Position numbers and translations under genes: made by a program
Source of the DNA: an uncultured Candidatus Saccharibacteria bacterium
GTDB lineage: Bacteria; Patescibacteriota; Dojkabacteria; J137
Direction: 5' to 3'
NCBI GenBank assembly: GCA_964607415.1
Contig: CAZSKK010000001.1
Location: 492,939 to 556,938, forward strand
Length of the DNA stretch: 64,000 nt
Shown: piece by piece, positions 1-64,000 of the stretch
How positions within the stretch are numbered: the first letter of the stretch is position 1
Layout: every line of letters begins with the position of its first letter
The notes under the pieces: model-generated
The model's database searches: none
What the model saw: only the letters and a program-made list of their open reading frames with translations
Told to the model about the DNA's origin: nothing

Positions 1-452
1 CCAAGAACGTTTCCTTCATATTCTCTAATAAATTTTCCTGCTGAATAGCCATTACCCTCTATTGCTTCAAATTTGAACTCGGATTTGTCTAACAATTTAA
101 ATTTAATTTTCCCTAAAGACTCTTTGCTTTCAATCGGTATCTCTTTTGCAAGACTAACACAAATAAGGTTGCCATTGATAGCTTCAGCATTATCGCAGTC
201 AGCAACTGCAATAAGCCAGCCATCCGATTTTTGATAATCTAGCAATTCAACTCCACTAGTTTTAAACTTAATAGAAACTGCATTTTCGTTAGGTTCAGGA
301 GTTGCGAGAATATCAACAGTATAGATTTGATTAATTTGAGCATTTTGCACATCAAAGTTAATTTGAGTTGCATTAACTTGGTGATTAAATTGTAAACAGT
401 AAATTGTAACTAGAACAAGAAGTTTTATTATTAATTTATGGTTGATAGCCAA
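1..452 (-). CDS. Secreted hypothetical protein, partial: the 3' end lies beyond the window start and the start is a probable TTG at 450-452. The beta-rich sequence is possibly a cohesin-like module.
   Basis: Open frame on the minus strand from 452 down to position 1 with no stops, checked by hand. The N-terminus MAINHKLIIKLLVLVTIYCLQFNHQVNA looks like a signal peptide. An in-frame TAG lies upstream at 456-458. The body has an alternating hydrophobic pattern loosely reminiscent of type I cohesin (KIIVFLFAED versus NLICVSLAKE). The ORF track missed it because it is partial. Confidence 0.35.
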   Translation of the reverse strand, partial: MAINHKLIIKLLVLVTIYCLQFNHQVNATQINFDVQNAQINQIYTVDILATPEPNENAVSIKFKTSGVELLDYQKSDGWLIAVADCDNAEAINGNLICVSLAKEIPIESKESLGKIKFKLLDKSEFKFEAIEGNGYSAGKFIREYEGNVL

Positions 453-565
453 TAGCTAGTAGTTAATAATTAATAGTTAATTGTTTAGCGTATAGCATAT
501 AGCGTAAAGCGAAAAGCAGTTAGCTGTTAGCTATTTACGTTCTAACATTTTGACCTTACAACGTT

Positions 566-2650
566 TCAACGCCCTAAAGCTTTTATCTGGCTGCAGGTAC
601 GTTTAAAAATACTATCAGTGATATTTCCATTGTTATCTCTTATGGCAATATTTGCAAAATCTAAAATATCTATTTTCCCATCCTTGTTTACATCCATGCT
701 TCCACATTCATTACATTCAGAAGCCCCTGAATAATTTATATTTTGACATGTGTATCCAAAAGTTCCATTTGCAGACATAGCAACAATATCAAGAATATCG
801 AAATCTCCGCTTCCATTCCTGTCGAGCGGTCCACATAATCCACAGCTATTTGCTGGTGGTGGTGTAGTTGTGGTTTTTTGAATCAGCTCTACAGTTGAAA
901 TGGCATAATTGATAGGCGTAATATTATTTAGGTAAAAAATCACTCTAAGCTGTTCTAGTTTTCCAGACCATGTTGAATCGCCAGGCTGTGGTTTTAGATC
1001 ACAATAACCCCATGTCTGATCGTTAGGTTTATTAACGCAGTTTGCAAGAACAGATCCTGTGCCACCTGTCCTTACCGAATTAGCTTTATCAGTGCATGTG
1101 CTTGATGTATCACCTGTGCATGTGGTTGTATACCATGTGGTTTGAATAGAAGCTGTACAGCTATCTCCAGGGCAAGTTGCAACAAATGCTATTCTTACAC
1201 CTTCATAATTTGTAAGGTCAACATTAGCTGCAATATCAAAAAAAGTGTTACCTCCAGGACTGTTATTTACAGTAAAACTGCCATAATCACCTGTTGCCGC
1301 AGATGTAATTTTTGTAGCATTAGGATTAAGATAAATTAATGAAACATCGGATGGGCTTCCCAGATTCCAACTTGTCTTACCAATAGATACAGCCGGGGTT
1401 AAGTCTGCCACACTCTCTTGCTGAGACGAATTTGGTACAAACCCAGGCATATAAACACTAGCAACTGCATTAATAACTTTAAACGGTTCGTTAGGATTTA
1501 ACGAACTTACTCCTGGCTCTATTTGTGCATCCTCAACCCACTCATTATATGCACCCAGTCCAACTACAGGTTTATCATTCACTTTTAGAATTGAAGATGC
1601 ATTATTGTCGGCAAGTGATTTTACTCCTTGTAAATACCTAGTATAGTCGTTTATATTATGATCTGTGCTGTACTGTCTTGGGCTAAGAAAGGTATCTATA
1701 TCATATCTGGGTCTTTCATCAAAGTTTGTAGTTGAAGTTGGAATAAATTTCATACCTGCTTGATTTGCAGCCTGCTGTAATGAAGAATTTGCGTTAATAG
1801 CTTGACTAACCATCTGACTATATACGACTGGATTTGTATTAAATGGAGGATATGTAATTCCAGGAATAACATAATAAGGTGATAGTGCATCAAATCCGTA
1901 TTGTTTAAGCACAGTAACACTATTTGCGTCATAACCATGACCTGCATACACAAAGAAAATATCCTGTCCCAATGCTTGTTCAAAATTTATTAATCTTTGA
2001 TTTACAGTCTGTGGTGTATCTGCTGAATCAGCAATTGTATCAACATTTAAAATGTAAATTACCGGTTTACCATCAAATCTAAGATAGTTTGGTTGATTTA
2101 AATAAGTATTTTTATATATATTTGCAACATCAGAATTTAATTTAGTAGCTACGCTTGTAGCATCCGTTTCCGGTGCAACAGAGGTAATCATCATTGCAAA
2201 CTGAAGATAGTTTTTATTCGGAGAACTTAAAAAAGCATTTATATCCGTTCTGTAAGATGAATTTGATCCAGAAATTGTCCAGAAATCATTAAAAACCCAA
2301 TAACTTATCCCTGCCTCAGCGGCCCATTTGATTTTGTAATTCATTGCTTCAACATTGCTACCATCATAAAAACCCAAAAGTGGTTTTCTTATTTGATTTA
2401 CATTTTCGGTTGATTGAAGTCTGTTGAATACTTTAAGATCGTACCATTGATGCGTAGGGTATTCAGGTTTTGGCATATAATAAGCTCCCAAAACGTAATT
2501 GGTGTTTAAAGGCTGAACTGCAGTGGATCCAGAAATATTCGCAGAAGTATCTTCAGTTGAAAGATCTCTTTGCCTCAAAATTATTATTGTGACAAAAGCT
2601 GATCCTAAAGTTAAGAAAAAAAGTATGATAAAAACAATTTTATTTCTCAT
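566..2650 (-). CDS. Secreted TIM-barrel glycoside-hydrolase-like protein with a C-terminal dockerin-like module.
   Basis: N-terminal signal/TM (MRNKIVFIILFFLTLGSAFV). Central region has GH-like features (LLGFYDG, WAAEAGISYWVFNDFW). The C-terminal ~85 aa carry two calcium-loop-like repeats, DRNGSGDFDILDIVAM and DVNKDGKIDILDFANIA, typical of dockerin. Confidence 0.6.
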   Translation of the reverse strand: MRNKIVFIILFFLTLGSAFVTIIILRQRDLSTEDTSANISGSTAVQPLNTNYVLGAYYMPKPEYPTHQWYDLKVFNRLQSTENVNQIRKPLLGFYDGSNVEAMNYKIKWAAEAGISYWVFNDFWTISGSNSSYRTDINAFLSSPNKNYLQFAMMITSVAPETDATSVATKLNSDVANIYKNTYLNQPNYLRFDGKPVIYILNVDTIADSADTPQTVNQRLINFEQALGQDIFFVYAGHGYDANSVTVLKQYGFDALSPYYVIPGITYPPFNTNPVVYSQMVSQAINANSSLQQAANQAGMKFIPTSTTNFDERPRYDIDTFLSPRQYSTDHNINDYTRYLQGVKSLADNNASSILKVNDKPVVGLGAYNEWVEDAQIEPGVSSLNPNEPFKVINAVASVYMPGFVPNSSQQESVADLTPAVSIGKTSWNLGSPSDVSLIYLNPNATKITSAATGDYGSFTVNNSPGGNTFFDIAANVDLTNYEGVRIAFVATCPGDSCTASIQTTWYTTTCTGDTSSTCTDKANSVRTGGTGSVLANCVNKPNDQTWGYCDLKPQPGDSTWSGKLEQLRVIFYLNNITPINYAISTVELIQKTTTTPPPANSCGLCGPLDRNGSGDFDILDIVAMSANGTFGYTCQNINYSGASECNECGSMDVNKDGKIDILDFANIAIRDNNGNITDSIFKRTCSQIKALGR

Positions 2651-2651
2651 T

Positions 2652-5075
2652 TTAATTTAAGTCTCTCAGAGTTTTAATCTGTGTACAAGTTTTCTTAAAT
2701 ATACTATCTGTTATTGCACCTTCTGAGTTTCGTATTGCAATATTTGCAAAATCTATAATATTTATTTTGTCATCACCATTTAAATCCATTGACCCACAAT
2801 CATTACATGCAGTGCTTCCAGAATAGTTAATTGTTTCGCATGTACTTCCAAATACTCCTGATGCAGACATTGCAACAATATCAAGTATGTCAAAGTTAGA
2901 ATTGCCATTTCTATCCAAGGGCCCGCATTTTCCACAAGAACTCGAACCAGGAGGTGGATTTGGAGTTTGGGAAACAGGGCAAGTATTGTTTGTTTCTGTT
3001 TGACTGCAATTTGAGTTTTCGGTATATCCAGTAGGACATGCTTCGGTAGAATTTACAGTTGTGCTTTCGCAAGCATTACCATCTGTTAAACTTGCAGTAC
3101 ATCGATAACAGCTTTTAGTTGTTGGAGCTTGTTCCACTGGACATTGGTTATTAGTTTCGGCTTCAAAACAATTTGCATTTTCTGTATATCCTGCAGGACA
3201 ATTCGCAGAAGTATCCACTGTTGTACTTTCGCATGAATTACCGTCAGCAAGACCTGTAGTGCATCTATAACATGATTTTGTTGTCGGTGTTGGCGTAGGT
3301 GTAGGATTTGGAGGTGGATTAGAAATAGTTCCATATTCAAAAGCTCCTATATCAGGTCTATTTCCTGCATAAGGAAGATTAACTGCCTCCCCATTTGCCC
3401 AAGTTATACTTCTATCCAAAGTAATCTGGTTAGTTTGATAATTAATGTCTGTGATTGTTGCAGTGTCGTCCCCTATCACAATATTGTCAGGAGTTATAAG
3501 ACCGTCAAATCCGTCATGGAAATAAAGTGCATCACTAACAGTAACAACTGTACCTGATCCTGAAGATGCAGTACTTGTTAAATCTACTCCCGCATCAATT
3601 GCTGGGCTGTTACTTTGTAGCCTAAAATCGAATGATCCATCTGAAGGATTCGAAACAGAACCCACATTGTAATTTACAAAAAGTGGATTAGCTTGAATAT
3701 TATTTGAAAAATTGTTTGGATATTGTGAATTATAAAGCTGTACAGTTCCCCTTGGAAGGCCAACAACATCTATCACAGTATTTGCAGTATTCTGATAAAA
3801 AAATGAATTACCTTGAATTAAGGTTCCAACCCAAGGTGCCCCACTTCTACCAGGTTGATAACTAAGGAAAATCTGAGCTGGATTACCGCCTTGATTAACA
3901 GATGGAAGGTTATCAAAGAAAATATTATTTTTAAGAATGTGGCTACCCATTGGCCTTCCAACAAGATTAGAATCAAAGTCATCTATAGAAAGCCCTGTTG
4001 TAGATTGATCATCAAAAAGATCCTGTCTTATACCGTTATGTGCAATAGTATTGTTAAAAAATCTGTTGCCTTGGCTTGTTAGTACTTCATCCCACATTTG
4101 CATATCAACAGCCCAACCTTGCGAATCTCTAAAAGTATTATTTCTAAATATTCCATAGCTTGAATTTGCATGTAAATGCATACCGCCATGGTCATCAACG
4201 CTAAAGCCTGAGCATGTAAAAGTATTACCTTCAACCAGATTCCAGCGAAATCCATTTACGGAAGGAGTATTACCTCTGTGCGTAAGCTCCAAACCTTTCT
4301 CTAAATCATTACAAAAAGTATTATTTCTTATTACATTTAAATAACCTCCATCAATTTGAAGTCCCGCGTGGCCTGCATTACCCACATAATTGCCTTGAAA
4401 CAGGTTATGGTGTGATCCACCAAAAATCTGAATTGCGTCACCACATGCTACTCCTGCATCACCGTCTCTTCGTGTTCCACAGTTATCAAATCTGGAATTT
4501 AAAACCCTTGTGTAACTTGATCCTTTTATTTGAAATCCAACAAATGCTCTATCCTGAGCAGGCTGATTCATATTGAAATTTGAATTTTGGACAGTTATGT
4601 TATTGGAGTTTTCAATATTCATCCATACTCCTCTATCTGTGTCAACATTTGAGTCTCTTACATGTAGCCCATCTATAACAATATAACTTTTATTTGTAAT
4701 ATCTATAACAACTTGTCCCCCTGAAAGTGTTGGCGTCTGGCCACTTGCAGCAATATAAGTAATTGGGTTTCCTGCAGTACCAGAATTAGTTGGTGTAAGA
4801 AGCGGGTCATACGACGACGATGTATAATTCCCACCGTTTAAAATAACTGTTGTTCCGGCAGTTGCCCTGCTTGCAGCTGTAGACAGTGAGCAAGGACTTG
4901 TTTGACTGCAAAAATTACCAGTTCCATTTGTAGACACATACAACATTTCTCCTGTGGTTGCACTAGAATCTTCCGAGGCTAAATTTTCTCTTAAAGCTTG
5001 AATTGCAAAGTATGAAACAATGCTTACGAATATTATTAGCAATAAAAAAAGTAGAAAACTTAAATTCTTTCGCAT
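2652..5075 (-). CDS. Secreted right-handed parallel beta-helix (pectate-lyase-like) protein with two tandem Cys-rich modules and a C-terminal dockerin-like module.
   Basis: The true start is the internal Met at 5073-5075 (MRKNLSFLLFLLLIIFVSIV signal). The track ORF runs on to 5234 and so overlaps tRNA-Leu. Repeated NNTF/GNTF/RNNTF beta-helix motifs are present. There are two ~50-aa repeats (TTKSCYRCT...CPV twice). The C-terminal DRNGNSNFDILDIVAM...DLNGDDKINIIDFANIA is paralogous to the C-terminus of 566..2650. Confidence 0.65.
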   Translation of the reverse strand: MRKNLSFLLFLLLIIFVSIVSYFAIQALRENLASEDSSATTGEMLYVSTNGTGNFCSQTSPCSLSTAASRATAGTTVILNGGNYTSSSYDPLLTPTNSGTAGNPITYIAASGQTPTLSGGQVVIDITNKSYIVIDGLHVRDSNVDTDRGVWMNIENSNNITVQNSNFNMNQPAQDRAFVGFQIKGSSYTRVLNSRFDNCGTRRDGDAGVACGDAIQIFGGSHHNLFQGNYVGNAGHAGLQIDGGYLNVIRNNTFCNDLEKGLELTHRGNTPSVNGFRWNLVEGNTFTCSGFSVDDHGGMHLHANSSYGIFRNNTFRDSQGWAVDMQMWDEVLTSQGNRFFNNTIAHNGIRQDLFDDQSTTGLSIDDFDSNLVGRPMGSHILKNNIFFDNLPSVNQGGNPAQIFLSYQPGRSGAPWVGTLIQGNSFFYQNTANTVIDVVGLPRGTVQLYNSQYPNNFSNNIQANPLFVNYNVGSVSNPSDGSFDFRLQSNSPAIDAGVDLTSTASSGSGTVVTVSDALYFHDGFDGLITPDNIVIGDDTATITDINYQTNQITLDRSITWANGEAVNLPYAGNRPDIGAFEYGTISNPPPNPTPTPTPTTKSCYRCTTGLADGNSCESTTVDTSANCPAGYTENANCFEAETNNQCPVEQAPTTKSCYRCTASLTDGNACESTTVNSTEACPTGYTENSNCSQTETNNTCPVSQTPNPPPGSSSCGKCGPLDRNGNSNFDILDIVAMSASGVFGSTCETINYSGSTACNDCGSMDLNGDDKINIIDFANIAIRNSEGAITDSIFKKTCTQIKTLRDLN

Positions 5076-5191
5076 ATAGTTAGTTGTAAGTGCTATAAAC
5101 AATTTACTAGAAAGGAAGAACCAGCGCAAGATGAGGTTCGAGATAAGTTTAAGTGTAAGATTTAAGAGTAAGGATAAGAATTTGTGATTCT

Positions 5192-5276
5192 TATCGAAGG
5201 AGGGAGTCGAACCCTCACGACCGATAAAGGCCAACGGATTTTAAGTCCGCCGCGTCTGCCATTCCGCCACTTCGAC
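5192..5276 (-). tRNA. tRNA-Leu(TAA), type II with long variable arm.
   Basis: Hand-folded: acceptor GTCGAAG/CTTCGAT with a G-U closing pair, D stem GCG/CGC, anticodon stem GCGGA/TCCGT, anticodon loop CTTAAAA (anticodon TAA), 17-nt variable arm, T stem GAGGG/CCCTC with T loop TTCGACT, discriminator A. No encoded CCA. Confidence 0.85.
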
Positions 5277-5395
5277 ACAATACATTTTTATATTTTAAAG
5301 TTCTAGGAGTCTGCTCCCGCTTCGTAAAACTTCGCGGGACTAAGATCTTCTTACATTCGACAGCACTACGTTTGTCTCATTAAGAATCTCTTGAG

Positions 5396-5418
5396 CATTC
5401 CGCCACTTCGACACAATA
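5396..5418 (-). repeat. 23-nt direct repeat of the tRNA-Leu 5' end plus 6 nt of its 5' flank (CATTCCGCCACTTCGACACAATA). The first copy is 5260..5282 inside the tRNA.
   Basis: Exact match of 5396-5418 to 5260-5282, flanking a ~113-bp spacer that contains a GC hairpin (cccgc..gcggg). Confidence 0.7.
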
Positions 5419-5542
5419 CTAGTCAATAGCAAGTATTATAGCGTTTAAAGTAAAAAGTTTCAAAGGATTTTGAAAAACTCAGCTCTATTCCAACTTAGTT
5501 GGAAATCCCTCTACTTTTTTTATATTCTCAACAGCATGAATC

Positions 5543-5657
5543 GTGAATCACACATTCACGACGAATTTACTTTATAAGTTTGAAACCGTTAATCTGCTCA
5601 ACAACATAAAATGTTGTTTCGTGTTTCAGAAAAGGGTGGCTTTGGCCCGGTGAGGAG
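5543..5657 (+). repeat. Copy A of a structured repeat element: palindrome GTGAATCACACATTCAC, a 36-nt spacer, hairpin GCTCAACAACATAAAATGTTGTTTCG, then a GC-rich GGGTGGC..GGCCCGGTGAGG motif abutting the stop codon of 5658..6686.
   Basis: Sequence identity in the palindrome and 26-nt hairpin, and the same 36/37-nt spacing, with copy B at 42274..42439 in the opposite orientation. TACATTCGACAGCAC (5352-5366) is also shared. Confidence 0.55.
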
Positions 5658-6686
5658 CTACCGTTCTCTAAACTTATATGCAGGTAACTTTTGAGAAGAA
5701 ATTGCCACTCTATAAGTATGAAATTTTAATTTCTCATGCGAAATCACAATATCGTAATTTCCGAATGGAATTTGATTTACTGTAGCAAATTTACCATCTG
5801 ATCCGGTTTTGGTTTCATAAACTCTACCTGATTGTAAATTTTTAAAAACAACTTTGACCTCAGGCACTGGCTTATCTTTTTTATCCACAACTATCCCAAA
5901 AAGTATTTGTCCATTCTGACTGATAAGTTCCCCTTTTTCATTTAACGATTCTGCTTCTGAAGACTTAAGTTCTTCTTTCCCGACAGATTTTAATTTTTCA
6001 AAAAGGGAATTTATTTTATTCATAATTTGAGATTCCTTTTTATTAAATTCCGGATCGTCTTTGGCAAGCCTTGAAAGTTCAAATTTCAAATTTTGTATTT
6101 GGCTTTGGTAATTTTCTGATGGAGCTTGTTCTACAGGCTTTTGCATCTGAGTGTGCGCTGATTGAGGTTTAGGAATGGTTTGCTTTTTTGTTTTTTGTAT
6201 ATCGTTCTTAAAAACTTGATCGTAAACCTGATTTAAATTTCCTGACGGCTCAAGAGAATCCCTATCATTTCCTGCTTTTGAATCTGAACCAAAAATCTTA
6301 TCCAATGGAATATCCGAAATATCAACCTTCCCTTGTTTTTGCATCGCAAGCTGCTGCTGGCTTTTTGTAGGAGATGTAATTTGGCTATTTTTAAGAATAT
6401 CTGGAGCTCTACTACTTTTAACCCAAACATATCGTGGAGATATGAATAAAGCTTTTAAATATCCATTCAACCAGGTACCAAAATTTGGAATAATCGCTAA
6501 AAGTAATCCAGTAAAAACACTTACACCCATGAGCGGGAATTTTATTATTACAGGTAATGGCAAAAAGAAAATTAGGAATGCGCCAACACAACCAAAAACG
6601 ATTTTGGCAAACTGTTTTAAAGTAAAACTTCCAAAAAGTTTGAATTCAACTTCTAAAATATTTTGTGGTACTGGATGTTGCTCCAC
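5658..6686 (-). CDS. Membrane protein with N-terminal TM helices, a low-complexity linker and a C-terminal carboxypeptidase-regulatory-like / transthyretin-like beta domain.
   Basis: Hydrophobic N-terminus (FLIFFLPLPVIIKFPLMGVSVFTGLLLAII). C-terminal GIVVDKKDKPVPEVKVVFKNLQSGRVYETKTGSDGKFATVNQIPFGNYDIVISHEKLKF looks like a CarboxypepD_reg-like fold. Confidence 0.5.
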   Translation of the reverse strand: MEQHPVPQNILEVEFKLFGSFTLKQFAKIVFGCVGAFLIFFLPLPVIIKFPLMGVSVFTGLLLAIIPNFGTWLNGYLKALFISPRYVWVKSSRAPDILKNSQITSPTKSQQQLAMQKQGKVDISDIPLDKIFGSDSKAGNDRDSLEPSGNLNQVYDQVFKNDIQKTKKQTIPKPQSAHTQMQKPVEQAPSENYQSQIQNLKFELSRLAKDDPEFNKKESQIMNKINSLFEKLKSVGKEELKSSEAESLNEKGELISQNGQILFGIVVDKKDKPVPEVKVVFKNLQSGRVYETKTGSDGKFATVNQIPFGNYDIVISHEKLKFHTYRVAISSQKLPAYKFRER

Positions 6687-6698
6687 TAGTTACGATAG

Positions 6699-6760
6699 TT
6701 AATTAGTAAGTTTGTTAATTGGTGACGATACTAATTAACCTTCCGCCAATTAACTTAATT
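6699..6760. promoter_or_regulatory. Intergenic cluster of the TTAATTAG/TTAATTGG/CTAATTAAC/CCAATTAAC motif, upstream of 5658..6686 (-).
   Basis: gttaattagtaag ... gttaattggtgacg ... ctaattaacc ... ccaattaact. The same motif pair recurs at 41963-42015, 48322-48393 and 51269-51312. Confidence 0.35.
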
Positions 6761-6798
6761 ATATAATACCTTCTTTTGCCAACTGACAACAAGGGCTA

Positions 6799-8085
6799 TT
6801 ACTCTACTACCTTTATAAACACTTTTCCCTTTCCAAATGCCTCATTCACTAATTTTCTATCTTCAATATCAGTTGTATAAAATATTCCTTCTTCTTTTGT
6901 TAGAGCATAAATAGTATCTGACTGATTTTTAAGATCAATCAATCTTTTTTGGAAAGTATAAGTCATAGCTATAGCATTTAAAATAAACATAAAAGCGGCA
7001 AGATAAATCAACCAATTAACCTTTTTACGAATTAACCTATTAACAGTTTCGAAATAAAGCAGCATAACTAATCCCGTTATCGGCACAAATAATCTAATTC
7101 CGAAAATCAAATTTAGAAAACCGGATTCAAAATGATAAGTTGGGAATCCAACAATATAAACAAAAAAGAGTAAAAAGCCAGATAGAATTTCCCACTTATA
7201 TTTAATCCTAGAAAAAAAGCTTAGTATTAACATGCCAGGGAATACCAAATTTAAATACAAAAAATACTTGATTGCCTGTGGGATAATCAAATTAGACTGT
7301 ATTAAAAACTCTTCTCCAGAAAAACTATAGCCTGACCTAAATATTCCTCCATAATATTTTTGATTCAAATAAAGAATAAAAAAAACAAAGGGCACAATGA
7401 AAAGTGCTGAGTTGATGAAGTCGCGTAATTTACTTTTATCAAGCGATCTTGCTAAATCCAAAATTAATGAAATCCAAAAGGGCAGAATAAAAATTGTATT
7501 TGTGTACTTAATAAAAATCAAAACTCCTGAAAGTATCCCTAACAAAACTGCGTAGATCCACCTTGCATTTCCTTTTCTTGAATCTTGAATCCTAATTCCT
7601 GAATTTTTTAATTTAATAAACAAATAAAATATCGCTATAATCAATGTTTGGCTAGGAATTTCGGTTAGTGCTTTATGCGAATAATAAATATAAGCGGGAA
7701 AAAAAGTGTAAAGCAAAATAAAAAATTTTTGAATTTTAAAATGCAAAAGTAGTTTATAAAAAATTACAATTCCAATTAGAAAAAAAGCAAAGTTCACAAC
7801 AAAAGCTAGATTCCAGTGTATTAAAACAAATGGTGCATAAATAAAACTTAGTCCAAGATTATACTTTGAAACATAACCTTGTTCGTTAAAATACCCGCAA
7901 TAAGCACCATCAAAACATTGATGATCATCCACAATAATGCTTCCCTTGGTAAGGAAGTATGCGTTTTGAATATAATCATGTTCATCGGTAGTTGTGTAGA
8001 ATTTGGGGAAGAAAATAGTAAATAGCAAAATAGTAACTAGTAGAGATATTATCAATAATTTATGTTTTTTTAAAAACTGCTTCAT
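6799..8085 (-). CDS. Multi-pass membrane glycosyltransferase of the GT-C fold (PMT/ArnT-like).
   Basis: At least 10 predicted TM helices. A DE-type motif sits in the first extracytoplasmic loop (TTTDEHDY), as in GT39/GT83 enzymes. 4-nt start/stop overlap with the downstream gene. Confidence 0.5.
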   Translation of the reverse strand: MKQFLKKHKLLIISLLVTILLFTIFFPKFYTTTDEHDYIQNAYFLTKGSIIVDDHQCFDGAYCGYFNEQGYVSKYNLGLSFIYAPFVLIHWNLAFVVNFAFFLIGIVIFYKLLLHFKIQKFFILLYTFFPAYIYYSHKALTEIPSQTLIIAIFYLFIKLKNSGIRIQDSRKGNARWIYAVLLGILSGVLIFIKYTNTIFILPFWISLILDLARSLDKSKLRDFINSALFIVPFVFFILYLNQKYYGGIFRSGYSFSGEEFLIQSNLIIPQAIKYFLYLNLVFPGMLILSFFSRIKYKWEILSGFLLFFVYIVGFPTYHFESGFLNLIFGIRLFVPITGLVMLLYFETVNRLIRKKVNWLIYLAAFMFILNAIAMTYTFQKRLIDLKNQSDTIYALTKEEGIFYTTDIEDRKLVNEAFGKGKVFIKVVE

Positions 8086-8597
8086 TTAACATTGTAATAT
8101 CTAACCTGTAAAACACCTTCTCCAATATCTTTTTCTTCTAGTTTTTCTAATTTCAACTGTGTTTCAAAATCGGAAGAAAATAATTTAATTCCACCTCCCA
8201 AAATTAATGGATGAATACTTAAAATCAGTTCATCAATCAATCCGGCTTTTAAAAATGATGCGTTTGTTATTCCGCCTCCAACAAGTAAAGCTTCCTTATA
8301 ACCTTTTTCACTAATTGCATTTAGTATCTCACTTGGCGTTAAATTTAAAGCCAATACATTATCATACTTTTTTATTGAATCTGGATTTGAAGTAAGAACT
8401 ACATTCAAAACATCTTGAACCGGATACAAATCATTTTCAAATTGTAAAAAGGTACTTTTCCCTACTATAATGCATCCTTTTTCTTTCATGGCTTTTTCAA
8501 AGTAAGGGAAATCAGCTTCTGATACCCACTCCGAATTACCATCTTTGCTTGCTAAAAAGCCATCTATAGAAATTGCGTTGTAAAGAGTTAGTTTCAT
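8082..8597 (-). CDS. Dihydrofolate reductase family protein (RibD C-terminal domain type).
   Basis: MKLTLYNAISIDGFLA...CIIVGKSTF...LVGGGITNASFLKAGLIDELILSIHPLILGGG matches the RibD_C / YwjB-like reductase signature. Confidence 0.75.
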   Translation of the reverse strand: MKLTLYNAISIDGFLASKDGNSEWVSEADFPYFEKAMKEKGCIIVGKSTFLQFENDLYPVQDVLNVVLTSNPDSIKKYDNVLALNLTPSEILNAISEKGYKEALLVGGGITNASFLKAGLIDELILSIHPLILGGGIKLFSSDFETQLKLEKLEEKDIGEGVLQVRYYNVK

Positions 8598-8656
8598 TTG
8601 GAAAAAATCCTAATAAACAACTATAATAGATTTGTACATTATACACATTTTGTAAG

Positions 8657-9361
8657 ATGGATAAAAAGATCAAGCGAGAACTAAAATCTTTAGCCAAACC
8701 CGAAAAAGCAACAGCATATTTAAGATTTTTTAAAACTGGACCGGGGGAATACGGTGAAGGCGATAAGTTCTTAGGAATAACAACTCCAGAACTTAAAGAT
8801 GTTATCCAGAAATACTATAAAAATATTTCGCTTTCTGAAGTTCAAAACCTACTAAATGGCTCATTTCACGAAGAAAGATCTGTAGCCTTATCTATTCTTA
8901 CCAGAAAATTTGATAAAGCTGATGAATTAGAAAGAAAAAAGATTTACGAAATATACCTTTCCAATACAGCAAACATTAATAATTGGGATCTTGTAGATAT
9001 AAGTGCGGAATATATTGTTGGCCCATACATTGAAAATAAAGATCGATCTGTTTTATACAAGCTCGCAAAGTCGGAAAATTTATGGGAACGAAGAATTGCC
9101 ATAATCTCAACATTTCATTTTATTAAAAATAAAGACAATGATGATACCTTTAGAATCGCAGAAGTTCTAATGAATGATAAACATGATCTAATCCACAAAG
9201 CAGTTGGATGGATGTTGAGAGAAGTTGGTAAAAGATCTGGCGAAGATGTATTAAAAAAATTTTTAGATAAACATTACAAAACAATGCCTAGAATAATGTT
9301 AAGATATTCAATTGAAAAGTTTGATGACAAAACTAGAAAACATTATTTAGCAAAATCTTAG
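8657..9361 (+). CDS. DNA alkylation repair enzyme (AlkD/AlkC-like HEAT-repeat glycosylase family).
   Basis: KATAYLRFFKTGPGEYGEGDKFLGITTPELK ... NNWDLVDISAEYIVGPY ... LWERRIAIIST ... HKAVGWMLREVGKR are the characteristic motifs of this family. Confidence 0.7.
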   Translation: MDKKIKRELKSLAKPEKATAYLRFFKTGPGEYGEGDKFLGITTPELKDVIQKYYKNISLSEVQNLLNGSFHEERSVALSILTRKFDKADELERKKIYEIYLSNTANINNWDLVDISAEYIVGPYIENKDRSVLYKLAKSENLWERRIAIISTFHFIKNKDNDDTFRIAEVLMNDKHDLIHKAVGWMLREVGKRSGEDVLKKFLDKHYKTMPRIMLRYSIEKFDDKTRKHYLAKS

Positions 9362-9399
9362 CTACTTGAATCTACTACTTCTTCATTAAAATTTTAATA

Positions 9400-9903
9400 T
9401 TAATCACCTTGCAAAGTTGCAACCACATGATCCGCATTGTTTATAGGATTGGGTTTAGCATAAAGACCTATGAGTTTTGCGGAGGCAATAATTTTATCTT
9501 GTATTATCTTTTTTAATTCATCTTTCTTAGAGCCTTCTTTTAAGTTTAAAAAATCATTTAATGCATGTAGTTGAAAAAAATAACGATGAATACCACTAGG
9601 AGGACATGGCCCGTCATAACCAATATTCCCAAAATCATTAATACCTTGAACTGCATTCACAGGAACCTGACCTTCGTTTATAAAAATTTCAGACGGACTT
9701 ATATTCCAAACAAGCCAATGTGTAAAATCTTTGCCTTCCGCGTCTGGGTCTTCAACAATCAATGCTAGGCTATTAGTATTTTCTGGCACATCAGTAATTT
9801 GCAAGGCAGGGCTAACATCATACCCATCGCAGGTATGTTTTGAAGGTATATATCCATTGTTTTTGAAATTAGGACTTTGTAATTTCATAATTTCAAAAGG
9901 CAA
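9400..9903 (-). CDS. YbhB/YbcL family phosphatidylethanolamine-binding (Raf kinase inhibitor-like) protein.
   Basis: KLQSPNFKNNGYIPSKHTCDGYDVSPAL...DPDAEGKDFTHWLVWNISP...GYDGPCPPSGIHRYFFQLHAL is the canonical bacterial PEBP signature. Confidence 0.8.
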   Translation of the reverse strand: MPFEIMKLQSPNFKNNGYIPSKHTCDGYDVSPALQITDVPENTNSLALIVEDPDAEGKDFTHWLVWNISPSEIFINEGQVPVNAVQGINDFGNIGYDGPCPPSGIHRYFFQLHALNDFLNLKEGSKKDELKKIIQDKIIASAKLIGLYAKPNPINNADHVVATLQGD

Positions 9904-10088
9904 AATGCATCTACACTTACAGTATAGTACAGTAAACTTTGACTGTAAAGAAAAAGCTTCGAATACTCTTATCAGAGCAGAATAAAGTTATGATTAAGTA
10001 GGCCTATCCAAATAATTGCGAATTTATAGATTCTTTATCGAACTTGAGTTTTATAAAAACAAGATGGCATTACTTGGAAAAGTGTTGA

Positions 10089-10487
10089 CTAGAATTCTAC
10101 CATGATACCTAACTGTTCCAAGCCAAAGAATATATCTTCCCACGTTGCAAGAAACTTATTTAGTTGAAGCAATTTAGCTATTTGAAGACGATTAAATTCG
10201 TTTGAAAGAAGTGCTTTCTTACTTTCAGTATTAAGATTTCTCAGGGAATCATCCAATCTTTTTAGATATGTATCAACTATTCTTTCCCAGGTTGAGTCTT
10301 CAGGTAGTTGGTAAGCTTCAATACAATCTAGTCTATAGAAGTCCTCCAAAGCCTTCAAATCATCGTTACCTCTAAATAACTCCTGCATTAATAATGGATA
10401 TAAATCGTCATGGCCTGAGGAATCTGAAAGATCAAATCTCTTTGCTAAAGATATTCTTACTTCGTCACATTTTTGAAAATCTAACAT
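10089..10487 (-). CDS. Hypothetical cytoplasmic protein.
   Basis: 132-aa ORF with no recognisable motif. Confidence 0.45.
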   Translation of the reverse strand: MLDFQKCDEVRISLAKRFDLSDSSGHDDLYPLLMQELFRGNDDLKALEDFYRLDCIEAYQLPEDSTWERIVDTYLKRLDDSLRNLNTESKKALLSNEFNRLQIAKLLQLNKFLATWEDIFFGLEQLGIMVEF

Positions 10488-10803
10488 AGTTGAAGTGAAA
10501 TTTTCAGAATTATATCAAATAAGTATGAAATGTATAGAAAATAACTCAAAAATCGGGTAAAATACTTCGTACTTAAAACTTTAGTAGTGTTCGATAATTT
10601 GTCGCAAATGACTTCAACTTCGTTGAAGAGTTTGCAAAAACTTGCAATTTTAGACGTCATGCTGAATTTATTTCAGCATCTGTCTAAAATACAGATTGTT
10701 CATTAAAACATAAATGGTATTATTAGTTTAGTTGAAATTAGAATCACAGATAAACTCAGCCATGGGCTGAGTAATTTCAAAAAAACAATAATATTGTTTT
10801 TTT

Positions 10804-10877
10804 GGGGTGGTAGCTCAACTGGTTAGAGCATTCGCCTGTCACGCGAAAGGTTGCGAGTTCGATTCTCGTCCACCCCG
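10804..10877 (+). tRNA. tRNA-Asp(GTC).
   Basis: GGGGTGGTAGCTCAACTGGTTAGAGCATTCGCCTGTCACGCGAAAGGTTGCGAGTTCGATTCTCGTCCACCCCG. Acceptor GGGGTGG/CCACCCC, anticodon loop CTGTCAC, T loop TTCGATT, discriminator G. Preceded by a long AT palindrome (10777-10803) and followed by a 12-bp palindrome (10876-10900). Confidence 0.9.
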
Positions 10878-10976
10878 AAACATGACATTGTCATGTTTCG
10901 CATATAAAAAAAGAATTATGCTGCTTCGAGCTCAATTACTTTACAATTAGTTTACATTTGATTAATAAATAACTTT

Positions 10977-11633
10977 ATGCCTTCTCAGACTGACTCCCTA
11001 AACCATGACAATATTGATTCAGAAGCCGTCCAATTTCTAGAATTTCTCAACAACGGTGGTATTGAACTAAAAGGACTTTCAGGAGATACCAGACTAAATG
11101 AAATTGAAGGAAGAATTACAGATAAAAAAGAAGGCACAAGTGTATACATAATATTTAGATGTCTTCAAGCACAGGGATATTACATAATTGATGACCTAGT
11201 ATCCTGTGATACTAGTGCAAAAATTAAAGGAATTGGTGCTGTATTAAAACCTAAACTGGAAGCTTTAAAAACTCTTTTCATCCAAAAAGGAATTCTTCAA
11301 GCGGAAACTCCAACCTCAGTTGAGGAGCTAAGGGCAATATATGAAGCAACAATAGACTGGGCTACATTTAGTTTACAGTCCCAATTATCAACTGATGTTC
11401 AAATTATACCCAAAACATGGTCCGATCTAGCAAGAAAAACTAGCATCAGCACTTTGAGGGATTTGGCTACTAACATGGGTTTTGTTAGAGAATACAAATG
11501 GATTGGCCCTGTATCTTTTCAAGCCATAGAAGTTCTAATTGCTATGTGTACTGAAAGAGGCATAATTACACCAGAAATTTACAGAACAGGACTACTTGGA
11601 TTCAATCGCCCTACTAAAGATCTTGAAGCTTAA
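10977..11633 (+). CDS. Hypothetical protein.
   Basis: 218-aa ORF located directly downstream of tRNA-Asp. Confidence 0.5.
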   Translation: MPSQTDSLNHDNIDSEAVQFLEFLNNGGIELKGLSGDTRLNEIEGRITDKKEGTSVYIIFRCLQAQGYYIIDDLVSCDTSAKIKGIGAVLKPKLEALKTLFIQKGILQAETPTSVEELRAIYEATIDWATFSLQSQLSTDVQIIPKTWSDLARKTSISTLRDLATNMGFVREYKWIGPVSFQAIEVLIAMCTERGIITPEIYRTGLLGFNRPTKDLEA

Positions 11634-11726
11634 TTTTTCTTCTTTATTTCTTACTTCACAAAGAGTAAAATACAGCTAATTTTTTAGTCGCAAGTAGCGG
11701 CTTTTATTAGATTTTATTTTTAAGTA

Positions 11727-12092
11727 ATGGGCAACTTCATACCTGGTACTAATGAGACGGTTTCTGATACAAATCTCACGAAAGCTAAAACTAAAATGCT
11801 ATTGCAACTTCAAAAGAAAATTGACTCAGTTAACGGCCAATTGCCCTACTCTTATGTAGTTAGAAATCCTATTGCCGAGTTAGACCCAAATAGATTAATA
11901 ATCACTCTCAAACAACCAGATTTAGGAGGGCACAATATAATAGTAAATGCTATACAAACATTAAATATAGAAATGAAAGACTCTGGACTTTGTATTAAAA
12001 ATACTTCGCCTAAAAAAGTTGGGGATACGTTTGTTTACGAATTAAGCTTTGCAGAAAAAACGGAAGAAGCAACAGCAATCCTAGAACAGTAA
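11727..12092 (+). CDS. Hypothetical protein.
   Basis: 121-aa ORF. Confidence 0.45.
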   Translation: MGNFIPGTNETVSDTNLTKAKTKMLLQLQKKIDSVNGQLPYSYVVRNPIAELDPNRLIITLKQPDLGGHNIIVNAIQTLNIEMKDSGLCIKNTSPKKVGDTFVYELSFAEKTEEATAILEQ

Positions 12093-12195
12093 CCATACAA
12101 AATAAAAATCTGTATGTGTGTTTAAGCCAAGCTTCGATTTCCTTAGCATGACAGTGGCTTTGGCTTACTCTGCCCTCAGGCTTCCGCACTTCAAA

Positions 12196-12262
12196 CCTTA
12201 TTGCTCTTTTGCCCTATTGCTCTATTGCTCTATTGCTCTTCACCTCTTTCGCTCTTACCGCC
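12196..12262. repeat. Short tandem repeat (TATTGCTC octamer, about 4 units with degenerate flanks) upstream of the ECF sigma gene.
   Basis: cttattgctcttttgccctattgctctattgctctattgctcttcacc. Confidence 0.6.
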
Positions 12263-12314
12263 CTTTCCTTTGTAACATAAAATCACATATAATATAGATG
12301 TAGCAAATTTACCC

Positions 12315-12860
12315 ATGGAAAATCTTTCAGACTCTGCCTTAATTGAACAGTACGTAAAAAATCACAGTAACGATGCTTTTTATCAGATCTATATAAAGTA
12401 TGTGGATTATGTGTTTAAATTTGTCTATAGCAGAACAGGAAATGTGCAACTGACTGAAGACATTGTGAGCGATACTTTTTTAATTTTAATTGACGTACTT
12501 CCGAACTTCAAAGGTGAATCCAAGCTTCAAACGTTTATAATCGGAATTGCTTTTAATAAATTAAGAACACACTGGAACTCCTTAAAAAAAGAAAGTCTTA
12601 CTGGTCTTGATGAATTTGAAGAATTTATTATTGACGATGTAACTGAGGACGATGAAAATGAAATTGATGATGAAAAGTTAAAAAAAGAAGTTCAGGCTCT
12701 TTTAAATACTCTTGATAGCAAATATAAAGAAGTGCTAATAGCAAGATTTTTAGAAAACCTTTCGGTTAAAAATACGGCAAAAAAGCTAAATCTAACCGAA
12801 GCAAACGTTAGGGTAATTCAAAACCGTGCGCTTGAAAAGCTTAGAAGTGTAACGCAGTAA
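12315..12860 (+). CDS. RNA polymerase sigma-70 factor, ECF subfamily.
   Basis: Region 2 (LTEDIVSDTFLILIDVLPNF...FIIGIAFNKLR) and region 4 (YKEVLIARFLENLSVKNTAKKLNLTEANVRVIQNRALEKLR) are both present. Confidence 0.85.
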   Translation: MENLSDSALIEQYVKNHSNDAFYQIYIKYVDYVFKFVYSRTGNVQLTEDIVSDTFLILIDVLPNFKGESKLQTFIIGIAFNKLRTHWNSLKKESLTGLDEFEEFIIDDVTEDDENEIDDEKLKKEVQALLNTLDSKYKEVLIARFLENLSVKNTAKKLNLTEANVRVIQNRALEKLRSVTQ

Positions 12861-12976
12861 GACATATTAATAGATATATTTATAATTTTGCTCGATGCTC
12901 TATGATCAATAGTTTTTATAAAAACAAAACCATTAGCTATCAAGCATTGACTATCAGCTAAAACTACTAATACATT

Positions 12977-14971
12977 ATGGATTCTGAAAAAATAATTATA
13001 AAACTTAGAAAAGCTTCACAAAACTCTATTCCTTCGAACGAGTTTAAAAACACGTTGCTTACTAAGCTAGATAGAGAATTAGACTTAAAAAAACCTAAAT
13101 TAACTTTTAACACCCTATTTATGAATAAAAAACTAATGCTTTTTGCTACGTTTTTATTTTTTATTGCTGTGATTTCCACTGGCGGAATTGCAGGATACTT
13201 GTTACTACAAGAAGACAAGTCCGACAAATTTTTTACTGTAAGTGCTTCTGAAAGGCAACGTGTACTTAGCAATGTGATAGCCAATAACTCAGAAGCAGCA
13301 CTCACAAGTAATTCTCTGAAGAGTACAAACAATACGCCGACTTATGAAAATGCACCAAATCTTGCAAATGATAGCGCAGTAGCAATGGAAGAGCCATCAC
13401 CAGATAAACTTTCTGCACCAGGAATGCTAATAGCTCCTCCAAAAGAACCTGAAACTTTCGCTTACACTAAAACAAAAATTAAGTATGGTCCTAAAGTTGC
13501 AGAGTGTAAGTCTTACGGTATTGCTGACGAAGCCAAAGAAGCAAACTCAGAATCGTATGAATACTACTTTGATAATTATAAATATTTCTCAAAAAATTTT
13601 TCTAAGATAGATGGTGTTTTACAATACTACTATATAAATAAATCTTACGAAAATAGATCTGAAAACATAGAATACTATGGCGGGAATTTTGCTATCAAAA
13701 CTGTTGCTACTTACGATACTGTAAGCTCAACAGGTACACTTGCAATACCTTTAATAGAAAACGAAATTGGTGATGATGTGAATGTAGAAGATCAAATCAA
13801 AAATATTTTTGGTAATGATGTAATTATTCTAAAACCCGAAAACGATGATTCATACTATGTTATTGAATATCAGCATGAAATCAATTGTTTAATTGATAGT
13901 AATGAAAACTTAGATACATTAATTACGAGAAGTTATATAAAATCAGATTCATTTGAAATATTTAAAACTCAAACTTACTTAAATATTGTGTCCAAAGAAA
14001 ATCTTCTTGATACAACAAACATAGATTCAAAAGAAGAGAAAAAAGATTATAGTGATGTTTCAGATAAATTTGAATTTGAGTATGATGTACCAATAAAAGA
14101 AGAAAGAATTACAAGTTTTAACCCTTACAATAATGTTGAAAAAGTTAAAGACGAGACTCTAAAGTACCTTTCCGAAAACAATTTAAAAATTTTAGTTCCG
14201 GTAAAAACTTTTGCAAATGAAACACTGTATGCACCAACTGCTGTGACAACAAAAATCGAAAGAGGTCTTGATACATTTGAATATAAGAATCTGAGAGATG
14301 ATAGGGATTTTTACCCTAAAGGATCCTATGGAGATGAGCTTTATAATAATATAATCCAGAGCTATCTTGGAACAAGTCAATTATTAAGTTATGGTTTTTA
14401 CGATACAAATTCAAGCTTAAACATAGAAGTTTATAAAGACGATGTGGCTATCGACGAACTTTTGAAAAATCTTATTGGCGAAGTGGATTCCGATAGCTTG
14501 AATAAGTCTACACTAAAAATTACAATTGACGGAAAGCAATTTTCGGTAAATGTGTTTGAGTATACATACGAAAACTCCATACGACCAATGCCCCCTTCAG
14601 CTGAAGGAGCAATGCCTGTAGAACCACCAGATTGCTTAACAGGTAGTTGCGGGTATACCATTCAAAAAATTAATTTTGTTGAATTTAATGGATATTTTTA
14701 TAAGCTTGATTACTACGATTATTCAAATGGCTTAACAAACAATACCCTTTCTATCACTGAGTTTAAAAGTCTAGATTCAAAAAATATCGATGCCAAAGCT
14801 CAAATTGAAATTCTAATCGATAATGCATATGAAGATCAACCAATTCCTGTGGATGTATTACCTCCAGAATCTGGTGGAATTGCTTGCACAATGGATGCAA
14901 TGATTTGTCCGGATGGAAGCGCAGTTGGAAGGAACCCTGAAAATAATTGTGAATTCGATCCTTGTCCATAA
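12977..14971 (+). CDS. Putative membrane-anchored anti-sigma factor. It has a short cytoplasmic N-terminus, one TM helix and a ~590-aa extracytoplasmic domain with a Cys-rich C-terminus.
   Basis: Lies immediately downstream of the ECF sigma gene. Topology: cytoplasmic ~60 aa, then TM LMLFATFLFFIAVISTGGIAGYLLL, then a large outside domain. No zinc-finger anti-sigma domain was recognised, so the call rests on position and topology only. Confidence 0.4.
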   Translation: MDSEKIIIKLRKASQNSIPSNEFKNTLLTKLDRELDLKKPKLTFNTLFMNKKLMLFATFLFFIAVISTGGIAGYLLLQEDKSDKFFTVSASERQRVLSNVIANNSEAALTSNSLKSTNNTPTYENAPNLANDSAVAMEEPSPDKLSAPGMLIAPPKEPETFAYTKTKIKYGPKVAECKSYGIADEAKEANSESYEYYFDNYKYFSKNFSKIDGVLQYYYINKSYENRSENIEYYGGNFAIKTVATYDTVSSTGTLAIPLIENEIGDDVNVEDQIKNIFGNDVIILKPENDDSYYVIEYQHEINCLIDSNENLDTLITRSYIKSDSFEIFKTQTYLNIVSKENLLDTTNIDSKEEKKDYSDVSDKFEFEYDVPIKEERITSFNPYNNVEKVKDETLKYLSENNLKILVPVKTFANETLYAPTAVTTKIERGLDTFEYKNLRDDRDFYPKGSYGDELYNNIIQSYLGTSQLLSYGFYDTNSSLNIEVYKDDVAIDELLKNLIGEVDSDSLNKSTLKITIDGKQFSVNVFEYTYENSIRPMPPSAEGAMPVEPPDCLTGSCGYTIQKINFVEFNGYFYKLDYYDYSNGLTNNTLSITEFKSLDSKNIDAKAQIEILIDNAYEDQPIPVDVLPPESGGIACTMDAMICPDGSAVGRNPENNCEFDPCP

Positions 14972-15123
14972 TAAGATTATTAACTAGATATAGTGCTAGT
15001 GCTTTATTTTAGAATTTGAACTATCTGCTATCCGCTATAAAGCTAAGTACTGTAATGCTAATCAAAAATTTGTCTGACTATTAGGTTTTTTCTGGTAAAA
15101 TGAGCTAGGTCAATAAAATCGAA

Positions 15124-16368
15124 ATGTTGAATTGGGCTGATAGTCTTAACAATCCTGATTCTAATTCAACTTCTCACTTCGAAGCTGCAAATGAACGTCA
15201 TGTTTATCTTCCAGCAATTATAGAAATTTCTAGCAAACCCAGATTGGAAGAAGGCTGGGTACCAATAATTGAAACCAACCCTTCCGGTTTTTGTTTTCGT
15301 ATAAAAGCAGATGAAGTAGGATTCCTGCAACTGTTTGGTTTTAATCTTTCAGAGAATAGAGTTCTAACTAGCTTGCTTCCTCCAGACGAATTTACTAAAT
15401 TTGAAAACATAATCAAAACCGACCTTACTGATCCGTTCTTATTCCAAAAAGCAAATTATCGACACTTTCGAATGTTTACTCCCGATGGAATTTTAAAACA
15501 TGTTGTTACGTCTACTCGTATTCTTAAACGTAACCAGGCCCTCGACGGCTCTTGGGAAATGACTTTAGAAATGGTATTTTTTGATGCAACTGAAGCAATT
15601 GAACCATTAATAGGAAAACAAGATAGTAAAACAGCATCCTTGCTTGAATCATTTATTAGAGATTTGCGAACAAAGTTTAGTATATCTTCTGTAATCATCA
15701 ATCAAATCACAAGTATTCTTGGCAAATTATCAAATACCTTGAAAGAAACCTCAGATATTAATCAAATACAAAAATTAACCGAACAGATTGAAACGCTATC
15801 TTCTTTAAACTTAAGTGCAATTAATAACCAGCAAAAAATAGAATCATCACTTTCATTTTTACAATCTCTTCTAAATTCTTCTGAAAAATTAGCCTCTTTT
15901 AGTCCTGGAATTTGGATAGAGACTTTTAAAACACGTGCATCCACAACACCCTTTGTAAGAGTCATTTCAATCGATGAAACTCTTTCACAAAAACAAGTTT
16001 TTGGCAATGAATCACTTCTTGATTTATCTGTAAAAGTAATTATAAATAAAATTTTTGAGAACCAAGCCGAAGGGTTTAATCTTGAAATTTCAATTGAGAG
16101 AACAGATGATGCAATGTTAATAAAATTGAATAAATCAGATGCTAAGATTATTCATCCCCATCTTTCTCATCTTGCTGCATATTGGCAAAATGATAGTTTT
16201 CTGGATCAAGATCAAATTGAATCCGTAGATGCAATTTATGTAAAAAAAATTATAAAAGAATATTTTGGTGGAAGTATTGATCTTACAATAACACATTCTG
16301 TAGAGGACTTAGCAAGTTTGGAATGCATTATCTCCTTACCTTTCAGGATGGAATCTTCTGAGGTTTAG
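15124..16368 (+). CDS. Hypothetical cytoplasmic protein with a possible degenerate histidine-kinase-like ATPase C-terminus.
   Basis: The C-terminus IYVKKIIKEYFGGSIDLTITHSVEDLASLECIISLPF resembles the G2-box region and LP ending of HATPase_c. No TM and no clear H-box. Confidence 0.4.
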   Translation: MLNWADSLNNPDSNSTSHFEAANERHVYLPAIIEISSKPRLEEGWVPIIETNPSGFCFRIKADEVGFLQLFGFNLSENRVLTSLLPPDEFTKFENIIKTDLTDPFLFQKANYRHFRMFTPDGILKHVVTSTRILKRNQALDGSWEMTLEMVFFDATEAIEPLIGKQDSKTASLLESFIRDLRTKFSISSVIINQITSILGKLSNTLKETSDINQIQKLTEQIETLSSLNLSAINNQQKIESSLSFLQSLLNSSEKLASFSPGIWIETFKTRASTTPFVRVISIDETLSQKQVFGNESLLDLSVKVIINKIFENQAEGFNLEISIERTDDAMLIKLNKSDAKIIHPHLSHLAAYWQNDSFLDQDQIESVDAIYVKKIIKEYFGGSIDLTITHSVEDLASLECIISLPFRMESSEV

Positions 16369-16424
16369 AAACTTATTATAAATCACTCCGCAAAACTGAC
16401 AAGTTAACTATGAACGCAGTTGTC

Positions 16425-16811
16425 TTATTTTGCTTTTGCTGTAGTTTTCTTAGCTGGAGTTTTTTTTGTAGCTGGCTTTTTTGTTACTTTTTTTACTGGC
16501 TTACTTTCGCTCACCTTCTTAGTTTCAACTTTTTTCACGCTCTTACTCTTTTCAGGTAGCACATGTACTTTCTTCAAATGTCTTTTAAATCCTGTCATTC
16601 TTTGAAAATGTACAAATCCTTCTGCAACTGCAAAAAGAGTATGATCACGACCTATAGAAACATTCTCACCTGCATGAAATTTTGTACCTCTTTGTCTTAC
16701 TAAAATATTTCCTGGTTTTACGTACTCTCCGCCAAACTTCTTAATACCTAATCTTTTTCCTGCAACATCTACGTTTCTTTTTGCTGCTCCTGCTGACTTG
16801 GTGTGTGCCAT
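16425..16811 (-). CDS. rpmA: 50S ribosomal protein L27 with a ~45-aa lysine/alanine/threonine/proline-rich C-terminal extension.
   Basis: [51 protein letters not shown] is canonical L27. The tail [36 protein letters not shown] resembles histone H1. Confidence 0.85.
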
Positions 16812-16922
16812 ATGCCAAACTTCGTTTGGAAATCCGAATAGCTAAATTCGAATAACTAAACAATATTGAATAATAAAATAAAAAAATTAACAAAAAACTA
16901 AACGCTAATTGCTAAAAGCTAA

Positions 16923-17237
16923 CTAGCTTATCTGTACCACTTTAAATCTTGTAACCAATTTTCTGTGTCCAATTTTTCTTTTATATCTTACTTTTGCTCT
17001 GTGAACTTGTTTTACAACTTTTTCACCTTTTCCTTGTTCTATGATTTCAATTTCAACTTTTGCTTTATCAAGATTTGGCATTCCAACCTGTAAATCTTTA
17101 TCTGATCCAACAGCCAAAACTTCTGAAACTGTAATTTTCTTCCCAGGTTCAGCTTCAAATCTAGGCACTGAGTATTCTTTACCTTCTTCAACCGTGTACT
17201 GAAAAGGACCAAATTTTATTATTGCGAATTTACTCAT
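16923..17237 (-). CDS. rplU: 50S ribosomal protein L21.
   Basis: MSKFAIIKFGPFQYTVEEGKEYSVP...HRKLVTRFKVVQI is the L21 signature. It lies upstream of rpmA, as in the conserved rplU-rpmA operon. Confidence 0.85.
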   Translation of the reverse strand: MSKFAIIKFGPFQYTVEEGKEYSVPRFEAEPGKKITVSEVLAVGSDKDLQVGMPNLDKAKVEIEIIEQGKGEKVVKQVHRAKVRYKRKIGHRKLVTRFKVVQIS

Positions 17238-17576
17238 GTTTTTTCAATTAAAAAGACTTAAAAAGGATACTATAAAGAATCCCCAATTGCAATAGGATTA
17301 TAGCAGAACAATGAAATCTTTGGAAATAGAAAATACCTAAATAATGACAAAGTTCAAAGTATTCAAAATAATTTAAAAATTAAACCATTAAAAATTGATT
17401 ATTATCTTGTTATTTGATCTTTGATGTTATCAATGTGCTTACAGAATAATCGAAACTAAAGAAGATGCTATAAGCTATTGCAGTTACAATTGACATTAAA
17501 TAGAATAACTCAGGTTTACATTAATAAAGGACTTGATTATGTGTAGAACTAAAACAAAATATTTAACTTAGATTTT

Positions 17577-17601
17577 CAAAGAGGCGTATTGCCTCTTTTT
17601 T
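17577..17601 (+). terminator. Intrinsic-terminator-like hairpin (AGAGGC / GTATT / GCCTCT followed by TTTTT) ending one base before the ATG of 17602..18897.
   Basis: caaagaggcgtattgcctcttttttATG: a 6-8 bp GC-containing stem with a 5-6 nt T tract on the plus strand. Confidence 0.45.
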
Positions 17602-18897
17602 ATGCTTAAAATGAGAAGATATGAAGATACCGCGCCACAAATATTAAAAGTCAATTACGATTGTCCTCTTCCTACAACGGCTATTGAAGAGCTCGAAGGT
17701 AGAAAAACTCATTTTTATAGAGAATTTACAGGCGAGGATATCCGTTCATTTTATCAATATTATTCTAAGCGAAAAGAAACTGTTTTAATAAAAGATGAAC
17801 CTGAAGATTTGCCAACATATGAGCAAAAAGAGCAAATTGAACTCCAGAAAATAACAGAAGCAATTTTTGAGGCAGTCTTTTCAAAGCACGATCCAGTTCT
17901 ACTAAAACAAATATTAAAGGGTCAAGAAACAGAGAGGTTTACGGTTCTAACAGATTCTTTAATTAATGCTTTATTAAATCTCGACCTTCCTGAAAGTAAT
18001 CTAGAAATTAATGAGTATGTTCTATCCACTGATACTAACCGTGACAAGCTACTATTTGGAAGATGTGGAGATGGAATTGATATTGCAAGAGCGTATCTTG
18101 CTTACTTAGGTGTAGGATTTGATCCTACTGATATATTGTCTAGGAATGAAATATTTACTAGATTAAGTATACTTTCTAACCTAAAAAGAATTCTCGACCA
18201 AATTCCAACTGATACTGAAGATGCACTACTTTTTAGAAACTCAGTTCATTATAACTTTGAGTATATTGTTCAAACAATTGAGTTGATATTAGGCTCACTT
18301 GAATTAAATGGTTGGGACAAATCGGCAAAGCTTGAGGATCAATTTAAGTATGTGGGCTTAACTGAAATAAGAGGTTTTTATTCATTCAGCTTTGGGCTTA
18401 ATTCCTTCAAGCACTTTTTTAGTAAACTAAATAACTATCCTAATGCCGAAATAAAGTTTAAATACTGCTCAAGAACCAGGATAGTTAGAAAAAAAGCAGC
18501 TCAAGACGAACATATAATTTTCCCCCTAGGTTCTTTTAATCCCAAAGCTGTAGATTCTAAAGGAACAATTCTAAAAGACTTTTTGAATAGGCTTAATGTA
18601 GCATCGTGCATTTTTAACGGAAGAAAAATAGAAAATGGTGAAGATCAAAATTTACCTTATACGAATTTATCAAACAGAAGAATATATGAAATACTTGGCA
18701 AAACTCAAACAGTTTCACTAAATACCGATTTACAATTGGTAAATATGCTTGATAATCAAATAAATTTAGGAATCGAAGATATTCACTGTGCTAAAGGTGT
18801 TCTAAAGTATATTGAATATTTAATTATGTGCCAGAATGAAGAAGTTTCGTATCAAGGAGGGTTTCTTTTGGAGGCTGCTATGCACCACGAAGCATAA
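17602..18897 (+). CDS. Hypothetical protein.
   Basis: 431-aa ORF with no recognisable motif. Preceded by a 360-bp AT-rich leader. Confidence 0.5.
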   Translation: MLKMRRYEDTAPQILKVNYDCPLPTTAIEELEGRKTHFYREFTGEDIRSFYQYYSKRKETVLIKDEPEDLPTYEQKEQIELQKITEAIFEAVFSKHDPVLLKQILKGQETERFTVLTDSLINALLNLDLPESNLEINEYVLSTDTNRDKLLFGRCGDGIDIARAYLAYLGVGFDPTDILSRNEIFTRLSILSNLKRILDQIPTDTEDALLFRNSVHYNFEYIVQTIELILGSLELNGWDKSAKLEDQFKYVGLTEIRGFYSFSFGLNSFKHFFSKLNNYPNAEIKFKYCSRTRIVRKKAAQDEHIIFPLGSFNPKAVDSKGTILKDFLNRLNVASCIFNGRKIENGEDQNLPYTNLSNRRIYEILGKTQTVSLNTDLQLVNMLDNQINLGIEDIHCAKGVLKYIEYLIMCQNEEVSYQGGFLLEAAMHHEA

Positions 18898-18903
18898 ATG
18901 CCA

Positions 18904-18938
18904 AAGAAGCCGAAACGTCGCCGTTTCGGCTTCTTTCG
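18904..18938. terminator. Bidirectional intrinsic terminator between convergent 17602..18897 (+) and thrS (-).
   Basis: aagaagccgaaacg tcgc cgtttcggcttctt is a perfect 14-bp inverted repeat with T-rich tails on both strands. Confidence 0.6.
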
Positions 18939-18974
18939 TAGCCTTTCTTGTCCGTGACTTCGAAGTCGCTGCTA

Positions 18975-20726
18975 CTACAAATCCAAAGATTTACTTTCGA
19001 TCTTTTCCTTAACTCTTTTTACAAAATCCGCAACGCTCATTTCGCCCAAAGTTTCTCCATTTCTTAATCTAATATTAACTGAATTATTTTCAATTTCTTT
19101 ATCTCCAATTACAACAATGTATGGTATTTTCTGGCCTTGAGCTTTCCTTATTTTATTTCCTAGCGTTTCTGCATCTAAATTTAAGTGTGATCTGATTCCT
19201 GCCTTTTTTAATTCCTCATGAACATTGCCTGCATAATCAGCGTGCTTTTCAGAAGAAATTGGTAAGATCTCTACTTGCTCGTAAGAAAGCCACACAGGGA
19301 AATTTCCGGCAGTATGTTCAATATAAACAGACATAAACCTTTCAATCGAACCTAGTAATGCCTTATGGATCATAACTGGCATCTGCTCACTTCCATCTTT
19401 ATCTGTGTATTTTAGTTCAAATCTTGATGGCTGGATAAAATCCAATTGTTCAGTAGCACATTGCCATTCTCTACCTAAAGAATCAGTGATTAAAATATCA
19501 ATTTTAGGGCCATAAAAAGCCGCTTCACCAATCGCAACAAAGTAATCTAAATCTAATTTTTTTGCTACATCTTCAATTATTTTTTGCGCATTCTCCCAGG
19601 TTGCATCATCTCCATGATATTTTTCGGGCTGATCAGGATCTCTAAAAGATAGTCTGGCTTTAAATTCTAAGCCTAAAGCTTTATATAAGGTTTTAATCAT
19701 ACCCATTATATTCGTAAACTCATATTCTATTTGATCTAACCTACAAAATATATGTGCATCATCTTGGGTTAATGATCTAACTCTTGATAAACCCAAAAGC
19801 TCTCCTGCTTTTTCATCTCGATAGTTTGTTGTTGTTTCAAAATATCTAATTGGTAAATCTTTATAGCTTCTTGGTTCTGAAGCGTAAATTTGAGTATGAT
19901 GTGGGCAATTCATTGGTTTCATTACAAACACATCATCAGTTTCTTGGCTATTAACAATAAATAGTTCGTTACCAAATTTATCCCAGTGACCTGACTTTTT
20001 ATAAAGATCAGTTTTTGTAATATGAGGAATCCAAACCTGTTCAAAACCTCCATCTTTTTGTAGCTGCTCAGAAAAGCTTGCAAGTTGCTGTCTTAAAAAC
20101 GCACCTTTGGGAGTAAAAAGTGGAAGACCTGAGCCAACAAGTTCCGAAATTGTAAATAAACCTAATTCTTTACCAATTTTCCTATGATCTCTTTTTTTTG
20201 CTTCTTCGAGTTTAGCTAAATATTCATCCATTTCAGCCTTTGATTCGAATGCAATTCCGTAAACTCTAGTTAGCATATCGTTTTTTTCATCTCCTCGCCA
20301 ATATGCTCCAGATAAACTCATTAATTTAAATGCTTTTATTTCTGAAGTTTTAGCAACGTGAGGTCCTTTACATAGATCTACGTACTCATTTCCTGTCCAA
20401 TAAACAGTCAACGATTTACCTTCGTTTGCCCACTGCTCCATCCATTCAAGTTTGTATTTATTATTCTTGAACATTTCTTTGGCTTCATCAATACTGATTT
20501 CTTTTTCAGTTATAGGCAAATCTTTATCAATGATTTCTTGCATTTTCTTTTCGATTTTTGCAAAGTCATCTTCGGATAATTTTACATCCCATTTTGCATC
20601 ATTTGCAAAACCTGTATCCGAAATGTGCGCTACTGCTAAAGTTACTTTATCTCCATAGAGTTCTTTTACTGCTTGCGCAAAAACGTGTTCTGCTGAGTGT
20701 TTGATTTTATAATTTTGATCTTCCAT
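18975..20726 (-). CDS. thrS: Threonyl-tRNA synthetase, short form lacking the N-terminal TGS domain.
   Basis: SAD/editing region (HSAEHV...), class II core (FRDPDQPEKYHG, RVRSLTQDDAHIFC) and a C-terminal anticodon-binding domain. Confidence 0.9.
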   Translation of the reverse strand: MEDQNYKIKHSAEHVFAQAVKELYGDKVTLAVAHISDTGFANDAKWDVKLSEDDFAKIEKKMQEIIDKDLPITEKEISIDEAKEMFKNNKYKLEWMEQWANEGKSLTVYWTGNEYVDLCKGPHVAKTSEIKAFKLMSLSGAYWRGDEKNDMLTRVYGIAFESKAEMDEYLAKLEEAKKRDHRKIGKELGLFTISELVGSGLPLFTPKGAFLRQQLASFSEQLQKDGGFEQVWIPHITKTDLYKKSGHWDKFGNELFIVNSQETDDVFVMKPMNCPHHTQIYASEPRSYKDLPIRYFETTTNYRDEKAGELLGLSRVRSLTQDDAHIFCRLDQIEYEFTNIMGMIKTLYKALGLEFKARLSFRDPDQPEKYHGDDATWENAQKIIEDVAKKLDLDYFVAIGEAAFYGPKIDILITDSLGREWQCATEQLDFIQPSRFELKYTDKDGSEQMPVMIHKALLGSIERFMSVYIEHTAGNFPVWLSYEQVEILPISSEKHADYAGNVHEELKKAGIRSHLNLDAETLGNKIRKAQGQKIPYIVVIGDKEIENNSVNIRLRNGETLGEMSVADFVKRVKEKIESKSLDL

Positions 20727-20798
20727 AGTGTTTTTTAGTAATGGGTTTTGTAATTGTTTATATTAATTAATATTTATAGTTGACGAGTTTGCGAGTTA

Positions 20799-20832
20799 GT
20801 ATCTGCTATCTGCTATCTGCTATCTGCTAAAC
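20799..20832. repeat. Heptamer microsatellite (TCTGCTA, about 4.5 units) in the thrS upstream region.
   Basis: agtatctgctatctgctatctgctatctgctaaac. Degenerate GCTATCTGCTAT-like strings also occur in other intergenic regions (around 500, 15020, 42040). Confidence 0.6.
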
Positions 20833-20887
20833 AATTGTACTACTTATAAATGTAAATTGAAAAATACTAACTTTAAATTGTGAATTA

Positions 20888-20913
20888 TCTTTGATTTTTG
20901 AGTATTTGGATTT
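20888..20913 (+). repeat. Hairpin with the conserved 13-nt loop TGAGCTTGTCGAA (stem CACCC/GGGT(T)). Two further copies flank the GIY-YIG gene.
   Basis: gtcaccctgagcttgtcgaagggttaa. The same loop sequence occurs at 61786-61816 (plus strand, A at loop position 11) and at 62168-62191 (minus strand). Confidence 0.5.
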
Positions 20914-21281
20914 GTTTTTTTATGTCACCCTGAGCTTGTCGAAGGGTTAATATTCGTGCTTAGTTATTCCCCCAAAGGGGTTGTTGTTGAAGCTGTTGTG
21001 AAGAATTTGCTAATCTTTTTCATTAAGTAAGATTATAGCTAAGTATATTCTAAATTTCAAATGGCAATAATTAAAGTTCAAATGTATCACAAGACTCAAA
21101 ACTACTTGCGAATTGAATTCTTATTAAACTTGTTGATCTGTGATTTGGAATTTATGAGTTACAAACTTACTTGTTACTAATTCGTTATTCTAATGATAAA
21201 ATGGATTAGTTTCTATTGGAAGCTGGCAGCTGATGGCTGTGAGCAAGCCTTTGACATTTAACTATTAACTTGTAACTAAAT

Positions 21282-23138
21282 ATGTGCGGACTAACAGGTT
21301 TTACAGGAACACCCAATTCTGAAATCCTTGAGAAAATGACAGCTTCTATAAAACATAGAGGTCCCGATGACACGGCATATATTGTAAGTTCAAAATACTC
21401 AGTTGGCTATAGAAGACTTGCAATTATTGATTTATCGGCAAATATTTACCCAATTGAAAATGAAAAGAAAACAATCTCTTTGGTTTTAAATGGAGAAATC
21501 TATAATTATCAGGATTTAAGAAAAGAGTTGGAATCCAGAGGACATGAATTCAAAACTGAATCTGATTCTGAAACTATAGTTCACGGTTACGAAGAATGGG
21601 GCTATGAAGTTGTTGAACATTTACGAGGTATGTTTGTATTTGTTCTTTACGATAAAGAAAAGGATGAGCTATTTATTGCTCGTGATAGACTTGGAATTAA
21701 GCCTCTTTACTATGCAAAACATGAAGGTAGAGTTGCATTTTCATCTGAAATTAAATCAATTTTAGCGGGCTTTGATATACCTAGAGAGCCTAATGATGAA
21801 GTTGTAGCAAAATTTTTAAAAACAAGAGTTCATGATGATACAGAAAATACTTTCTTTAAAAATATAAAGAGATTACTTCCAGGTCATTTTATGATTTTAA
21901 AGTTTGATGATTCTGATACACAAATTAAAATTCAAAAATATTGGAACCCTGAATTTAATTCCGAATTTAAATCTAAAAAAAGTGATGCAGATTATGCAGC
22001 TGAATTTAAAGAGAATTTTTCTGAAGCGGTTAAACTTCATTTGATTGCCGACGTACCTGTTGGAATTACACTTTCAGGAGGATTAGATTCAAGTGGAATT
22101 GTAAGCCTAGCCTCAAAACTAACTAATGATGCTCTAACTATTGATCAAGTTGAAGGAAGATCTAAAAAAGCTGAGATTATTGCATTCTCTGCCGTTCATC
22201 CAGGCGAAACAATTGATGAATCTGAATATATTGATTCAGTTGTAAATTATACAGGAATAAAATCAGTAAAGATTCAACCTAATGTAGATCAGTTCTGGGA
22301 AGAGTTGGATACTTGGACATATTTTCAGGAAGAACCTGTTATAAGTGGTGCGCCATATGCATATTACGTTGTAATGCGAGAAGCCAGAAAACAGGTTACG
22401 GTTTTACTTTCGGGCCAGGGTGGTGACGAATTGCTAGCAGGTTACATTCCTTATTTTGCAACATATTTAAACTCTGCAAAAGATCAGCATAAATACTTAC
22501 CTATGATTAGAGAAAGCTTTATGGGTCGTGATCTATACTTTAAGTATTTTATGCAAAAAATTGGATCAAAAGTAAATTCGGGAAATCCAATTGTGCCCTC
22601 TGAAATTTTAACTGATGAAGCAAACTCAGTTACACTTGATAAATTTGTGCCAAGTAGGAATCTTAATGAAAGGCTGTTTTATGATGTAACAACACATACA
22701 ACACCAGCACTATTAAGATATGAAGATAAAAACTCAATGGCTCATTCATTAGAATCCAGAGTTCCATTTTTTGACCATAAAGTTGTTGAATATATTTTTA
22801 ATCTTCCGATTGATCAGAAAATTAAATTTGGTTGGAACAGATTTATATATAGAAATGCAATGAAAGGCATAATTCCAGAAATGAATAGAACCCGAAGAAG
22901 TAAAGTTGGATTTACAAATCCAGAATGGGAATGGATAGAAAGAAGAGCTGACAAATTTAGAGAGATTTTTGTATCTGAAACATTCAGAAGTAGAAAATAT
23001 TGGAATGCCGAAAAAGTTCTTTCTGAATTTGAACTGGCATTACATAATAAAAAGAAAGGCGATATCTTGTTCTTCTGGAGATTATTCTCGGTTGAAATGT
23101 GGATGAGAACTTACGTTGATAAGTTTGAAGCGAGATAA
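21282..23138 (+). CDS. asnB: Asparagine synthetase (glutamine-hydrolysing).
   Basis: N-terminal MCGLTG (class II Ntn amidotransferase Cys2) and the PP-loop SGGLDSS. Confidence 0.9.
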   Translation: MCGLTGFTGTPNSEILEKMTASIKHRGPDDTAYIVSSKYSVGYRRLAIIDLSANIYPIENEKKTISLVLNGEIYNYQDLRKELESRGHEFKTESDSETIVHGYEEWGYEVVEHLRGMFVFVLYDKEKDELFIARDRLGIKPLYYAKHEGRVAFSSEIKSILAGFDIPREPNDEVVAKFLKTRVHDDTENTFFKNIKRLLPGHFMILKFDDSDTQIKIQKYWNPEFNSEFKSKKSDADYAAEFKENFSEAVKLHLIADVPVGITLSGGLDSSGIVSLASKLTNDALTIDQVEGRSKKAEIIAFSAVHPGETIDESEYIDSVVNYTGIKSVKIQPNVDQFWEELDTWTYFQEEPVISGAPYAYYVVMREARKQVTVLLSGQGGDELLAGYIPYFATYLNSAKDQHKYLPMIRESFMGRDLYFKYFMQKIGSKVNSGNPIVPSEILTDEANSVTLDKFVPSRNLNERLFYDVTTHTTPALLRYEDKNSMAHSLESRVPFFDHKVVEYIFNLPIDQKIKFGWNRFIYRNAMKGIIPEMNRTRRSKVGFTNPEWEWIERRADKFREIFVSETFRSRKYWNAEKVLSEFELALHNKKKGDILFFWRLFSVEMWMRTYVDKFEAR

Positions 23139-23171
23139 GTGCTTACGTAAATCCTGCCCTCGATGAATACA

Positions 23172-23285
23172 CCCCTCCTTGCTCCTCCCCAGTTTTGGGG
23201 AGGAGACCTAGTGGAGGGAATATATTAAAACTAAGCTACTCTCAAATTAATCTCCCCGCCTATGCAGGAGGGGATAAAGGGGAGG
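23172..23285. repeat. Two GC-rich imperfect palindromic elements (23172-23219 and 23252-23285) between asnB and the DUF559 gene.
   Basis: cccctccttgctcctcccc agtt ttggggaggagacctagtggaggg, and tctccccgcctatgcaggaggggataaaggggagg. They are strongly GC-rich against an AT-rich background. Confidence 0.55.
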
Positions 23286-23301
23286 TAAGTAAAGGTAAGT
23301 T

Positions 23302-23667
23302 ATGCAAGTAAATAATCCATACAACAAAAAACTAGTCCATTACTCAAAAGACTTGCGCGCTAATGCAACACCAGGCGAAAGACTACTATGGAAGTTTATA
23401 AACAAAAATCAACAAGGAGTTAAGTTTCGAAGGCAGCACCCACTTCTTAATTATATTGTAGATTTTTACTGTATAAAACTTAGACTTGCCATTGAAATTG
23501 ATGGCAGTAGCCACGATGAAGCTAAGTATTTATATGACAAGCGAAGACAAGTAGAGCTTGAATCTGTTGGCGTTACATTCCTACGCTTCACTGAGCATGA
23601 AACACGTTACAATATCGAAAGTGTATTGCAGACTATTGAGCTGAAAGTATGTGAATTACAGATTTAA
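23302..23667 (+). CDS. DUF559 / Vsr-like endonuclease-domain protein.
   Basis: ERLLWKFI...FRRQHPLLNYIVDFYCIKLRLAIEIDGSSHDE...VGVTFLRFTEHE fits the DUF559 restriction-endonuclease-like fold signature. Confidence 0.7.
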   Translation: MQVNNPYNKKLVHYSKDLRANATPGERLLWKFINKNQQGVKFRRQHPLLNYIVDFYCIKLRLAIEIDGSSHDEAKYLYDKRRQVELESVGVTFLRFTEHETRYNIESVLQTIELKVCELQI

Positions 23668-24311
23668 ATTTCTTGGAACAATGGCATTTGCTCTCCCTTT
23701 TCAATTGTTCTTAAAGATTTTTTTACATACCATTCCCCTTCCCAAAAAGCTACTTTTACATCACTTCCTTCATCTATTTGCCCAGTGTAAACACCTTCCT
23801 CATCAAGCGAAAACTGTATGAAATTGTTCCCATGATAAATACCAACTGGAACTTCTACACCTTCAACAGCTCCAATAGATAGTAGGCCTAACTCGGTTTG
23901 AATATTAAGATAGACTTGTGGATTTTCAGTTTCTGGAACAAATGAAAGAGAAAAAAATTTCTCTTTTGAGATTTGAGAAATATATGCATTTTGTCCTAGT
24001 TCGAAAAAATGCCTATCCTTGCCTATTTTTAGAAATTCTGGAGTGCCATGATTGTCAAAATAAATTTCTCCAAAGCCTGTTTCGGTATGTAGCATCTCAT
24101 AAAGCTCTACTTTTTCATTATACTTACTTGCTATATATATTATAGGCCCCTCATTAGTGGTGATAAATCTTCCAGAATCGTAAGGCTGAAAATAAAAATG
24201 CTTCCCATTACAAGTATTTAATGTATTTGGATTTTCCCATTCATCAAGAAGCAAACTCCCTACATTTTTAATCTCAATAATTTCATCAACTTCATCGACC
24301 TTTTGATACAT
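23664..24311 (-). CDS. Hypothetical protein.
   Basis: 215-aa ORF. 4-nt overlap with the convergent DUF559 gene. Confidence 0.5.
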   Translation of the reverse strand: MYQKVDEVDEIIEIKNVGSLLLDEWENPNTLNTCNGKHFYFQPYDSGRFITTNEGPIIYIASKYNEKVELYEMLHTETGFGEIYFDNHGTPEFLKIGKDRHFFELGQNAYISQISKEKFFSLSFVPETENPQVYLNIQTELGLLSIGAVEGVEVPVGIYHGNNFIQFSLDEEGVYTGQIDEGSDVKVAFWEGEWYVKKSLRTIEKGEQMPLFQEI

Positions 24312-24614
24312 ATGTCTTACTTAAAATATACAATCTATAGTATCTGGACCATGCCTTGAACACTATATGTTGCGTTTATACTAAACCTTTCTGTTTTTAA
24401 TTTCAATAGTTTTTATATAAATTGCTGCGTGAAACTGGAAACAAGCGTGAAACGTCTATTGATTGGTACTTTTATATAGTATGTAATAAATATAGCAAGA
24501 ATCTATTTGGGATATATAAGAAGCAACCAGCACATAGCAGATAGCTTATAGTAATGTTTCTACTTGCTAACCGCTATGAGCTATTTGCTGACTGTTATAT
24601 GCTAAAATAGCACC

Positions 24615-25850
24615 ATGACTCCAAAAGACAGAACAATTGATACAGGAATACTAGGTCTACCCTACCCCGTAATTGGACTTGCACCTATTGATGGTGTTTC
24701 TGATGCTGCTTTTAGAAGAATTACAAAGAAATATGGAAATCCTGATTTGATTTTTACTGAATTTACGCATGTAATGGGCTTATGTTTTGCTGCGGAAAAT
24801 ATACTAAATACTTTTGATTATGAAGAAATGGAAAGACCAATAGTGGCACAAATTTTTGGGAAAGACCCAGAGTATTTTTATCACGCTGCAAAAGTGATTT
24901 GTGCATTAGGATTTGATGGCGTTGATATAAATATGGGCTGCCCCGCGCATAGTGTTTCTAGTAAAGGTGCTGGCGCTGGTCTTATAAAAACTCCAGATTT
25001 AGCAAGAGAAATTATTTTTCAAACTAAACTTGGAGTGAGTGATTGGGTTAAAGATGGAAAGCTTACAGGATTGAGGCCCAAAGCACAAAGAGCGATTGAA
25101 AAAATGGCAGAAAGGAACCAATTAAGAGTTACCACCCCCATCCCCTCTTTTTCTCCCCCAGATCTGGGGGAGAAGCCGAAGGCAGAGGGGGTGGGGGTGA
25201 CTAACCTGCTCGCTCGCGACTCGAAGCTGGTAGCTCGTAGCTCAATCCCGGTTTCGGTCAAAACGCGTATCGGTTACGATGAACCTGTTACTAAAAGCTG
25301 GATTAAAAATCTTGAAAAAGGAAACCCTCAGTGGATTACAGTTCATGGACGAACTTTAAAACAGATGTATACAGGAAATTCAGACTGGAACCAAATTAAA
25401 ATTGCAGTAGAAACCACAGATATACCTGTTATGGCAAACGGTGATGTTAAAGAACACGCAGATATACAAAAGATTTTAGATGCAACAGGAGCTAAAGGGA
25501 CGTTAGTTGCAAGAGGTGCGTTTGGTAACCCGTGGATTTTTGCCTCACCCCCTGCCCCTCTCCTTCAGGAGAGGGTGGCAAGCGCAAGCGAGCCGGGTGA
25601 GGTGTTAGCTGTTCTTCTAGAACACGCCAAACTTTTTGACGAACTGAATAACTACTCCGAAAAAGCATTTGTGCAAATGCGAAAACATTTTGCATGGTAC
25701 ATTAATACAATTACCAAAATGCAAGGAACAAATAACAATAATGTTAAGTTTTTCTTAAAAATGAAGGATTTAAAGACGAAATTGATGCAGGTGAGTAGCT
25801 CAAAACAGGTGGAGCGAGAGGTAGAAAGCTTTAGAGCAGTAGAGCGTTAG
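24615..25850 (+). CDS. tRNA-dihydrouridine synthase (Dus family) carrying two in-frame GC-rich insertions.
   Basis: Dus motifs NMGCP, KTRIG, HGRT and GNPWIF are present. The insertions are TTPIPSFSPPDLGEKPKAEGVGVTNLLARDSKLVARSS and ASPPAPLLQERVASASEPGEVLAV. Confidence 0.8.
   Translation: MTPKDRTIDTGILGLPYPVIGLAPIDGVSDAAFRRITKKYGNPDLIFTEFTHVMGLCFAAENILNTFDYEEMERPIVAQIFGKDPEYFYHAAKVICALGFDGVDINMGCPAHSVSSKGAGAGLIKTPDLAREIIFQTKLGVSDWVKDGKLTGLRPKAQRAIEKMAERNQLRVTTPIPSFSPPDLGEKPKAEGVGVTNLLARDSKLVARSSIPVSVKTRIGYDEPVTKSWIKNLEKGNPQWITVHGRTLKQMYTGNSDWNQIKIAVETTDIPVMANGDVKEHADIQKILDATGAKGTLVARGAFGNPWIFASPPAPLLQERVASASEPGEVLAVLLEHAKLFDELNNYSEKAFVQMRKHFAWYINTITKMQGTNNNNVKFFLKMKDLKTKLMQVSSSKQVEREVESFRAVER
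25131..25258. repeat. GC-rich imperfect palindromic element inserted in frame in dus (palindromic core 25133-25199).
   Basis: cacccccatcccctctttttctccccca gatc tgggggagaagccgaaggcagagggggtgggggtg. No stop codons in the gene frame. Confidence 0.55.
25543..25604. repeat. Second GC-rich palindromic element inserted in frame in dus.
   Basis: cctcacccc ctgcccctctcc ttca ggagagggtggcaagcgcaagcgagccgggtgagg. It shares the GGGTGGC..GCCGGGTGAGG motif with the elements at 5634-5657 and 42417-42439. Confidence 0.5.
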
Positions 25851-25944
25851 AGAGGCTCAAGTCTCGTCATTGAAATTCCTAAGTGTATAAATCCTACCCT
25901 CTGACTGCCGATTTCCAGCTCTATCCTCTGTCTTCTTTCAATAT

Positions 25945-26790
25945 TTAAAAGTTCGCTCGATTTTCACTATTTTTATTTTTTACAAAAGCTTCCTTTTTTG
26001 TTTCCAATTCACCAATTAGACTATCTATCCTAGTAGTGTAAGTACTATTATTCCTATCCCTAAAAGATTTTCTTAAAACTCTTAAAGCTACAATATCAGC
26101 ATCAATAGCCGCTTCTTGATCTTGCATGTTTGAATAGTCTAAGTTTTCCATCTCTTCTAACTCTAAAATATCTCTTCTGTTTTCAAGATTGTCAAGTAAA
26201 GGCTTAACCGAAGGATCATCAGCGTACATTTCTAAAATTGCAATTACTGAATTTAATTCTTCTTTATTAACTGTTGCTTTGCTAATTAATTCTTTTGCTT
26301 TATCTAGTGCATTAAGTTTTGCAACCTGATCAATCTTTTTGCTATTGGCAACTAAGGTATCAGCTGATTGTAATTGTCCATACATATCATAATAACTTGA
26401 AATTGTGTCACGATTTATATATCCTAAACCTTCTTCAACAACTTCATAATTTCCTTTCGTAAGCAATTCTAAATTTCTTTGCTTTTCTTCTTCTGTTTCA
26501 CCTAGAGATAGCCTTTTTTCATGTTCTGATTTAAGTTTGTCTGCTTGTGTTTCAAATTGTTGCCCTGCTAAATTGTTTAGTTTATTCAATAGTTTAGACT
26601 TTTGTTCAGCTGTGAAATTACCTTGAAATATAGCGTTTCTAAGCTCAGCTGGATCATTTTGTGAATCCAAAAAATCTTGAAAAGCTGCATTTGGATCCTG
26701 TGCTACTTCACCACCTGATTGACCTGTGATTCCTTGCGATCCTGCATCTGTTGTAGCTTCAACTTCATCAGTAATTTCTTCTTGTGCCAT
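25945..26790 (-). CDS. Hypothetical coiled-coil protein, the last gene of the giant-protein operon.
   Basis: 281 aa, acidic and helical. 4-bp gap to the upstream gene. Confidence 0.5.
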   Translation of the reverse strand: MAQEEITDEVEATTDAGSQGITGQSGGEVAQDPNAAFQDFLDSQNDPAELRNAIFQGNFTAEQKSKLLNKLNNLAGQQFETQADKLKSEHEKRLSLGETEEEKQRNLELLTKGNYEVVEEGLGYINRDTISSYYDMYGQLQSADTLVANSKKIDQVAKLNALDKAKELISKATVNKEELNSVIAILEMYADDPSVKPLLDNLENRRDILELEEMENLDYSNMQDQEAAIDADIVALRVLRKSFRDRNNSTYTTRIDSLIGELETKKEAFVKNKNSENRANF

Positions 26791-26793
26791 TAT

Positions 26794-27498
26794 TTAAGGT
26801 ATAACTTGTAGTAATAATTTAACCATTGCAAGAACTGATTCATCTATATTTACTAAAAGTTGATCATCTTTTCCAACTGTCAAATCAATCACATTGCCAT
26901 TAAAGTCACAGATTTCAACGTATTGAAGATTTTGATCATCTAAAACTTCTAGTTGAATTATAATTTGATCAAAAAGAACAAACAAAAATTTCTTCTTTGA
27001 ATCTGACTGTCTACACATTAAAAGCAGGTATTCAGTAAGTACTTTTTTAAAATCAATCTCTTTATTACCATCCATTGCTTCGTAATTACCAAAATCAATT
27101 GATTCGTATGTTTGAATTGTAAAGAATGTTTTAAGTGTAGATAGTTTTTGCCAAACTAATTCTTTAAAAATATCGTTTTTAAATTTTACTGGATCGATTT
27201 TTGCATCTTTTGCAAAAAGAACTTTAGTTTTTTCGTCTATAAATGCATATATAGATTTTTCGTTATTCTCTGTTACTTCTAAAAGTTGAATTTGAACAAT
27301 ACCACCCTGAAATTTAATAAAAATATATGTATTATTTTCTGAATCTTTTAAGCTAACTATTGAACCCAAAACCAAAACTTCTTGGTTATATTTATCCAAA
27401 AGTTCTGAAGTTATAGGCTTATCATCAAATGTTTTGTAAGTTTCTACCAAGTACTTTAAATTTTGTTGTGTAAAGAACGTTATTGGTTGTTGTGTCAT
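26794..27498 (-). CDS. Hypothetical protein in the giant-protein operon.
   Basis: 234 aa with no TM. Confidence 0.5.
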   Translation of the reverse strand: MTQQPITFFTQQNLKYLVETYKTFDDKPITSELLDKYNQEVLVLGSIVSLKDSENNTYIFIKFQGGIVQIQLLEVTENNEKSIYAFIDEKTKVLFAKDAKIDPVKFKNDIFKELVWQKLSTLKTFFTIQTYESIDFGNYEAMDGNKEIDFKKVLTEYLLLMCRQSDSKKKFLFVLFDQIIIQLEVLDDQNLQYVEICDFNGNVIDLTVGKDDQLLVNIDESVLAMVKLLLQVIP

Positions 27499-27508
27499 AG
27501 GTCTATAT

Positions 27509-28687
27509 TTAAATCATTAATATTCCTCGCATTATTGCTAAAGCCTGATCTTTATCTTCTCCAAATCTATTTCTTACACCTTCCACTTCATCATAGGTCT
27601 TTTCAAGCCAAGATTGTTGGTCTGTAGGGCCCATTTCGCTAAATGATCGATAATTACTTCCAGCCAATTCTAATAAGCTAGCTTTATTTCTAATTCTTTG
27701 CATAACTCCTCGATGAATTCTATTTCCATCCCTCTCATCTAAGCCTCCACCTGTTTGTGGACGCGCTCTCTCTCCATCAGCTGCTTGTTTTCTTGCTCTT
27801 AAATAATCCTGTTCAGCACCAGGTCCAAATACACTAACTTCTCTAGGTGGCACCGGGCCAGTTTCAGGATCACCAAGTTCAGGAATACCATAAGAGCGAT
27901 AGTCTGGTACCGTATGTATCTGGACGGTAGGATTATTTACAGCTGTTTCAGCTACTTGCGATGGCGGAGTATAATTACGAGTATTACCAGCTGCATCTGT
28001 ATATTGTGTAACAGTATACCCTGCTCTTCCTTCCAGTCCTGAATAAGGGCCGTAATAATCTCCGTCTGGACCTGTAGCATTTACATAAGTATCTGAGGAC
28101 AAAACTATACCAGGTAAAGTTTGATTTGACTGGTTAGTGTTTTCAGGTGTTTCAGCGTTAGCAGGACTCTCACCTTGCGAACTTAAATCGTTAGGCGGAG
28201 ATTCTTCTTCGATTAAATCAGGAGTTGGCATAAAATCACCTTTTTCTCCTTGTGGGTTTAGCTTATCTATTAGTGCCGGTTTTGAAGTATCCTCAATTAC
28301 AGTGGATGTTTTCTCCTCACTTTTAGTTCTTTTTGGGTGGTTTTCACTAATTTGTTTTTCAGCATCTTCCGGACTCACACCATGTTTTATAAGATCATTA
28401 AATTCTTCAAAAGCGGCTTGTCCGTAAGCTTGTCCTATTCTTTCAGCTGTATTGAAATATTCTGGTATTGCTGTCCCATTGGGTTGGCTGACATCTTCTC
28501 CAGGTTCTTCACTAGCTGATGCAGGTGGCTGCGATTGGGCAAATACTGCTTCTCCCTTACTAACATCACCAAACTCTGCACCTTCACTATTACGATTTGA
28601 TTTTAATGGTGGTGCAGGCGGTTCTTTATACCCAAGTACCGCTGGGAGACCTGCAGGTACAGGTTTAGGAATAAACTGTTCCGGCAA
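27509..28687 (-). CDS. Pro-rich hypothetical protein, most likely the frameshifted C-terminal continuation of the giant protein 28603..33546.
   Basis: The track start is TTG. The same frame stays open upstream to an in-frame TGA (plus strand tca at 28781-28783) and reads plausibly there (RKNCNIYDKVQQARAKRAFDDYDDALKNGTELPEQ). The giant ORF's last ~45 aa look like out-of-frame junk. Confidence 0.45.
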   Translation of the reverse strand: MPEQFIPKPVPAGLPAVLGYKEPPAPPLKSNRNSEGAEFGDVSKGEAVFAQSQPPASASEEPGEDVSQPNGTAIPEYFNTAERIGQAYGQAAFEEFNDLIKHGVSPEDAEKQISENHPKRTKSEEKTSTVIEDTSKPALIDKLNPQGEKGDFMPTPDLIEEESPPNDLSSQGESPANAETPENTNQSNQTLPGIVLSSDTYVNATGPDGDYYGPYSGLEGRAGYTVTQYTDAAGNTRNYTPPSQVAETAVNNPTVQIHTVPDYRSYGIPELGDPETGPVPPREVSVFGPGAEQDYLRARKQAADGERARPQTGGGLDERDGNRIHRGVMQRIRNKASLLELAGSNYRSFSEMGPTDQQSWLEKTYDEVEGVRNRFGEDKDQALAIMRGILMI

Positions 28688-31600
28688 TTCAGTACCATTC
28701 TTAAGTGCATCATCGTAATCATCAAAAGCCCGCTTTGCTCTTGCTTGCTGAACCTTATCATATATGTTACAGTTCTTCCTTCACCACTTATACTGGCAGG
28801 AGTTTGTCTTGCAGTTTGTGGCGGTAGTGCTTGCAGGTCAGCCACTGGAGGTGGAACTAGTTGGTTAATTATATTAGATGGGTTATTTACAATATTTATA
28901 GCCCTATCAAGTATTTGATTAATTTTTTCTGAATCTGTTGTAGGTATAATGTCAAAATCTCCATTATTGTATTCTATTTGAACAAAATCCTTGTCTCTTT
29001 TTACACTAGTAGGTAATTTAGGTTGGCCAATTATATTTTGTGGTGGCTGATCTGCTGTTCGTTTCACAGGTTTATAAGCAACGCCATTTCCCGTTACACG
29101 ATAAGCTCCATCAGGTATACGCTGACCAGCTTCAAGCATATAAATTTTTCTTACCTCTCCAGGGTATTGATAAAATATTTGCTCACCATTTTCATCATAA
29201 GCATCTTGTCTTAATGGAGGCCTAACTTTGTCATCACCTGCTCCCATTCCACCCCCTACTGGATGCGCTCCATCAGGTAAGGGATTATTGCTATTCCACA
29301 AAGTTTGTTGGCCATTAGGATATTGAATTGTAATGTACGGAGCTCCTTGTTCAACTGTAAAATTACTTGGTCCTTGTGTCTGTCTCAATGGTGGATTACC
29401 TACTGTTGCCTGATTGCCTGCTGTAGTCTGTGGAGGTACATACTGTCCACCAGGCGCAGGAACTTGATTAACTCCTGGTGGGAGTGGAATATTAGCAGGC
29501 CATGGTGCAACAGGACCTCCTGGCGCCTGATAGTAAATATAAGGTACAGGATTATTTGGCATTGCCTGAGGCGGAATACCAGTTGCCGGTTGTCCTCCTG
29601 GAGCTTGTGCTCCAGCTAATGGCTGTGGATTAAGATTTGCCTGACCATATAACGGCTGTAAAGCATTTACTAAATTAATTGCAGCATTTGGATCAGGAGC
29701 CTGAATTAACAATCCTCCACCAGGTGTAATTTGTACAACTACCCCTTGTGCAGGTGCAGGATTAGCTGCTGGATTTCCTGCCGCTACTCCGCCCCCAGCT
29801 CCTGGTTGTTGCTGTGCAATAATATTCAACATCTGCTGCATAATACCAGCCATTCCATTCATTGCGTCTGCAATTGGTGTTAAATCAACATTATTTGTTA
29901 TCTGGAAAGCTCCAGGCTGAATATTCATTTCATTATTAAAAGAATCAGTATTAGTATTATTACCGAAATTACTCATTGGCTGTGGTGGAACCACAACTGG
30001 TGCTGCCGCATTTCCTAAGCCACCCCCACCTGCTGCATTTGCATTAGCTGGTGGTTGTTGAGGAGGCTGTTGTTGCTGTTGCAGATTTTGCGGCGGAATA
30101 TTAGGTGGATTATTATTGCCTCGACCTCTACCAGTCCTGAAAATAGTTCTAGTTGCCAATGCCCCTAAAGCTCCTAAACCAATCAATGATAAACCTAGCA
30201 CGGCTGCTGCTTTAGTCAAATCTACATCACGCATTCTCTTCAAAAAATCATTTTCAGTAATCTCAACTAAAGCACCACCTTGATTATCAAAATACATTCC
30301 ATTAACCATTACAAGCTCCCCATCTTTAAATGCTCTAGACATGTATATTCCATTATTAGGATCTAATGGAACTCCATTTCCTCCGTAAATAATAGCTCCA
30401 TTTACACCGTCGTCAGAGTTTTCAGCCCAGTATAAAACTTGATCTCCATAGTTAACTTGTTGCCAATTTGTTTCATAGCCGGAAGCTTGAAGAGCCGCAA
30501 TAATTGCTGGATCATTGTGATGATCCCAAGGCATTATTGTTACAGTTATAGGCGCTCCACCAACTACCGGTGTATATGTAACTTCTACTGCTGGCATAAT
30601 TGGTGTACCTCCAGCTCCTATCAATCCTCCACCTGGTGTTATTACTCCTGCTCCCGCCGCTGGAACTCCAGGTAGTGCACCTGGTCCAACTACTCCTGGT
30701 GTTGCTGTAGCTGCATTTAATTTACCAACAGCTCCATCCCAAAAAGGATCCACATTTGTAGTTCCTGGATAATAATTTATAGCCATTGGACCTTCAGTGC
30801 CTGTGATTACACCGGTTTTGAAATCATTAACTAATGTATCTAATTTTGTTGTATCTGGAATAGCGCTCGTTCCTACACCACCTGTAAAATACTTCCCTGC
30901 ATTTACATCTGCATAAGTAGGACCAGCGGGATCTTGCCCTTGAACTATTCTCCTTGCTATATCTAGAGCTATTGCTTCCTTATCCGTTGGAGTCATCGAT
31001 GCGAACGCTGCTGAATCAAGCCCATAATCTTCAGGTCTAACTCCACCGTTCAAATCCGCTAGTACGTGTTGTGCAATAAAAACAGCTGTTTGGCGTTCAT
31101 TTTCAAAACTAGATCCTGCACCGGTAATCCAACTTACAACTGCTGGGCTTGTAGTACCATATCCACTACTTACTACTCCCGGTGCTGCTGCACCTGGGGC
31201 AGCTGGTGCTCCTACTGCTGGTCCGCCTACAAATCCTGGTGGCAAAGCACCTGCACTTGTTGGAGGCATCGTTATTGGTAGCCCAGCTGTACTAATTCCT
31301 CCTGGAGGAGCTAATACTAAACCTGAGGGTAATCCTGTAGGAAGTGGCATTCCTGCTGGACCGTAGTTTGGTATAGATCCATCAGCTGAATAAATCAAAT
31401 TTCCTACTATTGGTGTTCCTGCTACTGGCGCCGGGGCACCTGCGGGGATGCTTATATCAATAATGTACTGTACTTGCAATACGTCGTTGGCACCTGGCCC
31501 ATTTCTAAAAACTATATATTCTAAACCGGGGTCTGTGTCCATATTAGCCGCGAAAACCTGGTCGCCTCCGGGGATTACACCCAAACCTTCATGCCTCAAA

Positions 31601-33546
31601 GGTCCAAACCCTGCGGCAATAACTCCTCCTCCGGCTCCTTGAAGAGGTATCAATTGAGGACTTGGAGAGCGTTGATCTATAAATCCTAAAATGTGCCCAT
31701 CCCCATCCATAACTATTTCCATTGGAACATTTTGACCATCCGCAAAAACATTTATGTCTCCAAAGTGGGAGCCTTCCCTCACAACTTCCATTGGCGCTAT
31801 ACCATTATTAATTATCAAGTGCTCTTCAATTACGCCAGATCTTACATGTCCTCTCGGTATGCCCCACTTTAAAGGATCGTCAATTGGAACTGGGCCTCTT
31901 GGTGGTCCCTTTTCGAAAGGTTTTAAGTTTTCTAACTTTTCATCAAGTAAGTTTCCCTTCTCTCCTATTTCAACAGGGCTCTTAGTTGTTTCCTCAAAAC
32001 CCATAAATTCACCTGCTTTACCTCCTTTCCCTGGAGTTGGTAAACCAGGTCTACCTTTCGCTTGTGGTAAAAATTGTTCAAGTTGGTTTGGTTCATTATT
32101 ACTTCCCAAAGTAGTCTCAAGATTTTGCCTTACACCTCTAATTGAAAATTTGTCAAGAAAATCGTTTCCAACTAATTGAAATTGAACCAATAATGCCAAC
32201 GATCTCATTGCAGAAACATTTCTAGAAAAGTCTTTTTGAATATTTTCTATTTCTTTATTTTCATACCCTAATGCCTTTAGCCCTCTTGCGCCAACCATTC
32301 TAAACATTAAAACAGGTGCAAATGTTGATAAACTTCTTCTAACTGTCCAAGCCATTGCTCTATCTGCCATTCGAGATTTCATTACATCCAAGCCAAGCTT
32401 ATTTGCAAGGCTACCAGCTAAAATTCCACTCCCTTCACTAAAATATGTTCCTGGGAATAATAAAAATGCTGTAGCGGGCAAACTTAATACTGTAGAAGTA
32501 AAAAACTCTTTAAATGACCTATTACCATCTATTGCCCATTCCTTAACTCCTCCCAGCAAACGTTGAATTGGTAATCTTCCCCAATTTAACATTCTAGATA
32601 AATCTACAAATGCATTTTGTCCTGCAAGCTCCATTCCTTTTTGCGCACCTTTTTCCATAAACTTTGACATTTGAATTCCACCTCCGATCATTGCTGCGGC
32701 AGTTAACCCCAGCTCAATACCTTCACCAAGTGTTCTAATAGCATTCCTAGGAGACAAAACAATATTTTTAAATGTGCCAGCTAATCCCTCTCCTAAACCG
32801 GTGCTCTTTAGTATTTGTTTTCTTACAAGCTCAGATTCATCATTATCAATATTTAAATCTATTGCTTGCTTTTCTTTATTAAGTCTAATTTTAACTATAC
32901 CTTGTTCATTATTATCTTCTCTTTCAATATTAAGTTTTTCTCCCCATTTATAGTTTCCTTTTGTATATAAACCCATATATTTACGAATTCCAAGAATATC
33001 TTTAGTTGGATCTTCGTAAATACCAAAGTTCTCCATAAACTGCTTTTGCCTATTTAAAGCATTTATTAATGGAATGTTTTTTTGAATATTTCTGGGAAGT
33101 GATTCTATAGCTCTTCTAAAGCCACTCTTAGTCTGTTCTTCCTTTTCAAATTCATCCGCTAAAATTTCTGCAGCCACCCTCTCTTTAGTTTTTTCAGAAT
33201 CTTCAATTGTATATTCCTGGTATTCTAACTCCTTTGCATAATCACCGTTTCTTCTTCTGGTTAAAGCCAATTTGTCACCTTTTTTCAACAGCACAAAGTT
33301 TTGATCCTTTGCTTTTTTAACTAAAGCATCTACTTCTTCAGCAGTAAGATCGCCTATTTCAACTACTTTATTTTCTTTTTTTGCGAATCTATTTTTGGGA
33401 AGAATATCAGATACTTCTAAAAGTATCTGCCCTGCTTTTTGCTCAGAAGTTAGCATTGCCTCATTTTCCGGGGAGATTCCAGTATCAAGATTATCTGTAA
33501 TATCTATTGCTCCAGAAATTATTTGGTTTGGATCAGCATTACTCAT
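28603..33546 (-). CDS. Giant (1647 aa) surface or membrane-associated protein. It has a ~350-aa N-terminal domain, Gly-rich hydrophobic helices, a central globular region, one TM-like segment and a long Pro/Gln/Ala/Gly low-complexity tail.
   Basis: A single long ORF. Hydrophobic segments include GIELGLTAAAMIGGGIQM, FTSTVLSLPATAFLLFPGTYF and LGLSLIGLGALGALA. The DNA is locally GC-enriched from Pro/Gly/Ala codons. Overlaps the upstream gene by 8 nt. Confidence 0.6.
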   Translation of the reverse strand: MSNADPNQIISGAIDITDNLDTGISPENEAMLTSEQKAGQILLEVSDILPKNRFAKKENKVVEIGDLTAEEVDALVKKAKDQNFVLLKKGDKLALTRRRNGDYAKELEYQEYTIEDSEKTKERVAAEILADEFEKEEQTKSGFRRAIESLPRNIQKNIPLINALNRQKQFMENFGIYEDPTKDILGIRKYMGLYTKGNYKWGEKLNIEREDNNEQGIVKIRLNKEKQAIDLNIDNDESELVRKQILKSTGLGEGLAGTFKNIVLSPRNAIRTLGEGIELGLTAAAMIGGGIQMSKFMEKGAQKGMELAGQNAFVDLSRMLNWGRLPIQRLLGGVKEWAIDGNRSFKEFFTSTVLSLPATAFLLFPGTYFSEGSGILAGSLANKLGLDVMKSRMADRAMAWTVRRSLSTFAPVLMFRMVGARGLKALGYENKEIENIQKDFSRNVSAMRSLALLVQFQLVGNDFLDKFSIRGVRQNLETTLGSNNEPNQLEQFLPQAKGRPGLPTPGKGGKAGEFMGFEETTKSPVEIGEKGNLLDEKLENLKPFEKGPPRGPVPIDDPLKWGIPRGHVRSGVIEEHLIINNGIAPMEVVREGSHFGDINVFADGQNVPMEIVMDGDGHILGFIDQRSPSPQLIPLQGAGGGVIAAGFGPLRHEGLGVIPGGDQVFAANMDTDPGLEYIVFRNGPGANDVLQVQYIIDISIPAGAPAPVAGTPIVGNLIYSADGSIPNYGPAGMPLPTGLPSGLVLAPPGGISTAGLPITMPPTSAGALPPGFVGGPAVGAPAAPGAAAPGVVSSGYGTTSPAVVSWITGAGSSFENERQTAVFIAQHVLADLNGGVRPEDYGLDSAAFASMTPTDKEAIALDIARRIVQGQDPAGPTYADVNAGKYFTGGVGTSAIPDTTKLDTLVNDFKTGVITGTEGPMAINYYPGTTNVDPFWDGAVGKLNAATATPGVVGPGALPGVPAAGAGVITPGGGLIGAGGTPIMPAVEVTYTPVVGGAPITVTIMPWDHHNDPAIIAALQASGYETNWQQVNYGDQVLYWAENSDDGVNGAIIYGGNGVPLDPNNGIYMSRAFKDGELVMVNGMYFDNQGGALVEITENDFLKRMRDVDLTKAAAVLGLSLIGLGALGALATRTIFRTGRGRGNNNPPNIPPQNLQQQQQPPQQPPANANAAGGGGLGNAAAPVVVPPQPMSNFGNNTNTDSFNNEMNIQPGAFQITNNVDLTPIADAMNGMAGIMQQMLNIIAQQQPGAGGGVAAGNPAANPAPAQGVVVQITPGGGLLIQAPDPNAAINLVNALQPLYGQANLNPQPLAGAQAPGGQPATGIPPQAMPNNPVPYIYYQAPGGPVAPWPANIPLPPGVNQVPAPGGQYVPPQTTAGNQATVGNPPLRQTQGPSNFTVEQGAPYITIQYPNGQQTLWNSNNPLPDGAHPVGGGMGAGDDKVRPPLRQDAYDENGEQIFYQYPGEVRKIYMLEAGQRIPDGAYRVTGNGVAYKPVKRTADQPPQNIIGQPKLPTSVKRDKDFVQIEYNNGDFDIIPTTDSEKINQILDRAINIVNNPSNIINQLVPPPVADLQALPPQTARQTPASISGEGRTVTYMIRFSKQEQSGLLMITMMHLRMVLNCRNSLFLNLYLQVSQRYLGIKNRLHHH

Positions 33547-34027
33547 TCGATTTAGAACTTATTTGAATTTTATCTTCAATTTCTTTTTTTATTCTTTCTA
33601 AATATAAGCTTTCCAACTCATTCATATATTCGTTAAATTCTTTAACAAAATCTTCTTCCGGTTCATCTTTAAGTTTATCAACAATATGAGCCACAGTTTT
33701 ATAATGGCTCTCAATTGATTCAACCAAGCTGTCGAGAAAATCCGCAACAAGTTGATCAACATCTTTACTAGTTTTTTTATTAAAACAAAATGCAACATAT
33801 TGTTCAGTTTCAAAAGCATCGTATTCCCTAGCTTCTGACACCTCCTTCATAGCCTTCAGTTCTTCATTAGTAAAACCTGTTTCGTATAAATTTTCAATAA
33901 ATCTAGAAATAGTAGGCTCCAAAAACATAGCGAAATCTTCGATCTGCTTGCTATTATAGCCCATATCTTTCAAATGCTGCAAAAATCTTTCAGGTTTGGA
34001 CATATATAATGAAAATATCAACAGCAC
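33539..34027 (-). CDS. Acidic hypothetical protein, the first gene of the giant-protein operon.
   Basis: 162 aa, rich in Glu/Asp/Lys, helical. Confidence 0.5.
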   Translation of the reverse strand: MLLIFSLYMSKPERFLQHLKDMGYNSKQIEDFAMFLEPTISRFIENLYETGFTNEELKAMKEVSEAREYDAFETEQYVAFCFNKKTSKDVDQLVADFLDSLVESIESHYKTVAHIVDKLKDEPEEDFVKEFNEYMNELESLYLERIKKEIEDKIQISSKSNE

Positions 34028-34102
34028 GTAATATAAAAACGTAAATCTACGTCTTAGTACCAGTGTATAACTTTTTCAAAATGGCTGCAAATGGGAAAAG
34101 AA

Positions 34103-34176
34103 TCAGTTACGAATTACGATTTAGAAATTACGAGAAACAGAATCAATTACTAATTACGAGATCTGAATTACGAGAA
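34103..34176 (+). repeat. Array of AATTACGA(G/T) repeats (about 5 units, plus strand) immediately upstream of the four-helix-bundle gene.
   Basis: cagttacgaattacgatttagaaattacgagaaacagaatcaattactaattacgagatctgaattacgagaaag. Confidence 0.6.
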
Positions 34177-34316
34177 AGTATATTCTGAGAATTATAAGCT
34201 AGAAATTAAAAGTCGCTTTCAAAAAATTTACATAATGCTCTTGTATTTCGTAATTTATCTTCTCGTAGTCATTTATCTATGTTATTATTTATTGCCCCAC
34301 GAAAATTCCAGCAATT

Positions 34317-34679
34317 ATGAAATACAATATCCTTCAGGAAAAATCATTAGCTTTTTCTATTGAAATAATATCTTTTTGCAAGCTATTAAGAAATAATAAA
34401 GAATTTGTTCTTGCTGATCAACTATTAAGAAGCGGAACTTCTATTGGTGCCAATGTAGAAGAAAGCATAGGAGCAGCTTCTACAAAAGACTTCTTATCTA
34501 AATTGACTATCGCATATAAAGAAGCACGTGAATCCAAATACTGGTTAACACTTATAGATAAATCTTTTCCAGAATGCGCAGATCAAGTGCTACAGCTATT
34601 AAATGCTAATGAAGAGCTTCTTAAAATAATTGGAACGATCCAAATAAAAACTAAATCAAGAATTAGACCTCGAGATTAA
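34317..34679 (+). CDS. Four-helix-bundle protein (23S rRNA intervening-sequence protein family).
   Basis: LLRSGTSIGANVEESIGAASTKDFLSKLTIAYKEARESKYWLTLI matches the family signature. Confidence 0.75.
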   Translation: MKYNILQEKSLAFSIEIISFCKLLRNNKEFVLADQLLRSGTSIGANVEESIGAASTKDFLSKLTIAYKEARESKYWLTLIDKSFPECADQVLQLLNANEELLKIIGTIQIKTKSRIRPRD

Positions 34680-34689
34680 TACCTAAACA

Positions 34690-34842
34690 TATCTCGTAAT
34701 TCATAATTGTTAACTGCAAATCTACTCTCGTAATTCGTACTTCGTACCTGACAACCTCCCCTCGTAATTCTTATTTCGTAACTGGCAATCTCCCCTCGTA
34801 ATTCGTACTTCGTAACTCGTAATTGCACATGCTATACTTTTA
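34690..34842 (-). repeat. Array of CTCGTAATTC repeats (the reverse complement of GAATTACGAG; about 6 units) immediately downstream of the four-helix-bundle gene.
   Basis: atctcgtaattcat...ctctcgtaattcgtacttcgtacc...cccctcgtaattcttatttcgtaactgg...cccctcgtaattcgtacttcgtaactcgtaattgc. Confidence 0.6.
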
Positions 34843-34844
34843 CC

Positions 34845-36200
34845 ATGACTTTAGACGACGCAAAACAGATCCTAAACAAAAAGGGCTTAAGCCGCGAAAC
34901 AGTGGAAGCTATTTCTGTTTTTAAAAACGAGCCAGTTTGGATGAAAGAACTACGACTTAAAGCTTTTGATCACTATTCCGAAAGACCAGTTCCAACATGG
35001 GGTGCAAATCTTTCTGCTTTTGATGATTCACAAATCCAGTTTTATGTAACCCCAGAATCTAAAAAAACTAGAAGCTGGGATGAAGTTCCAGAAGACATGA
35101 GAAACACATTTGACAGGCTTAAAATTCCTGAAGCAGAGAAAAAATACCTGGCCGGAGTTGAAACACAATTCGATTCAAACGTTGTTTACGGAAGAATGAA
35201 GGAAAAGTGGGAAAGTAAAGGCGTCATTTTTACAGATTCAGACACAGGATTGCGCGAACATGAAGAGATTTTTAAAAAATGGTTCGGCAAAGCAATTCCA
35301 TATACTGATAATAAATACGCAGCACTTAATACAGCATGTTGGAGTGGCGGTAGCTTTGTTTACGTTCCAAAGGGAGTTAAAGTTGAAATCCCTCTTCAAG
35401 CTTACTTTTATATTCAAACTCAAAATCTTGGTCAGTTTGAACGAACTTTAATAATTGCAGATGAAGGTGCTGAAGTTCAATATGTTGAAGGCTGCAGCGC
35501 TCCAACTTATTCATCAGACATTCTTCACTCAGGAGTAATTGAATTGATTGCACAAAAAAATGGAAGGATTAGGTACACAACAATTCAAAACTGGTCCAAG
35601 AATGTTTACAACCTGGTAACTCAAAGAGGCCTTGCATATGATGACGCAACGATAGAATGGGTTGATTGCAATTTAGGATCACAAGTTACTATGAAATATC
35701 CTTCAGTGATTTTGGCTGGTGCCAGAGCACATGGTGAGGTTTTATCTATAGCACTTGCAGATGGTAAACAACATTTGGACACTGGAGCCAAAATGATTCA
35801 TATTGGTAGAGACACAAGTGGGATAATTACAACAAAATCTATTTGCAAAAATGGTGGTAGAACTAGTTATAGAGGGCTTGTTAAAGTTGCAAAAAACGCA
35901 AAAAATGCGAAGACAAAAATCAAATGTGATGCCTTAATTTTAGATAATATTTCTCAAACAGATACTTACCCATATAACGAAATCTACGAAAGATCATCCC
36001 GAATAGAACACGAAGCAACTGTAAGTAAAGTTTCTGATAATCAGCTTCATTACTTAATGAGTAGGGGTTTATCGGAAGAGGAAGCCGCAGGATTAATAGT
36101 TTCAGGGTTTGTAGAACCAATTGCAAAAGAACTTCCAATGGAATACGCAATGGAGATGAACGAGCTGATTAAACTTAGCATGGAAGGAAGTGTGGGGTAA
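34845..36200 (+). CDS. sufB: Fe-S cluster assembly protein SufB.
   Basis: FVYVPKGVKVEIPLQAYF...GAEVQYVEGCSAP...NWSKNVYNLVTQRG...RTSYRGLVKV...GFVEPIAKELPMEYAMEMNELI is characteristic of SufB. Confidence 0.8.
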   Translation: MTLDDAKQILNKKGLSRETVEAISVFKNEPVWMKELRLKAFDHYSERPVPTWGANLSAFDDSQIQFYVTPESKKTRSWDEVPEDMRNTFDRLKIPEAEKKYLAGVETQFDSNVVYGRMKEKWESKGVIFTDSDTGLREHEEIFKKWFGKAIPYTDNKYAALNTACWSGGSFVYVPKGVKVEIPLQAYFYIQTQNLGQFERTLIIADEGAEVQYVEGCSAPTYSSDILHSGVIELIAQKNGRIRYTTIQNWSKNVYNLVTQRGLAYDDATIEWVDCNLGSQVTMKYPSVILAGARAHGEVLSIALADGKQHLDTGAKMIHIGRDTSGIITTKSICKNGGRTSYRGLVKVAKNAKNAKTKIKCDALILDNISQTDTYPYNEIYERSSRIEHEATVSKVSDNQLHYLMSRGLSEEEAAGLIVSGFVEPIAKELPMEYAMEMNELIKLSMEGSVG

Positions 36201-36310
36201 ACTTCGTTCCTACCATTTATTCTCCATTTTCATCTTACTAACCAAATCCTCCCGCTTTTTGTCAGAAATTTGTATTGCAATACAATGCGGCCATAAAGTA
36301 ATTTTGGTAG

Positions 36311-36562
36311 ACTTACCAGATGATTCGATGTGGAAGGTCTATTACAGCTAATATCGCTGAAGCTTATGGGCGTTTCGGATTTAAAGACAGCAGAAGAATA
36401 TACATATTTGCTCGAGGATCCATGTTTGAGCTTAAAGATCATCTGAACGTAGCAATCGAAAACGAGTTTATTTCTCTAACCGAATTTAATGAATCAATAA
36501 CGATATTAATTAGGAAATTGAATGCTTATTTAAAATATCTTGGAAGAAAATCCTTTGACTAA
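36311..36562 (+). pseudogene. N-terminally truncated fragment of a second four-helix-bundle protein gene.
   Basis: TYQMIRCGRSITANIAEAYGR...IFARGSMFELKDHLNVA matches the C-terminal two thirds of the family. In-frame TAA and TAG stops at 36299-36310 close the frame upstream, so the N-terminal helix is missing. Confidence 0.55.
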
Positions 36563-36595
36563 TTAACTTTTTCACAAATTAACTAGTTAACGTTT

Positions 36596-38536
36596 ATGAA
36601 AATCATCCCACTAACCTTAGTTTTCGCTGTATTGTTTACATTAATTTCAGTCAAACTTTACGCACAGGAGATTCGGCCTCAAACACTCTTCATCACCGAA
36701 TTCTTCCCAAACCCAGAAGGATCTGATTCTGGCAAGGAATGGGTGGAACTTTTTAACAACTCTGACGAGACAATAACTTATACAAATCTGGAAATAGTAA
36801 CAATATCTGCTGCAGGAAACGAAAGGATTACCAGTATTTCTGAAATTACAGTTGAACCTTTTTCTTATTTTTTGATTTTGGAAAGTGCTAACATTGCGCC
36901 TGATTTTACTCAGAAATTAGTTGTAGGGGATGGAATGCTTAATTTATATAATGATGGCCAATTCATAAGGCTACAAGATAGGCAAAATAATATTCTGGAT
37001 GAAATTGAATACTCCACTACACCTTCGGCAAAATCATGGGAACGCAATGGGATTTCTGATATTGAAGGATGTAACTTACTTGATCTTCATTTAAGTTCTA
37101 ATTCTATCGGTATTCCAAATACTAACTTCGAAGATTCCTGCTGGGGAGAACAAATTCTCGATCCTGAGCCCGAACCTGTTAATGCTGAAATACTTTTTAG
37201 CTCCGATAATGTTAGCTTTGCTAATTCGATCTACACACTTTCTGGGCAACAAATTTACCTAGATTTCACAATGGATTCTACTCTGGAAGTTACGGATTAC
37301 ATATACTATTTGGATGATGGGACACAAGTTTATTCTCCGTTTTCAAGCGGAAATTATGTTAACCGCCCGATAAATTTACAAGTAACGCTCGAAAATAATG
37401 AAATTCACAATTTTCAAAGCCTTCCAATAAGTATTTTCCCAATAATTAATCTTAATGAGTATAGCTTTGAAAATAATCAAAATCTAATAGAAGTTTTTAA
37501 TCCAAATGCGTTTGATATCATGCTTTCAAACTATCAGTTAGCAGGCTTTGCAATTCAAGAAAACACTTGCTCCACAATTATTAACCCTAATAGCTTTTGC
37601 GTCATAACAATTCCAGAATCCTTAAATGAAATTACTTTACAAGTTGGTGATTTAATAATAGAAACTTTGCAATCTGATAGTTTGAAAGCATCTTTTTTTG
37701 AAGGTAGCTGGTACTCGGATTTCGAAAATTCTTTAGGAGCTGAAAACTTACCCCCTAGTACTTTAATAATAAATGAAATTTATCCATCCCCGAATTCAGG
37801 CGAAAAAGAGTGGATCGAAATTTACAACTATGGAAATTTTGCACTAGATCTTAAAAATTATTATTTAAAAGATAAAGTAAGTTCTGGTGGATTTGGCACA
37901 ACCAAGAGTTTCCTTCCTAATATTATTTTAAAACCGGATCAATATTATGTTGTAAATGATTTTGATTTAAAAATATCTCTTAATAATTCAGGTGATCTGA
38001 TAGGTCTTTTTAACCAAAATGATAAGCTACTGAATGAAGTTGAATATCCCGAAATTCCTAAAGGTATGTCTTACTCAAGAATTAATAATGAATTTGTTAA
38101 ATCGTACAAGTCAACTCCAGGCTTTATTAATGAAATCATATCGCAACCAATAGCGTCACTAGCCCCAAAGAAATCCACAACTTCTCCCTCTGTAAAAAAA
38201 GAGCCCAAAGTTGGTACAAATAATATAAACCCTTCATCTCAAGTTCTTGGTACCCAAGAAACAAGTTTTAAATTACCTGATTTGGTTATGCACAACAACA
38301 AAGATGCTTCAAGAACTCAAATACAATACGAAATTAATCTTTGGCCAGTTCAACTTTTTATGCTTTTTATTTTTAGCATCAGTTTGTGGCTAATAAGTCC
38401 TAGTTTTAGGAAAAAAACAATAAGGACAATTTGCATTATAAGGAATTTTTTTAAAACGCTTGATACGATGGAATATAAGGCCGCTAAACAAAATACTGAG
38501 TTTTCCAAAGCATCAAGATATGAGGTATTTGCTTAG
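36596..38536 (+). CDS. Secreted, C-terminally TM-anchored protein with two lamin-tail-domain (LTD) modules.
   Basis: Signal peptide. LTD motifs TEFFPNPEGSDSGKEWVELFNNSDETI and INEIYPSPNSGEKEWIEIYNYGNFALDL. C-terminal hydrophobic anchor FMLFIFSISLWLI. Confidence 0.6.
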   Translation: MKIIPLTLVFAVLFTLISVKLYAQEIRPQTLFITEFFPNPEGSDSGKEWVELFNNSDETITYTNLEIVTISAAGNERITSISEITVEPFSYFLILESANIAPDFTQKLVVGDGMLNLYNDGQFIRLQDRQNNILDEIEYSTTPSAKSWERNGISDIEGCNLLDLHLSSNSIGIPNTNFEDSCWGEQILDPEPEPVNAEILFSSDNVSFANSIYTLSGQQIYLDFTMDSTLEVTDYIYYLDDGTQVYSPFSSGNYVNRPINLQVTLENNEIHNFQSLPISIFPIINLNEYSFENNQNLIEVFNPNAFDIMLSNYQLAGFAIQENTCSTIINPNSFCVITIPESLNEITLQVGDLIIETLQSDSLKASFFEGSWYSDFENSLGAENLPPSTLIINEIYPSPNSGEKEWIEIYNYGNFALDLKNYYLKDKVSSGGFGTTKSFLPNIILKPDQYYVVNDFDLKISLNNSGDLIGLFNQNDKLLNEVEYPEIPKGMSYSRINNEFVKSYKSTPGFINEIISQPIASLAPKKSTTSPSVKKEPKVGTNNINPSSQVLGTQETSFKLPDLVMHNNKDASRTQIQYEINLWPVQLFMLFIFSISLWLISPSFRKKTIRTICIIRNFFKTLDTMEYKAAKQNTEFSKASRYEVFA

Positions 38537-38546
38537 ATGCTAAAAT

Positions 38547-39080
38547 ATGGAGTTTGAAACCGAAAATATGAGAATAAAAATAAATCTTTTTGAACCAAAA
38601 TTAAAAACAGAGGTGAGCATTCTAGGTAAATTATATAAAATTGAATATTCAGATAAATACTTTCTAAAGCCTAAGGTTTATTTTAAAGACAATAGAATTA
38701 TTGTTCATACATCAGAGCTCCAACCTAAAAGCTACCATACTGTTTTAAAAAAATTCCTTCTAGAGTTTAGTAAAAAAGAAATTAAAAACAGAGTTGAAAA
38801 TATAGCTTTTGAAAATGGTTTTGAATATAACAATATAGCAATTAGAGATCAATCAACAAGGTGGGGAAGCTGTTCATCAAAAAAGAACCTGAACTTTAAC
38901 TGGAGATTAATTTTTGCTCCAGAAGATATTCTAGATTATGTGATTGTTCATGAACTTTGCCATTTAAAAGAAATGAATCATTCTAAGAAATTTTGGGATT
39001 TAGTTGGCAGTATTGCTCCTAATTATAAACAGAACCGATTATGGCTTAGGGAAAATGGATCGAAGCTTCGAATTGAGTAG
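38547..39080 (+). CDS. YgjP-like (DUF45 / M48 family) zinc metallohydrolase.
   Basis: RWGSCSS...FNWRLIFAPEDILDYVIVHELCHLKEMNHS, with the HExxH motif. Confidence 0.6.
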   Translation: MEFETENMRIKINLFEPKLKTEVSILGKLYKIEYSDKYFLKPKVYFKDNRIIVHTSELQPKSYHTVLKKFLLEFSKKEIKNRVENIAFENGFEYNNIAIRDQSTRWGSCSSKKNLNFNWRLIFAPEDILDYVIVHELCHLKEMNHSKKFWDLVGSIAPNYKQNRLWLRENGSKLRIE

Positions 39081-39111
39081 CTGTATTTACAATAAAATCA
39101 CATACACTTTT

Positions 39112-40245
39112 TTAATCACCAATCCTCTTTCTAAACATAAACAATAAACCTGCAAATAATGACAGCGCTCCGATTATATAAAAATACGGAAGATTATCAG
39201 CAACACCTGTGGAAGGAAGATTAGAATTATTAGATGTATTTGTTCCTGTGTTTGTATTAGTGTTAGTATTTGTATTGTTTGAGCTCCCAGCTAAAATTGT
39301 AAATGTATCTGTATTACAAACACTACCATTTAAAAAGCAACTGGCAGAGTAATTACCTGCCGCTGAAAGAGTTACATTTCTTACCTCATTAGTACTATAG
39401 TTAACGATACTACCACTTGGTGAAGTTAAGATAATACTAGCTCCAGTTAAAAGTGCAGCACCATTTTCTGTAAAACAATTTATATGAAAACTACTTGCTG
39501 GAGTTCGTAAATTCATGGCTGAAACCTGTGCTCCACTCATCCAAGCACTAATGGTTCCTTGCTCAAACTGAATATCAGCGCCAGCACATCCACTAGCAGT
39601 TGAAACTGCATTATCTAACCCTCCACAGTATGTGTTTATAAATACTTCACTTGCTGTTAGCTCATTTACATCTTGGTCATAAAATTCAGTACAAAATGCC
39701 TTACCAATATTTGCTTTTGACCCATCTGGACAGGTTATACAAGCAAGGTTCAAATCTCGGTCACATTCATCATTATTTGCTGTAACTAAATCAGAATCAC
39801 AACTTTCACCTTCATCTTTAATTTCTGAATAACCCGAAGTATCACAATCGGTGGAACAATTTGTTACTGATTCACCTGATTCGCAAATAGCATCACCATC
39901 GCAAACTGAAGCATTGTCGCTGCATGCTGAGCACTCGCCTTTATTACATGCTTCGGTTCCAGCTGTAAAATCACCATCGTAATTTGAACAGGCTGAATCT
40001 GAACAACAAGTTGTTGTTTCACCTGAAGTATCCTTGTCTTTATCACTCCTAGATTGCAAAGCTATATACGTTGAGATCGCAATAAGCCCAAAAGTTACCA
40101 TCGTCAGAACTATTATTGCAGCTACTCTTTTCGACTCCTGAACCTTAATTCTGGAAAGATTGGGATTCAATCTTGGAGGATCAACCGGCTGATTAGCAAA
40201 GCCATTTGCTTCGTTTATTTTTTGAATATCAGCTTCGGGATTCAT
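39112..40245 (-). CDS. Cys-rich surface protein with an N-terminal signal anchor, an (NT)n repeat and a C-terminal LPXTG-type sorting signal.
   Basis: C-terminus NLPSTGVADNLPYFYIIGALSLFAGLLFMFRKRIGD: an LPSTG motif, a hydrophobic segment and a positively charged tail. No sortase gene is present in the window. Confidence 0.55.
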   Translation of the reverse strand: MNPEADIQKINEANGFANQPVDPPRLNPNLSRIKVQESKRVAAIIVLTMVTFGLIAISTYIALQSRSDKDKDTSGETTTCCSDSACSNYDGDFTAGTEACNKGECSACSDNASVCDGDAICESGESVTNCSTDCDTSGYSEIKDEGESCDSDLVTANNDECDRDLNLACITCPDGSKANIGKAFCTEFYDQDVNELTASEVFINTYCGGLDNAVSTASGCAGADIQFEQGTISAWMSGAQVSAMNLRTPASSFHINCFTENGAALLTGASIILTSPSGSIVNYSTNEVRNVTLSAAGNYSASCFLNGSVCNTDTFTILAGSSNNTNTNTNTNTGTNTSNNSNLPSTGVADNLPYFYIIGALSLFAGLLFMFRKRIGD

Positions 40246-40439
40246 ATTAAAACGATACTAAAAATAGCAAAAGAACACAAGAAGCCAGAAAACAAAGCTC
40301 AGATTATTCTAATTTACTTAAATATTCTAGTCGAATTTTCAAGAAACAATTTTACAATTTCCCAAATATGACATTGAAAATTTTTTTAATTGTAAATTGT
40401 TATTTAAATCTTCAAACGTCCTACGCCTAGCTCCAAACG

Positions 40440-41885
40440 CTATTCATCAAACTTCTCAAACAAAATCCCTGTTTGTCTATTTTTTAACATTTGTTCAGCT
40501 TTTTCGGAACTTTCAGGAATTATTGGCTTAAAAAGAATAATTACTCTTTCTATTAAATAAATAAGATTTTTTATCACCTGTTCAGAATCAACGCTTTCTT
40601 TGCTCCAAGGTTGCTTTTCTGTTATATATTTATTAGCAAACCTTGTTAATTCGTTAATTTGTTCTATTGCTTCAAATACTTCAAAATTTTCAAAATGTTG
40701 GTGATATTTATTTTCAGCTTCTTCAATCTTTGTTAAAACATCTTTATCAACCAAAGATTTGTTTACTTCTCCAATGTTTTTTTTATTAGAAAGATGAATA
40801 ACCCTATTTATAAGATTTCCCCACTGATCTGCAAGTTCCGTTTGATACTTAACTTTAAGCCTTTCAATGCTAAAATCACCATCATTTCCTATTTGAAATT
40901 CCGATAGCAATGCATACCTAACTGCATCAATCCCAAACTCATTTGCTAGATCCACAGGGCTTATTGCGTTTCCGTTGCTTTTGCCAATTTTCAAGCCATT
41001 TACCGTAAAGAATCCTGTTACCAAAATATGCTTTGGTATTTCCAATCCTGCAGACTTTAACATTGCAGGCCATAAAATTGCATGAAATTTTAGAATATCT
41101 TTTCCTACAACATGTGTAACATTGTCTGGCCAAAATTTTTCGGGATATCCTTCCTTTTTGTTTTCTGCAAAATGTAAATATGAAAGATAGTTAGGCAAGG
41201 CGTCATACCAGACATAAATTGTCTGTTCATGATCGAAAGGAACGGGAATTCCCCATTTTACATTAGCTCTAGTTACAGGAATATCTTGAAGTCCAGCTTT
41301 AACAAAGTTTTTTACAAATTCAGCCCATTTTGCAGGTAGAATAAAATCTGGATGTTCTTCGTAATATTCTAAAAGCCAATTTTGATATTTTGACCATCGA
41401 AAGTAGTAGTTTTTTTCCTTTGTATATATTGGAGTTTTTGTAGGATGGTTAGGGCATTTACCATCTACAAGATCAGCTTCACTATAATACGCTTCACAAC
41501 TTTGGCAATACCAACCTTCGTAAGATCCTTCATAAATATCACCATTGTCAAATGATTTTTGAAGTAAATCCTGCGCAAATTTTTCATGCTCAGGATGTGT
41601 GGTTCTCATAAAATAATCATTTGTTATCTTTGTTTTGCTCCAAATTTCTTTGTACGCTTCAGCGTAATCATCAACATACTCGGTAGGAGTTTTACCTTCA
41701 TCAGAAGCTTTTGTCGCAATATTTGCTCCGTGCTCATCTGTACCTGTTAAAAAAAGAGTCTCTGCTCCTTGAATTCTTGCGTATCTTGCAAGTGTATCCG
41801 CAATAAAAACGCAATAGGCAGTTCCAATATGCGGAAGTCCAGTTGGATAAAAGATTGGCGTTGTGACATAAAAATTCTTGTTCAT
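40440..41885 (-). CDS. metG: Methionyl-tRNA synthetase, short form.
   Basis: HIGH region (PTGLPHIGTAY), TGTDEHG, and a KMSKS-like GLKIGKS. Confidence 0.9.
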   Translation of the reverse strand: MNKNFYVTTPIFYPTGLPHIGTAYCVFIADTLARYARIQGAETLFLTGTDEHGANIATKASDEGKTPTEYVDDYAEAYKEIWSKTKITNDYFMRTTHPEHEKFAQDLLQKSFDNGDIYEGSYEGWYCQSCEAYYSEADLVDGKCPNHPTKTPIYTKEKNYYFRWSKYQNWLLEYYEEHPDFILPAKWAEFVKNFVKAGLQDIPVTRANVKWGIPVPFDHEQTIYVWYDALPNYLSYLHFAENKKEGYPEKFWPDNVTHVVGKDILKFHAILWPAMLKSAGLEIPKHILVTGFFTVNGLKIGKSNGNAISPVDLANEFGIDAVRYALLSEFQIGNDGDFSIERLKVKYQTELADQWGNLINRVIHLSNKKNIGEVNKSLVDKDVLTKIEEAENKYHQHFENFEVFEAIEQINELTRFANKYITEKQPWSKESVDSEQVIKNLIYLIERVIILFKPIIPESSEKAEQMLKNRQTGILFEKFDE

Positions 41886-41962
41886 GTTAGTAAGTTAAAA
41901 GTTAAATGTTTAAGGTTAAGTGCAGAAACCAGACAACAAAGACTAGAGATCAAGACGTAATA

Positions 41963-42015
41963 GTTAATTGGTCGACAACGTTTAATTAGTAAGATGAACT
42001 AATTAACAAATTAAC
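41963..42015. promoter_or_regulatory. TTAATTGG / TTAATTAG motif pair in the metG upstream region.
   Basis: gttaattggtcgacaacgtttaattagtaag is almost identical to 51269-51298 (gttaattggcttacgtttaattagtagtg). Confidence 0.35.
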
Positions 42016-42085
42016 GACGAATACCTATAACCTACTGTAGCACTAAATGCTAATCGCTATCTGCTTTACGCTATTCGCTTGCTTT

Positions 42086-42114
42086 AAAAAACAAAAAATC
42101 CTCTTTTGGAGGAT
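42086..42114 (-). terminator. Intrinsic terminator on the minus strand ending the ~330-nt 3' region of 42440..42889.
   Basis: Minus strand: stem GAGGAT/ATCCTC with loop CAAAA, then TTTTTTGTTTTTT. Confidence 0.55.
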
Positions 42115-42273
42115 CTAAAAACAAAAAATGGATGAGCCTCCTAGTATCATTACAGGATTTGCATCATCATTTTTTGGCTATTTGCTTTTATTTGCATAGG
42201 TTGATTATAGCCGAAACTAATAGTACTGCGCAACAGCCTCTCCATGTTTTCACTTCGTTCAAACTTCCCTCTC

Positions 42274-42439
42274 CTGAGATCGAAACAACATTTTATGTTG
42301 TTGAGCAAACTAACACTATTAGGTCTTAAAACCATTTCTCACTGTGAATGTATGATTCACTGTTCGTGCTGTCGAATGTAGCTAATTTTATTCTCGACAG
42401 GATAATATCCTGTCTCGGGGTGACCGTGGGCCGGTGAGG
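42274..42439 (-). repeat. Copy B of the structured repeat element: a GC-rich motif abutting the stop codon, then TACATTCGACAGCAC, palindrome GTGAATCATACATTCAC, a 37-nt spacer and hairpin GCTCAACAACATAAAATGTTGTTTCG. Possible ncRNA or 3' UTR structure.
   Basis: Matches copy A (5543-5657) in all three sub-elements and in spacing. There is an additional hairpin gagacaggatattatcctgtc. Confidence 0.5.
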
Positions 42440-42889
42440 CTACTTTTGCCACTGGCATTTATTACTAGCACTACATCCACATTTATATCCCGCTTGTGTT
42501 GGTGTATCTTGTGCTGGTGCCAAGCAAATAGATGACATTAATTCTTCGTTAATTCCTTGGCAAATTTCCATGTTACATCCAGATACAATACAATCAGAAT
42601 CTGCATTACAAGATGAAAACGTTGAGCTTCCATAATAATCAGTGTTTTCACCCGAATCTAAATTATCTTGCTCCTCTTGGGTCAATTGTCTTATGAAAGT
42701 TGTTCCATCTGGTGTTTTGCACTGCTCTGGATAAGTTTCTAAAATTGGATTTCCAGCTTCCACACATTCCTCATATGAATTTATTTCTTCGTTATCATCT
42801 TTAATCAGAACATATGAAATTACACCTGCAACGCTTGCAATAATAAAAAACAGTATCGCAAAGGTTACTACTAATGTTTTATTTTTCAT
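42440..42889 (-). CDS. Small secreted Cys-rich protein.
   Basis: Signal peptide. About 10 Cys in the mature part (SSTFSSCNADSDCIVSGCNMEICQG...CGCSASNKCQWQK). Confidence 0.5.
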   Translation of the reverse strand: MKNKTLVVTFAILFFIIASVAGVISYVLIKDDNEEINSYEECVEAGNPILETYPEQCKTPDGTTFIRQLTQEEQDNLDSGENTDYYGSSTFSSCNADSDCIVSGCNMEICQGINEELMSSICLAPAQDTPTQAGYKCGCSASNKCQWQK

Positions 42890-42938
42890 AAAGGATTTAT
42901 AAAAAGTTAAAATTTTTTAACTCTTTTGCTCTTTACCT

Positions 42939-43247
42939 CTAAACCTCTCCACCTTTTCTAGCTATTTTCTTCATTTCATTTGCTTCAAGCCTTCCTTGCA
43001 AATCCCCAAAAAGACCATCGAAAACAAAAACTGAAATAAAGTGCATAAATAAGCCAAATCCCCAGAAAACTGTTACCCAGAAGAACCAAACGCTATCGGA
43101 GTCTGTTGTAAAAATTGTTACCAAGTTGATAGTAAACAAGATTGAATTAACAAAAAGGAAACTTGCAAGATGTCCAAAAAATTCTATTTTATCTTTAGCT
43201 TTCTTTTTTGCAAGTTTAATTTGTTCCTCAGTAAGATTGGTATCCAT
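42939..43247 (-). CDS. Small membrane protein, possibly of the 2TM-domain family.
   Basis: Two hydrophobic helices (FLFVNSILFTINLVTIF; FFWVTVFWGFGLFMHFISVFVF) with W/G-rich spacing. Confidence 0.4.
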   Translation of the reverse strand: MDTNLTEEQIKLAKKKAKDKIEFFGHLASFLFVNSILFTINLVTIFTTDSDSVWFFWVTVFWGFGLFMHFISVFVFDGLFGDLQGRLEANEMKKIARKGGEV

Positions 43248-43298
43248 GAAAGTATGTTAACAACTATACTTCCATGATACTTTGTGATGTTAGAATTA

Positions 43299-43598
43299 TC
43301 AAGCTTCAAGCTCATTTAAGCCGTTGAATTCTCTACTTGCAATTATTTCAAGACGCTGCTCAGCATCTGGGTTTAGTATAACACCATTATTTATAAGAAC
43401 TTCAACTGCTGCTTTAAACGCATCTTCACCTGAGAACGGGTCATTAACAACTACTAAGCTTTTTTCTAACAGCAGTTGTAAAGCATTGAATCTATTACCT
43501 ATTCTGGTATCAGGTCCACCATTTAACTTAGTAGCTATTCTATTCAAAATTCCTACTTTTAACAAGGTTGGTGAGCTTATTCGTAAAGCATTTTCCAT
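43299..43598 (-). CDS. Hypothetical small protein.
   Basis: 99-aa ORF. Confidence 0.45.
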   Translation of the reverse strand: MENALRISSPTLLKVGILNRIATKLNGGPDTRIGNRFNALQLLLEKSLVVVNDPFSGEDAFKAAVEVLINNGVILNPDAEQRLEIIASREFNGLNELEA

Positions 43599-43641
43599 TA
43601 TTTTATTTTTAATATTTAAATAATGGCTTCTTTAGGGAGGT

Positions 43642-43899
43642 TTAGGCTTCTAAGCGTTGTTTAATTCCATTGGTAAGTAGATCTACTGGTGAATACAGCT
43701 GAGGGTAATTTGTACTTTGAACAAAAATATTAGCTTTATCCAATCTTCTATTTCGTACAGCTTCTATCTCATCAAGTATTTGTAGCATTTGGGCTATTCT
43801 GTCCTCTCCCATTTCCATTTTTGCATTCCCCAACACTATTTTCCTTAACTCAGTTGGATGAACTGGAGCAATACTATCTTGATTAATTAATTCCTTCAT
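43642..43899 (-). CDS. Hypothetical small protein.
   Basis: 85-aa ORF. Confidence 0.45.
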   Translation of the reverse strand: MKELINQDSIAPVHPTELRKIVLGNAKMEMGEDRIAQMLQILDEIEAVRNRRLDKANIFVQSTNYPQLYSPVDLLTNGIKQRLEA

Positions 43900-43993
43900 A
43901 TTTTTTATATAACCAATCCATTTTAATCCTTATAACATATTTCTGTCAACAGACAAGAGTAACAGATCAAGGGCCGAGTGTAGTGAAGATTTC

Positions 43994-44034
43994 AAAAAGA
44001 GAGCTCCGAGTTTTACCTCAAGCTCTCTTTTTTA
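43994..44034. terminator. Bidirectional terminator-like hairpin downstream of 44067..44801 (-).
   Basis: aaagagagct / ccgagttttacctca / agctctcttttttatt: a 10-bp stem, followed by a T tract on the plus strand and preceded by an A tract (a T tract on the minus strand). Confidence 0.5.
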
Positions 44035-44066
44035 TTGACGTTTCGCCAACTCTAACATCCTAAGCT

Positions 44067-44801
44067 TTAGTTTAATGCTGAAATTGCAATTTCATCAGCT
44101 TCGTTAAGCACACTTGCGTTTGGGTTGCCTTCAATAATAAGCGAATTTGCGCTATCACCAAATCCTGGGAAAAACGGTGATGCACAATAGTCAGAACCTG
44201 TTAAATCGCCAAATAAATCTGCATCCAAACTTGCACAATCAACAACGTCAGCATATCTCCACACTGTTTCTCCATTTGCTCGATATCTTATCAAATCTGA
44301 GCTAACCTCAACAATTTCGTAATCAGACTCAGAAAATCCGTTTGGGAATCCATCGATTGCTTGCAAAACTTTACTAAAAATCATCTTTGTTGTGCCTTTT
44401 GATAAAGTTAGTTCATAACCGCTTATAATTTTTCCGCTGGAGCTCCCATCTTCAGGATAAATAAAGTCTTCCCCTATTTCTGTATTCAAGCTTTGTTTCC
44501 AAGTCGGAGGAAAAGTAACTTTTATACCTCTACCTTTGTCTTCAAAAATGATATCTTTACCTACACATTCGGATGTACCTACATCAGGGCAATCTGCTGG
44601 GCTCCCTGCTTCAAGTTCATCTATTTTTTCTTGCAAAGATGCATTCTCATCTTGTTGATCACTGAAATCTTTATCTTTTTGGTAATAAAGAAATCCTACT
44701 ATTCCTGCAACTGTTGCCGCTATAACAAAAAGAATAAAAGTGAAAAATAACAAAACAGACCGGACCCAAAGTTTATTGAACATATATAGTAGTAATAACA
44801 A
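44067..44801 (-). CDS. Membrane-anchored secreted hypothetical protein.
   Basis: N-terminal TM (VLLFFTFILFVIAATVAGIVGFLYY). Cys-containing extracytoplasmic domain. Confidence 0.5.
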   Translation of the reverse strand: MLLLLYMFNKLWVRSVLLFFTFILFVIAATVAGIVGFLYYQKDKDFSDQQDENASLQEKIDELEAGSPADCPDVGTSECVGKDIIFEDKGRGIKVTFPPTWKQSLNTEIGEDFIYPEDGSSSGKIISGYELTLSKGTTKMIFSKVLQAIDGFPNGFSESDYEIVEVSSDLIRYRANGETVWRYADVVDCASLDADLFGDLTGSDYCASPFFPGFGDSANSLIIEGNPNASVLNEADEIAISALN

Positions 44802-44958
44802 GTAAATTATATAAATTCGAAACCGGATGTCAGTGATAAATCCCTCTCAGCTTTAACTTATTTTAAACTCAAACCAATCTAAAATCTACTGACTGTTGCG
44901 CAGAATTATTAAATATATTAGACTGAATTTAAGCACTTTTAACTTTTACTAGAAACAT

Positions 44959-46233
44959 ATGGCAAAGCCTAAATCTTTAAGCCTTGAAATGGAAAAATCT
45001 CCGCTTCTAAGGCAAGAATCTCCCAGCACTATACACCCAGACAAACTGGATCACTCGCGATTTTCTGACAGAATCGCTGATGAAGAAGGCAGTAGTAGTT
45101 TGAGAATTTTGATCTACGTTATAATTGTAATTGTAGTTGGTGTTGGTGCAGCACTTTTGATTAGAAATCTTATTATTAATAATGATGGAAACAAGACCGA
45201 AGAAGATAATACAACGCAAGACCAAGAAAGTGAAATGCTATCAGCCTTTGTGATTGATAAGGTTGTAACTGCTGATGCTCAAGCTATACTACCAACAAAT
45301 GTTGATAGTTATGTTAATTCTGCTCAAGTTACTTTAGGCGAAGAACTCGCAAGTGAAGCTGTTGTAAGCCTGGATAAAATCACTTACAAAAAATATACAA
45401 CATTTGTGAGAATGGAATTTGATTTTTCAGGAGCAAAACTTCCTAAATTAAACACCACTTTTGATTCAGTAAAAAATATTTTTACAATTAAATTGCCAAA
45501 TAGTGTTACAGTAAATAATGATCTAACATCAGCTCAACAAATTTCAGATCTTGTATCGACAGTAAGTTTTAATTCAACAACAAAAGAATACACTATCAAC
45601 TTGTCTGAAGATTCCTTTTATGCTGTAAAACAAAACACCGGAGATTTAATTGTTGACTTTAAAACTGCTTCCCAATTAGATGAAGATAAAAATGTATCTG
45701 ACAAACCATTAACTCCACCAGCTGCAATAGTAGAGGATACAGATACAACAACAGAAGATGATTCTAACGATAAGCCAACCGCAACCAACTACAAAAATGA
45801 TTTTTCTCAAAAACAGCAATATGTAGTTAGTGAAGTTAAAACTACATCGTTAAACTATAACAAATTTTTCTATGGTGACGCTGGTACATTTTTCGAACTT
45901 AGCTGGGGTGAGCAAGGCAAACTAGGAGAAAAAAATAGCGCAAACTCCACTGCTTATCTTAAAACTGAAAACAGCAAAGAATACTTGTATGTTGAGCTAG
46001 AGAACCTAACTCAAGAACCATTCAGTTTTCTCGGATTTACAAATAACGGAACCGATTTATCAACTTACATCAATACAAGTGGGGCTAACTTTGTGCGAAT
46101 TGATAGAATTAAGTTTGAAGGTGGAAAAGCAACGTATAGAATTGAATTAAAAAGAAAAGCTGATTTTAGCTTGCTTAGTCAACCAAGTTTCGATGGTACT
46201 ACTCAGGTTATAAGTATTCAGATCAAAGACTAA
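44959..46233 (+). CDS. Membrane-anchored hypothetical protein with a cytoplasmic N-terminus, one TM helix and a ~350-aa outside domain.
   Basis: TM ILIYVIIVIVVGVGAALLI after ~45 cytoplasmic residues. Confidence 0.5.
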   Translation: MAKPKSLSLEMEKSPLLRQESPSTIHPDKLDHSRFSDRIADEEGSSSLRILIYVIIVIVVGVGAALLIRNLIINNDGNKTEEDNTTQDQESEMLSAFVIDKVVTADAQAILPTNVDSYVNSAQVTLGEELASEAVVSLDKITYKKYTTFVRMEFDFSGAKLPKLNTTFDSVKNIFTIKLPNSVTVNNDLTSAQQISDLVSTVSFNSTTKEYTINLSEDSFYAVKQNTGDLIVDFKTASQLDEDKNVSDKPLTPPAAIVEDTDTTTEDDSNDKPTATNYKNDFSQKQQYVVSEVKTTSLNYNKFFYGDAGTFFELSWGEQGKLGEKNSANSTAYLKTENSKEYLYVELENLTQEPFSFLGFTNNGTDLSTYINTSGANFVRIDRIKFEGGKATYRIELKRKADFSLLSQPSFDGTTQVISIQIKD

Positions 46234-46242
46234 AAGTTACGT

Positions 46243-46296
46243 GTTGACGGGTTAGCGGGTTAAAAATTTAACTCGTAAACCCGAAAACTCGTCAAC
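46243..46296. terminator. Nested palindrome between convergent 44959..46233 (+) and pheT (-).
   Basis: gttgacg ggttagcgggttaaaaatttaactcgtaaacccg aaaact cgtcaac. Confidence 0.45.
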
Positions 46297-46298
46297 TC

Positions 46299-48248
46299 TT
46301 ATTTAAATATCTTCCTGTGTAATTGCTTAGCCTCAGGATCAGTTAAATGCATGTACGCAACTCTTATTGTGTATTTTGTACTATTATCATTTGTAAACTG
46401 ATCTATAACCTTATAGCTCCAAATATTATCACTTTCGTTTTGAATTAACTTTTGCACTTCTTGTTCAAGGTTTTTGCTAGAGTCTAAAACAAGATTTGTG
46501 TCTAGCTCAACAATTTTTTGAGTAATTTCTTGAACAGGTTTTGCACTTTCATGTTTAGATAAAACCTCATCAAGTTTTGTTAAATTGATCTCAGAAATAT
46601 TGGATTCATCTACTTTGCTTTTATTGGAGCTATAAATTATACCAATCTTAATGTCTTCAACATATACATCCCAACAAGCCTTTGGATGAGCCGAGCCGGG
46701 TATAGATTCTGAATTTTTATAATAAATTCTATTAATACCTTCTAGTCTTAAAATTGTTTCCAAAGTGTTTTTGAGATCGTTAATGTCTTTACTGACACTT
46801 AGTATGCCCAAATGTTCTTCCTCATTGTAATCTTCAAACTTACCAAATACTTTTCCAATTTCAAAAATTGTTATATCAGAAATATTGTTTTTTTTCATTT
46901 CAGCAGCTTGTCCAATAAGACTTGCTGCAATAGTTTGTCTAAGATTCGAAACTTCCTCATTAATCGAATTAGTAACCTTTATCTCTGACCATTTTTGATA
47001 ATTAGAAGTATTATTGATGCTGTCACCAACAAGTACCCAAGATCTTACTTCGTCAAAACCTGATTTAGAAAGATTATCAGTTATTCTTTTCGAAAGCTTA
47101 ATTCTGCTTGGAGTAATTTCTTTAAACACAGGTAATACTAAGCTATCTTTAGGAATATTGTTAAATCCTTTAAGTCTTATTATTTCTTCAAATACGTCTT
47201 CTTCAAGCTCAATATCTAATCTATCAATTGGCCTTTTAACTTTTAGTTTTGGAAGGTCGGTTTCTATTATTTCAAAACCCAATCTTGTTAAATAGTTAAT
47301 TGAGTCTTCGTAAGGGATTTCAATTCCTGCAATCTGTTGAACTTTGTTTAACTCTACATCAATAATAATTTCTGGAGTTTTGACAATATAGCTTTCAAAA
47401 AGTTTTGAAGAAATAATACCTCCGCAATTCTCTAAAATTAAATTTACGAGCAAATTAAAGGCATACGGAATTGATTCAGGATCCAGGTATTTTTCAAGCC
47501 TACTTCCAGCTTCTGTCGCAACTCTCATTTGTCTTGAATTTTTTCTAACAACACCACCTTCATAAACTGCAATTTCCAGAATAATATTTCGTGTATTTGA
47601 ATTAATGGCAACTTCTGATCCTCCAATCATCGACAAGGATAGAGGTCTTATACCATCAGAAATAACAATTGCATCATTTACAATATCCAGTTCCTCACCA
47701 GAAAGAGTTTTAAACTTTTTATATTTACCATTATTCATTTCCCAAACTAGCTTATCTGAACCCATTAAGTCTATATCAAATGCATGTGAAGGATGACCTG
47801 TTAAAATCATTACATAGTTTGTTAAGTCAACAAGATTATTGATTGAATTAATATCGTATTGTGCAAGATACTCTTTAAGCCATGCTGGTGATTCGTTAAC
47901 TTTGAGGTCTGAAATTTTTATTGCTAAAAGTCTTTTTGTTTCTCTATTAGTTTTTACTTCTATTGGAAGATTGTAAGATTGCGTGACTAAATCTAAGCTA
48001 AAATCATCCTTTTTTAATGGAATATTGTAGTAAGCTGACAGTTCTCGGGCAAGGCCCAAAACGCCAAAGCTATCTGCTCTATTTTGTCGAACTTCTAAAT
48101 CTAATAGGAAATCCTTTTGACCATTTACTTCAACTTCAAAGAATTTGTCAATCATAAAGCCAGTTATTGTAAAAACCTGCGCAACTTCTTTTGCATCAGC
48201 TTTTAAATCTGGAAGATATTTTTTTAGCTCAGAATAAAGTACTTTCAT
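46299..48248 (-). CDS. pheT: Phenylalanyl-tRNA synthetase beta subunit, lacking the N-terminal tRNA-binding domain.
   Basis: B3/B4 region (LVDLTNYVMILTGHPSHAFD), B5, and a C-terminal FDX-ACB-like domain. No pheS is adjacent. Confidence 0.85.
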   Translation of the reverse strand: MKVLYSELKKYLPDLKADAKEVAQVFTITGFMIDKFFEVEVNGQKDFLLDLEVRQNRADSFGVLGLARELSAYYNIPLKKDDFSLDLVTQSYNLPIEVKTNRETKRLLAIKISDLKVNESPAWLKEYLAQYDINSINNLVDLTNYVMILTGHPSHAFDIDLMGSDKLVWEMNNGKYKKFKTLSGEELDIVNDAIVISDGIRPLSLSMIGGSEVAINSNTRNIILEIAVYEGGVVRKNSRQMRVATEAGSRLEKYLDPESIPYAFNLLVNLILENCGGIISSKLFESYIVKTPEIIIDVELNKVQQIAGIEIPYEDSINYLTRLGFEIIETDLPKLKVKRPIDRLDIELEEDVFEEIIRLKGFNNIPKDSLVLPVFKEITPSRIKLSKRITDNLSKSGFDEVRSWVLVGDSINNTSNYQKWSEIKVTNSINEEVSNLRQTIAASLIGQAAEMKKNNISDITIFEIGKVFGKFEDYNEEEHLGILSVSKDINDLKNTLETILRLEGINRIYYKNSESIPGSAHPKACWDVYVEDIKIGIIYSSNKSKVDESNISEINLTKLDEVLSKHESAKPVQEITQKIVELDTNLVLDSSKNLEQEVQKLIQNESDNIWSYKVIDQFTNDNSTKYTIRVAYMHLTDPEAKQLHRKIFK

Positions 48249-48321
48249 AAATTAGAATTTTGAAAATTGATTTTAGATTATTGAATAGAATTAAGATTCA
48301 CGATTCAGGAATTAAGAAAAA

Positions 48322-48393
48322 GTTAATTGGTTAATTCGTTCTGGGTTAATTGGTGTCCACAAATTAACTTCTTCTCCGTTAACTAATTAACCA
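48322..48393. promoter_or_regulatory. TTAATTGG motif cluster upstream of pheT.
   Basis: agttaattggttaattcgttctgggttaattggtgtcc ... aaattaact ... gttaactaattaacc. Confidence 0.35.
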
Positions 48394-48429
48394 CTTTATT
48401 GCCCCAAAAACCTCTAGCCTGTCTTGCTC

Positions 48430-49185
48430 TCAACCTCTTTCACTCTCTTCCTCTAGTGCTTTAATGAATATCCTCACTGATTTTAACTTCTTTTCAAGTA
48501 AGGTTTCAAGCCAAGAAATGTGAATATTGAGTAATTTCAACTTTTCTTCAGAATCTAGTGAAAGTTTTAAAGATGAAAAAAGTCCCGTTTTTAATACAAA
48601 TTTCTGTGCCTTTACAAATCTGGAATCAATTTTAGTAAGCATCATTCCCTTTTGGTTAGATACATATCCCACATGATCTTCCAATATAAATATTTGATCC
48701 TCTAAAAGCTTTTCTCCAGTAATTACACATGTTGATAAATCCGGAAGATTTCCAGTAATATCCAAAATCTGAACTATAAAGATTAACATTATCAATGTTA
48801 TGTCTGATAGATCTTCCAAACCCAAAATGTTCGAGACAGTCTTAAAAAGTCTTGGGTCGTGATTTTCCTCGAAGCAAAAATTGTTGATAATCTCACAAAT
48901 TAGCTGTAAAGCAGTTAAACAAACAAAATCTTTTTTCCATTGGCGTAAATCCGATAGAAGTTCAACATCAGACACTATTGGCACATTATACCCTTCAACA
49001 ATTTTTGCTTTAACAAAATTTCCTAAATCAATAGAATGGGATTTTCTACTGAATTGTTTTTTTACACCTTTTGCAATAAAAGATTTCTTGGATCCATTGG
49101 TATCAATGATATTTATAACTTTATCCGAAGCTCCAGAATCAAAAACTCTGTAGATATATCCTTTGATTGTTGTAGTTGGTTTCAT
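48430..49185 (-). CDS. recO: DNA repair protein RecO-like.
   Basis: N-terminal OB-fold pattern (GYIYRVFDSGASDKVINIID...FIAKGVKK...SIDLGNFVKAKIVEG) followed by a helical domain. No classic Cys4 zinc finger. Confidence 0.5.
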   Translation of the reverse strand: MKPTTTIKGYIYRVFDSGASDKVINIIDTNGSKKSFIAKGVKKQFSRKSHSIDLGNFVKAKIVEGYNVPIVSDVELLSDLRQWKKDFVCLTALQLICEIINNFCFEENHDPRLFKTVSNILGLEDLSDITLIMLIFIVQILDITGNLPDLSTCVITGEKLLEDQIFILEDHVGYVSNQKGMMLTKIDSRFVKAQKFVLKTGLFSSLKLSLDSEEKLKLLNIHISWLETLLEKKLKSVRIFIKALEEESERG

Positions 49186-49865
49186 GCTTCAGCTAAAGGT
49201 AGACTACGCAAAATTTTTCTAAAAATTTTATCTTTCTTAGGATCTTTTGATAAAACAAAGCCATCAAATGTTATGCCCCAACTTTTTACAAGCTGATCCA
49301 ATGTAGGCATTCTATTTTTTAGAGCCTCACCTAGGCTTAATCTAACTTCCTCATTAATCTTATCACAAGAAGATAAGCGATATACTAAATATAATGGTGC
49401 TTCCCGGAGATCTAAATTCAGCAAATCTTTTTCCAAATTAATCAAACATCCTTGTGCAAAGATCCTAATACGAAGAGGTGTGGGTTGAGTTTCGACGAAA
49501 GAGTCAATAACATCCAAATAGATCATAAGCTTGTCCTCTATCTTAAGGGCTTTTATTTGCCTTCTATAAGTGTCCAGGTTTCCGATGGTTCCATGTTTAA
49601 AATCTTGTCTGATATTAAACGAAAGTTTGCTCCAAACAATTGCTTCACCTGAATCAGGTTCATCACCAATTATAGTTTCCAACTGTGATTCAGCAGGAAT
49701 TGCTTGTAACCCATCAACTGCCACTGGATTTACTGATTCCTTAAGCTCACCATCAGTTATCGCTCCTGTAGTATCAACCAACTGTGGTCCTGTTTTACCA
49801 GCTCTAGTGGATGCAATTAAGAATAAATCATCAGTCGGTTGACTTAAATCGTTCATAAGAATCAA
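49182..49865 (-). CDS. Hypothetical protein. 4-nt overlap with the recO-like gene.
   Basis: 227-aa ORF. Confidence 0.45.
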   Translation of the reverse strand: MILMNDLSQPTDDLFLIASTRAGKTGPQLVDTTGAITDGELKESVNPVAVDGLQAIPAESQLETIIGDEPDSGEAIVWSKLSFNIRQDFKHGTIGNLDTYRRQIKALKIEDKLMIYLDVIDSFVETQPTPLRIRIFAQGCLINLEKDLLNLDLREAPLYLVYRLSSCDKINEEVRLSLGEALKNRMPTLDQLVKSWGITFDGFVLSKDPKKDKIFRKILRSLPLAEA

Positions 49866-50045
49866 TTAAACATTATATGCTACCAGACACCGGCAGAGGT
49901 TTCAAATTAACTCCAAATAACTACAATTTCACTTATTACTGGTTTTTGCTAGAATGTGAGAGCTTGAGTTGACAAGTTTACGAGTCAGCAAGTTTTCTTG
50001 AAAAGTATTCTTGAATCATGAATCTTTAATCTTTAATCTTTATTT

Positions 50046-50567
50046 ATGTCTAACAAAACTTTATTTTTAGGAATTATCATTATTATCGTTATGGCAGCAT
50101 TTGTAATTTATAACCCAAAAAAGATCGAAAATAAAAGAAGACCAGTTGACTCCAATACAAATTCGACTTCAAATACATTTGAGAGTAGGCTTAAGAATGC
50201 AGATACATCCAGCTTAGAAACTTTATCTAGCAAACTAACTGAGTTGCAAACTCTGGTTATTGCCGAAGGATCTGGAGATGAAACTGTTGCAACTGGACAA
50301 AGGATAAGAGTAAACTACAGAGGATGGTTAGCATCTAATGGACAAGTTTTTGATCAATCATTTAATAGAGGCGATGAAGGGTTTACATTTACCGTAGGAA
50401 GTGGAGTAATCGTGGGCTGGAGCCAAGGTGTTGTTGGAATGAAAGTAGGTGAGGTAAGAAGATTAAAAATCCCATCAGATTTAGGCTATGGTGAAGGTGG
50501 CGCCGGAGATTCAATTCCTGCAAATGCAGACCTTATCTTTGACGTTGAATTAATCGAAATACTATAA
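50046..50567 (+). CDS. FKBP-type peptidyl-prolyl cis-trans isomerase, membrane-anchored.
   Basis: GQRIRVNYRGWLASNGQVFDQSF...FTFTVGSGVIVGWSQGVVGMKVGEVRRLKIPSDLGYG...ADLIFDVELIEI. Confidence 0.85.
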   Translation: MSNKTLFLGIIIIIVMAAFVIYNPKKIENKRRPVDSNTNSTSNTFESRLKNADTSSLETLSSKLTELQTLVIAEGSGDETVATGQRIRVNYRGWLASNGQVFDQSFNRGDEGFTFTVGSGVIVGWSQGVVGMKVGEVRRLKIPSDLGYGEGGAGDSIPANADLIFDVELIEIL

Positions 50568-50644
50568 TGTTTGATGTTAAGTAAACAAGTGAAAAATTTT
50601 GTAATTTAAATAAATTTAGTTTAATTTCTAATCTTTAATCTTTT

Positions 50645-51262
50645 TTGAATCCCTTTTTTGAAAAACCACAAACAAAAAAAACAACAAAAAGCGTATTTCT
50701 AAATATGCTTCAAATCCTTGTTGTAATTAGTGCAATATTCATTGTTATGTACCTTGTTGTGGTTAACCCTAACCAAGTTGATGGTCCATCAATGGAACCG
50801 AACTTCTACAATGGTCAACTTTTATTCACCAATAAGCTTTATAACATTTTAGGCGAACAGGAAGTTGGGAAAAGTTTAAACTTAACCTACAAACGGGGCG
50901 ATGTTATAACTTTCCAAAAATCAGGCGATAGAAAAGCATTAATCAAAAGAGTTATTGGACTCCCGGGCGAACGAGTAGCAATCAAAAATGGTAGCTTTTA
51001 TATAAATAATCAAAAATTAACCGAAGAATATCTTCCACCTGCAACATATACCAGAGGTGGCGAGTTTATTGAGGATGGAGGAGAAAGCATTTTAGTTGAA
51101 GAGGGAAGTTATTTTGTCGCAGGAGACAACAGATCTGTAAGCAGAGATTCCAGATCAATAGGTTTAATAAAGCACGATTGGATAAAAGGAAAAGTTATCT
51201 TAAGATTCTGGCCACTTAAAGACTTCTCATTAATTAACCGAGGGACTACAAGTTTACAATAA
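50645..51262 (+). CDS. lepB: Signal peptidase I.
   Basis: S26 boxes: GPSMEPN, KRVIGLPGE, GDNRSVSRDSR. Confidence 0.85.
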   Translation: MNPFFEKPQTKKTTKSVFLNMLQILVVISAIFIVMYLVVVNPNQVDGPSMEPNFYNGQLLFTNKLYNILGEQEVGKSLNLTYKRGDVITFQKSGDRKALIKRVIGLPGERVAIKNGSFYINNQKLTEEYLPPATYTRGGEFIEDGGESILVEEGSYFVAGDNRSVSRDSRSIGLIKHDWIKGKVILRFWPLKDFSLINRGTTSLQ

Positions 51263-51268
51263 TATACT

Positions 51269-51312
51269 GGTTAATTGGCTTACGTTTAATTAGTAGTGTT
51301 ACTTGTTAACCG
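51269..51312. promoter_or_regulatory. TTAATTGG / TTAATTAG motif pair between convergent lepB and sufC.
   Basis: ggttaattggcttacgtttaattagtagtg ... ttgttaacc. Confidence 0.35.
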
Positions 51313-51324
51313 TAAAGAAATTGA

Positions 51325-52083
51325 CTAAACCATTTTTCCACTTACCATTTCATGAACAAAATCAGGTTTTAGATATTCCTGGACTTTATCGTAATGGGTA
51401 ATTATTATGAAAGCAATTTCAGGATTTATTTTCCTAAAATTTGAAAGCCCTTCAAAAACATCTTGAATTGATTGCTTATCTAAACCTGAATCTATTTCAT
51501 CTAAGAATGCATACCTTGGTTCAAGAATCAGAAACTGTAAAATTTCAGTTTTTTTCTTTTCACCGCCCGAAAAACCTTCATTAAGGTTTCTAGTTAAAAG
51601 ATGTTTGGGATACTTTATAAGTTCTGCTCTTTCCTCTAGAAATTTTTTAAATTTAAATACAGGAAGTTGCTCTTCTTTTGGCTTACGATTATTGTAAATC
51701 AACCGCAAATAACTAATTAGATTAACACCCGGGATTTCTGTTGGGTATTGATTGGCAAGATATAATCCGGCAAAGGATCTTTCGTTTGGCTCAAGTATAG
51801 AAATATCGATATCAAAACTATCCCCTTCATTTTTTTTAAAAGCTTCAGGATTTATTTTCTCTACTTCCAGCCTTGAGTATTTTTCATGAATTAATTTTAT
51901 TGTACCAGATGTTTTTTCAAAAGATGGGTTTGCCATCACAACATTAAAAAAGCTGCTTTTGCCTGACCCATTTCTTCCATTTACAAGATGTACTTGGCCC
52001 TTATCCGCCAAAAGATTTACATCACTTAGAATAGTCTTCCTACCTTCAATCAATTTTGCTGACAGATTTTTTACTTCAAACAT
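51325..52083 (-). CDS. sufC: Fe-S cluster assembly ATPase SufC.
   Basis: Walker A (GRNGSGKSS), NQYPTEIPGV, LLTRNLNEGFSGGEKKKTEILQ, LDEIDSGLD, ITHYDKVQEYLKPDFVH. Confidence 0.85.
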   Translation of the reverse strand: MFEVKNLSAKLIEGRKTILSDVNLLADKGQVHLVNGRNGSGKSSFFNVVMANPSFEKTSGTIKLIHEKYSRLEVEKINPEAFKKNEGDSFDIDISILEPNERSFAGLYLANQYPTEIPGVNLISYLRLIYNNRKPKEEQLPVFKFKKFLEERAELIKYPKHLLTRNLNEGFSGGEKKKTEILQFLILEPRYAFLDEIDSGLDKQSIQDVFEGLSNFRKINPEIAFIIITHYDKVQEYLKPDFVHEMVSGKMV

Positions 52084-52115
52084 CTATGAATTTAATAATG
52101 ATTTCCGATTATACA

Positions 52116-52970
52116 CTATGATTTGTGTTTTTTTAACTTGTTTTGAAATAGTAAAAATGATCCCAATCCAACTATAATTAATCCACCACTTATTACACCA
52201 AAAATTGTGAATACTTTATTATTATCAGAATTTCCTTCATTAGTAGTTGCAACTCTGGATGGTGTATTAACTTCAAAGCTTTGTGGATCGTCACTTCGCA
52301 GCTTTACGTATGAATCAGCAAATACATTAGACCTTTTATCGATTGTTCTTAAAATCACATATCCGGGTAATTTAGTGTTTTCAAAAGATTTAATAGCGCT
52401 AGTAGCTTTCATTGTTTGTCCATCATTTAAATCCCAAATATAATCATATTTTTGTATATCTGGATTAATCACCTTGAACTCAATTTCTTTAAATCTAGAA
52501 ATATCTTTTGTTGGATTTACATCCGAAACTTCTTGCCCATCAACGCTAAAACTAGTAGGTTCAATTTCATCGCCAATAATAATCATAAATGTTTCATCAA
52601 ATTCTGATTTATTTTCTTCAATCACTTCTATTTTTACAAAATAATTTCCTGTTTCTTCAAATAAATGGTTAACTTCTACTCCATTTAAATTTTTATCTTC
52701 AATTTGCCATTTTACTTCTACATTTTTCTCAAATCCCAAAGCTTCTAAATCTACTTTAAAATTAATTTCCCGGTTTTTTTCAAAGTTCTTTGTTAAAACA
52801 TGTTCACTCCACTCAAGTTTGGATGTATTTGGAGATTCGTTATCAGTGCTTAAACTTTCATTGTTTATAATAAGCCATGGATTTATTGAAACATCATGTG
52901 CTTTTACAATTAATGAGTTATTGAGTAGAATTAGTAATCCAAGAACCAATACCAGAATATATTTATGCAT
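52116..52970 (-). CDS. Secreted, C-terminally anchored protein with two PKD-like domains.
   Basis: Signal peptide. WQIEDKNLNGVEVNHLFEETGNYFVKIEV and YIWDLNDGQTMKATS...GYVILRTID have the PKD-like pattern. C-terminal TM. Confidence 0.45.
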   Translation of the reverse strand: MHKYILVLVLGLLILLNNSLIVKAHDVSINPWLIINNESLSTDNESPNTSKLEWSEHVLTKNFEKNREINFKVDLEALGFEKNVEVKWQIEDKNLNGVEVNHLFEETGNYFVKIEVIEENKSEFDETFMIIIGDEIEPTSFSVDGQEVSDVNPTKDISRFKEIEFKVINPDIQKYDYIWDLNDGQTMKATSAIKSFENTKLPGYVILRTIDKRSNVFADSYVKLRSDDPQSFEVNTPSRVATTNEGNSDNNKVFTIFGVISGGLIIVGLGSFLLFQNKLKKHKS

Positions 52971-54188
52971 AAATTAAAAAATAACAAATCAAAAGTCTTC
53001 ATTGCAATTTGGATTATTCTTTTAGCACTGTTTTCAATCAGCTTATTAAGCTTTTTACTGATAGACCAGTCCAATTTTCCAAATTCACAGGATAATTCTA
53101 CCATTAAAACAAACACTACTTACAACAACATGCATGAGATTGAAAGCTGCTTTAGCCTTCCTTCTGATAAACAGCAAAAATGTTTTGATGATTTTATAAA
53201 AGATTACGCAATAACAAACAACAAAGATGTAAATGGTTTACTAACTGATTTAGAAGTAGCAAGATCCAAAAATAAAACAATTGAAAATAGTTGCCATCCA
53301 ATAGCACATGCAATTGGAAGATACTCTTTAGTAAAATATATAAACGTAGGCGACTCTTTTGAAAAGTGCGATTTAACTTGTCATTCTGGTTGTTATCACG
53401 GTGTAATGGAAAGGCTTTTTTTTACAGATAAGGAAATTTCTTCTTCAACAAATCATTTAAATCCAACCGATTTAAAAGATAAAATTCCAGATATCTGTAA
53501 TAAAAACAATTTTAGCGATCCTTCTAACTCAATCATTTTTCAATGCTTACATGGAGTTGGACATGCAATACTCTATTCTATGGCCTACAACCTTGAAGAT
53601 GCATTAATTTCGTGTGATTTTTTTAAAACTAGTTACGAACAAAGTTCTTGTTACGGCGGAGTTTTTATGGAGAATGTTACTGCATTTGATAAAAAGCTAA
53701 GAGATGTTAATCCAAAGGATCCACTCTACCCTTGCAATAAAGTTGACAAAAAATACAAAAGAGATTGTTTTACAATGCAAACAAGTTTGATGTTTGAATA
53801 TGGGTTAAGCATTCCACAAATCGCTGAACAGTGCAGGCTTGCTAAAGACTATAAAAGTAACTGTTTTATTAGTTTAGGTAGAGATTTGAGTAATTATGTA
53901 CGAACTGGGAATTCAAAATTAGCTGTTGAGGCATGTGAAATTTCAAGTTTGGGAAATCAGCAAAATTGTATAGACGGTGTGGTTTATGCGCTCATTGATA
54001 ATACTTGGGATGCAACTTTTGCATTTGGATTTTGCAACAGCTTATCAGACCCTAATAACAAAAAGACCTGTTACAAAGATTCCCTTAGCTACCTGGGCTG
54101 GTCATATAATAAAAACGAAAACAAAAAAAAAGAAGAGTGCCAAAAATTTGCTGGATCGGCAATAGATCTATGTTATGATTCCATATAA
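52965..54188 (+). CDS. Membrane-anchored Cys/His-rich hypothetical protein.
   Basis: N-terminal TM. Repeated C..H(G)..H motifs (CHPIAHAIG, CHSGCYHGV, CLHGVGHAI). Its start overlaps the divergent gene's start in the palindrome ATGCAT. Confidence 0.45.
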   Translation: MHKLKNNKSKVFIAIWIILLALFSISLLSFLLIDQSNFPNSQDNSTIKTNTTYNNMHEIESCFSLPSDKQQKCFDDFIKDYAITNNKDVNGLLTDLEVARSKNKTIENSCHPIAHAIGRYSLVKYINVGDSFEKCDLTCHSGCYHGVMERLFFTDKEISSSTNHLNPTDLKDKIPDICNKNNFSDPSNSIIFQCLHGVGHAILYSMAYNLEDALISCDFFKTSYEQSSCYGGVFMENVTAFDKKLRDVNPKDPLYPCNKVDKKYKRDCFTMQTSLMFEYGLSIPQIAEQCRLAKDYKSNCFISLGRDLSNYVRTGNSKLAVEACEISSLGNQQNCIDGVVYALIDNTWDATFAFGFCNSLSDPNNKKTCYKDSLSYLGWSYNKNENKKKEECQKFAGSAIDLCYDSI

Positions 54189-54204
54189 ATTAAAATTTTA
54201 AATA

Positions 54205-54597
54205 ATGGAATCAACTGCCCAATCAATCGATACTTTTAGAAGACTTTGTGAACAATACGTAGATTTTAGAGATCTTATTCTAATTACCTTTGGTAGAGCT
54301 AAAAGATTAAGAGACGAGAATAGTATGAAAGATGCGCTTTCCTTGGAGGAACTGATGCTTAACTATACAATTCAATATCTAAATTTTAGCCACGATACAC
54401 CTTATAAAGAAGCGTTCGCGAGAAATCTTCTAGAAGGAATTTATCTAAAAATATCTGGCCAATCTATTGATCTACAATCTCATGTATATGGAAATACGGT
54501 TCAAGTTTACTTTGCCCACGAAACTGAAATAAATGATCTGGTGTATCATGCTGACTGGAATAATTTCTGGAAAGAATTATCTGCCTTTACTTCCTAG
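54205..54597 (+). CDS. Hypothetical protein.
   Basis: 130-aa ORF. Confidence 0.45.
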   Translation: MESTAQSIDTFRRLCEQYVDFRDLILITFGRAKRLRDENSMKDALSLEELMLNYTIQYLNFSHDTPYKEAFARNLLEGIYLKISGQSIDLQSHVYGNTVQVYFAHETEINDLVYHADWNNFWKELSAFTS

Positions 54598-54908
54598 ACT
54601 TTTAATAAAGTAAAAATATTTCTTAATCCAACTTTTTAGTATTTTTTGTATAATTAAAAAGCAACTCTAGATTTCCTTAAGTTTTAAATCTTTATAGATT
54701 TATTAACGACTTTGTAAGCAGTCGTTACAATAATGGGGCTTACTTTCAAAGATAAGCTTCCTAGAGCAACCTAATTTCTTTAAAACACAATACTTGAATT
54801 GCTAGAACAGATTAACAAATTTGAAGCAAAGTACCTAATACTGTCTTCGATTTCAGAGTTAGTGGCTCAAAATGACAATTAATGTCGCCATTTGCCGGCA
54901 ACTTTTAA

Positions 54909-55307
54909 TTGACAAGTCGTATAGCCAATTATATAATGGCTATAGTTAATTTTAGTTACCGATATATGGAGACAATTGAAAACTTATTCGCAAGAGAGTC
55001 TATCAGGAACTATTTTGTTCCTCGTATTGAAAAACAAACTAAAGCGTTTTTTAGCGCAAAAAAAGAAGTTATACAAAAATATATACCTTCTGATTTTATT
55101 AAGCATTTAAACGCAAACATATTACAAAGTATTTATTTTGATCCTGAACTGAGCGATCAAACTAGATCGATTTATGAAAGTATCTGGAATACATTGATTG
55201 CTCAGGAAAGTACACAAAAAGAATTAACTCAGCTTTTTGCTTTAGAGCAGGGAAAAGCACTTAACAGAGTTCATGATGAAGCTAAAGGAATTCACCAAGA
55301 AGCTTAA
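54909..55307 (+). CDS. Hypothetical protein.
   Basis: 132-aa ORF. Confidence 0.45.
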   Translation: MTSRIANYIMAIVNFSYRYMETIENLFARESIRNYFVPRIEKQTKAFFSAKKEVIQKYIPSDFIKHLNANILQSIYFDPELSDQTRSIYESIWNTLIAQESTQKELTQLFALEQGKALNRVHDEAKGIHQEA

Positions 55308-55327
55308 TAAAATATTAGAAAAATACT

Positions 55328-56044
55328 ATGTTAAACGAACCTAGAGGTAATTTCGAACAATTCCAACCAACTGTTGCAGAAGTCATAGAAGTGACTATCA
55401 ATAAGCTTATTGATGTTGATTCTGCATTAATGGTATGCGATATTCCCATTTACGAAATTTGGGATTCAAAAGATGTACAAGATTTCCTGAACGAGTTCGG
55501 CGCTAGTCCTATAGACCTTACAACTACAACTTATTTTGGGAAAAACCCTGTAATTGTTGAACTAGCTTTCGCTGTAATGGAAAAGCTAAGAGGTCTTGAT
55601 ATACAAAAGTATATTTCATATATCAAAGCTAACTGTATTTCAATAGAAGAGCAAGAAGGTAGACATGATAGATCCGCTAGTAACCATTACTTAAATTCAG
55701 AAACCACTCCTACTCGTCTTGACCTTAACCCTGATTTACTTTCATTTGCTGATATGGCATTCGGTTGGATTAGCTCTGGACGATTAACAGAAGCTTCTTT
55801 TAAGGAAAAATACGAATGCCAATATTCCCCAAATGAGTTCGCAGCAATCTTAAATTATTTCACCGAAAAACAAACAGCTCAAGCAAACGGTCTTAATTCT
55901 GACTTACTCTCATTCGCTAATATGGCAAAAGATTGGATTAAGCTGGGACAGATGGATATAGAAACATTTAAATCTAAATTTGGGAAAAAATATACTCCAA
56001 GAGAATTTCAAGGAATATTAGCCTATATTTTTAGTGAACAATAA
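55328..56044 (+). CDS. Hypothetical protein with an internal tandem duplication of ~50 aa.
   Basis: LNPDLLSFADMAFGWISSGRLTEASFKEKYECQYSPNEFAAILNYFTEKQ versus LNSDLLSFANMAKDWIKLGQMDIETFKSKFGKKYTPREFQGILAYIFSEQ. Confidence 0.5.
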   Translation: MLNEPRGNFEQFQPTVAEVIEVTINKLIDVDSALMVCDIPIYEIWDSKDVQDFLNEFGASPIDLTTTTYFGKNPVIVELAFAVMEKLRGLDIQKYISYIKANCISIEEQEGRHDRSASNHYLNSETTPTRLDLNPDLLSFADMAFGWISSGRLTEASFKEKYECQYSPNEFAAILNYFTEKQTAQANGLNSDLLSFANMAKDWIKLGQMDIETFKSKFGKKYTPREFQGILAYIFSEQ

Positions 56045-56056
56045 ATTGAATTCCAT

Positions 56057-56437
56057 ATGACAAGATTTTCAACAACAAAACTTACAGCAGAACAGTTTTG
56101 GGCAGTATTACCTGAATATGTAGACAACATAGCTGGCTTACTTGATCTAAGCTCAGAGGCAGAGAAAGCCCTGGTAGCTTATCTAGCAAAAAATTGCCTA
56201 TCTGAGCACCCAGCTTTAGATATAACTAATGGAGTAAATAATCAAGCATTTAAAAATGCCAGAATGTTTTACCTCCAAGAAGTTGATAGCATTCAAACAG
56301 AATCCGTTAACAAAGCATTTGATAAATGTATTGAAACTGACTCTATAAAGATATTTGAAATTGGAAGATCAATTATATATAAGAGATTTGGAATATCAGA
56401 GCAAGAAACAATCACAGCTGAGCTCCAGGTGGCTTAA
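56057..56437 (+). CDS. Hypothetical protein.
   Basis: 126-aa ORF, 12 nt after the previous gene. Confidence 0.45.
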   Translation: MTRFSTTKLTAEQFWAVLPEYVDNIAGLLDLSSEAEKALVAYLAKNCLSEHPALDITNGVNNQAFKNARMFYLQEVDSIQTESVNKAFDKCIETDSIKIFEIGRSIIYKRFGISEQETITAELQVA

Positions 56438-56653
56438 TATATCTACATACAGTTTTTTATTTTTCATTTACCTGATACCAGTTACTACACCTTTCCTCTC
56501 CGCTCTTTTACCTTTTTCTATATCCCACATTCAATATTCCTATATCCATTTTCAAATTTCCATTCTATAATTAAGTAAGCAATTTGAGAATTTTTGAATT
56601 TTGAAATTTTTTAAAAATTAATTGATACCACATTAATCTTTAATTGCATTACT

Positions 56654-57853
56654 TTGCCTCTAGCAGACGAACTTAGACCAAAAACTTTAGACGAATTTGT
56701 AGGACAGCAACATCTTGTTGGTAAAAATAAACCAATCCGCAAAATGCTTGAATCGGGTAAAATAACTTCGATGATTCTTTGGGGACCACCAGGCTCAGGG
56801 AAAACCACACTTGCAAGACTTATTCCTAACTATATAAAAGCCGAATTTATTCCCTATTCAGCAGTAACGGGAAGTGTTAAAGAAGTTCGTGAAATCATCA
56901 AGCTAGCAACTCAAAGAAAAGAAGAGTCAGGAATTGAAACAGTTCTGTTTGTTGATGAAATTCACAGGTTTAATAAAAGCCAACAAGATGCATTTTTACC
57001 ATCAGTTGAAGATGGAACTATAATTTTAATTGGTGCAACAACAGAAAACCCAGGTTTTGAAGTAAACGCTCCTCTAATTTCTAGAAGCCAAGTTTATGTC
57101 TTCTTTAGTTTAACTGACCAAGAGATTAAGGAAATAACTCAAAGAGCAATAAAGTATTTTCCCAAAAATAATTTTGAAGCGTCAGCAATAAAACACATAG
57201 TAAAACACGCTAATGGGGATGCAAGAACAGCAATAAACGCTGTAAGCCTGGCTGCATCAATTGCAAAAACAGTTAATTTAAAAGTTGCAGAAGAGGCACT
57301 TCAACAAAAGGCAATATATTATGATAAAAAAGGTGATAATCACTACGATACAATTTCTGCTTTTATAAAAAGTATGCGAGGCGGCAACCCTGACGCTACT
57401 CTTCACTACCTCGCCAGAATGATAAAAGCGGGCGAAGATCCAGTCTTTATTGCTCGCAGAATGCTTATATTTGCCTCGGAAGACATAGGGAACGCCCAGG
57501 TGGCAGCATTAATGGTTGCGACCACTTGTATGCAAGCTGTAAAAATGATTGGTATGCCAGAAAGTCAGTTGATTTTAGCTCAAACAGCAACCTATCTTGC
57601 AACGGCAAAAAAATCAATCGCATCAACCATCGGAATTTTTGAAGCCTTACAAGATATCGATATGGAAAAGCTTGATGCAATACCACTTCATTTAAGAAAT
57701 GCCCCTAACAAAGTGATGCGAAATCTTGGATATGGGAAAGGTCATATTCGTTATCCCTGGCTTGAAGAACTAAAGACAGGAAAAAAGGTTGAGCAGGAAT
57801 ACATGCCTAAAAATTTAAAAGGTAAAAAATATTATAGAAAAGACTGGGAGTAA
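56654..57853 (+). CDS. rarA: Replication-associated recombination protein A (AAA+ ATPase).
   Basis: [15 protein letters not shown]...[15 protein letters not shown], and a C-terminal MgsA helical domain. Confidence 0.9.
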
Positions 57854-57931
57854 TAGCTATAAAAGCCTAATTACAAATATAAATTAGGATTTGGTAGTAG
57901 AGTAAATAATGTATTTTTATAGTTTAAAAGC

Positions 57932-58351
57932 TTAAGCCCCTGGACTCCTAAGCCGCTCGATTAGTCGCCTTAATTCACGATCAGATAACATTGTTGAACT
58001 TGTAAAACGTTTTGAAAAAATATTGTAAAGAGCTAAGAAGGAGCTCTCATCTACAGCTCTGATAATAAAGGATTCCGCAGGTACAATAAGTACATTTGAT
58101 TGCTTATCTATTAAATCAATTTGTGCTTCCACAATACATGCAGTTTCTTCATTTTCAAAATATTCAGGAATTATAAAAACTTCAGAGGGATCCAAGCCGT
58201 AAGATTTTAACTTTATACAAAAATCTCTTAATAATTCTGGAAAAGTATCGTTGTAGCCTGAAAGTAAATTATTTAAGCGGACAATTCCATCAACTGATTC
58301 AACTACAAAATTGTTAGAAGGTAACTCGTTTAAACCTGGCATTAACAACAA
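57932..58351 (-). CDS. Hypothetical protein.
   Basis: 139-aa ORF. Confidence 0.45.
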   Translation of the reverse strand: MLLMPGLNELPSNNFVVESVDGIVRLNNLLSGYNDTFPELLRDFCIKLKSYGLDPSEVFIIPEYFENEETACIVEAQIDLIDKQSNVLIVPAESFIIRAVDESSFLALYNIFSKRFTSSTMLSDRELRRLIERLRSPGA

Positions 58352-58393
58352 GTAAAGTTAATACTGGGAGATTACCAAACAAGTGTTTTGTCG

Positions 58394-59488
58394 TCAAGTG
58401 GTTTGTAAAAGTTGGGCTTCCTTTTTATGGGAAAAACTCAACAATACCCTAATTAATAAAAACATGATAAAAAGCGAAATGCCTATTAGTAAGACCATTT
58501 GAAAAATATTATTGATCATGCTTTCCAAACCACCCAACACTTTGATGACCAACTCCTGTACCTGCAAGTTATCATTTTGTGCCTGCTTCTCAATTGTATC
58601 AAAAATCAATGGAATAACTGCCAGTGTACTCCCTGATAAAGCTGTAACTAAAACACCTACAAGAATATAAATATTAGAAAAATTAATAACAAAATTCTTT
58701 ATTCCATCTTTTGAAAATAAGCCAACAAGTAAGCTCAAAACAATTGACAGGACAATTAAACCAAATCCTAAAATCTTTGTATATAAAGCAATATCACTTG
58801 CAGTTTCAATTGCATCTTGAAAGGATTTTTTATCTTCGTCAGACTTTATTAAGCTTAAAACTGAATCTAAAGAAGTTTTCTCCCCGATTCCAGCATACCC
58901 TGCTTCTTGTAAAGCCTGCTCTACCACATCTTGGTTATCTAATATGGTTGCAAGTCTGCTTTCAAGTTCAGCCCTACTTTCAGAAAAAATCTGCGTAAAG
59001 TTTGAAGGTTTACATTCAGGAACATAGTTTCCATCAACACCAGGCTGAAAATTTTCTAAATCACTATCATTTTCACATGTTGGTAACTTACTAAAATTCT
59101 CCTCAAAACTATCAAGTACCTTATTTCTAAACTCCTCTGACGTTATCTTATTTTTTAAATCTTCTTTAGGAAAATATATGTAAAAATCATCCCTTCGGTT
59201 AATCCAGTTAGAAAGATAATCAAGATTTGTAAAAACCGTCTTCTTTACTAAAGTTTTTATATCTAGCTCATTAAGTATAGGTTTCAAAAAAAGCTGAACA
59301 TCATCTTGATCTGCATCAAAATATTTTTCAATATTGTCAATTTCGTCAAAAATGCCTGCGTTTTCTAAGCCTGATTTATAGAAGTCAGCATTTGTAAGTT
59401 TAAATCGAAAGGTTATTAAAAAGATACCACTAACTGCAAAGAAAATTGCAAAGATACCAAAAAATATTTGAGCTAATCGGCGTAACAT
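58394..59488 (-). CDS. Polytopic membrane hypothetical protein.
   Basis: An N-terminal TM and three C-terminal TM segments. Confidence 0.5.
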   Translation of the reverse strand: MLRRLAQIFFGIFAIFFAVSGIFLITFRFKLTNADFYKSGLENAGIFDEIDNIEKYFDADQDDVQLFLKPILNELDIKTLVKKTVFTNLDYLSNWINRRDDFYIYFPKEDLKNKITSEEFRNKVLDSFEENFSKLPTCENDSDLENFQPGVDGNYVPECKPSNFTQIFSESRAELESRLATILDNQDVVEQALQEAGYAGIGEKTSLDSVLSLIKSDEDKKSFQDAIETASDIALYTKILGFGLIVLSIVLSLLVGLFSKDGIKNFVINFSNIYILVGVLVTALSGSTLAVIPLIFDTIEKQAQNDNLQVQELVIKVLGGLESMINNIFQMVLLIGISLFIMFLLIRVLLSFSHKKEAQLLQTT

Positions 59489-59565
59489 AACCTATTGTAA
59501 TTAAATTTAAAAAAGATCTCTAGGGTGAAAGATGAAATTTGTAAAATATCAAGTTATACTTAGGC

Positions 59566-60492
59566 ATGTCTAATGCTATCGAAGTAAAAGATCTAACGAA
59601 AGAATACAAAACAGGTTTTAAATCTGTAGATTCTGTAAGTTTTGAGGTTAAACACGGCGAAATTTTTGGTATATTAGGACCAAATGGTGCTGGTAAAACT
59701 ACAACTCTAGAGATGATTGAGGGTATAAGACCAATTTCTTCTGGAGAAGTATATATAAAAAATATAAAGCAAGCGCCTAAAAATCGGAATAAAATTCAGC
59801 AAAAAATAGGTATTCAACTACAATCTAGCTCATACTTCGACCTTCTTTCTCTTAAGGAAATATTAAAGCTTTTCGGCTCATTTTATAAAAAAAGAATTGC
59901 TGCCGAAAAGCTTTTAGAACAAGTAAAACTTGGGCCCAAAGCTAATGAGTTTGTAAAGAATTTATCTGGCGGTCAAGCTCAAAGATTTTCGATTGTCGCA
60001 GCTTTAGTTAATGATCCAGATGTTGTATTTTTAGATGAGCCAACAACAGGGCTTGACCCACAAATAAGAAGATCGTTATGGGAATTAATTAGAGAAATTA
60101 ACAAATCTGGAAAGACAGTAGTTCTAACTACTCACTATATGGAGGAGGCTGAAGAGCTTTGCGAACGTGTTGCTATAATGGATGGTGGACAAATTATAGC
60201 AATCGATTCTCCGCAAAATTTAATTACAAATTTGAACTTAAAATTTACCATAAAGTTTGTATCGGTTGAACCATTAAGCTCAAAACAAATCGAAAAGCTC
60301 CTAGCAAGCAAAATAATTTCAAATATTAAGCATGAGAAAGAAAAATATATTCTTAAACTAAACGATGCCACAAAAATAAACGATACTTTGAACTTACTGG
60401 AAGAAAATAAAGTAAAATTTAAAAATTTGGAAATAATTCCTCCAAACCTGGAAGATGTTTTTTTGGAATTGACTGGAAAGAAGCTGAAATAG
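59566..60492 (+). CDS. ABC transporter ATP-binding protein (ABC-2 type).
   Basis: Walker A GPNGAGKTT, signature LSGGQAQR, Walker B VVFLDEPTTGLD. Confidence 0.85.
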   Translation: MSNAIEVKDLTKEYKTGFKSVDSVSFEVKHGEIFGILGPNGAGKTTTLEMIEGIRPISSGEVYIKNIKQAPKNRNKIQQKIGIQLQSSSYFDLLSLKEILKLFGSFYKKRIAAEKLLEQVKLGPKANEFVKNLSGGQAQRFSIVAALVNDPDVVFLDEPTTGLDPQIRRSLWELIREINKSGKTVVLTTHYMEEAEELCERVAIMDGGQIIAIDSPQNLITNLNLKFTIKFVSVEPLSSKQIEKLLASKIISNIKHEKEKYILKLNDATKINDTLNLLEENKVKFKNLEIIPPNLEDVFLELTGKKLK

Positions 60493-60607
60493 CATATGAG
60501 CTAAAGAGGTTTAGAGTTGAAAAGGTAGAGAGGAAAGTGCAGCATTATTTTGTAATGTTAAGCCTTTCGAAATATGAATAAAATTCTTAAGTCCTTAATC
60601 ATTTGAT

Positions 60608-61702
60608 ATGTTTAAACTAATTTACTACTCATTATTAAACTACTTTCGTGATTTCGAAGCTATATTCTGGACACTTGGTCTACCTATGATATTTCTTGTT
60701 CTTTTCAAGTTTGTCAGCCTTGGTGGTGAAGTTGGTGCAAATGTAATCATTGTTGATAACACTCAATCGTCTTTTTATTCTACAATTATTAACGATCTGA
60801 GAAAATCTGAAACTTTATTCATAAACGAAGATTTTAATAATTTAGATAAAGCAAAAGAAGCTTTAGATTCTGGAGAGCCAATAGAGTTTCTTCACATTAA
60901 AGAAGGAAAACTTACATCCCAACTAAAAGCTCCTAATGTAATAATCTATGTAGACAATCAAAGTTCCAATTCTTTCAAAATAATTTTTGATCCTGCCCAA
61001 GAAAGCCAGGTAAGTTCAAGTAAAGAAGTAGAAAAGCTTATTTTAAAATCAGTTAATGGTAATGTTAATATTGAAAGAACAGGTATTAATACAAATAAAA
61101 TTGAATTTTATGATGTATTAGTTCCAGGAATTCTTGGTTTTAGTATAGCCCAGGCTCAAACTACAAGTCTTGCAATTTTGATTGCAACTCAAAAGGAAAA
61201 ACGAATTTTTAAAAGAATTGCGGCAACACCACTTTCTGTTGCAAAGTATTTGGCATCTGTTTTAACAATGCATGTACTAATTGGAATAATTCAAGCCATG
61301 GCAATACTTGCAGTTGCAAAATTTGTATTTAATGCAAACTTATATGGCAATATTTTAAATATTCTTTTATTGGTTTTATTAGGAAATTTGATATTCTTAA
61401 ACTTGGGTTTTATATCTGGAAGTTTAACCAAAACAGCCAAAGCTGCAAATGGTATTGCAAGTGGAATTGTTTTACCTATGTTGTTTTTTTCTGGAGTGTT
61501 TTTCCCAAGATCTTTACTGCCTGAATGGGCGTTTAGAATCTCAGCATATGTTCCACTAACTCCAGTCATAGACTCCCTAAGGGGTGTAAGTTTATATGCT
61601 AAATCTTTAAATACTTTCACTGATGAGCTCTTAATTATTTTAATTTGGATTATTTTAACTACCTTAATTTCTTTGAGAGTATTTAGGTTTCGGGAAGGAT
61701 GA
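60608..61702 (+). CDS. ABC-2 family transporter permease.
   Basis: Six predicted TM helices. Follows the ABC ATPase gene. Confidence 0.65.
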   Translation: MFKLIYYSLLNYFRDFEAIFWTLGLPMIFLVLFKFVSLGGEVGANVIIVDNTQSSFYSTIINDLRKSETLFINEDFNNLDKAKEALDSGEPIEFLHIKEGKLTSQLKAPNVIIYVDNQSSNSFKIIFDPAQESQVSSSKEVEKLILKSVNGNVNIERTGINTNKIEFYDVLVPGILGFSIAQAQTTSLAILIATQKEKRIFKRIAATPLSVAKYLASVLTMHVLIGIIQAMAILAVAKFVFNANLYGNILNILLLVLLGNLIFLNLGFISGSLTKTAKAANGIASGIVLPMLFFSGVFFPRSLLPEWAFRISAYVPLTPVIDSLRGVSLYAKSLNTFTDELLIILIWIILTTLISLRVFRFREG

Positions 61703-61785
61703 TGTGTTGTCTTGAAACACGGCTTCTGTCAGGTAGATAAAACATTTGAAGATAACTAATCCTCTTATGTTAGGTTGCTTGTCGT

Positions 61786-61816
61786 GTCAGGCTGAGCTTG
61801 TCAAAGCCTGAACCCC
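61786..61816 (+). repeat. Hairpin with the conserved loop TGAGCTTGTCAAA (stem TCAGGC/GCCTGA), upstream of the GIY-YIG gene.
   Basis: gtcaggctgagcttgtcaaagcctgaacccc. Confidence 0.5.
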
Positions 61817-61871
61817 TAATTTTGTATTTTAATACAATGTTTAATACTTCTTTATCTGATAGAATTTCCTC

Positions 61872-62189
61872 ATGAGAAAATATGAGTTTTTTGTATATAT
61901 CTTACTATGTAACGATGGTAGCTATTATACGGGTGTAACAAACAATCTGGAACGTAGGCTGTCAGAGCATCAAAACGGAGAAGCAAGTGCTTATACAAAA
62001 CAAAGGTTTTCCAATAAAGTTGAAGAAAAAAGCTTCGTATTCAACGATATAAGGGAGGCTATAGCTTTCGAAAAACAAGTTAAGGGTTGGTCTAGGAAAA
62101 AGAAAAAGACCTTAATAAAAGATGACTGGCAAAATATCTCTAACTTATCAAAAACTGCTAAGTGTCATACTTCGACAAGCTCAGTATGA
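61872..62189 (+). CDS. GIY-YIG nuclease family protein (small UPF0213/YhbQ-like).
   Basis: EFFVYILLCNDGSYYTGVTNNLERRLSEH is the GIY-YIG core. Confidence 0.75.
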   Translation: MRKYEFFVYILLCNDGSYYTGVTNNLERRLSEHQNGEASAYTKQRFSNKVEEKSFVFNDIREAIAFEKQVKGWSRKKKKTLIKDDWQNISNLSKTAKCHTSTSSV

Positions 62190-62191
62190 CA
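62168..62191 (-). repeat. Hairpin with the conserved loop TGAGCTTGTCGAA read on the minus strand (stem GTCATAC/GTATGAC), overlapping the 3' end of the GIY-YIG ORF.
   Basis: gtcatacttcgacaagctcagtatgac. Confidence 0.5.
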
Positions 62192-62231
62192 TGAAAACAA
62201 CCAATTCTTGACTTGTTAGACCAATAATCTT

Positions 62232-63176
62232 CTATTCTTCAAACTTATCCGGTAATCTTGCAATAAAAGTCTTTTTTATACCTTTTCCATCAGGTGAGTA
62301 TAAAGGCAATGTCAAAGAATATGCGTGTAACATTAGTCTTTTATACTTCTGGCCTCCATAAAGTTTATCACCTAAAATTGGATGCTTTATACTCGAGATA
62401 TGTACTCTAATTTGATGTGTTCGGCCAGTTTTAGGCTCTGCAAATATTCTACTGAATTTATACTTTCCAAACTTATTAAAATATTTATCAAAGTAGAATA
62501 TTGTTTTTGCATGTTTCCCCTTTCTTCCACTGGCATTGTAGTAAGCACCATCTTGATTCTTATTTACACTTATAACTGATTCTATTTCAATAAATTCATT
62601 GGGATCTTGTTGAGTTCTCATAAAATCACCATGTACTATTGCAACGTAAACTTTTTTCACTTCACGAGTTTCAAATAATTTGGAGTAAAAATCATGCGCC
62701 TTTAAATCTTTAGCTATCAAAATAACTCCTGAAGTTTCTCTATCCAGTCTGTGCACAAGCCTTGGTTTTACATTTCTTTCAAATTTAGTTTCAGAATTTA
62801 AATAATAATTTATTCCATTCAACAATGATTGATTATCTTTTTTAACAGCAGGATGAGAGTTTAAACCGGATTCTTTATTTATAACTAATGTATACTCATC
62901 CTCAAAAATAATATCCAAATTCATTTTTTGAGGTTTTAGGATTGTATTTCCTGATGGAGATTTTAGAAATTTCGCTATTGCACTTTCGTCAAAAAAAATC
63001 CTGTCTTTGAACTTCAATTTATAATTTGGAAGGACTTTTTTATTATTTACAGTAATAATGCCCTTAATTATAAGTTTTTTTACAACTGATCTTGTGATAT
63101 CTGGTCTTATTGTCAAGAAAGTTATGTCTACCCTGCTACCTGCTTCTTTTTGTTGTACAAAATGGGTTTTAATCAA
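62232..63176 (-). CDS. RluA family pseudouridine synthase with an N-terminal S4 domain.
   Basis: HRLDRETSGVILIAKD and the downstream KVYVAIVHG motif. Confidence 0.85.
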   Translation of the reverse strand: MIKTHFVQQKEAGSRVDITFLTIRPDITRSVVKKLIIKGIITVNNKKVLPNYKLKFKDRIFFDESAIAKFLKSPSGNTILKPQKMNLDIIFEDEYTLVINKESGLNSHPAVKKDNQSLLNGINYYLNSETKFERNVKPRLVHRLDRETSGVILIAKDLKAHDFYSKLFETREVKKVYVAIVHGDFMRTQQDPNEFIEIESVISVNKNQDGAYYNASGRKGKHAKTIFYFDKYFNKFGKYKFSRIFAEPKTGRTHQIRVHISSIKHPILGDKLYGGQKYKRLMLHAYSLTLPLYSPDGKGIKKTFIARLPDKFEE

Positions 63177-63195
63177 AAGTTTGAAAGTTAAACAA

Positions 63196-63876
63196 TTATT
63201 CGTTTCTTAATAATAGAGAATTATTCATTTTTTCTTCAAGAAAAAGATTAATAAGTTTTTTGAAGAGGTTCTTATTATTAAGGTACTGATCGAAGATGAT
63301 AAACTCAATTCCTGCATTTTTTGCAAATTGAGAATCAATCTCAGAATCTCCGAAGTAAATGAATTCATCTTTATCTGTTTTCTCACGAGTAATTATGTCA
63401 AGAAGACACTTAGGATTTGGTTTTTTATAACCTTCATCCACGCAAGAAATAACCTCATCAAAATACTCAGATATCTCGTTATGTTCAAGAATAGGCATTA
63501 AAAGCTTCTTACTTCTATTTGTACAAATATAAATCTTTTTCTCTCTAGTTTTTAAGAATTCTAAAATCTCTTTAGCTCCATCAAAAATCCTCATTTTTCT
63601 AATATTTTTTATCTGAATATCGGCATCAAGTTTTAGTAATTCATCTATAGATAATTCTAAATTTAGTTCTTTAAGAATGTACTCATAAAGATCTCTTATT
63701 GCCATCCCTCTTATGGATTCATGAATTTTTACAATTAGTTCAAAGTTAGCTTCTGGATGAAGTTGAGTAATTGCCCTGGCAATAGTTTCTCCACAGAACT
63801 CCCTTCCGTCAACAAGAGTATCGTCAAAATCAAAAACAAAGTAGTTTTTTGTATTATTTTTTTTCATAAAGCTCAA
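63196..63876 (-). CDS. HAD superfamily hydrolase.
   Basis: Motif I FVFDFDDTLVDG, motif II ICTNRS, motif III-IV GDSEIDSQ. Confidence 0.8.
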   Translation of the reverse strand: MSFMKKNNTKNYFVFDFDDTLVDGREFCGETIARAITQLHPEANFELIVKIHESIRGMAIRDLYEYILKELNLELSIDELLKLDADIQIKNIRKMRIFDGAKEILEFLKTREKKIYICTNRSKKLLMPILEHNEISEYFDEVISCVDEGYKKPNPKCLLDIITREKTDKDEFIYFGDSEIDSQFAKNAGIEFIIFDQYLNNKNLFKKLINLFLEEKMNNSLLLRNE

Positions 63877-64000
63877 GTTTTAAATTCAGCTTTCTATTAT
63901 AACATAAACCCGAACCGTTTTTAAGATACCAAAAAGCATCGACAGCTGACCTCTTGCTAAAAAACTAAATGTTAATTATGCTTAAATAAGTTAAATCAAT

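Follow-up and report, generated by a model that had tools for sequence, protein, structure and literature searches.

What is the sequence that the 3' flanks of two unrelated minus-strand genes share, in opposite orientations, in the genome of an uncultured Candidatus Saccharibacteria bacterium (GTDB: Patescibacteriota; Dojkabacteria; J137)? The window analyzed here, 64,000 nucleotides of contig CAZSKK010000001.1 (assembly GCA_964607415.1, positions 492,939 to 556,938), has 34% GC and genes typical of the small-genome Candidate Phyla Radiation (CPR). Many public sequencing runs contain a strain that is 100% identical to it at the two loci; Logan samples such as SRR29850203, SRR22443709, SRR31893987 and SRR34397405 carry this strain and relatives of 83-93% identity. 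A preliminary description of the two loci had offered either a small structured RNA or a MITE-like element. As set out below, the shared segment looks like a small and probably mobile repeat and not like a conserved RNA gene. Our preferred reading, to which we give a probability of about 0.55, is that a small non-autonomous insertion element lies within the tip of a REP/REPIN-like GC-rich palindromic element (GPE). The features on which the argument is built are listed in Table 1.

Table 1. Positions of the features at loci A and B and of the intact GPE in the window
Feature	Positions	Strand	Remarks
Gene A	5658-6686	(-)	342 aa, TAG stop; named homologues from Candidatus Dojkabacteria
Locus A gene-proximal GPE arm	5626..5655	(-)	CCTCACCGGGCCAAAGCCACCCTTTTCTGA; the GC-rich motif of the preliminary description
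Locus A insert, copy A	5515..5625	(+)	111 nt, AT-rich; missing from the orthologous L064 GPE; homologous to copy B; contains a degenerate 15-mer (5523-5537), a palindrome hairpin (5541-5561) and a perfect 8-bp hairpin (5596-5621)
Locus A distal GPE arm	5478..5514	(-)	GTAGAGGGATTTCCAACTAAGTTGGAATAGAGCTGAG; aligns with the right arm of the L064 GPE
Promoter-like site of tRNA-Leu, TTGAAA-17-TATAAT	5435..5463	(-)	11/12 consensus; near-identical in L064
Extra 136 nt in the tRNA-Leu leader	5284..5419	(-)	missing in L064
tRNA-Leu(taa)	5191-5277	(-)	
Intact GPE in a Dus-like ORF (24615-25850)	25543..25602	(+)	in frame; CCTCACCCCCTGCCCCTCTCC TTCA GGAGAGGGTGGC…GCCGGGTGAGG
Gene B	42440-42889	(-)	149 aa, TAG stop; followed by a small unit, then metG
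Locus B gene-proximal GPE arm	42417..42439	(-)	CCTCACCGGCCCACGGTCACCCC; abuts the TAG stop of gene B
Locus B insert, copy B	42278..42416	(-)	139 nt, AT-rich; opposite to copy A relative to gene and GPE arms; contains an extra hairpin (42393-42416), the 15-mer (42366-42380), the palindrome (42344-42360) and the hairpin (42281-42306)
Locus B loop remnant and distal GPE arm	42236..42277	(-)	TCA GGAGAGGGAAGTTTGAACGAAGTGAAAACATGGAGAGGC; aligns with the right arm of the L064 GPE
Separate conserved unit	42086..42233	(-)	upstream of metG (41885-40440); no part of the element

Two copies of an AT-rich, hairpin-bearing segment

The 64-kb window carries two copies of the segment, each about 110 to 140 nt long, AT-rich and hairpin-bearing, in opposite orientations. 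At both loci the copy follows a minus-strand gene and precedes the promoter of the minus-strand unit that comes next. In a gapped local alignment of positions 5528-5636 (+) with positions 42375-42267 (-), 85 of 113 columns were identical, and the score of 76 stood about 21 sd above that of shuffled sequences (mean 22.1, sd 2.6, maximum 32). The 26-nt hairpin GCTCAACAACATAAAATGTTGTTTCG, whose perfect 8-bp stem reads AACAACAT-AAA-ATGTTGTT, was identical in the two copies (an exact match of about 26-27 nt) and occurred exactly twice in the window, and 100 shuffles yielded 0 matches to it even when up to 3 mismatches were allowed. The second shared part, the palindrome GTGAATCA(C/T)ACATTCAC (GTGAATCAYACATTCAC), lay at 5543-5559 (+) in copy A and agreed with copy B at 16/17 positions; the spacer between palindrome and hairpin measured 36 nt at locus A (5560-5595) and 37 nt at locus B (42307-42343). 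All sequence features that had been described as common to the two loci in opposite orientations were found. The only point towards a chance similarity of AT-rich palindromes is the low GC of the genome, 34%; the exact hairpin and the alignment score refute that explanation and leave it virtually no probability.

The third described part, the exact 15-mer TACATTCGACAGCAC, was confirmed in sequence and not in arrangement. It occurs at both loci with 0 mismatches (5352-5366 (+) and 42366-42380 (-)), but at locus A it stands 176 nt from the palindrome, in the tRNA-Leu leader, and the copy contiguous with the palindrome there (5523-5537, TATTCTCAACAGCAT) matches at only 10/15 positions.

Conservation between the copies came in blocks, with 11/15 identical positions in the left block, 16/17 in the palindrome, 22/40 in the spacer and 26/26 in the hairpin. 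The poorly conserved spacer lies between two conserved hairpins, GTGAAT-N5-ATTCAC towards one end of the segment and AACAACAT-AAA-ATGTTGTT towards the other; the former lies 27-28 nt from the left edge of the insert (copy A) and the latter 4-7 nt from its right edge. Since the two copies are only about 75% identical (about 25% diverged), they show no recent activity. Folded as single-stranded DNA, copy A formed separate hairpins with a z of -2.4, its junctions being uncertain by a few nucleotides, and copy B reached a z of -3.9. A search with an nhmmer profile built from the two copies covered the 64-kb window, the loci of all relatives and an additional 9.4 kb to the left of the window (L065); it gave no third copy in any of these sequences, of which the window and its left flank make up about 73 kb.

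Could the segment be a family of small structured RNA genes transcribed from the element's own strand, as the preliminary description had placed first? Three hairpins do stand at equivalent positions, one of them a 4-bp spacer hairpin that is present in both copies with different sequences, and a weak promoter-like match, TCGACA-17-TACATT, lies inside copy B. However, RNA folding on the element's strand was no better than that of shuffles (z of -1.5 and +0.45), the consensus fold of the two copies, computed from two sequences, was weak, and no terminator follows the element on its own strand. Because the two good, informative hairpins are invariant, they carry no covariation signal. A transcript of copy A would run antisense into the end of the gene. 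When the whole window was searched at the gathering score, Rfam 15 returned nothing but the two tRNAs, and nothing credible on the element when both loci were searched at E≤10. The segment was also missing at the orthologous sites of the closest relatives available, and scans for the exact hairpin in GTDB, JGI and IMG/VR found no copy. In GTDB species genomes, none of the 18 hits to TCAACAACATNNNATGTTGTTTC carried the element, all of them being either a single conserved coding sequence whose loops differed or sites in unrelated contexts; the same pattern gave 13 hits in IMG/VR, none next to the palindrome or the rest of the element. The 5 hits to CAACAACATAAAATGTTGTTT in JGI metagenomes were chance hits with the rest of the element missing. 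The degenerate left block combined with the palindrome gave 0 hits in IMG/VR, and blastn in distant mode found no match in phage and plasmid collections. Two copies that relatives do not conserve is the very outcome that the preliminary description had named as speaking against it, and for the small-RNA reading this outcome was obtained. That reading is not supported, and we consider it very unlikely. A coding reading was rejected as well: a 61-aa ORF (42150-42335) and the matching frame of copy A share only LLNNIKCCF, and the upstream part of the ORF is not conserved in the related contig L059.

Interrupted palindromes and the sites in relatives

The preliminary description had counted a GC-rich motif, starting exactly at the stop codon of the adjacent gene, as a further part of the element. 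The two motifs do resemble each other (18/22 positions aligned, on the + strand at both loci), and at locus B the motif abuts the stop codon; at locus A, however, it ends 2 nt short of it (5655 vs 5658). A third match to this motif (GGCCSGGTGAGG) was found within the Dus-like ORF, at the end of a 60-nt GC-rich palindrome. The motif is the gene-proximal arm of a pre-existing GPE, separated from the other arm by the insert, and it is no fourth part of the shared element. GPEs have the form CCTCACC…CCCTCTCC-TTCA-GGAGAGGG…GGGTGAGG and span about 60-90 nt. The window contains three copies (A, B and Dus), and a fourth was found in L064, a relative's Logan contig that has the same gene order, an identical tRNA-Leu and a gene A orthologue with 71% amino acid identity; in number and form they qualify as REP/REPIN-like palindromes. 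All of these except the Dus GPE stand directly after a stop codon. The 20-nt centre of the Dus GPE is identical to that of the L064 GPE, and as single-stranded DNA both fold into strong hairpins (z of -5.1 for L064 and -3.6 for Dus). Of note, the Dus gene also holds a nested GC-rich palindrome at 25132-25201.

In L064, locus A is an empty site. An uninterrupted GPE, CCTCACCCGG…CACCACCCTCTCC-TTCA-GGAGAGGGAAATCC…GGATAGGGTGAGG, follows the stop codon and precedes the conserved tRNA promoter there, exactly where the window has arm, 111 nt and arm. Read on the gene strand, locus A consists of the stop codon, CCTCACCGGGCCAAAGCCACCCTTTTC-TGA, 111 AT-rich nucleotides, GTAGAGGGATTTCC…GAATAGAGCTGAG and the same promoter as in L064. 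The proximal arm begins 2 nt past the TAG stop of gene A, at the position of the left arm of the intact L064 GPE, and resembles both the proximal arm of locus B (83/5000 shuffles) and the Dus GPE (20/2000). The distal arm aligned with the right arm of the L064 GPE with a score reached by 0/5000 shuffles, and is followed, as in L064, by the conserved tRNA-Leu promoter.

Locus B has the same order, namely stop codon, CCTCACCGGCCCACGGTCACCCC, 139 AT-rich nucleotides, TCA-GGAGAGGGAAGTTTGAACGAAGTGAAAACATGGAGAGGC and promoter, and its distal arm likewise matched the right arm of L064 (0/2000 shuffles in local and 4/5000 in global alignment). The arm at the left junction of locus B is missing its expected …TCTCC portion, and the extra 24-nt hairpin is found there. 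At the orthologous locus in L059 and L060-L063, whose gene B protein is 83% identical, the element is missing and unrelated sequence follows the gene: L059 has a decayed homologue of the right GPE arm only (23/5000 shuffles) after the stop codon, and L060-L063 have a different 28-nt perfect palindrome. The relatives' locus B sequences are too diverged for exact placement of the indel. L051 and L054 (MetRS 75-76% identical) are of no use for placing it, because synteny around metG is not conserved in them. It is worth noting that the element-free sites of the relatives could be deletions instead of ancestral empty sites.

At both loci the AT-rich segment thus splits the host GPE into its two arms at, or within a few nucleotides of, the apical loop. 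The proximal arms are of the same type at A and B and both distal arms are of the L064 right-arm type, so the two host palindromes have equal polarity relative to the genes. The segment, in contrast, is inverted between the loci: its hairpin end is next to the proximal arm in locus A and next to the distal arm in locus B. The copies are homologous up to the GPE core (…TCAG[G/A]A[G/A]AGGG) in one direction and up to the insert edge in the other, where the left flanks differ (…CCCTCTAC vs …GGTCACCCC), and the homology does not reach into the arms. Since the arms keep their polarity while the insert is inverted, and since homology stops at the core, it was the insert that was copied and not the whole palindrome. 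A composite palindrome moving as one MITE was rejected on the same grounds and because the locus A palindrome exists insert-free in L064.

At locus A, the element had been thought to read into tRNA-Leu; a strong conserved promoter (5463-5435) stands between them, which bounds the element and is no part of it, and no terminator-like site (GC-rich stem plus U-tract on the gene strand) was found there. In L064 this promoter is followed by 21 nt and then by the identical tRNA-Leu. The extra 136 nt of the window's leader consist of a 24-nt duplicate (5396-5419, copied from 5260-5283), which comprises the tRNA-Leu 5' end and 6 upstream nucleotides, and of a 112-nt interior that contains the exact 15-mer. 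This leader segment may point to a further recombination event in which the same sequence family took part; a simple insertion model gives no account of the exact 15-mer in it. Derivation of the 15-mer from the tRNA was considered and found not convincing, as only the 7-nt core TTCGACA is common to it and the tRNA-Leu 5' end (p≈0.02 by our own rough estimate).

At locus B, the intrinsic terminator had been taken to end a 3' region of about 330 nt belonging to gene B, yet a promoter and a short conserved unit lie between; the only terminator at this locus is downstream of that separate promoter and does not qualify as one of the upstream gene. The unit comprises a TATAAT box (42209-42204), a 15-codon ORF, MQIKANSQKMMMQIL (42197-42150), which begins 6 nt past the -10 box, a long hairpin and the terminator (42116-42086). 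From TATAAT to terminator it is almost 100% identical in L059, where the ORF has one more in-frame ATG, whereas the element region is not. Its RNA is predicted to fold, with a z of -4.2, into a long hairpin in which the AUG run is paired and, downstream of it, the terminator. A TATAAT box and a 14-15-codon ORF also precede metG in L051 and L054, with other sequences, the ORFs ending in …FFFMP and …FFIMP, respectively. A second promoter-like site, TGCTACAGT in the window and TGCTATAGT in L059, lies between the terminator and metG, and the unit may therefore be independent. It is probably either a small RNA or peptide gene or a metG attenuator.

Insertion, recombination or regulation

Under our preferred reading, the GPE that directly follows the stop codon and precedes the promoter of the next unit would have been the target at both loci, and an insertion element that targets the tip of the palindrome would have interrupted both GPEs of this strain at or near the apical loop with 111 or 139 nt of AT-rich sequence. 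Because GPEs are strong hairpins, their tips would be exposed loops. Because the target is nearly symmetrical, the element could land in either orientation, and this would account for the inversion of the copies with respect to genes and GC-rich motif. The copies may have spread by transposition or site-specific recombination, catalyzed in trans by an enzyme presumably encoded outside the window, and the conserved hairpins would be the recognition sequences of that enzyme; conserved hairpins beside a diverged spacer fit ends kept for recognition and an interior left free. The insert is non-coding and below the limit of about 500 nt for a MITE; it is present here and missing in the relatives, and 2 copies were found in about 73 kb. 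Several observations weigh against insertion. Neither a transposase, an integrase nor a RAYT was found among the 50 ORFs of the window, and Pfam searches for Y1_Tnp and TnpB gave no hits there. In neither copy (5515…/…5625; 42416…/…42278) do the two termini of the insert form an inverted repeat, and no direct repeat is evident at either junction pair, the junctions being uncertain by a few nucleotides and the arms diverged. In addition, two known copies in about 73 kb are all there is to define the ends, a target duplication or a consensus. The incomplete arm and the additional hairpin at locus B, the divergence of the two copies, the chance that the relatives lost the segment by deletion, and the exact 15-mer in the tRNA-Leu leader also count against insertion. 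The MITE-like alternative of the preliminary description thus holds in spirit, given the indel against relatives, the two unrelated places and both orientations, but lacks the terminal inverted repeats. Taken together, the element is most likely a low-copy, old, non-autonomous mobile element.

The main rival dispenses with transposition: a long-form GPE with an AT-rich interior would have arisen once, and its interior would have passed to a second GPE, or turned round, by homologous recombination or gene conversion through the short conserved GPE core (CCCTCTCC/GGAGAGGG), which is present on both strands of every GPE. Consistent with this, each copy borders with its hairpin side on the same core, TCAG(G/A)A(G/A)AGGG; this core is an inverted repeat, so either orientation would be possible; the window has no transposase; and the copies are old, at about 75% identity. 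However, homologous recombination would have had a very short shared core of only 8-11 nt to act on, the arms show no continuation of a conversion tract, and neutral conversion does not predict conserved hairpins around a diverged spacer. We regard this route as possible, though on balance unlikely.

Selection on a cis-regulatory or protein-binding module was also considered. The segment would then lie upstream of the tRNA-Leu promoter and of the promoter of the pre-metG unit, with two inverted-repeat operators, GTGAAT-N5-ATTCAC and AACAACAT-N3-ATGTTGTT, kept by selection. The two palindromes are indeed far better conserved than the spacer, and at each locus about 50 nt separate the segment from the -35 of a minus-strand promoter downstream of it; this distance, however, is simply the length of a GPE arm. 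Moreover, the segment faces the promoter with opposite ends at A and B, and the relatives' promoters are nearly unchanged where the segment is missing. We consider such a module quite improbable.

The preferred insertion reading can be extended, speculatively, to the lineage. Hairpin tips in Dojkabacteria might be a preferred landing site for a family of tiny hairpin-bearing single-stranded DNA transposons, moved by a Y1/HUH-type enzyme encoded elsewhere in the genome, which would produce palindromes nested in palindromes in either orientation. This extension, which we consider doubtful, would fit four observations, namely that two GPE tips contain the AT-rich insert, that copy B has an additional 24-nt hairpin at its edge, that in L059 a 20-nt GC hairpin is inserted in the terminator loop upstream of metG, and that Dus contains a nested GC-rich palindrome. 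We know of no loop-targeted mini-elements described in the CPR.

Comparison with known repeats and implications

Palindrome-associated transposable elements (PATEs), which are non-autonomous IS200/IS605 derivatives, are short and non-coding, with a hairpin near each end and no terminal inverted repeats or obvious target duplication. The insert likewise is short and non-coding, has subterminal hairpins at both ends and shows no terminal inverted repeats and no evident duplication, and single-stranded DNA loops would be plausible targets. It differs in that no fixed 4-5-nt target is seen beside one end (in two copies) and no TnpA or TnpB is nearby. By this comparison, the insert appears closest in form to IS200/IS605-derived mini-elements. 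The PATE and IS200/IS605 family is described in PMC3333891.

The host GPE, and not the insert, invites comparison with REPs and REPINs, which are mobilized by Y1 transposases (RAYTs) and of which the REPs resemble IS200/IS605 subterminal hairpins (PMC3116915, PMC3333891). Like these, the GPE is a GC-rich imperfect palindrome with inverted arms and a short loop, lies in intergenic sites past stop codons, occurs several times in the 64-kb window and forms a strong hairpin. Unlike them, it has no RAYT in the window, its host has 34% GC, and one copy sits in frame in a gene, which is unusual for REPs. Five families of IS elements in turn prefer REP palindromes as targets, and when the flanks of such an IS are joined, the REP is restored (PMC1525189). 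IS1397, ISKpn1, IS621, ISPpu9/ISPpu10 and ISPsy8 (PMC1525189, PMC12288879) are alike to our case in that a foreign segment splits an extragenic GC-rich palindrome. In both, the joined flanks rebuild the palindrome, and the fragments at the edges are the target and not terminal repeats of the insert. These ISs, however, are 1-1.5 kb long, autonomous and transposase-encoding, whereas the insert has 111-139 nt, is AT-rich and non-coding, and has no transposase in the window.

ERIC/IRU and BOX are mosaic intergenic repeats of enterobacteria and streptococci with hundreds of copies. They too have short and long palindrome forms, the long form carrying an extra internal block at a fixed position, but they belong to another lineage and have no sequence relationship to the GPE. 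Rickettsia palindromic elements are inserted in frame in genes, and as in the Dus gene the reading frame stays open; again, there is no sequence relationship, and in comparison with a solved Dus structure the second GC-rich stretch leaves the length of the protein unchanged.

For annotators, the GC-rich motif beside stop codons is a repeat arm and not a gene signal, short-read assemblies of this organism have contig ends at GC-rich palindromes of this kind, and the terminator near locus B is part of the conserved pre-metG unit, which may outrank the repeat in interest. Contigs stop at 42393-42422 and at 5539-5562. The finding opens no long-standing question. CPR genomes, of about 1 Mb, are usually thought to be repeat-poor; if true, our reading would add to the CPR a small non-autonomous element together with a REP-like family of GC-rich palindromes, and would provide a clean example of a symmetrical hairpin target that takes its insert both ways.

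Contig ends and the tRNA-Leu leader

Logan short-read contigs of the window's strain, from several independent samples, all came to an end at the same small palindromes, one at the AT-rich insert that interrupts the GC-rich palindromic element (GPE) beside tRNA-Leu(taa) (locus A) and one at the inverted copy of this insert on the metG side (locus B). Contigs arriving from opposite sides overlapped by 29-30 nt at locus B and by 24 nt at locus A. The contigs of a relative (L060-L063) ended within a 28-nt perfect palindrome that follows the same gene as at locus B. Such contig ends could be caused by an unseen repeat copy elsewhere, by population heterogeneity or flipping, or by a sequencing or assembly artefact at hairpins.

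At locus A, the tRNA-Leu(taa) leader was found to be 136 nt longer than in L064, the relative with an uninterrupted GPE at the same gene-tRNA-Leu locus. The extra sequence has two parts: a 24-nt duplicate, which covers the 5' end of the tRNA together with the 6 nucleotides before it, and a 112-nt interior. Within the interior lie a GC hairpin (TCCCGC…GCGGGA) and an exact copy of the 15-mer TACATTCGACAGCAC, which also occurs in the insert copy at locus B. The extra segment looks like a scar left by an integration or recombination event at the 5' end of the tRNA.

A small conserved unit upstream of metG

Sequence comparison revealed near-100% conservation of a small unit upstream of metG between the window and the relative L059. 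Its parts are arranged in the order TATAAT, a 15-codon ORF, a long hairpin and an intrinsic terminator, and a second promoter-like site lies between the unit and metG. The ORF (MQIKANSQKMMMQIL) starts 6 nt past the TATAAT, and its AUG run is paired within the long hairpin (fold z -4.2); the L059 version reads MMMM, that is, it has one additional in-frame ATG. At the equivalent place, two relatives with 75-76% identical methionyl-tRNA synthetases carry different short ORFs (…FFFMP in L051, …FFIMP in L054). The unit could be a small RNA, or it could serve the methionyl-tRNA synthetase gene as a leaderless Met-rich leader peptide/attenuator.

A 20-nt GC-rich mini-hairpin, CCATGCCAGAGGCAGGTAAA, was found inserted in the terminator loop of this unit in L059 (~1130-1150); apart from it, the L059 terminator is identical to that of the window. 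Here, too, one hairpin sits nested in the tip of another.

Other repeats and GC-rich palindromes

The remaining repeats of the window, together with the features described in the preceding sections, are collected in the table.

Coordinates of the repeats, palindromes and associated genes in the window
Feature	Position	Remark
Extra tRNA-Leu(taa) leader	5284-5419	
Duplicate of tRNA 5' end	5396-5419	identical to 5260-5283
Contig-end palindrome, locus A	5539-5562	Logan contigs
Intergenic GC-rich palindromes CTCCTCCCCAGTTTTGGGGAGGAG, CCCCGCCTATGCAGGAGGGG	23180-23290	upstream of DUF559 gene
DUF559 endonuclease-like gene	23302-23667	
Dus-like ORF	24615-25850	
First Dus palindrome	25132-25201	70 nt, GC-rich, in frame
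Second Dus palindrome	25543-25602	60 nt, GC-rich, in frame
Tandem repeats flanking PF05635 gene	34096-34175, 34693-34817	34-40 nt, with CTCGTAATTC / GAATTACGAG motifs
23S rRNA intervening-sequence protein gene (PF05635)	34317-34679	short tandem repeats on both flanks
metG	41885-40440	
Small unit upstream of metG	42086-42233	minus strand
Contig-end palindrome, locus B	42393-42422	Logan contigs
GIY-YIG nuclease gene	61872-62189	stand-alone, 105 aa
GIY-YIG gene 3' end, CTTCGACAAGCTCAG…	62170-62197	inverted copy of intergenic 20917-20944

The 3' end of the GIY-YIG gene is an inverted copy of an intergenic sequence 41 kb apart (89% over 28 nt), a match that suggests another small selfish element or a remnant of one.

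Two of the GC-rich palindromes are hosted by a dihydrouridine synthase gene in a genome of 34% GC. Residues 142-211 of the Dus-like protein, the first palindrome included, are without counterpart in solved Dus structures, and the centre of this palindrome is similar to the intergenic CTCCTCCCCAGTTTTGGGGAGGAG. The second palindrome belongs to the GPE family and is intact, and comparison with the same structures indicated that it does not lengthen the protein.

The 20-nt GPE centre CCCTCTCCTTCAGGAGAGGG was matched exactly in four unrelated IMG/VR contigs (L067-L070), whose GC content of 49-68% is much above that of the window. In three of the four, GGGGTGAGG follows the centre after 2-5 nt, and L070 carries GGGAGAGG in its place. 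Given these exact matches, GPE-type palindromes may be widespread far outside the Dojkabacteria lineage.

Follow-up and report, generated by a model that had tools for sequence, protein, structure and literature searches.

The window (the whole stretch of DNA that was analysed, 64,000 nucleotides in length, from a member of the CPR whose ThrS and RluD relatives bear the name Candidatus Dojkabacteria) carries three copies of a short hairpin, one of which stands alone in the spacer between asnB and thrS and two of which bracket, in inverted orientation, a small gene for a GIY-YIG nuclease (Table 1). All three copies share the form TGTCA-NNN-TGAGCTTGTC(G/A)AA-N'N'N'-(TGAC), with CCC/GGG, GGC/GCC and TAC/GTA, in the order of the window, as the pairs adjacent to the core. 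The core sequence TGAGCTTGTCRAA has three exact matches in the window, at 20931-20943 (+), 61793-61805 (+) and 62171-62183 (-), where dinucleotide-preserving shuffles give a mean of 0.26, and this agrees with the sequence-only reading, which had recognised the same core in three hairpins. The second of these has a G-to-A change in the core. When up to three mismatches to TGAGCTTGTCRAA are allowed, the window yields no excess over chance. A covariance model built from unrelated copies recovers all three hairpins (E 3e-9 to 1e-6) and returns one further candidate in the window, weak at 18.1 bits and a rough E of about 0.008, that is possibly a decayed fourth copy. Beyond the paired stem the first copy continues with TAA and the second with ACC; the third goes on pairing to the tags and is then followed, on the hairpin strand, by TGA. 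The three hairpins belong to a large family of dispersed repeats, DNA hairpins that recur across several bacterial phyla.

Some details of the earlier description required revision. The first hairpin had been placed at 20888-20913, about 35 nt away from its true site. The stems had been described as completely different; the 5' tag TGTCA occurs in all three copies and its partner TGAC in two, and variation is confined to the three pairs that adjoin the core. The third hairpin had been taken to lie outside the gene and instead encodes the last eight codons of the ORF (HTSTSSV), whose stop codon TGA sits in the TGAC tag. That two copies flank the GIY-YIG ORF in inverted orientation was correct.

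Table 1. Hairpins and cassette features of the window (bit scores of hairpins from the covariance model, that of the gene from PF01541)
Feature	Position	Strand	Description
Possible decayed fourth copy	12123..12155	-	TGTCA-TGC-TAAGGAAATCGAA-GC(T)TG; intergenic, 30 nt past ORF stop; 18.1 bits
Solo hairpin	20923..20949	+	TGTCA-CCC-TGAGCTTGTCGAA-GGG-T(TA); thrS 5' leader; 39.9 bits
Cassette upstream (forward) hairpin	61785..61811	+	TGTCA-GGC-TGAGCTTGTCAAA-GCC-TGA; core with one G-to-A change; 31.1 bits
Cassette leader (probable operator and promoter)	61822..61865	+	Perfect palindrome TTGTATT-TT-AATACAA (61822-61837) and extended -10-like TGATAGAAT (61857-61865), 6 nt before ATG
GIY-YIG nuclease gene	61872..62189	+	105 aa, UPF0213/YhbQ (prokaryotic Slx1-like, stand-alone); PF01541 62.9 bits, cut-off 22.6
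Cassette downstream (reverse) hairpin	62163..62191	-	TGTCA-TAC-TGAGCTTGTCGAA-GTA-TGACA, outer stem 8-9 bp; 40.1 bits

The nuclease is a clear member of the UPF0213/YhbQ/BH0048/EF2693 group (PMC1564403), matching the structures 1zg2 (BH0048) with an E of 1.9e-21 and 1ywl with an E of 4.8e-15. Residues Y9, Y18, Y19, R29, H33 and E67 are invariant in 34 homologues, and the catalytic Tyr, Tyr, Arg, His and Glu are conserved. The UPF0213 family is very large, with 23,489 clusters at 50% identity that match its profile at E<=1e-3. Both elements of the probable operator and promoter, the palindrome and the -10-like site, are kept in two related loci (L122 and L123); a simple sigma-70 scan gave no call at the -10-like site. 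The palindrome resembles the E. coli LexA box, and SOS regulation through it was considered and rejected, as the paper on Bacteroidetes LexA deals with other motifs and with another GIY-YIG protein (COG0847).

In the window the neighbours of the cassette are an ABC-2 permease gene and an RluD-like gene, and the cassette is syntenic in L121, from the same species, and in L122, whose GIY-YIG protein is 78% identical in amino acids. The stem of the upstream hairpin is CCC/GGG in L122 and GGC/GCC in the window, with pairing kept, and the downstream hairpin is conserved in L122 and L123. In L123 a 71% identical gene lies at another place, upstream of mraZ, and the stretch homologous to the window extends exactly from tag to tag, its limits in the window being the T of the upstream TGTCA (61785) and the downstream TGAC (62190). 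Comparison over all loci establishes the same boundaries for the unit: homology that reaches the hairpins ends about 0-20 nt from the tag, orthologous loci excepted. The sequence-only reading had likened the gene and its hairpins to a minimal mobile unit with terminal inverted repeats; the tag-to-tag homology of the window and L123 bears out the unit, and a target-site duplication was not found. RluD relatives at 54-58% identity lack both the cassette and the hairpins, and because synteny is not kept there, they can at most suggest an empty site for the cassette. In all, the window holds one gene-bearing unit (61785-62191), one gene-less solo and perhaps one decayed copy, and no inverted dimer.

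The solo copy lies about 25 nt beyond the stop codon of a Thr-rich leader peptide encoded on the reverse strand, downstream of a strong promoter-like site (21060-21032). L215 and L214, whose ThrS proteins are 76-78% identical, retain the leader peptide in their orthologous asnB-thrS spacers and lack the hairpin there; in L212 (ThrS 96% identical) the contig ends before the position of the hairpin. As read from these spacers, the solo is a presence/absence difference between relatives whose divergence is too great for a base-exact junction. The sequence-only reading had suggested looking for empty sites in related strains; for this type of hairpin, a base-precise pair of filled and empty sites was not found among 80 loci with homologues of the nuclease gene, where loci at least 85% identical gave unrelated insertions alone.

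Structure of the hairpin across the family

In its common form the hairpin consists of a TGTC tag, an A, three covarying pairs, a U-A pair, a tandem G.A/A.G, a G-C pair, a bulged U, a covarying C-G/G-C pair and a tip of 2-3 nt. What had been described as a loop of 13 nt is thus structured. Of 211 distinct copies (as 33-mers), 95%, 92% and 87% show Watson-Crick pairing at the three positions adjacent to the core, where three to four types of pair occur each time; the inner pair is C-G in 146 copies and G-C in 40. The covariation score of 114 sequences is 0.419, compared with 0.121+-0.010 in shuffles, of which 0/500 reach it, and with at most 0.132 in slid controls; that these hairpins form a family with covarying stems, as the sequence-only reading had it, is thereby supported. 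In the 1.41 Mb that surround GIY-YIG homologues, TGAG-N-x(2-5)-N-TCGAA has 331 matches where about 43 would arise by chance, and the two free positions of this pattern are C..G in 238 matches and G..C in 46.

The outer arm behaves differently from the inner pairs. Arm positions 4-7 pair in about half of the 211 copies, and the 5' TGTCA is at least 90% conserved with or without its 3' partner; it is therefore a sequence tag and not a stem. Positions T3, T5 and A7 of the tag are each at least 90% conserved among the 114 sequences, and TGTC precedes about 90% of the 211 copies. The first position pairs as A-T in about half of the copies, and if both G.A pairs are counted there are eight stem positions and a tip of 5 nt.

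Energy-based folding, as DNA and as RNA, predicts the outer stem alone and not the inner pairs, and its z-scores are modest (-0.7 to -3.4). Since these models miss the inner pairs, the proposed inner structure depends on comparative evidence, namely on covariation and on variants with insertions in the tip. Long tip insertions fold as stable helices, those of L173, L135 and L337 at -12 to -13 kcal/mol, and a further example occurs in L167.

Known motifs do not account for the hairpin. At the gathering score, Rfam 15 finds only two tRNAs in the window, and only RNase P and a tRNA in nine related loci; in E-value mode, two small regions gave nothing beyond chance-level or generic long-hairpin matches, and the Rfam searches lend no support to a Pedo-repair or Flavo-1 motif. 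Comparison by eye with the cores of the hammerhead, the sarcin-ricin loop and the kink-turn left the conserved positions misfitting. The hairpin does have the GA/GA positions of a kink-turn, but it lacks the bulge of 3 nt, and pairing is possible between the U and the A on either side. An intrinsic terminator was likewise rejected, there being no T-run after any of the three window copies and no terminator-like call at either locus in a scan that takes loops of 3-8 nt only. As a matter of annotation, the hairpins create spurious ORF tails and mini-ORFs in many records, with peptides such as PSTSSG, LSLSKG, FDKLR and LRQAQ.

Hairpins beside the gene and hairpins alone

A protein-based scan with one genome per species found at least 585 relatives, from which 80 loci (1.4 Mb, with 84 GIY-YIG genes) were kept; these are mostly from Bacteroidota, with some from Ignavibacteria, Nitrospinota, Marinimicrobia, Peregrinibacteria, Brocadia and a deltaproteobacterium. 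The sequence-only reading had suggested looking for an association with other GIY-YIG copies, and this sample demonstrates it: of the 84 homologous genes, which come from 80 genomes, 79 are accompanied by a hairpin at a distance of no more than 300 nt, and 55 by hairpins on either side. Conversely, 236 of the 261 good hairpins lie within 500 nt of one of the genes, and hairpins are denser there than in the remainder of the same loci by roughly two orders of magnitude. An orientation rule is equally evident, with the nearest upstream copy forward in 51/65 cases and the nearest downstream copy reverse in 56/69. One core variant is common to both sides in 41 of the 55 genes with hairpins on both, and the C-termini of the homologues are often translated hairpin (PSTSSG, STGSG, FDKLR, LRQAQ, FDSAQPD, LSGVE).

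The core variant tracks the protein clade, and sequence comparison establishes this specificity as well; two Chryseobacterium clades, for example, use GAGCGGAGTC and GAGG(T/C)TCTC. Two genomes with two paralogues each serve as controls. In L126 the paralogues lie 8 kb apart: the hairpins of gene 0 are of the form TGAGC..GTCGAA, and gene 1, whose product shares 37% identity with that of the window, sits in a BIME-like array of perfect TGTC-ATCCTGAAC-TTG-GTTCAGGAT-CTC hairpins; in L188 the second paralogue (gene 1) is flanked by TGTC-ATTTC-GACC-AAC-GGGA-GAAAT-CTA. As each paralogue in L126 and L188 has its own type of hairpin, simple genome-wide homogenisation is excluded. The link of gene and hairpin further extends, with other tags, to other phyla: to a plasmid of Sphingomonas, where CCGTTCA is the tag and TGAGCGAAGTCGAA the core (in the form CCGTTCAGGC-TGAGCGAAGTCGAA-GCC), to Methylobacterium, with a long tip insertion, and to Planktothrix.

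A metagenome scan that started from the hairpin, using GTCANNNTGAGCTTGTCGAA (the 5' half and the core, with the 3' arm left free), collected 185 hairpins from 120 loci. The unconstrained 3' triplet pairs in 148 of 164 independent copies, where about 5% would be expected; the sequence-only reading thus withstands the refutation it had named for itself, stems that fail to pair in other copies. In this sample only 3 of the 109 copies with enough flank (about 3%) lie within 300 nt of a GIY-YIG gene, and the others are intergenic solos or gene-less inverted dimers; gene-less copies of these two kinds, of which the solo had been anticipated, far outnumber gene-bearing units. The metagenomic hairpins avoid coding sequence (13.5% lie deep in ORFs, compared with 70% of random positions) and are found after stop codons in 108 cases and before starts in 49, and their orientation relative to the host gene is unbiased (53:55).

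Forward-reverse pairs are either short units of 52-113 nt that hold no gene or longer units of 346-602 nt that hold the gene, and both sizes have the termini T|GTCA...TGAC|A. In L159 a filled and an empty unit adjoin within one repeat array, and the dimers of Mucilaginibacter extend into terminator-like arms with an A-run and a T-run. No target-site duplication was seen in these units; they are flanked by T in 73/78 and by A in 76/78 cases, bases that are perhaps part of the repeat. Such T|A flanks would suit either insertion at TA or a terminal repeat of 5 nt.

Viral contigs hold hairpins of the same kind. A scan with CTGAGCTTGTCRAAG gave at least 120 loci, in which 88 of 133 matches pair at least two further bases on each side, compared with about 14% expected. 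Lineage-specific outer arms recur among them (e.g., GTCAnn.. and CCGTTCGnn..), and the hairpins form close inverted pairs between phage structural genes. No GIY-YIG gene was found within several kb of the core in 120 viral and proviral loci, and for these loci action in trans therefore has to be assumed.

Known repeats and a candidate enzyme

The closest parallel in organisation is the REP/REPIN-RAYT system (PMC2817692, PMC3116915, PMC3337134), in which short dispersed intergenic hairpins likewise carry a conserved unpaired 5' tetranucleotide tag and occur both as solos and as inverted dimers, the REPIN-like dimers here being the pairs of 52-113 nt in many related loci and the close pairs in viral loci. 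In both systems one enzyme gene lies between two inverted copies, there are many gene-less copies for each gene, and the gene persists vertically at one locus for a long time. The enzymes differ, that of REP/REPIN-RAYT being an HUH/Y1 tyrosine transposase and that considered here a GIY-YIG protein (UPF0213) without known covalent strand-transfer chemistry. The tags also differ (GTAG in REP/REPIN-RAYT, TGTC(A) here), and unlike REPs of that system, the present hairpins have a conserved internal tandem G.A and stems that vary between copies in one genome. GIY-YIG is not mentioned in the REP/RAYT papers that were retrieved.

Among published classes of repeat, the nearest is the superfamily of CGTC-tagged REPs described by Di Nocera et al. 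in 2013 (PMC3733652), whose tag is "changed to TGTC" in many repeats. These REPs have a stem of 8-9 bp that starts with A-T, a loop of 4-5 nt and a short 3' tail with the consensus CCA; head-to-head dimers predominate among them, and their hosts include Alphaproteobacteria, Bacteroidetes and Chlorobi (PMC3733652). The present hairpins share with them the TGTC tag. Their geometry is similar, with about 8-9 stem positions and a tip of 3-5 nt, if the two G.A pairs are counted in the stem, and their first stem position is a paired A-T in about half of the copies; the perfect-stem array of L126 closely fits the published description, including in full the A-T start of the stem and the loop. Unlike those REPs, the window type has G.A/A.G in place of two stem pairs, a bulged U and no CCA tail; the types seen in L126 and L188 have CTC or CTA as their ends, where the published consensus has CCA. 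The tight linkage to a nuclease gene is a further difference. By comparison with the published description, assignment of the window type to the CGTC/TGTC REPs is a lead and not a result, and the GIY-YIG nuclease may be the missing enzyme of these REPs.

Free-standing GIY-YIG homing endonucleases such as I-TevI and the Seg proteins of T4-like phages (PMC2988022) resemble the present gene in placing the catalytic domain in a small, selfish-looking intergenic gene, but the window protein has no C-terminal DNA-binding module and belongs to another GIY-YIG clade, and its flanks are intact inverted hairpins instead of a split target. No homologue of the window protein was found in 50,697 phage records. 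Inverted termini like those of a MITE or an insertion sequence are present (TGTCA...TGACA), and no duplication was seen. The 2006 survey of the GIY-YIG superfamily described a stand-alone Slx1-like bacterial group and mentioned no DNA partner or hairpin (PMC1564403). The literature searched yielded no function or DNA partner for the UPF0213 family, and a connection between GIY-YIG genes and REP-like hairpins was not found in any paper that our searches returned. The system looks like a second, so far undescribed version of the partnership between a repeated palindrome and its own enzyme.

The explanation that we prefer, and to which we assign about an even chance of being correct, is that the repeats are TGTC-tagged REP-like DNA hairpins whose cognate enzyme would be the small UPF0213/YhbQ GIY-YIG nuclease encoded between inverted copies. 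The nuclease may recognise the folded hairpin, in single-stranded DNA or as an extruded cruciform, by its unpaired 5' TGTC tag, its short variable stem and its conserved tandem G.A/A.G. Structure-specific nucleases of the Slx1 type cut at junctions of single strand and duplex, and a nick at the junction of tag and stem would be the corresponding reaction here. GIY-YIG nucleases perform no strand transfer and, to our knowledge, do not catalyse transposition; spread must then rely on host replication or repair, which would copy another hairpin, an inverted dimer or occasionally the whole cassette. The expected outcome is a multitude of non-autonomous hairpins and few gene-bearing units, with the gene often long kept at one locus. 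A point against mobility is that the gene does occupy the same locus across species (in the window and L122, at 78% amino acid identity, and in several Chryseobacterium species), which indicates long vertical inheritance and not frequent movement.

Extending this proposal, UPF0213/YhbQ GIY-YIG proteins might serve the CGTC/TGTC-tagged REPs of all bacteria as their dedicated enzymes, in the form of structure-specific nucleases that recognise a tagged hairpin with tandem G.A, and the pair might constitute a second REP-enzyme symbiosis that is independent of HUH proteins. This wider claim is tentative, and we would place it somewhat below an even chance.

Competing explanations and significance

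The main rival is homing, which shares with the preferred explanation the step of recognition and differs from it in who spreads the hairpins. Here REP-type hairpins of the host, with a role of their own (e.g., as stabilisers of mRNA 3' ends or weak terminators), would pre-exist, and a selfish GIY-YIG cassette would cut gene-less dimers and be copied in by double-strand-break repair with the hairpins as short homology arms, so that the nuclease would recognise the hairpins and not spread them. The coexistence of gene-less and gene-bearing forward-reverse units with identical termini, side by side in L159, is as homing would have it, as is the fact that most hairpins have no gene nearby, and the specificity of variant to clade is equally expected of a homing enzyme and its target. 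The preference of the hairpins for the 3' ends of genes (108 versus 49) and the terminator-like arms of the Mucilaginibacter dimers would suit hairpins with a host function, and an HsdR gene into which a GIY-YIG domain of this kind had inserted, it seems recently, is on record (PMC1564403). Against this, the protein has only 105 aa and no DNA-binding extension (TIGR01453, the model for group I intron endonucleases, scores 19.8 bits with a cut-off of 56), homing normally splits its target and here both flanking hairpins are intact, and the dispersal of hairpins with an unpaired tag and the same core in CPR, Bacteroidota and Alphaproteobacteria is left unexplained. On balance we regard homing as rather unlikely.

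A role in RNA would have the hairpins act once transcribed, be it as terminators, insulators, stabilisers or protein-binding sites that use the tandem G.A, with those beside the gene regulating or insulating GIY-YIG expression, for instance by autoregulation. In RNA, a tandem G.A that is conserved beside helices is a classic site of protein binding; the hairpins mostly lie just past stop codons, the solo sits inside the thrS leader transcript downstream of its promoter-like site (21060-21032), and the GIY-YIG mRNA overlaps at its 3' end with the downstream copy. Yet the flanking copies are reverse complements, which would give the mRNA the G.A form at one end and U.C/C.U at the other, and the likely promoter in the window falls between the upstream hairpin and the ATG, which would put that hairpin outside the mRNA altogether. 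Neither the lack of bias relative to host genes (53:55) nor the retention of the unpaired 5' tag on whichever strand has the G.A form is what a transcript would demand; in the window the copies lack a T-run and were not called as terminator-like, and no Rfam family matches. An RNA-level role is in our view improbable. It is the inverted flanking copies, the random orientation to transcription, the tag that follows the G.A strand and the missing T-runs of the window copies that favour a role at the DNA level, and we infer that DNA rather than RNA is the substrate. That hairpins and small selfish genes merely gather in permissive intergenic "junk", with no functional link, might be suggested by the messy repeat arrays around the gene in L161, L169 and L126, but such coincidence is hardly credible given the hundredfold or so density near the gene within the same loci, the fixed orientation rule, the paralogues of one genome that each have their own hairpin type and the recurrence of the association in several phyla.

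The interpretation put forward in the sequence-only reading, of a functional hairpin family, a unit resembling one with terminal inverted repeats, solo copies and putative recognition sites for the nuclease, is supported by these comparisons. The occurrence of a conserved cognate hairpin near nearly every gene provides UPF0213/YhbQ proteins, for which structures have been solved, with a concrete candidate substrate, and the association proposes an enzyme for the REPs of Di Nocera et al. (PMC3733652). Confirmation of the preferred explanation would mean that unrelated enzymes have given rise to REP-like repeats on at least two occasions, and that a GIY-YIG nuclease can sustain a dispersed repeat family without the chemistry of a transposase. 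The wider claim, if true, would furnish the very large and uncharacterised UPF0213 family with a function, and bacteria with a new class of mobile or semi-domesticated element.

The GIY-YIG gene in the window's species and on plasmids

Within the cassette of the window, a perfect palindrome (TTGTATT-TT-AATACAA) is accompanied by TGATAGAAT, 6 nt upstream of the start codon of the GIY-YIG gene, and both are kept in the related cassettes L122 and L123. The palindrome may serve as an operator, and TGATAGAAT as the promoter from which a leaderless mRNA starts. In one sample of the window's species (L121 / L205), the frame of the GIY-YIG gene is broken by homopolymer-length changes, reflecting either gene decay or an assembly error, and the hairpins around it are unchanged.

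Genes of this type are also carried by plasmids. On a Sphingomonas plasmid (NZ_CP155752.1), hairpins bracket a pair of genes, the GIY-YIG gene and an RNA methyltransferase gene whose start it overlaps; fusion of this GIY-YIG type to a TrmH-like methyltransferase was recorded for Erythrobacter in a 2006 survey (PMC1564403). A homologous gene with TGTCATTCTGAG... repeats on a Planktothrix plasmid (NZ_LR882964.1) lies within a defence island, having an MmeI-type restriction-modification gene on one side and DISARM drmA on the other.

Hairpin variants, arrays and a distinct palindromic element

At the upstream hairpin of two Chryseobacterium species, an insertion of about 30 nt separates TGAGC from CGAA (ACAGATGAAAAATCTGCGAACGAAAGTTCA). 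The orthologous site in sister species has a plain GGAGT tip, from which it follows that the hairpin tip tolerates or attracts insertions. Some GIY-YIG genes sit amid tandem BIME-like arrays in which forward and reverse hairpins alternate. The L161 array has a repeat period of about 140 nt; that of L126 repeats every 135 nt or so, with adjacent hairpins about 67 nt apart. On a viral contig (L100), a 2.1-kb segment with two ORFs lies between two mutually inverted units, each an inverted dimer of the hairpin, and the start of one ORF falls inside a hairpin (MSKSRKTVMVRQAHHERL...); the segment may be composite or invertible.

A clean filled/empty pair was observed for a different, 52-nt palindromic element (L151 filled, L158 empty), whose ends read TGTCAC...GTGGCA and which comes with an apparent duplication of 5 nt (ATTTT). 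This element has the TGTCA start in common with the GIY-YIG-linked hairpins, but not their core.

Coordinates of the features described in this part
Feature	Location	Strand	Remark
Palindrome and TGATAGAAT	Window 61822-61865
GIY-YIG gene with broken frame	L121 2122-2328		ORF called, 68 aa
GIY-YIG gene and RNA methyltransferase gene	L336 (NZ_CP155752.1) 2995-4043
GIY-YIG gene with repeats	L338 (NZ_LR882964.1) 2992-3276
Upstream hairpin with tip insertion	L136 and L189, about 9900-10000
BIME-like hairpin arrays	L161 9280-9950; L126 17700-19000; L169 9830-12000
Hairpin-bracketed segment	L100 3139-5374
52-nt element, filled and empty sites	L151 3378-3440; L158 4116-4120
Short tandem repeats	Window 20800-20829, 12199-12256, 486-511, 34796-34824, others
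DUF559 ORF (Vsr-like endonuclease fold)	Window 23302-23667	+	121 aa
thrS leader-peptide ORF	Window about 20950-21010	-
Promoter-like site	Window 21060-21032	-

Tandem repeats and the thrS leader

Many intergenic regions of the window hold tandem units of 7-8 nt in 3-7 copies (TATCTGC, TATTGCTC, TAGCGTA, TCGTAAT and others), and the unit at a given site varies among relatives, as with four copies of TATCTGC in the window and four of CAGGTTA in the ThrS locus L212. These repeats are a general feature of the genome, unconnected with the hairpins. The DUF559 ORF and the solo hairpin are 2.3 kb apart, and no TGTC-tagged hairpin adjoins this ORF in the window.

Upstream of thrS, a short ORF encodes a Thr-rich leader peptide, MKKISKFFTTASTTTPLGE*, and ends in a CCCC-TTT-GGGG hairpin; its equivalents in orthologous spacers are MKKLRIAFTTTTTTTP* (L215) and MSKIFLQFRTSTTPRG* (L214). 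Just upstream of this ORF stands a strong promoter-like site (TTGAAA-17-TATAAT, 11/12). In Dojkabacteria, this looks like leader-peptide attenuation of the threonyl-tRNA synthetase gene, which would be unusual for thrS.

What the first reader, a model, noticed from the sequence alone, without database searches (positions are those of the whole stretch)
23150..25610. GC-rich imperfect palindromic elements, two of them inserted in frame inside the dus gene, plus two next to a DUF559 endonuclease gene
In an AT-rich genome, four 35-130-bp elements made of C-runs and G-runs form long imperfect hairpins (for example cacccccatcccctct...gatc...agagggggtgggggtg). Two lie between asnB and the DUF559 gene. 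Two lie inside the tRNA-dihydrouridine synthase ORF, where they keep the reading frame open. They add ~45 aa (TTPIPSFSPPDLGEKPKAEGVGVTNLLARDSKLVARSS) and ~22 aa (ASPPAPLLQERVASASEPGEVLAV) at positions that are short loops in ordinary Dus proteins. This behaviour matches Rickettsia palindromic elements, which are selfish repeats that insert in frame into protein genes. They also share the GGGTGGC..GCCGGGTGAGG submotif with the stop-codon-adjacent motifs at 5634-5657 and 42417-42439. The track ORFs 25019..25261 and 25492..25695 on the opposite strand are artefacts of these palindromes.
Basis: partly seen in the sequence, partly recalled or inferred. Interest (0 to 1): 0.6.

Follow-up and report, generated by a model that had tools for sequence, protein, structure and literature searches.

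The report
GC hairpin repeats tied to DUF559 nuclease
Four GC-rich hairpin repeats in an AT-rich candidate-phylum bacterium, two of them read through in frame inside a tRNA-modification gene, belong to a widespread and apparently undescribed repeat family that flanks small DUF559 (Vsr-like) endonuclease genes in many bacterial phyla and behaves like selfish DNA.

Summary
In a 33%-GC Dojkabacteria-like (CPR) window there are exactly four strong C-run/G-run hairpins. E1 and E2 lie just upstream of a DUF559 gene. E3 and E4 lie in frame inside dus. The region is base-identical in five independent assemblies.

- E3 accounts for about 23 aa, not 45.
- E4 adds no net length compared with ordinary Dus linkers.
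- The elements were not shown to be Rickettsia palindromic elements.

The main new result is a link to the neighbouring nuclease gene. Each element is a 'tag + hairpin' unit (CACCCC-N-hairpin, or hairpin-N-GGGGTG), or an inverted pair of such units. The same architecture flanks DUF559 genes in 78 of 87 loci from many phyla, a 41-fold local enrichment. Hairpin type follows the DUF559 protein clade, not the host. Solo copies are scattered elsewhere, some inside genes. Whole DUF559 units sit in frame inside dus, miaA and tsaD. A 49%-identical relative sits in an intein.

Best reading: a nuclease-plus-target-repeat selfish system. It looks like REPIN/RAYT in architecture and like a homing endonuclease in enzyme. 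The mobility mechanism is inferred, not shown. I found no published description.

The parts
23169..23218 (+). E1: a 'tag then hairpin' unit. Tag ACACCCCT, a 5-nt spacer, a perfect 10-bp hairpin CTCCTCCCCA/TGGGGAGGAG, and an outer CCCTCC/GGAGGG pairing.
   Evidence: I16; z -4.0. It has the same tag-N-hairpin layout as the units found just after the stop codon of DUF559 genes.
23251..23286 (+). E2: a 'hairpin then tag' unit. Hairpin TCCCCGCCT-atgc-AGGAGGGGA with one G-A mismatch, then taa, then AGGGGAGG. It ends 16 nt before the DUF559 ATG. With E1 it forms an inverted doublet directly upstream of the nuclease gene.
   Evidence: The fold alone is weak (z -1.5). Its reverse complement shares 21 nt (CCTCCCCTTTATCCCCTCCTG) with the element downstream of the 65%-identical DUF559 gene in L007.
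23302..23667 (+). DUF559 (Vsr-like / EDxHD-type PD-(D/E)XK) endonuclease gene, 121 aa. The conserved motifs YIVDF and IEIDGSSHD are intact. It is the proposed cognate nuclease of the repeats.
   Evidence: Pfam PF04480, E 7.5e-31. PDB 3hrl, E 3.7e-25. Invariant residues. The family has 20,879 representatives of 50%-identity clusters.
24615..25850 (+). dus (tRNA-dihydrouridine synthase), 411 aa, the host gene of E3 and E4. All columns that are invariant across the orthologue alignment are kept.
   Evidence: Pfam PF01207, E 2e-61. PDB matches. Orthologue alignment. AlphaFold pTM 0.87.
25133..25199 (+). E3: an inverted doublet in frame in dus (aa 173-195, TTPIPSFSPPDLGEKPKAEGVGV). Outer 16-bp stem (tags CACCCCC / GGGGGTG), inner hairpin TTCTCCCCCAGA/TCTGGGGGAGAA, and a small GCC-gaa-GGC hairpin.
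   Evidence: I2, I4; z -5.4. L002 has a different element of the same architecture at this site. pLDDT is below 50 at aa 177-190. It is open in almost all six frames.
25542..25603 (+). E4: a single-hairpin composite in frame in dus (aa 310-330, ASPPAPLLQERVASASEPGEV). Tag CCTCACCC, main hairpin CCCTCTCC-ttca-GGAGAGGG, small GGC..GCC segment, tag GGGTGAGG.
   Evidence: (z -3.9). The same hairpin plus tag lies upstream of the DUF559 gene in L091. Its 3' two-thirds match a motif found in 120 or more metagenome contigs. pLDDT is below 50 at aa 313-325.
5634..5655 (+). Partial E4-like unit (small hairpin plus tag, GGGTGGCTTTGGCCCGGTGAGG) without the main hairpin. It lies immediately 3' of the stop codon of the minus-strand gene 5658..6686.
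   Evidence: exact pattern match, 0 expected. It does not fold significantly on its own (z -1.0). Whether it belongs to the family is tentative.
42417..42439 (+). Partial E4-like unit (GGGGTGACCGTGGGCCGGTGAGG, one G short of the pattern). It lies immediately 3' of the stop codon of the minus-strand gene 42440..42889.
   Evidence: No significant fold (z +0.3). Membership is tentative.
25019..25261 (-). Antisense ORF (80 aa) across E3. Probably spurious, because the stop-free palindrome keeps it open.
   Evidence: It lies wholly inside the well-supported dus gene.
25492..25695 (-). Antisense ORF (67 aa) across E4. Probably spurious for the same reason.

Best explanation
E1-E4 belong to a widespread family of GC-rich 'tagged hairpin' repeats. 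These repeats are the partner sequences of small DUF559 (Vsr-fold, EDxHD-type) endonuclease genes. Together they form a selfish nuclease-plus-repeat system.

Anatomy:
- The basic unit is a pseudopalindrome of 14-24 bp (C-run, short loop, G-run) with a short conserved tag on one side: CACCCC(T) 3-5 nt before it, or its complement (A)GGGGTG after it.
- Two units in inverted orientation form a doublet with the tags facing outwards. E1+E2, E3 and, with a shared hairpin, E4 are doublets.
- Nuclease genes sit next to or between doublets.

Proposed mechanism (inferred, not shown): the homodimeric nuclease recognises the pseudopalindrome, probably together with its tag, and nicks or cuts there. Repair from another copy then (a) copies the nuclease ORF next to existing repeats, (b) swaps one repeat variant for another at the same site, and (c) seeds new repeats, mostly close to the gene.

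In a gene-dense, AT-rich CPR genome, copies that land in genes survive only under two conditions. Their length must keep the reading frame. They must also sit in disordered loops. Because the repeats are nearly free of stop codons in all six frames, this happens fairly easily. The two tolerant loops of dus, 1.5-1.9 kb from the DUF559 gene, therefore each carry one.

Status of the steps:
- Shown: the repeat architecture, its association and co-variation with DUF559, the optional and in-frame state in dus, turnover at the E3 site, and in-frame whole units in other genes.
- Inferred: that the nuclease acts on the repeats, and that spread is by break repair.
For: 1. Association. Perfect C-run/G-run hairpins occur at 2.33 per kb within -250 to +200 nt of DUF559 genes, against 0.057 per kb elsewhere in 1.34 Mb of loci. 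78 of 87 loci have at least one. Density falls with distance: 2.3, 0.28, 0.059, 0.033 and 0.026 per kb.
2. Fixed layout. The upstream unit is hairpin + (T)TAGGGGTG(T/G)G. Downstream, right after the stop codon, comes CACCCCT-N3-hairpin. Several DUF559 C-termini read into the C-rich arm.
3. Co-variation. Hairpin type follows the DUF559 protein clade rather than the host. Within Flavobacteriaceae, 1-identity is 0.235 for the same type against 0.399 for different types. Across host groups it is 0.406 against 0.459. None of 2000 permutations reached either difference.
4. Solo copies. In a given locus, dispersed solo copies are of the same type as the copies flanking its DUF559 gene. 46 of 76 carry a tag and 11 of 76 lie deep inside ORFs. 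L008 shows the DUF559 ORF between complete ~165-nt doublets.
5. Close relatives. The Dojkabacteria locus L091 has the same asnB-DUF559-dus synteny, and its DUF559 is preceded by the E4 hairpin plus tag. In L001 the dus site that holds E4 here holds a hairpin cluster followed by a whole DUF559 ORF in frame.
6. Whole units in other genes. Whole hairpin-flanked DUF559 units also lie in frame inside miaA (L250, DNA checked) and tsaD (peptides only).
7. Mobility and turnover. Dus orthologues are polymorphic at the same two sites. E3 is replaced in L002, and its 5' flank is also divergent (13 of 31), like a conversion tract. In L089 a ~96-nt identical segment with a repeat sits in two different genes, in the same frame.
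8. Enzyme. A 49%-identical DUF559 sits in an intein that ends in VHNC. The Vsr-fold EDxHD family includes the homing endonuclease I-Bth0305I, a homodimer with a pseudopalindromic target (PMC3239194; PMC9403480). Repeated segments that carry a transposase and a DUF559 gene are recombination hotspots in Legionella (PMC12308824).
9. Tolerance. The E3 and E4 peptides are the low-confidence loops of an otherwise confident Dus model. The elements are open in nearly all six frames.
Against: - No cleavage, binding or mobility data exist. The nuclease-repeat link rests on position and co-variation only.
- Solo doublets have their tags facing outwards, while the units around an ORF have tags facing the ORF. 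Solos are therefore not simple internal-deletion derivatives, and the layout does not fit classical homing into the middle of a target site.
- No empty-versus-filled pair close enough to define exact ends or target-site duplications was found.
- In this window, no two of the four elements are near-identical, and only 64 kb of the genome could be searched, so copy number in this genome is unknown.
- E4 is of a different subtype from the repeats next to this window's DUF559 gene (E1/E2). Its own nuclease, if any, is not in the window.
- Only 5 of 120 metagenome contigs with the E4-type motif carry a detectable DUF559 gene. Many of these contigs are only 1-3 kb long.
- The permutation tests do not correct for shared ancestry.
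- E2 does not fold better than shuffled sequence.
Confidence: 0.6

Rival explanations
1. REPIN/RAYT-style transposition rather than break repair. The DUF559 protein, or another enzyme, recognises the hairpins as folded single-stranded DNA at the replication fork. It excises and reinserts doublets, as Y1 transposases are thought to do with REPs. The nuclease gene itself would be largely immobile and vertically kept.
For: - The architecture closely parallels REP/REPIN/RAYT: a tag plus an imperfect palindrome, inverted doublets, clusters of doublets around the gene, many solo copies per gene, and co-variation of gene and repeat.
- Stems co-vary in sequence while staying paired. The small hairpin has 20 distinct arms, with a mean of 4.1 pairs against 3.1 when shuffled. 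This suggests that a folded hairpin matters.
- asnB-DUF559 synteny is kept between distant Dojkabacteria.
Against: - DUF559 has a PD-(D/E)XK fold, not an HUH fold. No transposase activity is known for this clade, and its characterised relatives are a mismatch nickase and homing endonucleases.
- Whole DUF559 ORFs are themselves found at new places inside dus, miaA, tsaD and an intein, so the gene does move.
- The divergent flank beside E3, and the AT-rich flanks shared by the two L089 copies, look more like conversion tracts than cut-and-paste.
Confidence: 0.2
2. The repeats are independent miniature elements of the RPE/MITE type, with no functional tie to DUF559. DUF559 genes merely tend to land in or beside such palindromes, or they use them as expression or stability signals.
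For: - Most E4-type copies in metagenomes have no DUF559 gene nearby.
- The four elements in the window differ from one another.
- The G-rich tag of E2 could double as a ribosome-binding site.
Against: - The local enrichment is 41-fold.
- The orientation relative to the gene is fixed.
- Hairpin type follows the protein clade across phyla and within one host family. Passive co-location does not easily explain this.
- No transposase gene was seen among the called genes of the loci inspected, apart from one IS1595 gene in L089. Loci were not screened systematically for transposases.
Confidence: 0.12
3. The elements serve the host. They could be terminators, mRNA stabilisers or regulatory hairpins for E1/E2, and selected Pro/Gly-rich linkers of Dus for E3/E4.
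For: - E1 lies just after asnB and E2 just before the DUF559 gene.
- Hairpins after stop codons (5634, 42417) are placed like 3' stabilisers.
- E4 is well conserved between the window and L002 (3 of 63 differences).
Against: - No T-tract follows E1, E3 or E4 in the sense direction. A terminator inside dus would be harmful.
- Orthologues lack the segments or carry unrelated ones.
- The peptides are predicted to be disordered.
- The same sequences occur in unrelated genes and phyla.
Confidence: 0.05
4. Artefact: assembly chimera or contamination from a GC-rich genome.
For: The GC-rich segments stand out sharply from the AT-rich background, and E4 resembles repeats of GC-rich soil bacteria.
Against: - The 2.8-kb region is identical in five assemblies from different sequencing runs.
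- The reading frame is kept.
- A diverged relative (L002) has E4 at the same place.
Confidence: 0.01

Closest known systems
REP / REPIN elements and their RAYT (REP-associated tyrosine transposase) genes
   Same: Both have a short imperfect palindrome with a conserved tag at one end. Both form inverted doublets, cluster around a small enzyme gene, have many solo copies per gene, and show co-variation between gene clade and repeat type.
   Different: The associated gene here is a PD-(D/E)XK / Vsr-fold DUF559 nuclease, not an HUH Y1 transposase. The tag is CACCCC/GGGGTG rather than GTAG or CGTC. Copies here also sit in frame inside genes. The nuclease ORF itself turns up at new sites.
Rickettsia palindromic elements (RPEs)
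   Same: Both are palindromic repeats that insert in frame into protein genes of a small genome, at positions the protein tolerates.
   Different: As far as I know, no RPE-associated enzyme has been identified. Host (CPR versus Rickettsia) and composition differ. No sequence relationship could be tested here. The elements here are shorter (about 35-70 nt).
EDxHD / Vsr-like homing endonucleases (I-Bth0305I; DUF559 domains in inteins)
   Same: The nuclease fold and motif are the same. The prototype is a homodimer with a pseudopalindromic target. A 49%-identical relative sits in an intein. The ORF shows presence/absence at a conserved site of a housekeeping gene (dus site b: repeat only in the window, repeat plus ORF in L001).
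   Different: No intron or intein surrounds the ORF here. When it is inside a gene, it and its flanking repeats are simply translated as part of the host protein. The gene is accompanied by dispersed repeats, which classical homing endonuclease genes lack.
GC clusters of yeast mitochondrial DNA (and double-hairpin elements of Allomyces mtDNA)
   Same: Both are short, optional, GC-rich palindromic clusters in a very AT-rich genome. Both are sometimes in frame inside a protein gene (var1) and are linked with recombination and endonuclease ORFs (from my own knowledge).
   Different: Those are organellar and of unrelated sequence, with no DUF559 nuclease. The comparison is by analogy only.
MITEs (for example Correia elements, Nezha)
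   Same: Both are small non-coding elements with terminal inverted repeats and multiple copies. The L008 doublet is a typical ~165-nt MITE-like unit.
   Different: No transposase-bearing parent insertion sequence is evident, and no target-site duplication could be defined.

Membership tests
Rickettsia palindromic elements | Sequence similarity to an RPE consensus (RPE-1 to RPE-8); Rickettsia or a close relative as host | not testable with these tools
   No RPE consensus was available in the tools. Rfam gave no hit. The host is Dojkabacteria-like.
Rickettsia palindromic elements | In-frame insertion into protein genes at tolerated surface positions | tested here: met
   E3 and E4 keep dus open. 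Orthologues lack or vary these segments. They are the low-pLDDT loops of the model.
Rickettsia palindromic elements | Many similar copies dispersed in one genome | tested here: inconclusive
   Only 64 kb of this genome was available, and its four copies are not alike. In the relative L089, one element occurs in two genes.
REP / REPIN-RAYT | Imperfect palindrome with a conserved short tag at one end | tested here: met
   The hairpin plus (T)TAGGGGTG layout, and its complement, recur in loci from many phyla. The tag differs from GTAG and CGTC.
REP / REPIN-RAYT | Inverted doublets (REPINs) clustered around the enzyme gene | tested here: met
   E1+E2, E3 and E4 in the window. Doublets on both sides of the ORF in L008. 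Distance decay.
REP / REPIN-RAYT | The associated gene is an HUH Y1 transposase (RAYT) | tested here: not met
   The flanked gene is PF04480 DUF559, which has a Vsr-like fold.
REP / REPIN-RAYT | Extragenic location | tested here: not met
   E3 and E4 are inside dus. Other copies lie inside ORFs.
EDxHD / Vsr-like homing endonucleases | Vsr-like nuclease domain with conserved E..D..HD residues | tested here: met
   PF04480, E 7.5e-31. 3hrl, E 3.7e-25. IEIDGSSHD is invariant. DUF559 is grouped with Vsr and I-Bth0305I in PMC3424549.
EDxHD / Vsr-like homing endonucleases | ORF embedded in a self-splicing intron or intein | tested here: not met
   The gene is free-standing in the window. In L001 and L250 it is read through in frame with no intein ends and no Rfam intron. 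The relative P0333 does sit in an intein.
EDxHD / Vsr-like homing endonucleases | Cuts the ORF-less allele and is copied in by repair | not testable with these tools
   This needs biochemistry or crosses. Indirect hints only: repeat only versus repeat plus ORF at dus site b, and conversion-like tracts.
MITE | Terminal inverted repeats with a target-site duplication and a related transposase-bearing insertion sequence | tested here: inconclusive
   Inverted ends are present. No empty site was found to define a duplication. No parent insertion sequence was seen.
Intrinsic terminator | GC-rich hairpin followed by a T-run | tested here: not met
   The scan finds none at E1, E3 or E4. The only site in this area is a 6-bp stem on the minus strand within E2.

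The most novel reading that the evidence does not exclude
DUF559 is one of the commonest 'unknown function' nuclease domains in bacteria (more than 20,000 clusters at 50% identity). On this reading it is the enzyme of a pan-bacterial selfish system that keeps and spreads its own tagged pseudopalindromic target repeats. That would make it a second class of nuclease-plus-repeat replicator, independent of HUH enzymes, alongside REPIN/RAYT. It can also invade essential genes without any intron or intein, because both the repeats and the ORF are tolerated as in-frame loop insertions. Eroded copies could be one source of the lineage-specific insertions seen in CPR proteins.
Probability: 0.4. Interest if true: 0.85.

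Novelty: new variant of a known kind. Interest (0 to 1): 0.7.

Why it matters
- It would give a concrete, testable role to DUF559, a very large family of small nucleases with no assigned function.
- It would explain a class of GC-rich hairpin repeats seen from CPR bacteria to Flavobacteria, cyanobacteria and soil bacteria. These repeats currently mislead gene callers, producing false N-terminal extensions, fused ORFs and antisense ORFs.
- It shows a way for selfish DNA to enter essential genes without splicing.
- It offers a mechanism for the variable loop insertions typical of CPR proteins.
- If the nuclease-repeat specificity is real, the many co-varying pairs form a natural library of pseudopalindrome-specific nucleases.

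Tried and rejected
- Rfam, E-value mode on the region and gathering mode on six loci: no family. The only hit was a chance miRNA match at E = 0.58.
- Terminator scan: no T-tailed hairpins at the elements.
- Intron or intein explanation for E3/E4: rejected. They are 62-67 nt, in frame and without splice motifs.
- Assembly chimera: rejected.
It therefore gave cross-phylum context but not this genome's copy number.
- Six-frame peptide query of E3 and E4 against 5.8 billion proteins: only the Dus protein itself passed. A single 23-aa copy scores too low, so this was uninformative.
- Viral contigs: only distant DUF559 relatives (43% identity or less), so the subfamily is not obviously phage-borne.
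- Literature searches on DUF559, COG2852, Vsr-like plus palindrome, REPIN/RAYT, CPR plus palindromic plus in-frame, and the repeat sequences themselves: no description of this association. The library is incomplete, so absence is not proof.
- The idea that solo doublets are internal-deletion derivatives of a hairpin-ORF-hairpin unit: rejected on tag orientation.

Full report
**1. What is in the window**

The window is AT-rich, about 33% GC. Homologue names place it in or near Candidatus Dojkabacteria, a CPR lineage.

A GC-island scan and a relaxed hairpin scan agree. Only four strong C-run/G-run hairpins exist in the 64 kb, all between 23.17 and 25.60 kb.
- E1 (23169-23218) and E2 (23251-23286) lie between the asnB stop and the ATG of a 121-aa DUF559 gene (23302-23667; PF04480, E 7.5e-31).
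- E3 (25133-25199) and E4 (25542-25603) lie inside dus (24615-25850; PF01207, E 2e-61) and keep it open.

E1, E3 and E4 fold far better than shuffled sequence (z -4.0, -5.4, -3.9). E2 does not (z -1.5). The 2.8-kb region is base-identical in five assemblies from different sequencing runs, so it is not a chimera.

**2. How the elements sit in Dus**

Compared with solved Dus structures, the window protein has about 70 extra residues at site a (aa 142-211). At site b it has no gap: aa 310-333 align to the normal barrel-helical linker.

In an alignment of 27 orthologues, mostly unnamed but with Dojkabacteria names where given (340-570 aa), the flanking parts of the site-a segment (the GKLTGL motif, a helix and a G-x-x-N-L motif) are conserved across the aligned orthologues. 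The stretches that match E3 and E4 are hypervariable. Some orthologues have nothing there. Others have different Pro/Gly-rich peptides such as PLEGGLGRV or SPPSPL. The DNA of six such orthologues shows that these peptides are encoded by GC-rich hairpin elements.

E3 therefore accounts for about 23 aa, not 45. E4 adds no net length compared with ordinary Dus, and only about 8 aa compared with the shortest relatives.

An AlphaFold model is confident overall (pTM 0.87). Apart from the N-terminus, the only stretches with pLDDT below 50 are aa 113-117, 177-190 (E3) and 313-325 (E4). E3 and E4 have almost no stop codons in any of the six frames. This explains both the in-frame tolerance and the two spurious antisense ORFs.

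**3. Turnover**

A dus gene from another sample (L002) is about 91% identical outside the E3 region.
- E4 is conserved there (3 of 63 differences, two of them in the loop).
- The E3 core is replaced by a different sequence with the same architecture: an outer GCCACCCCC/GGGGGTGGC stem and two inner hairpins. It differs at 35 of 70 positions and is 3 nt shorter.
- The 31 nt on the 5' side are also unusually divergent, 13 of 31.

In L089, a ~96-nt identical segment that carries a repeat lies in dus and in an unrelated 1129-aa gene. Orientation and frame are the same in both.

**4. The link to DUF559**

In L001, the dus site that holds E4 here holds a hairpin cluster with a 12-bp outer stem. A complete DUF559 ORF follows it directly, in frame and without a stop codon, giving a 570-aa chimeric Dus.

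A second DUF559 paralogue (P0123, 67% identical) is listed on a contig of the same length (584,792 bp) as the one that carries this window's genes. It and a 65%-identical gene in L007 are also flanked by such hairpins. The reverse complement of E2 shares 21 nt with the L007 downstream element.

L091 is a distant Dojkabacteria locus with the same asnB-DUF559-dus order. Its DUF559 is preceded by CCCCTCTCC-ttcca-GGAGAGGG-cta-GGGTGAGGTG, which is the E4 hairpin and tag. It is followed by the mirror unit.

**5. Generality**

A scan of one genome per species with a DUF559 alignment returned 80 loci. They come from Flavobacteriaceae and other Bacteroidota, Cyanobacteria, Balneolales, Calditrichota, a Saccharibacteria genome and others.
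- Nearly all show the same layout. Upstream of the ATG by 20-180 nt lies hairpin + (T)TAGGGGTG(T/G)G. Right after the stop codon lies CACCCCT-N3-hairpin.
- Perfect hairpins of this kind are 41 times denser within -250 to +200 nt of the gene than elsewhere in 1.34 Mb. 78 of 87 loci have at least one.
- Density decays with distance. This fits the window, where all four copies lie within 2 kb of the DUF559 gene.
- Dispersed solo copies match the type that flanks the local gene. Some lie deep inside ORFs.
- In L008 the ORF sits between complete ~165-nt inverted doublets with their tags facing outwards. E1+E2, E3 and E4 have this same doublet form.
- Hairpin subtype follows the DUF559 protein tree rather than the host taxon, both within Flavobacteriaceae and across host groups. 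No permutation out of 2000 reached the observed difference. These tests do not correct for shared ancestry.

**6. The E4 subtype**

Nearly all carry the full motif: CCCTCTCC-loop-GGAGAGGGTGGC-(small hairpin)-GCCGGGTGAGGG.

The small hairpin varies in sequence while staying paired. Five contigs have a DUF559 gene beside the motif, and in three of them (L098, L137, L172) the motif lies 57-94 nt from the gene. The rest are solo copies, although many contigs are short.

The motifs at 5634 and 42417 in the window look like truncated 3' parts of this subtype.

**7. The enzyme**

The DUF559 profile matches the 'endonuclease-like protein' 3hrl. A published survey groups DUF559 with Vsr and with the homing endonuclease I-Bth0305I.

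I-Bth0305I is the prototype of the EDxHD family. It is a homodimer whose highest specificity is for a 14-bp pseudopalindrome (PMC3239194).

The family is very large: 20,879 representatives of 50%-identity clusters. Among close relatives:
- One, 49% identical, lies in an intein that ends in VHNC inside a DNA methylase.
- Others lie in frame in the middle of MiaA (L250, DNA checked) and TsaD. Peptides encoded by hairpin-plus-tag units flank them.

Published work also notes DUF559 in cyanobacterial inteins (PMC9403480). It also notes repeated segments carrying a transposase and a DUF559 gene as recombination hotspots in Legionella (PMC12308824).

**8. Interpretation**

The best-supported reading is a selfish nuclease-plus-repeat system. 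DUF559 most likely recognises the pseudopalindrome, probably with its tag. Breaks there would drive the copying of ORFs and repeats by repair.

Three observations fit break repair: the replacement at the E3 site, the divergent or shared flanks, and the clustering near the gene. The resemblance to REPIN/RAYT is architectural, and a transposition-like route cannot be excluded. No activity has been shown.

Tag orientation argues against the idea that solo doublets are simple deletion derivatives of ORF-bearing units. Terminator, regulatory-only, host-linker and artefact readings are weakly supported or refuted.

**9. Novelty**

Nothing in Rfam or in the searchable literature describes these repeats or their tie to DUF559. 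The library is incomplete, so I rate this as a new variant of a known kind: tagged palindromic repeats with a cognate enzyme, and in-frame palindromic insertions. I do not rate it as categorically new.

Noticed in passing
window 5634-5655 and 42417-42439: Two 22-23-nt GC-rich motifs resemble the 3' part of E4 (small hairpin plus GGTGAGG tag). Each lies directly after the stop codon of a minus-strand gene (5658..6686, which has PrgI and CarboxypepD_reg domains, and 42440..42889, with no Pfam hit). They lack the main hairpin and do not fold significantly. They may be eroded copies.
   Followed up: partly
window 25201-25250: The stretch just 3' of E3 (CTAACCTGCTCGCTCGCGACTCGAAGCTGGTAGCTCGTAGCTCA, encoding NLLARDSKLVARSS) is also GC-enriched for this genome. 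It is conserved in L002 (7 of 60 differences over 25201-25260). It is neither a C-run/G-run hairpin nor clearly host sequence. Its origin is unexplained.
   Followed up: partly
window 24522-24589: An AT-rich inverted repeat lies 26 nt upstream of the dus ATG. The arms are 33 nt at 73% complementarity, with a 16-nt core at 88%. It could be a regulatory site.
   Followed up: no
window about 28000-32000: A 4-kb block has raised GC content (0.40-0.46) with many short GC-rich islands on the minus strand. It appears to encode large Pro/Ala/Gly-rich proteins. It does not look like the hairpin repeats.
   Followed up: no
L001 6913-8625; L250 3001-4224; protein P0321: Whole DUF559 ORFs with their flanking hairpin units are translated in frame inside three tRNA-modification enzymes: Dus, MiaA and TsaD. 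This gives chimeric proteins of 570, 407 and 515 aa. In L001 a GTG just after a GGGGGA run could also allow separate translation of the nuclease.
   Followed up: partly
L089 11216-11310 and 14360-14455: A ~96-nt identical segment, consisting of a repeat plus AT-rich flanks, is present in dus and in a 1129-aa hypothetical gene. Frame and orientation are the same (peptide NEELKIGDQASPLPSPVGDGDSYVEMLGD). An IS1595 transposase gene lies next to dus in this locus.
   Followed up: partly
protein P0333: A DUF559 domain 49% identical to the window's sits inside an intein (C-terminal VHNC) that interrupts a DNA methyltransferase (extein GSGTT...).
   Followed up: partly
L054 about 9900-10000 and 10480-10580: Two tandem DUF559 genes each have their upstream hairpin split by the same ~50-nt AT-rich insert (GTCCCCTTCAGG-attattgaaatgaaaatatattttcatt...-AGGGGTG). 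This suggests nested insertion into the repeat.
   Followed up: no
proteins P0124, P0126-P0128, P0355 and many DUF559 entries of 160-190 aa: Database DUF559 proteins often carry false N- or C-terminal extensions (for example ...TPQSPLKRGG and ...LSPVGRGSG). Gene callers read through the stop-free flanking repeats to produce them.
   Followed up: partly
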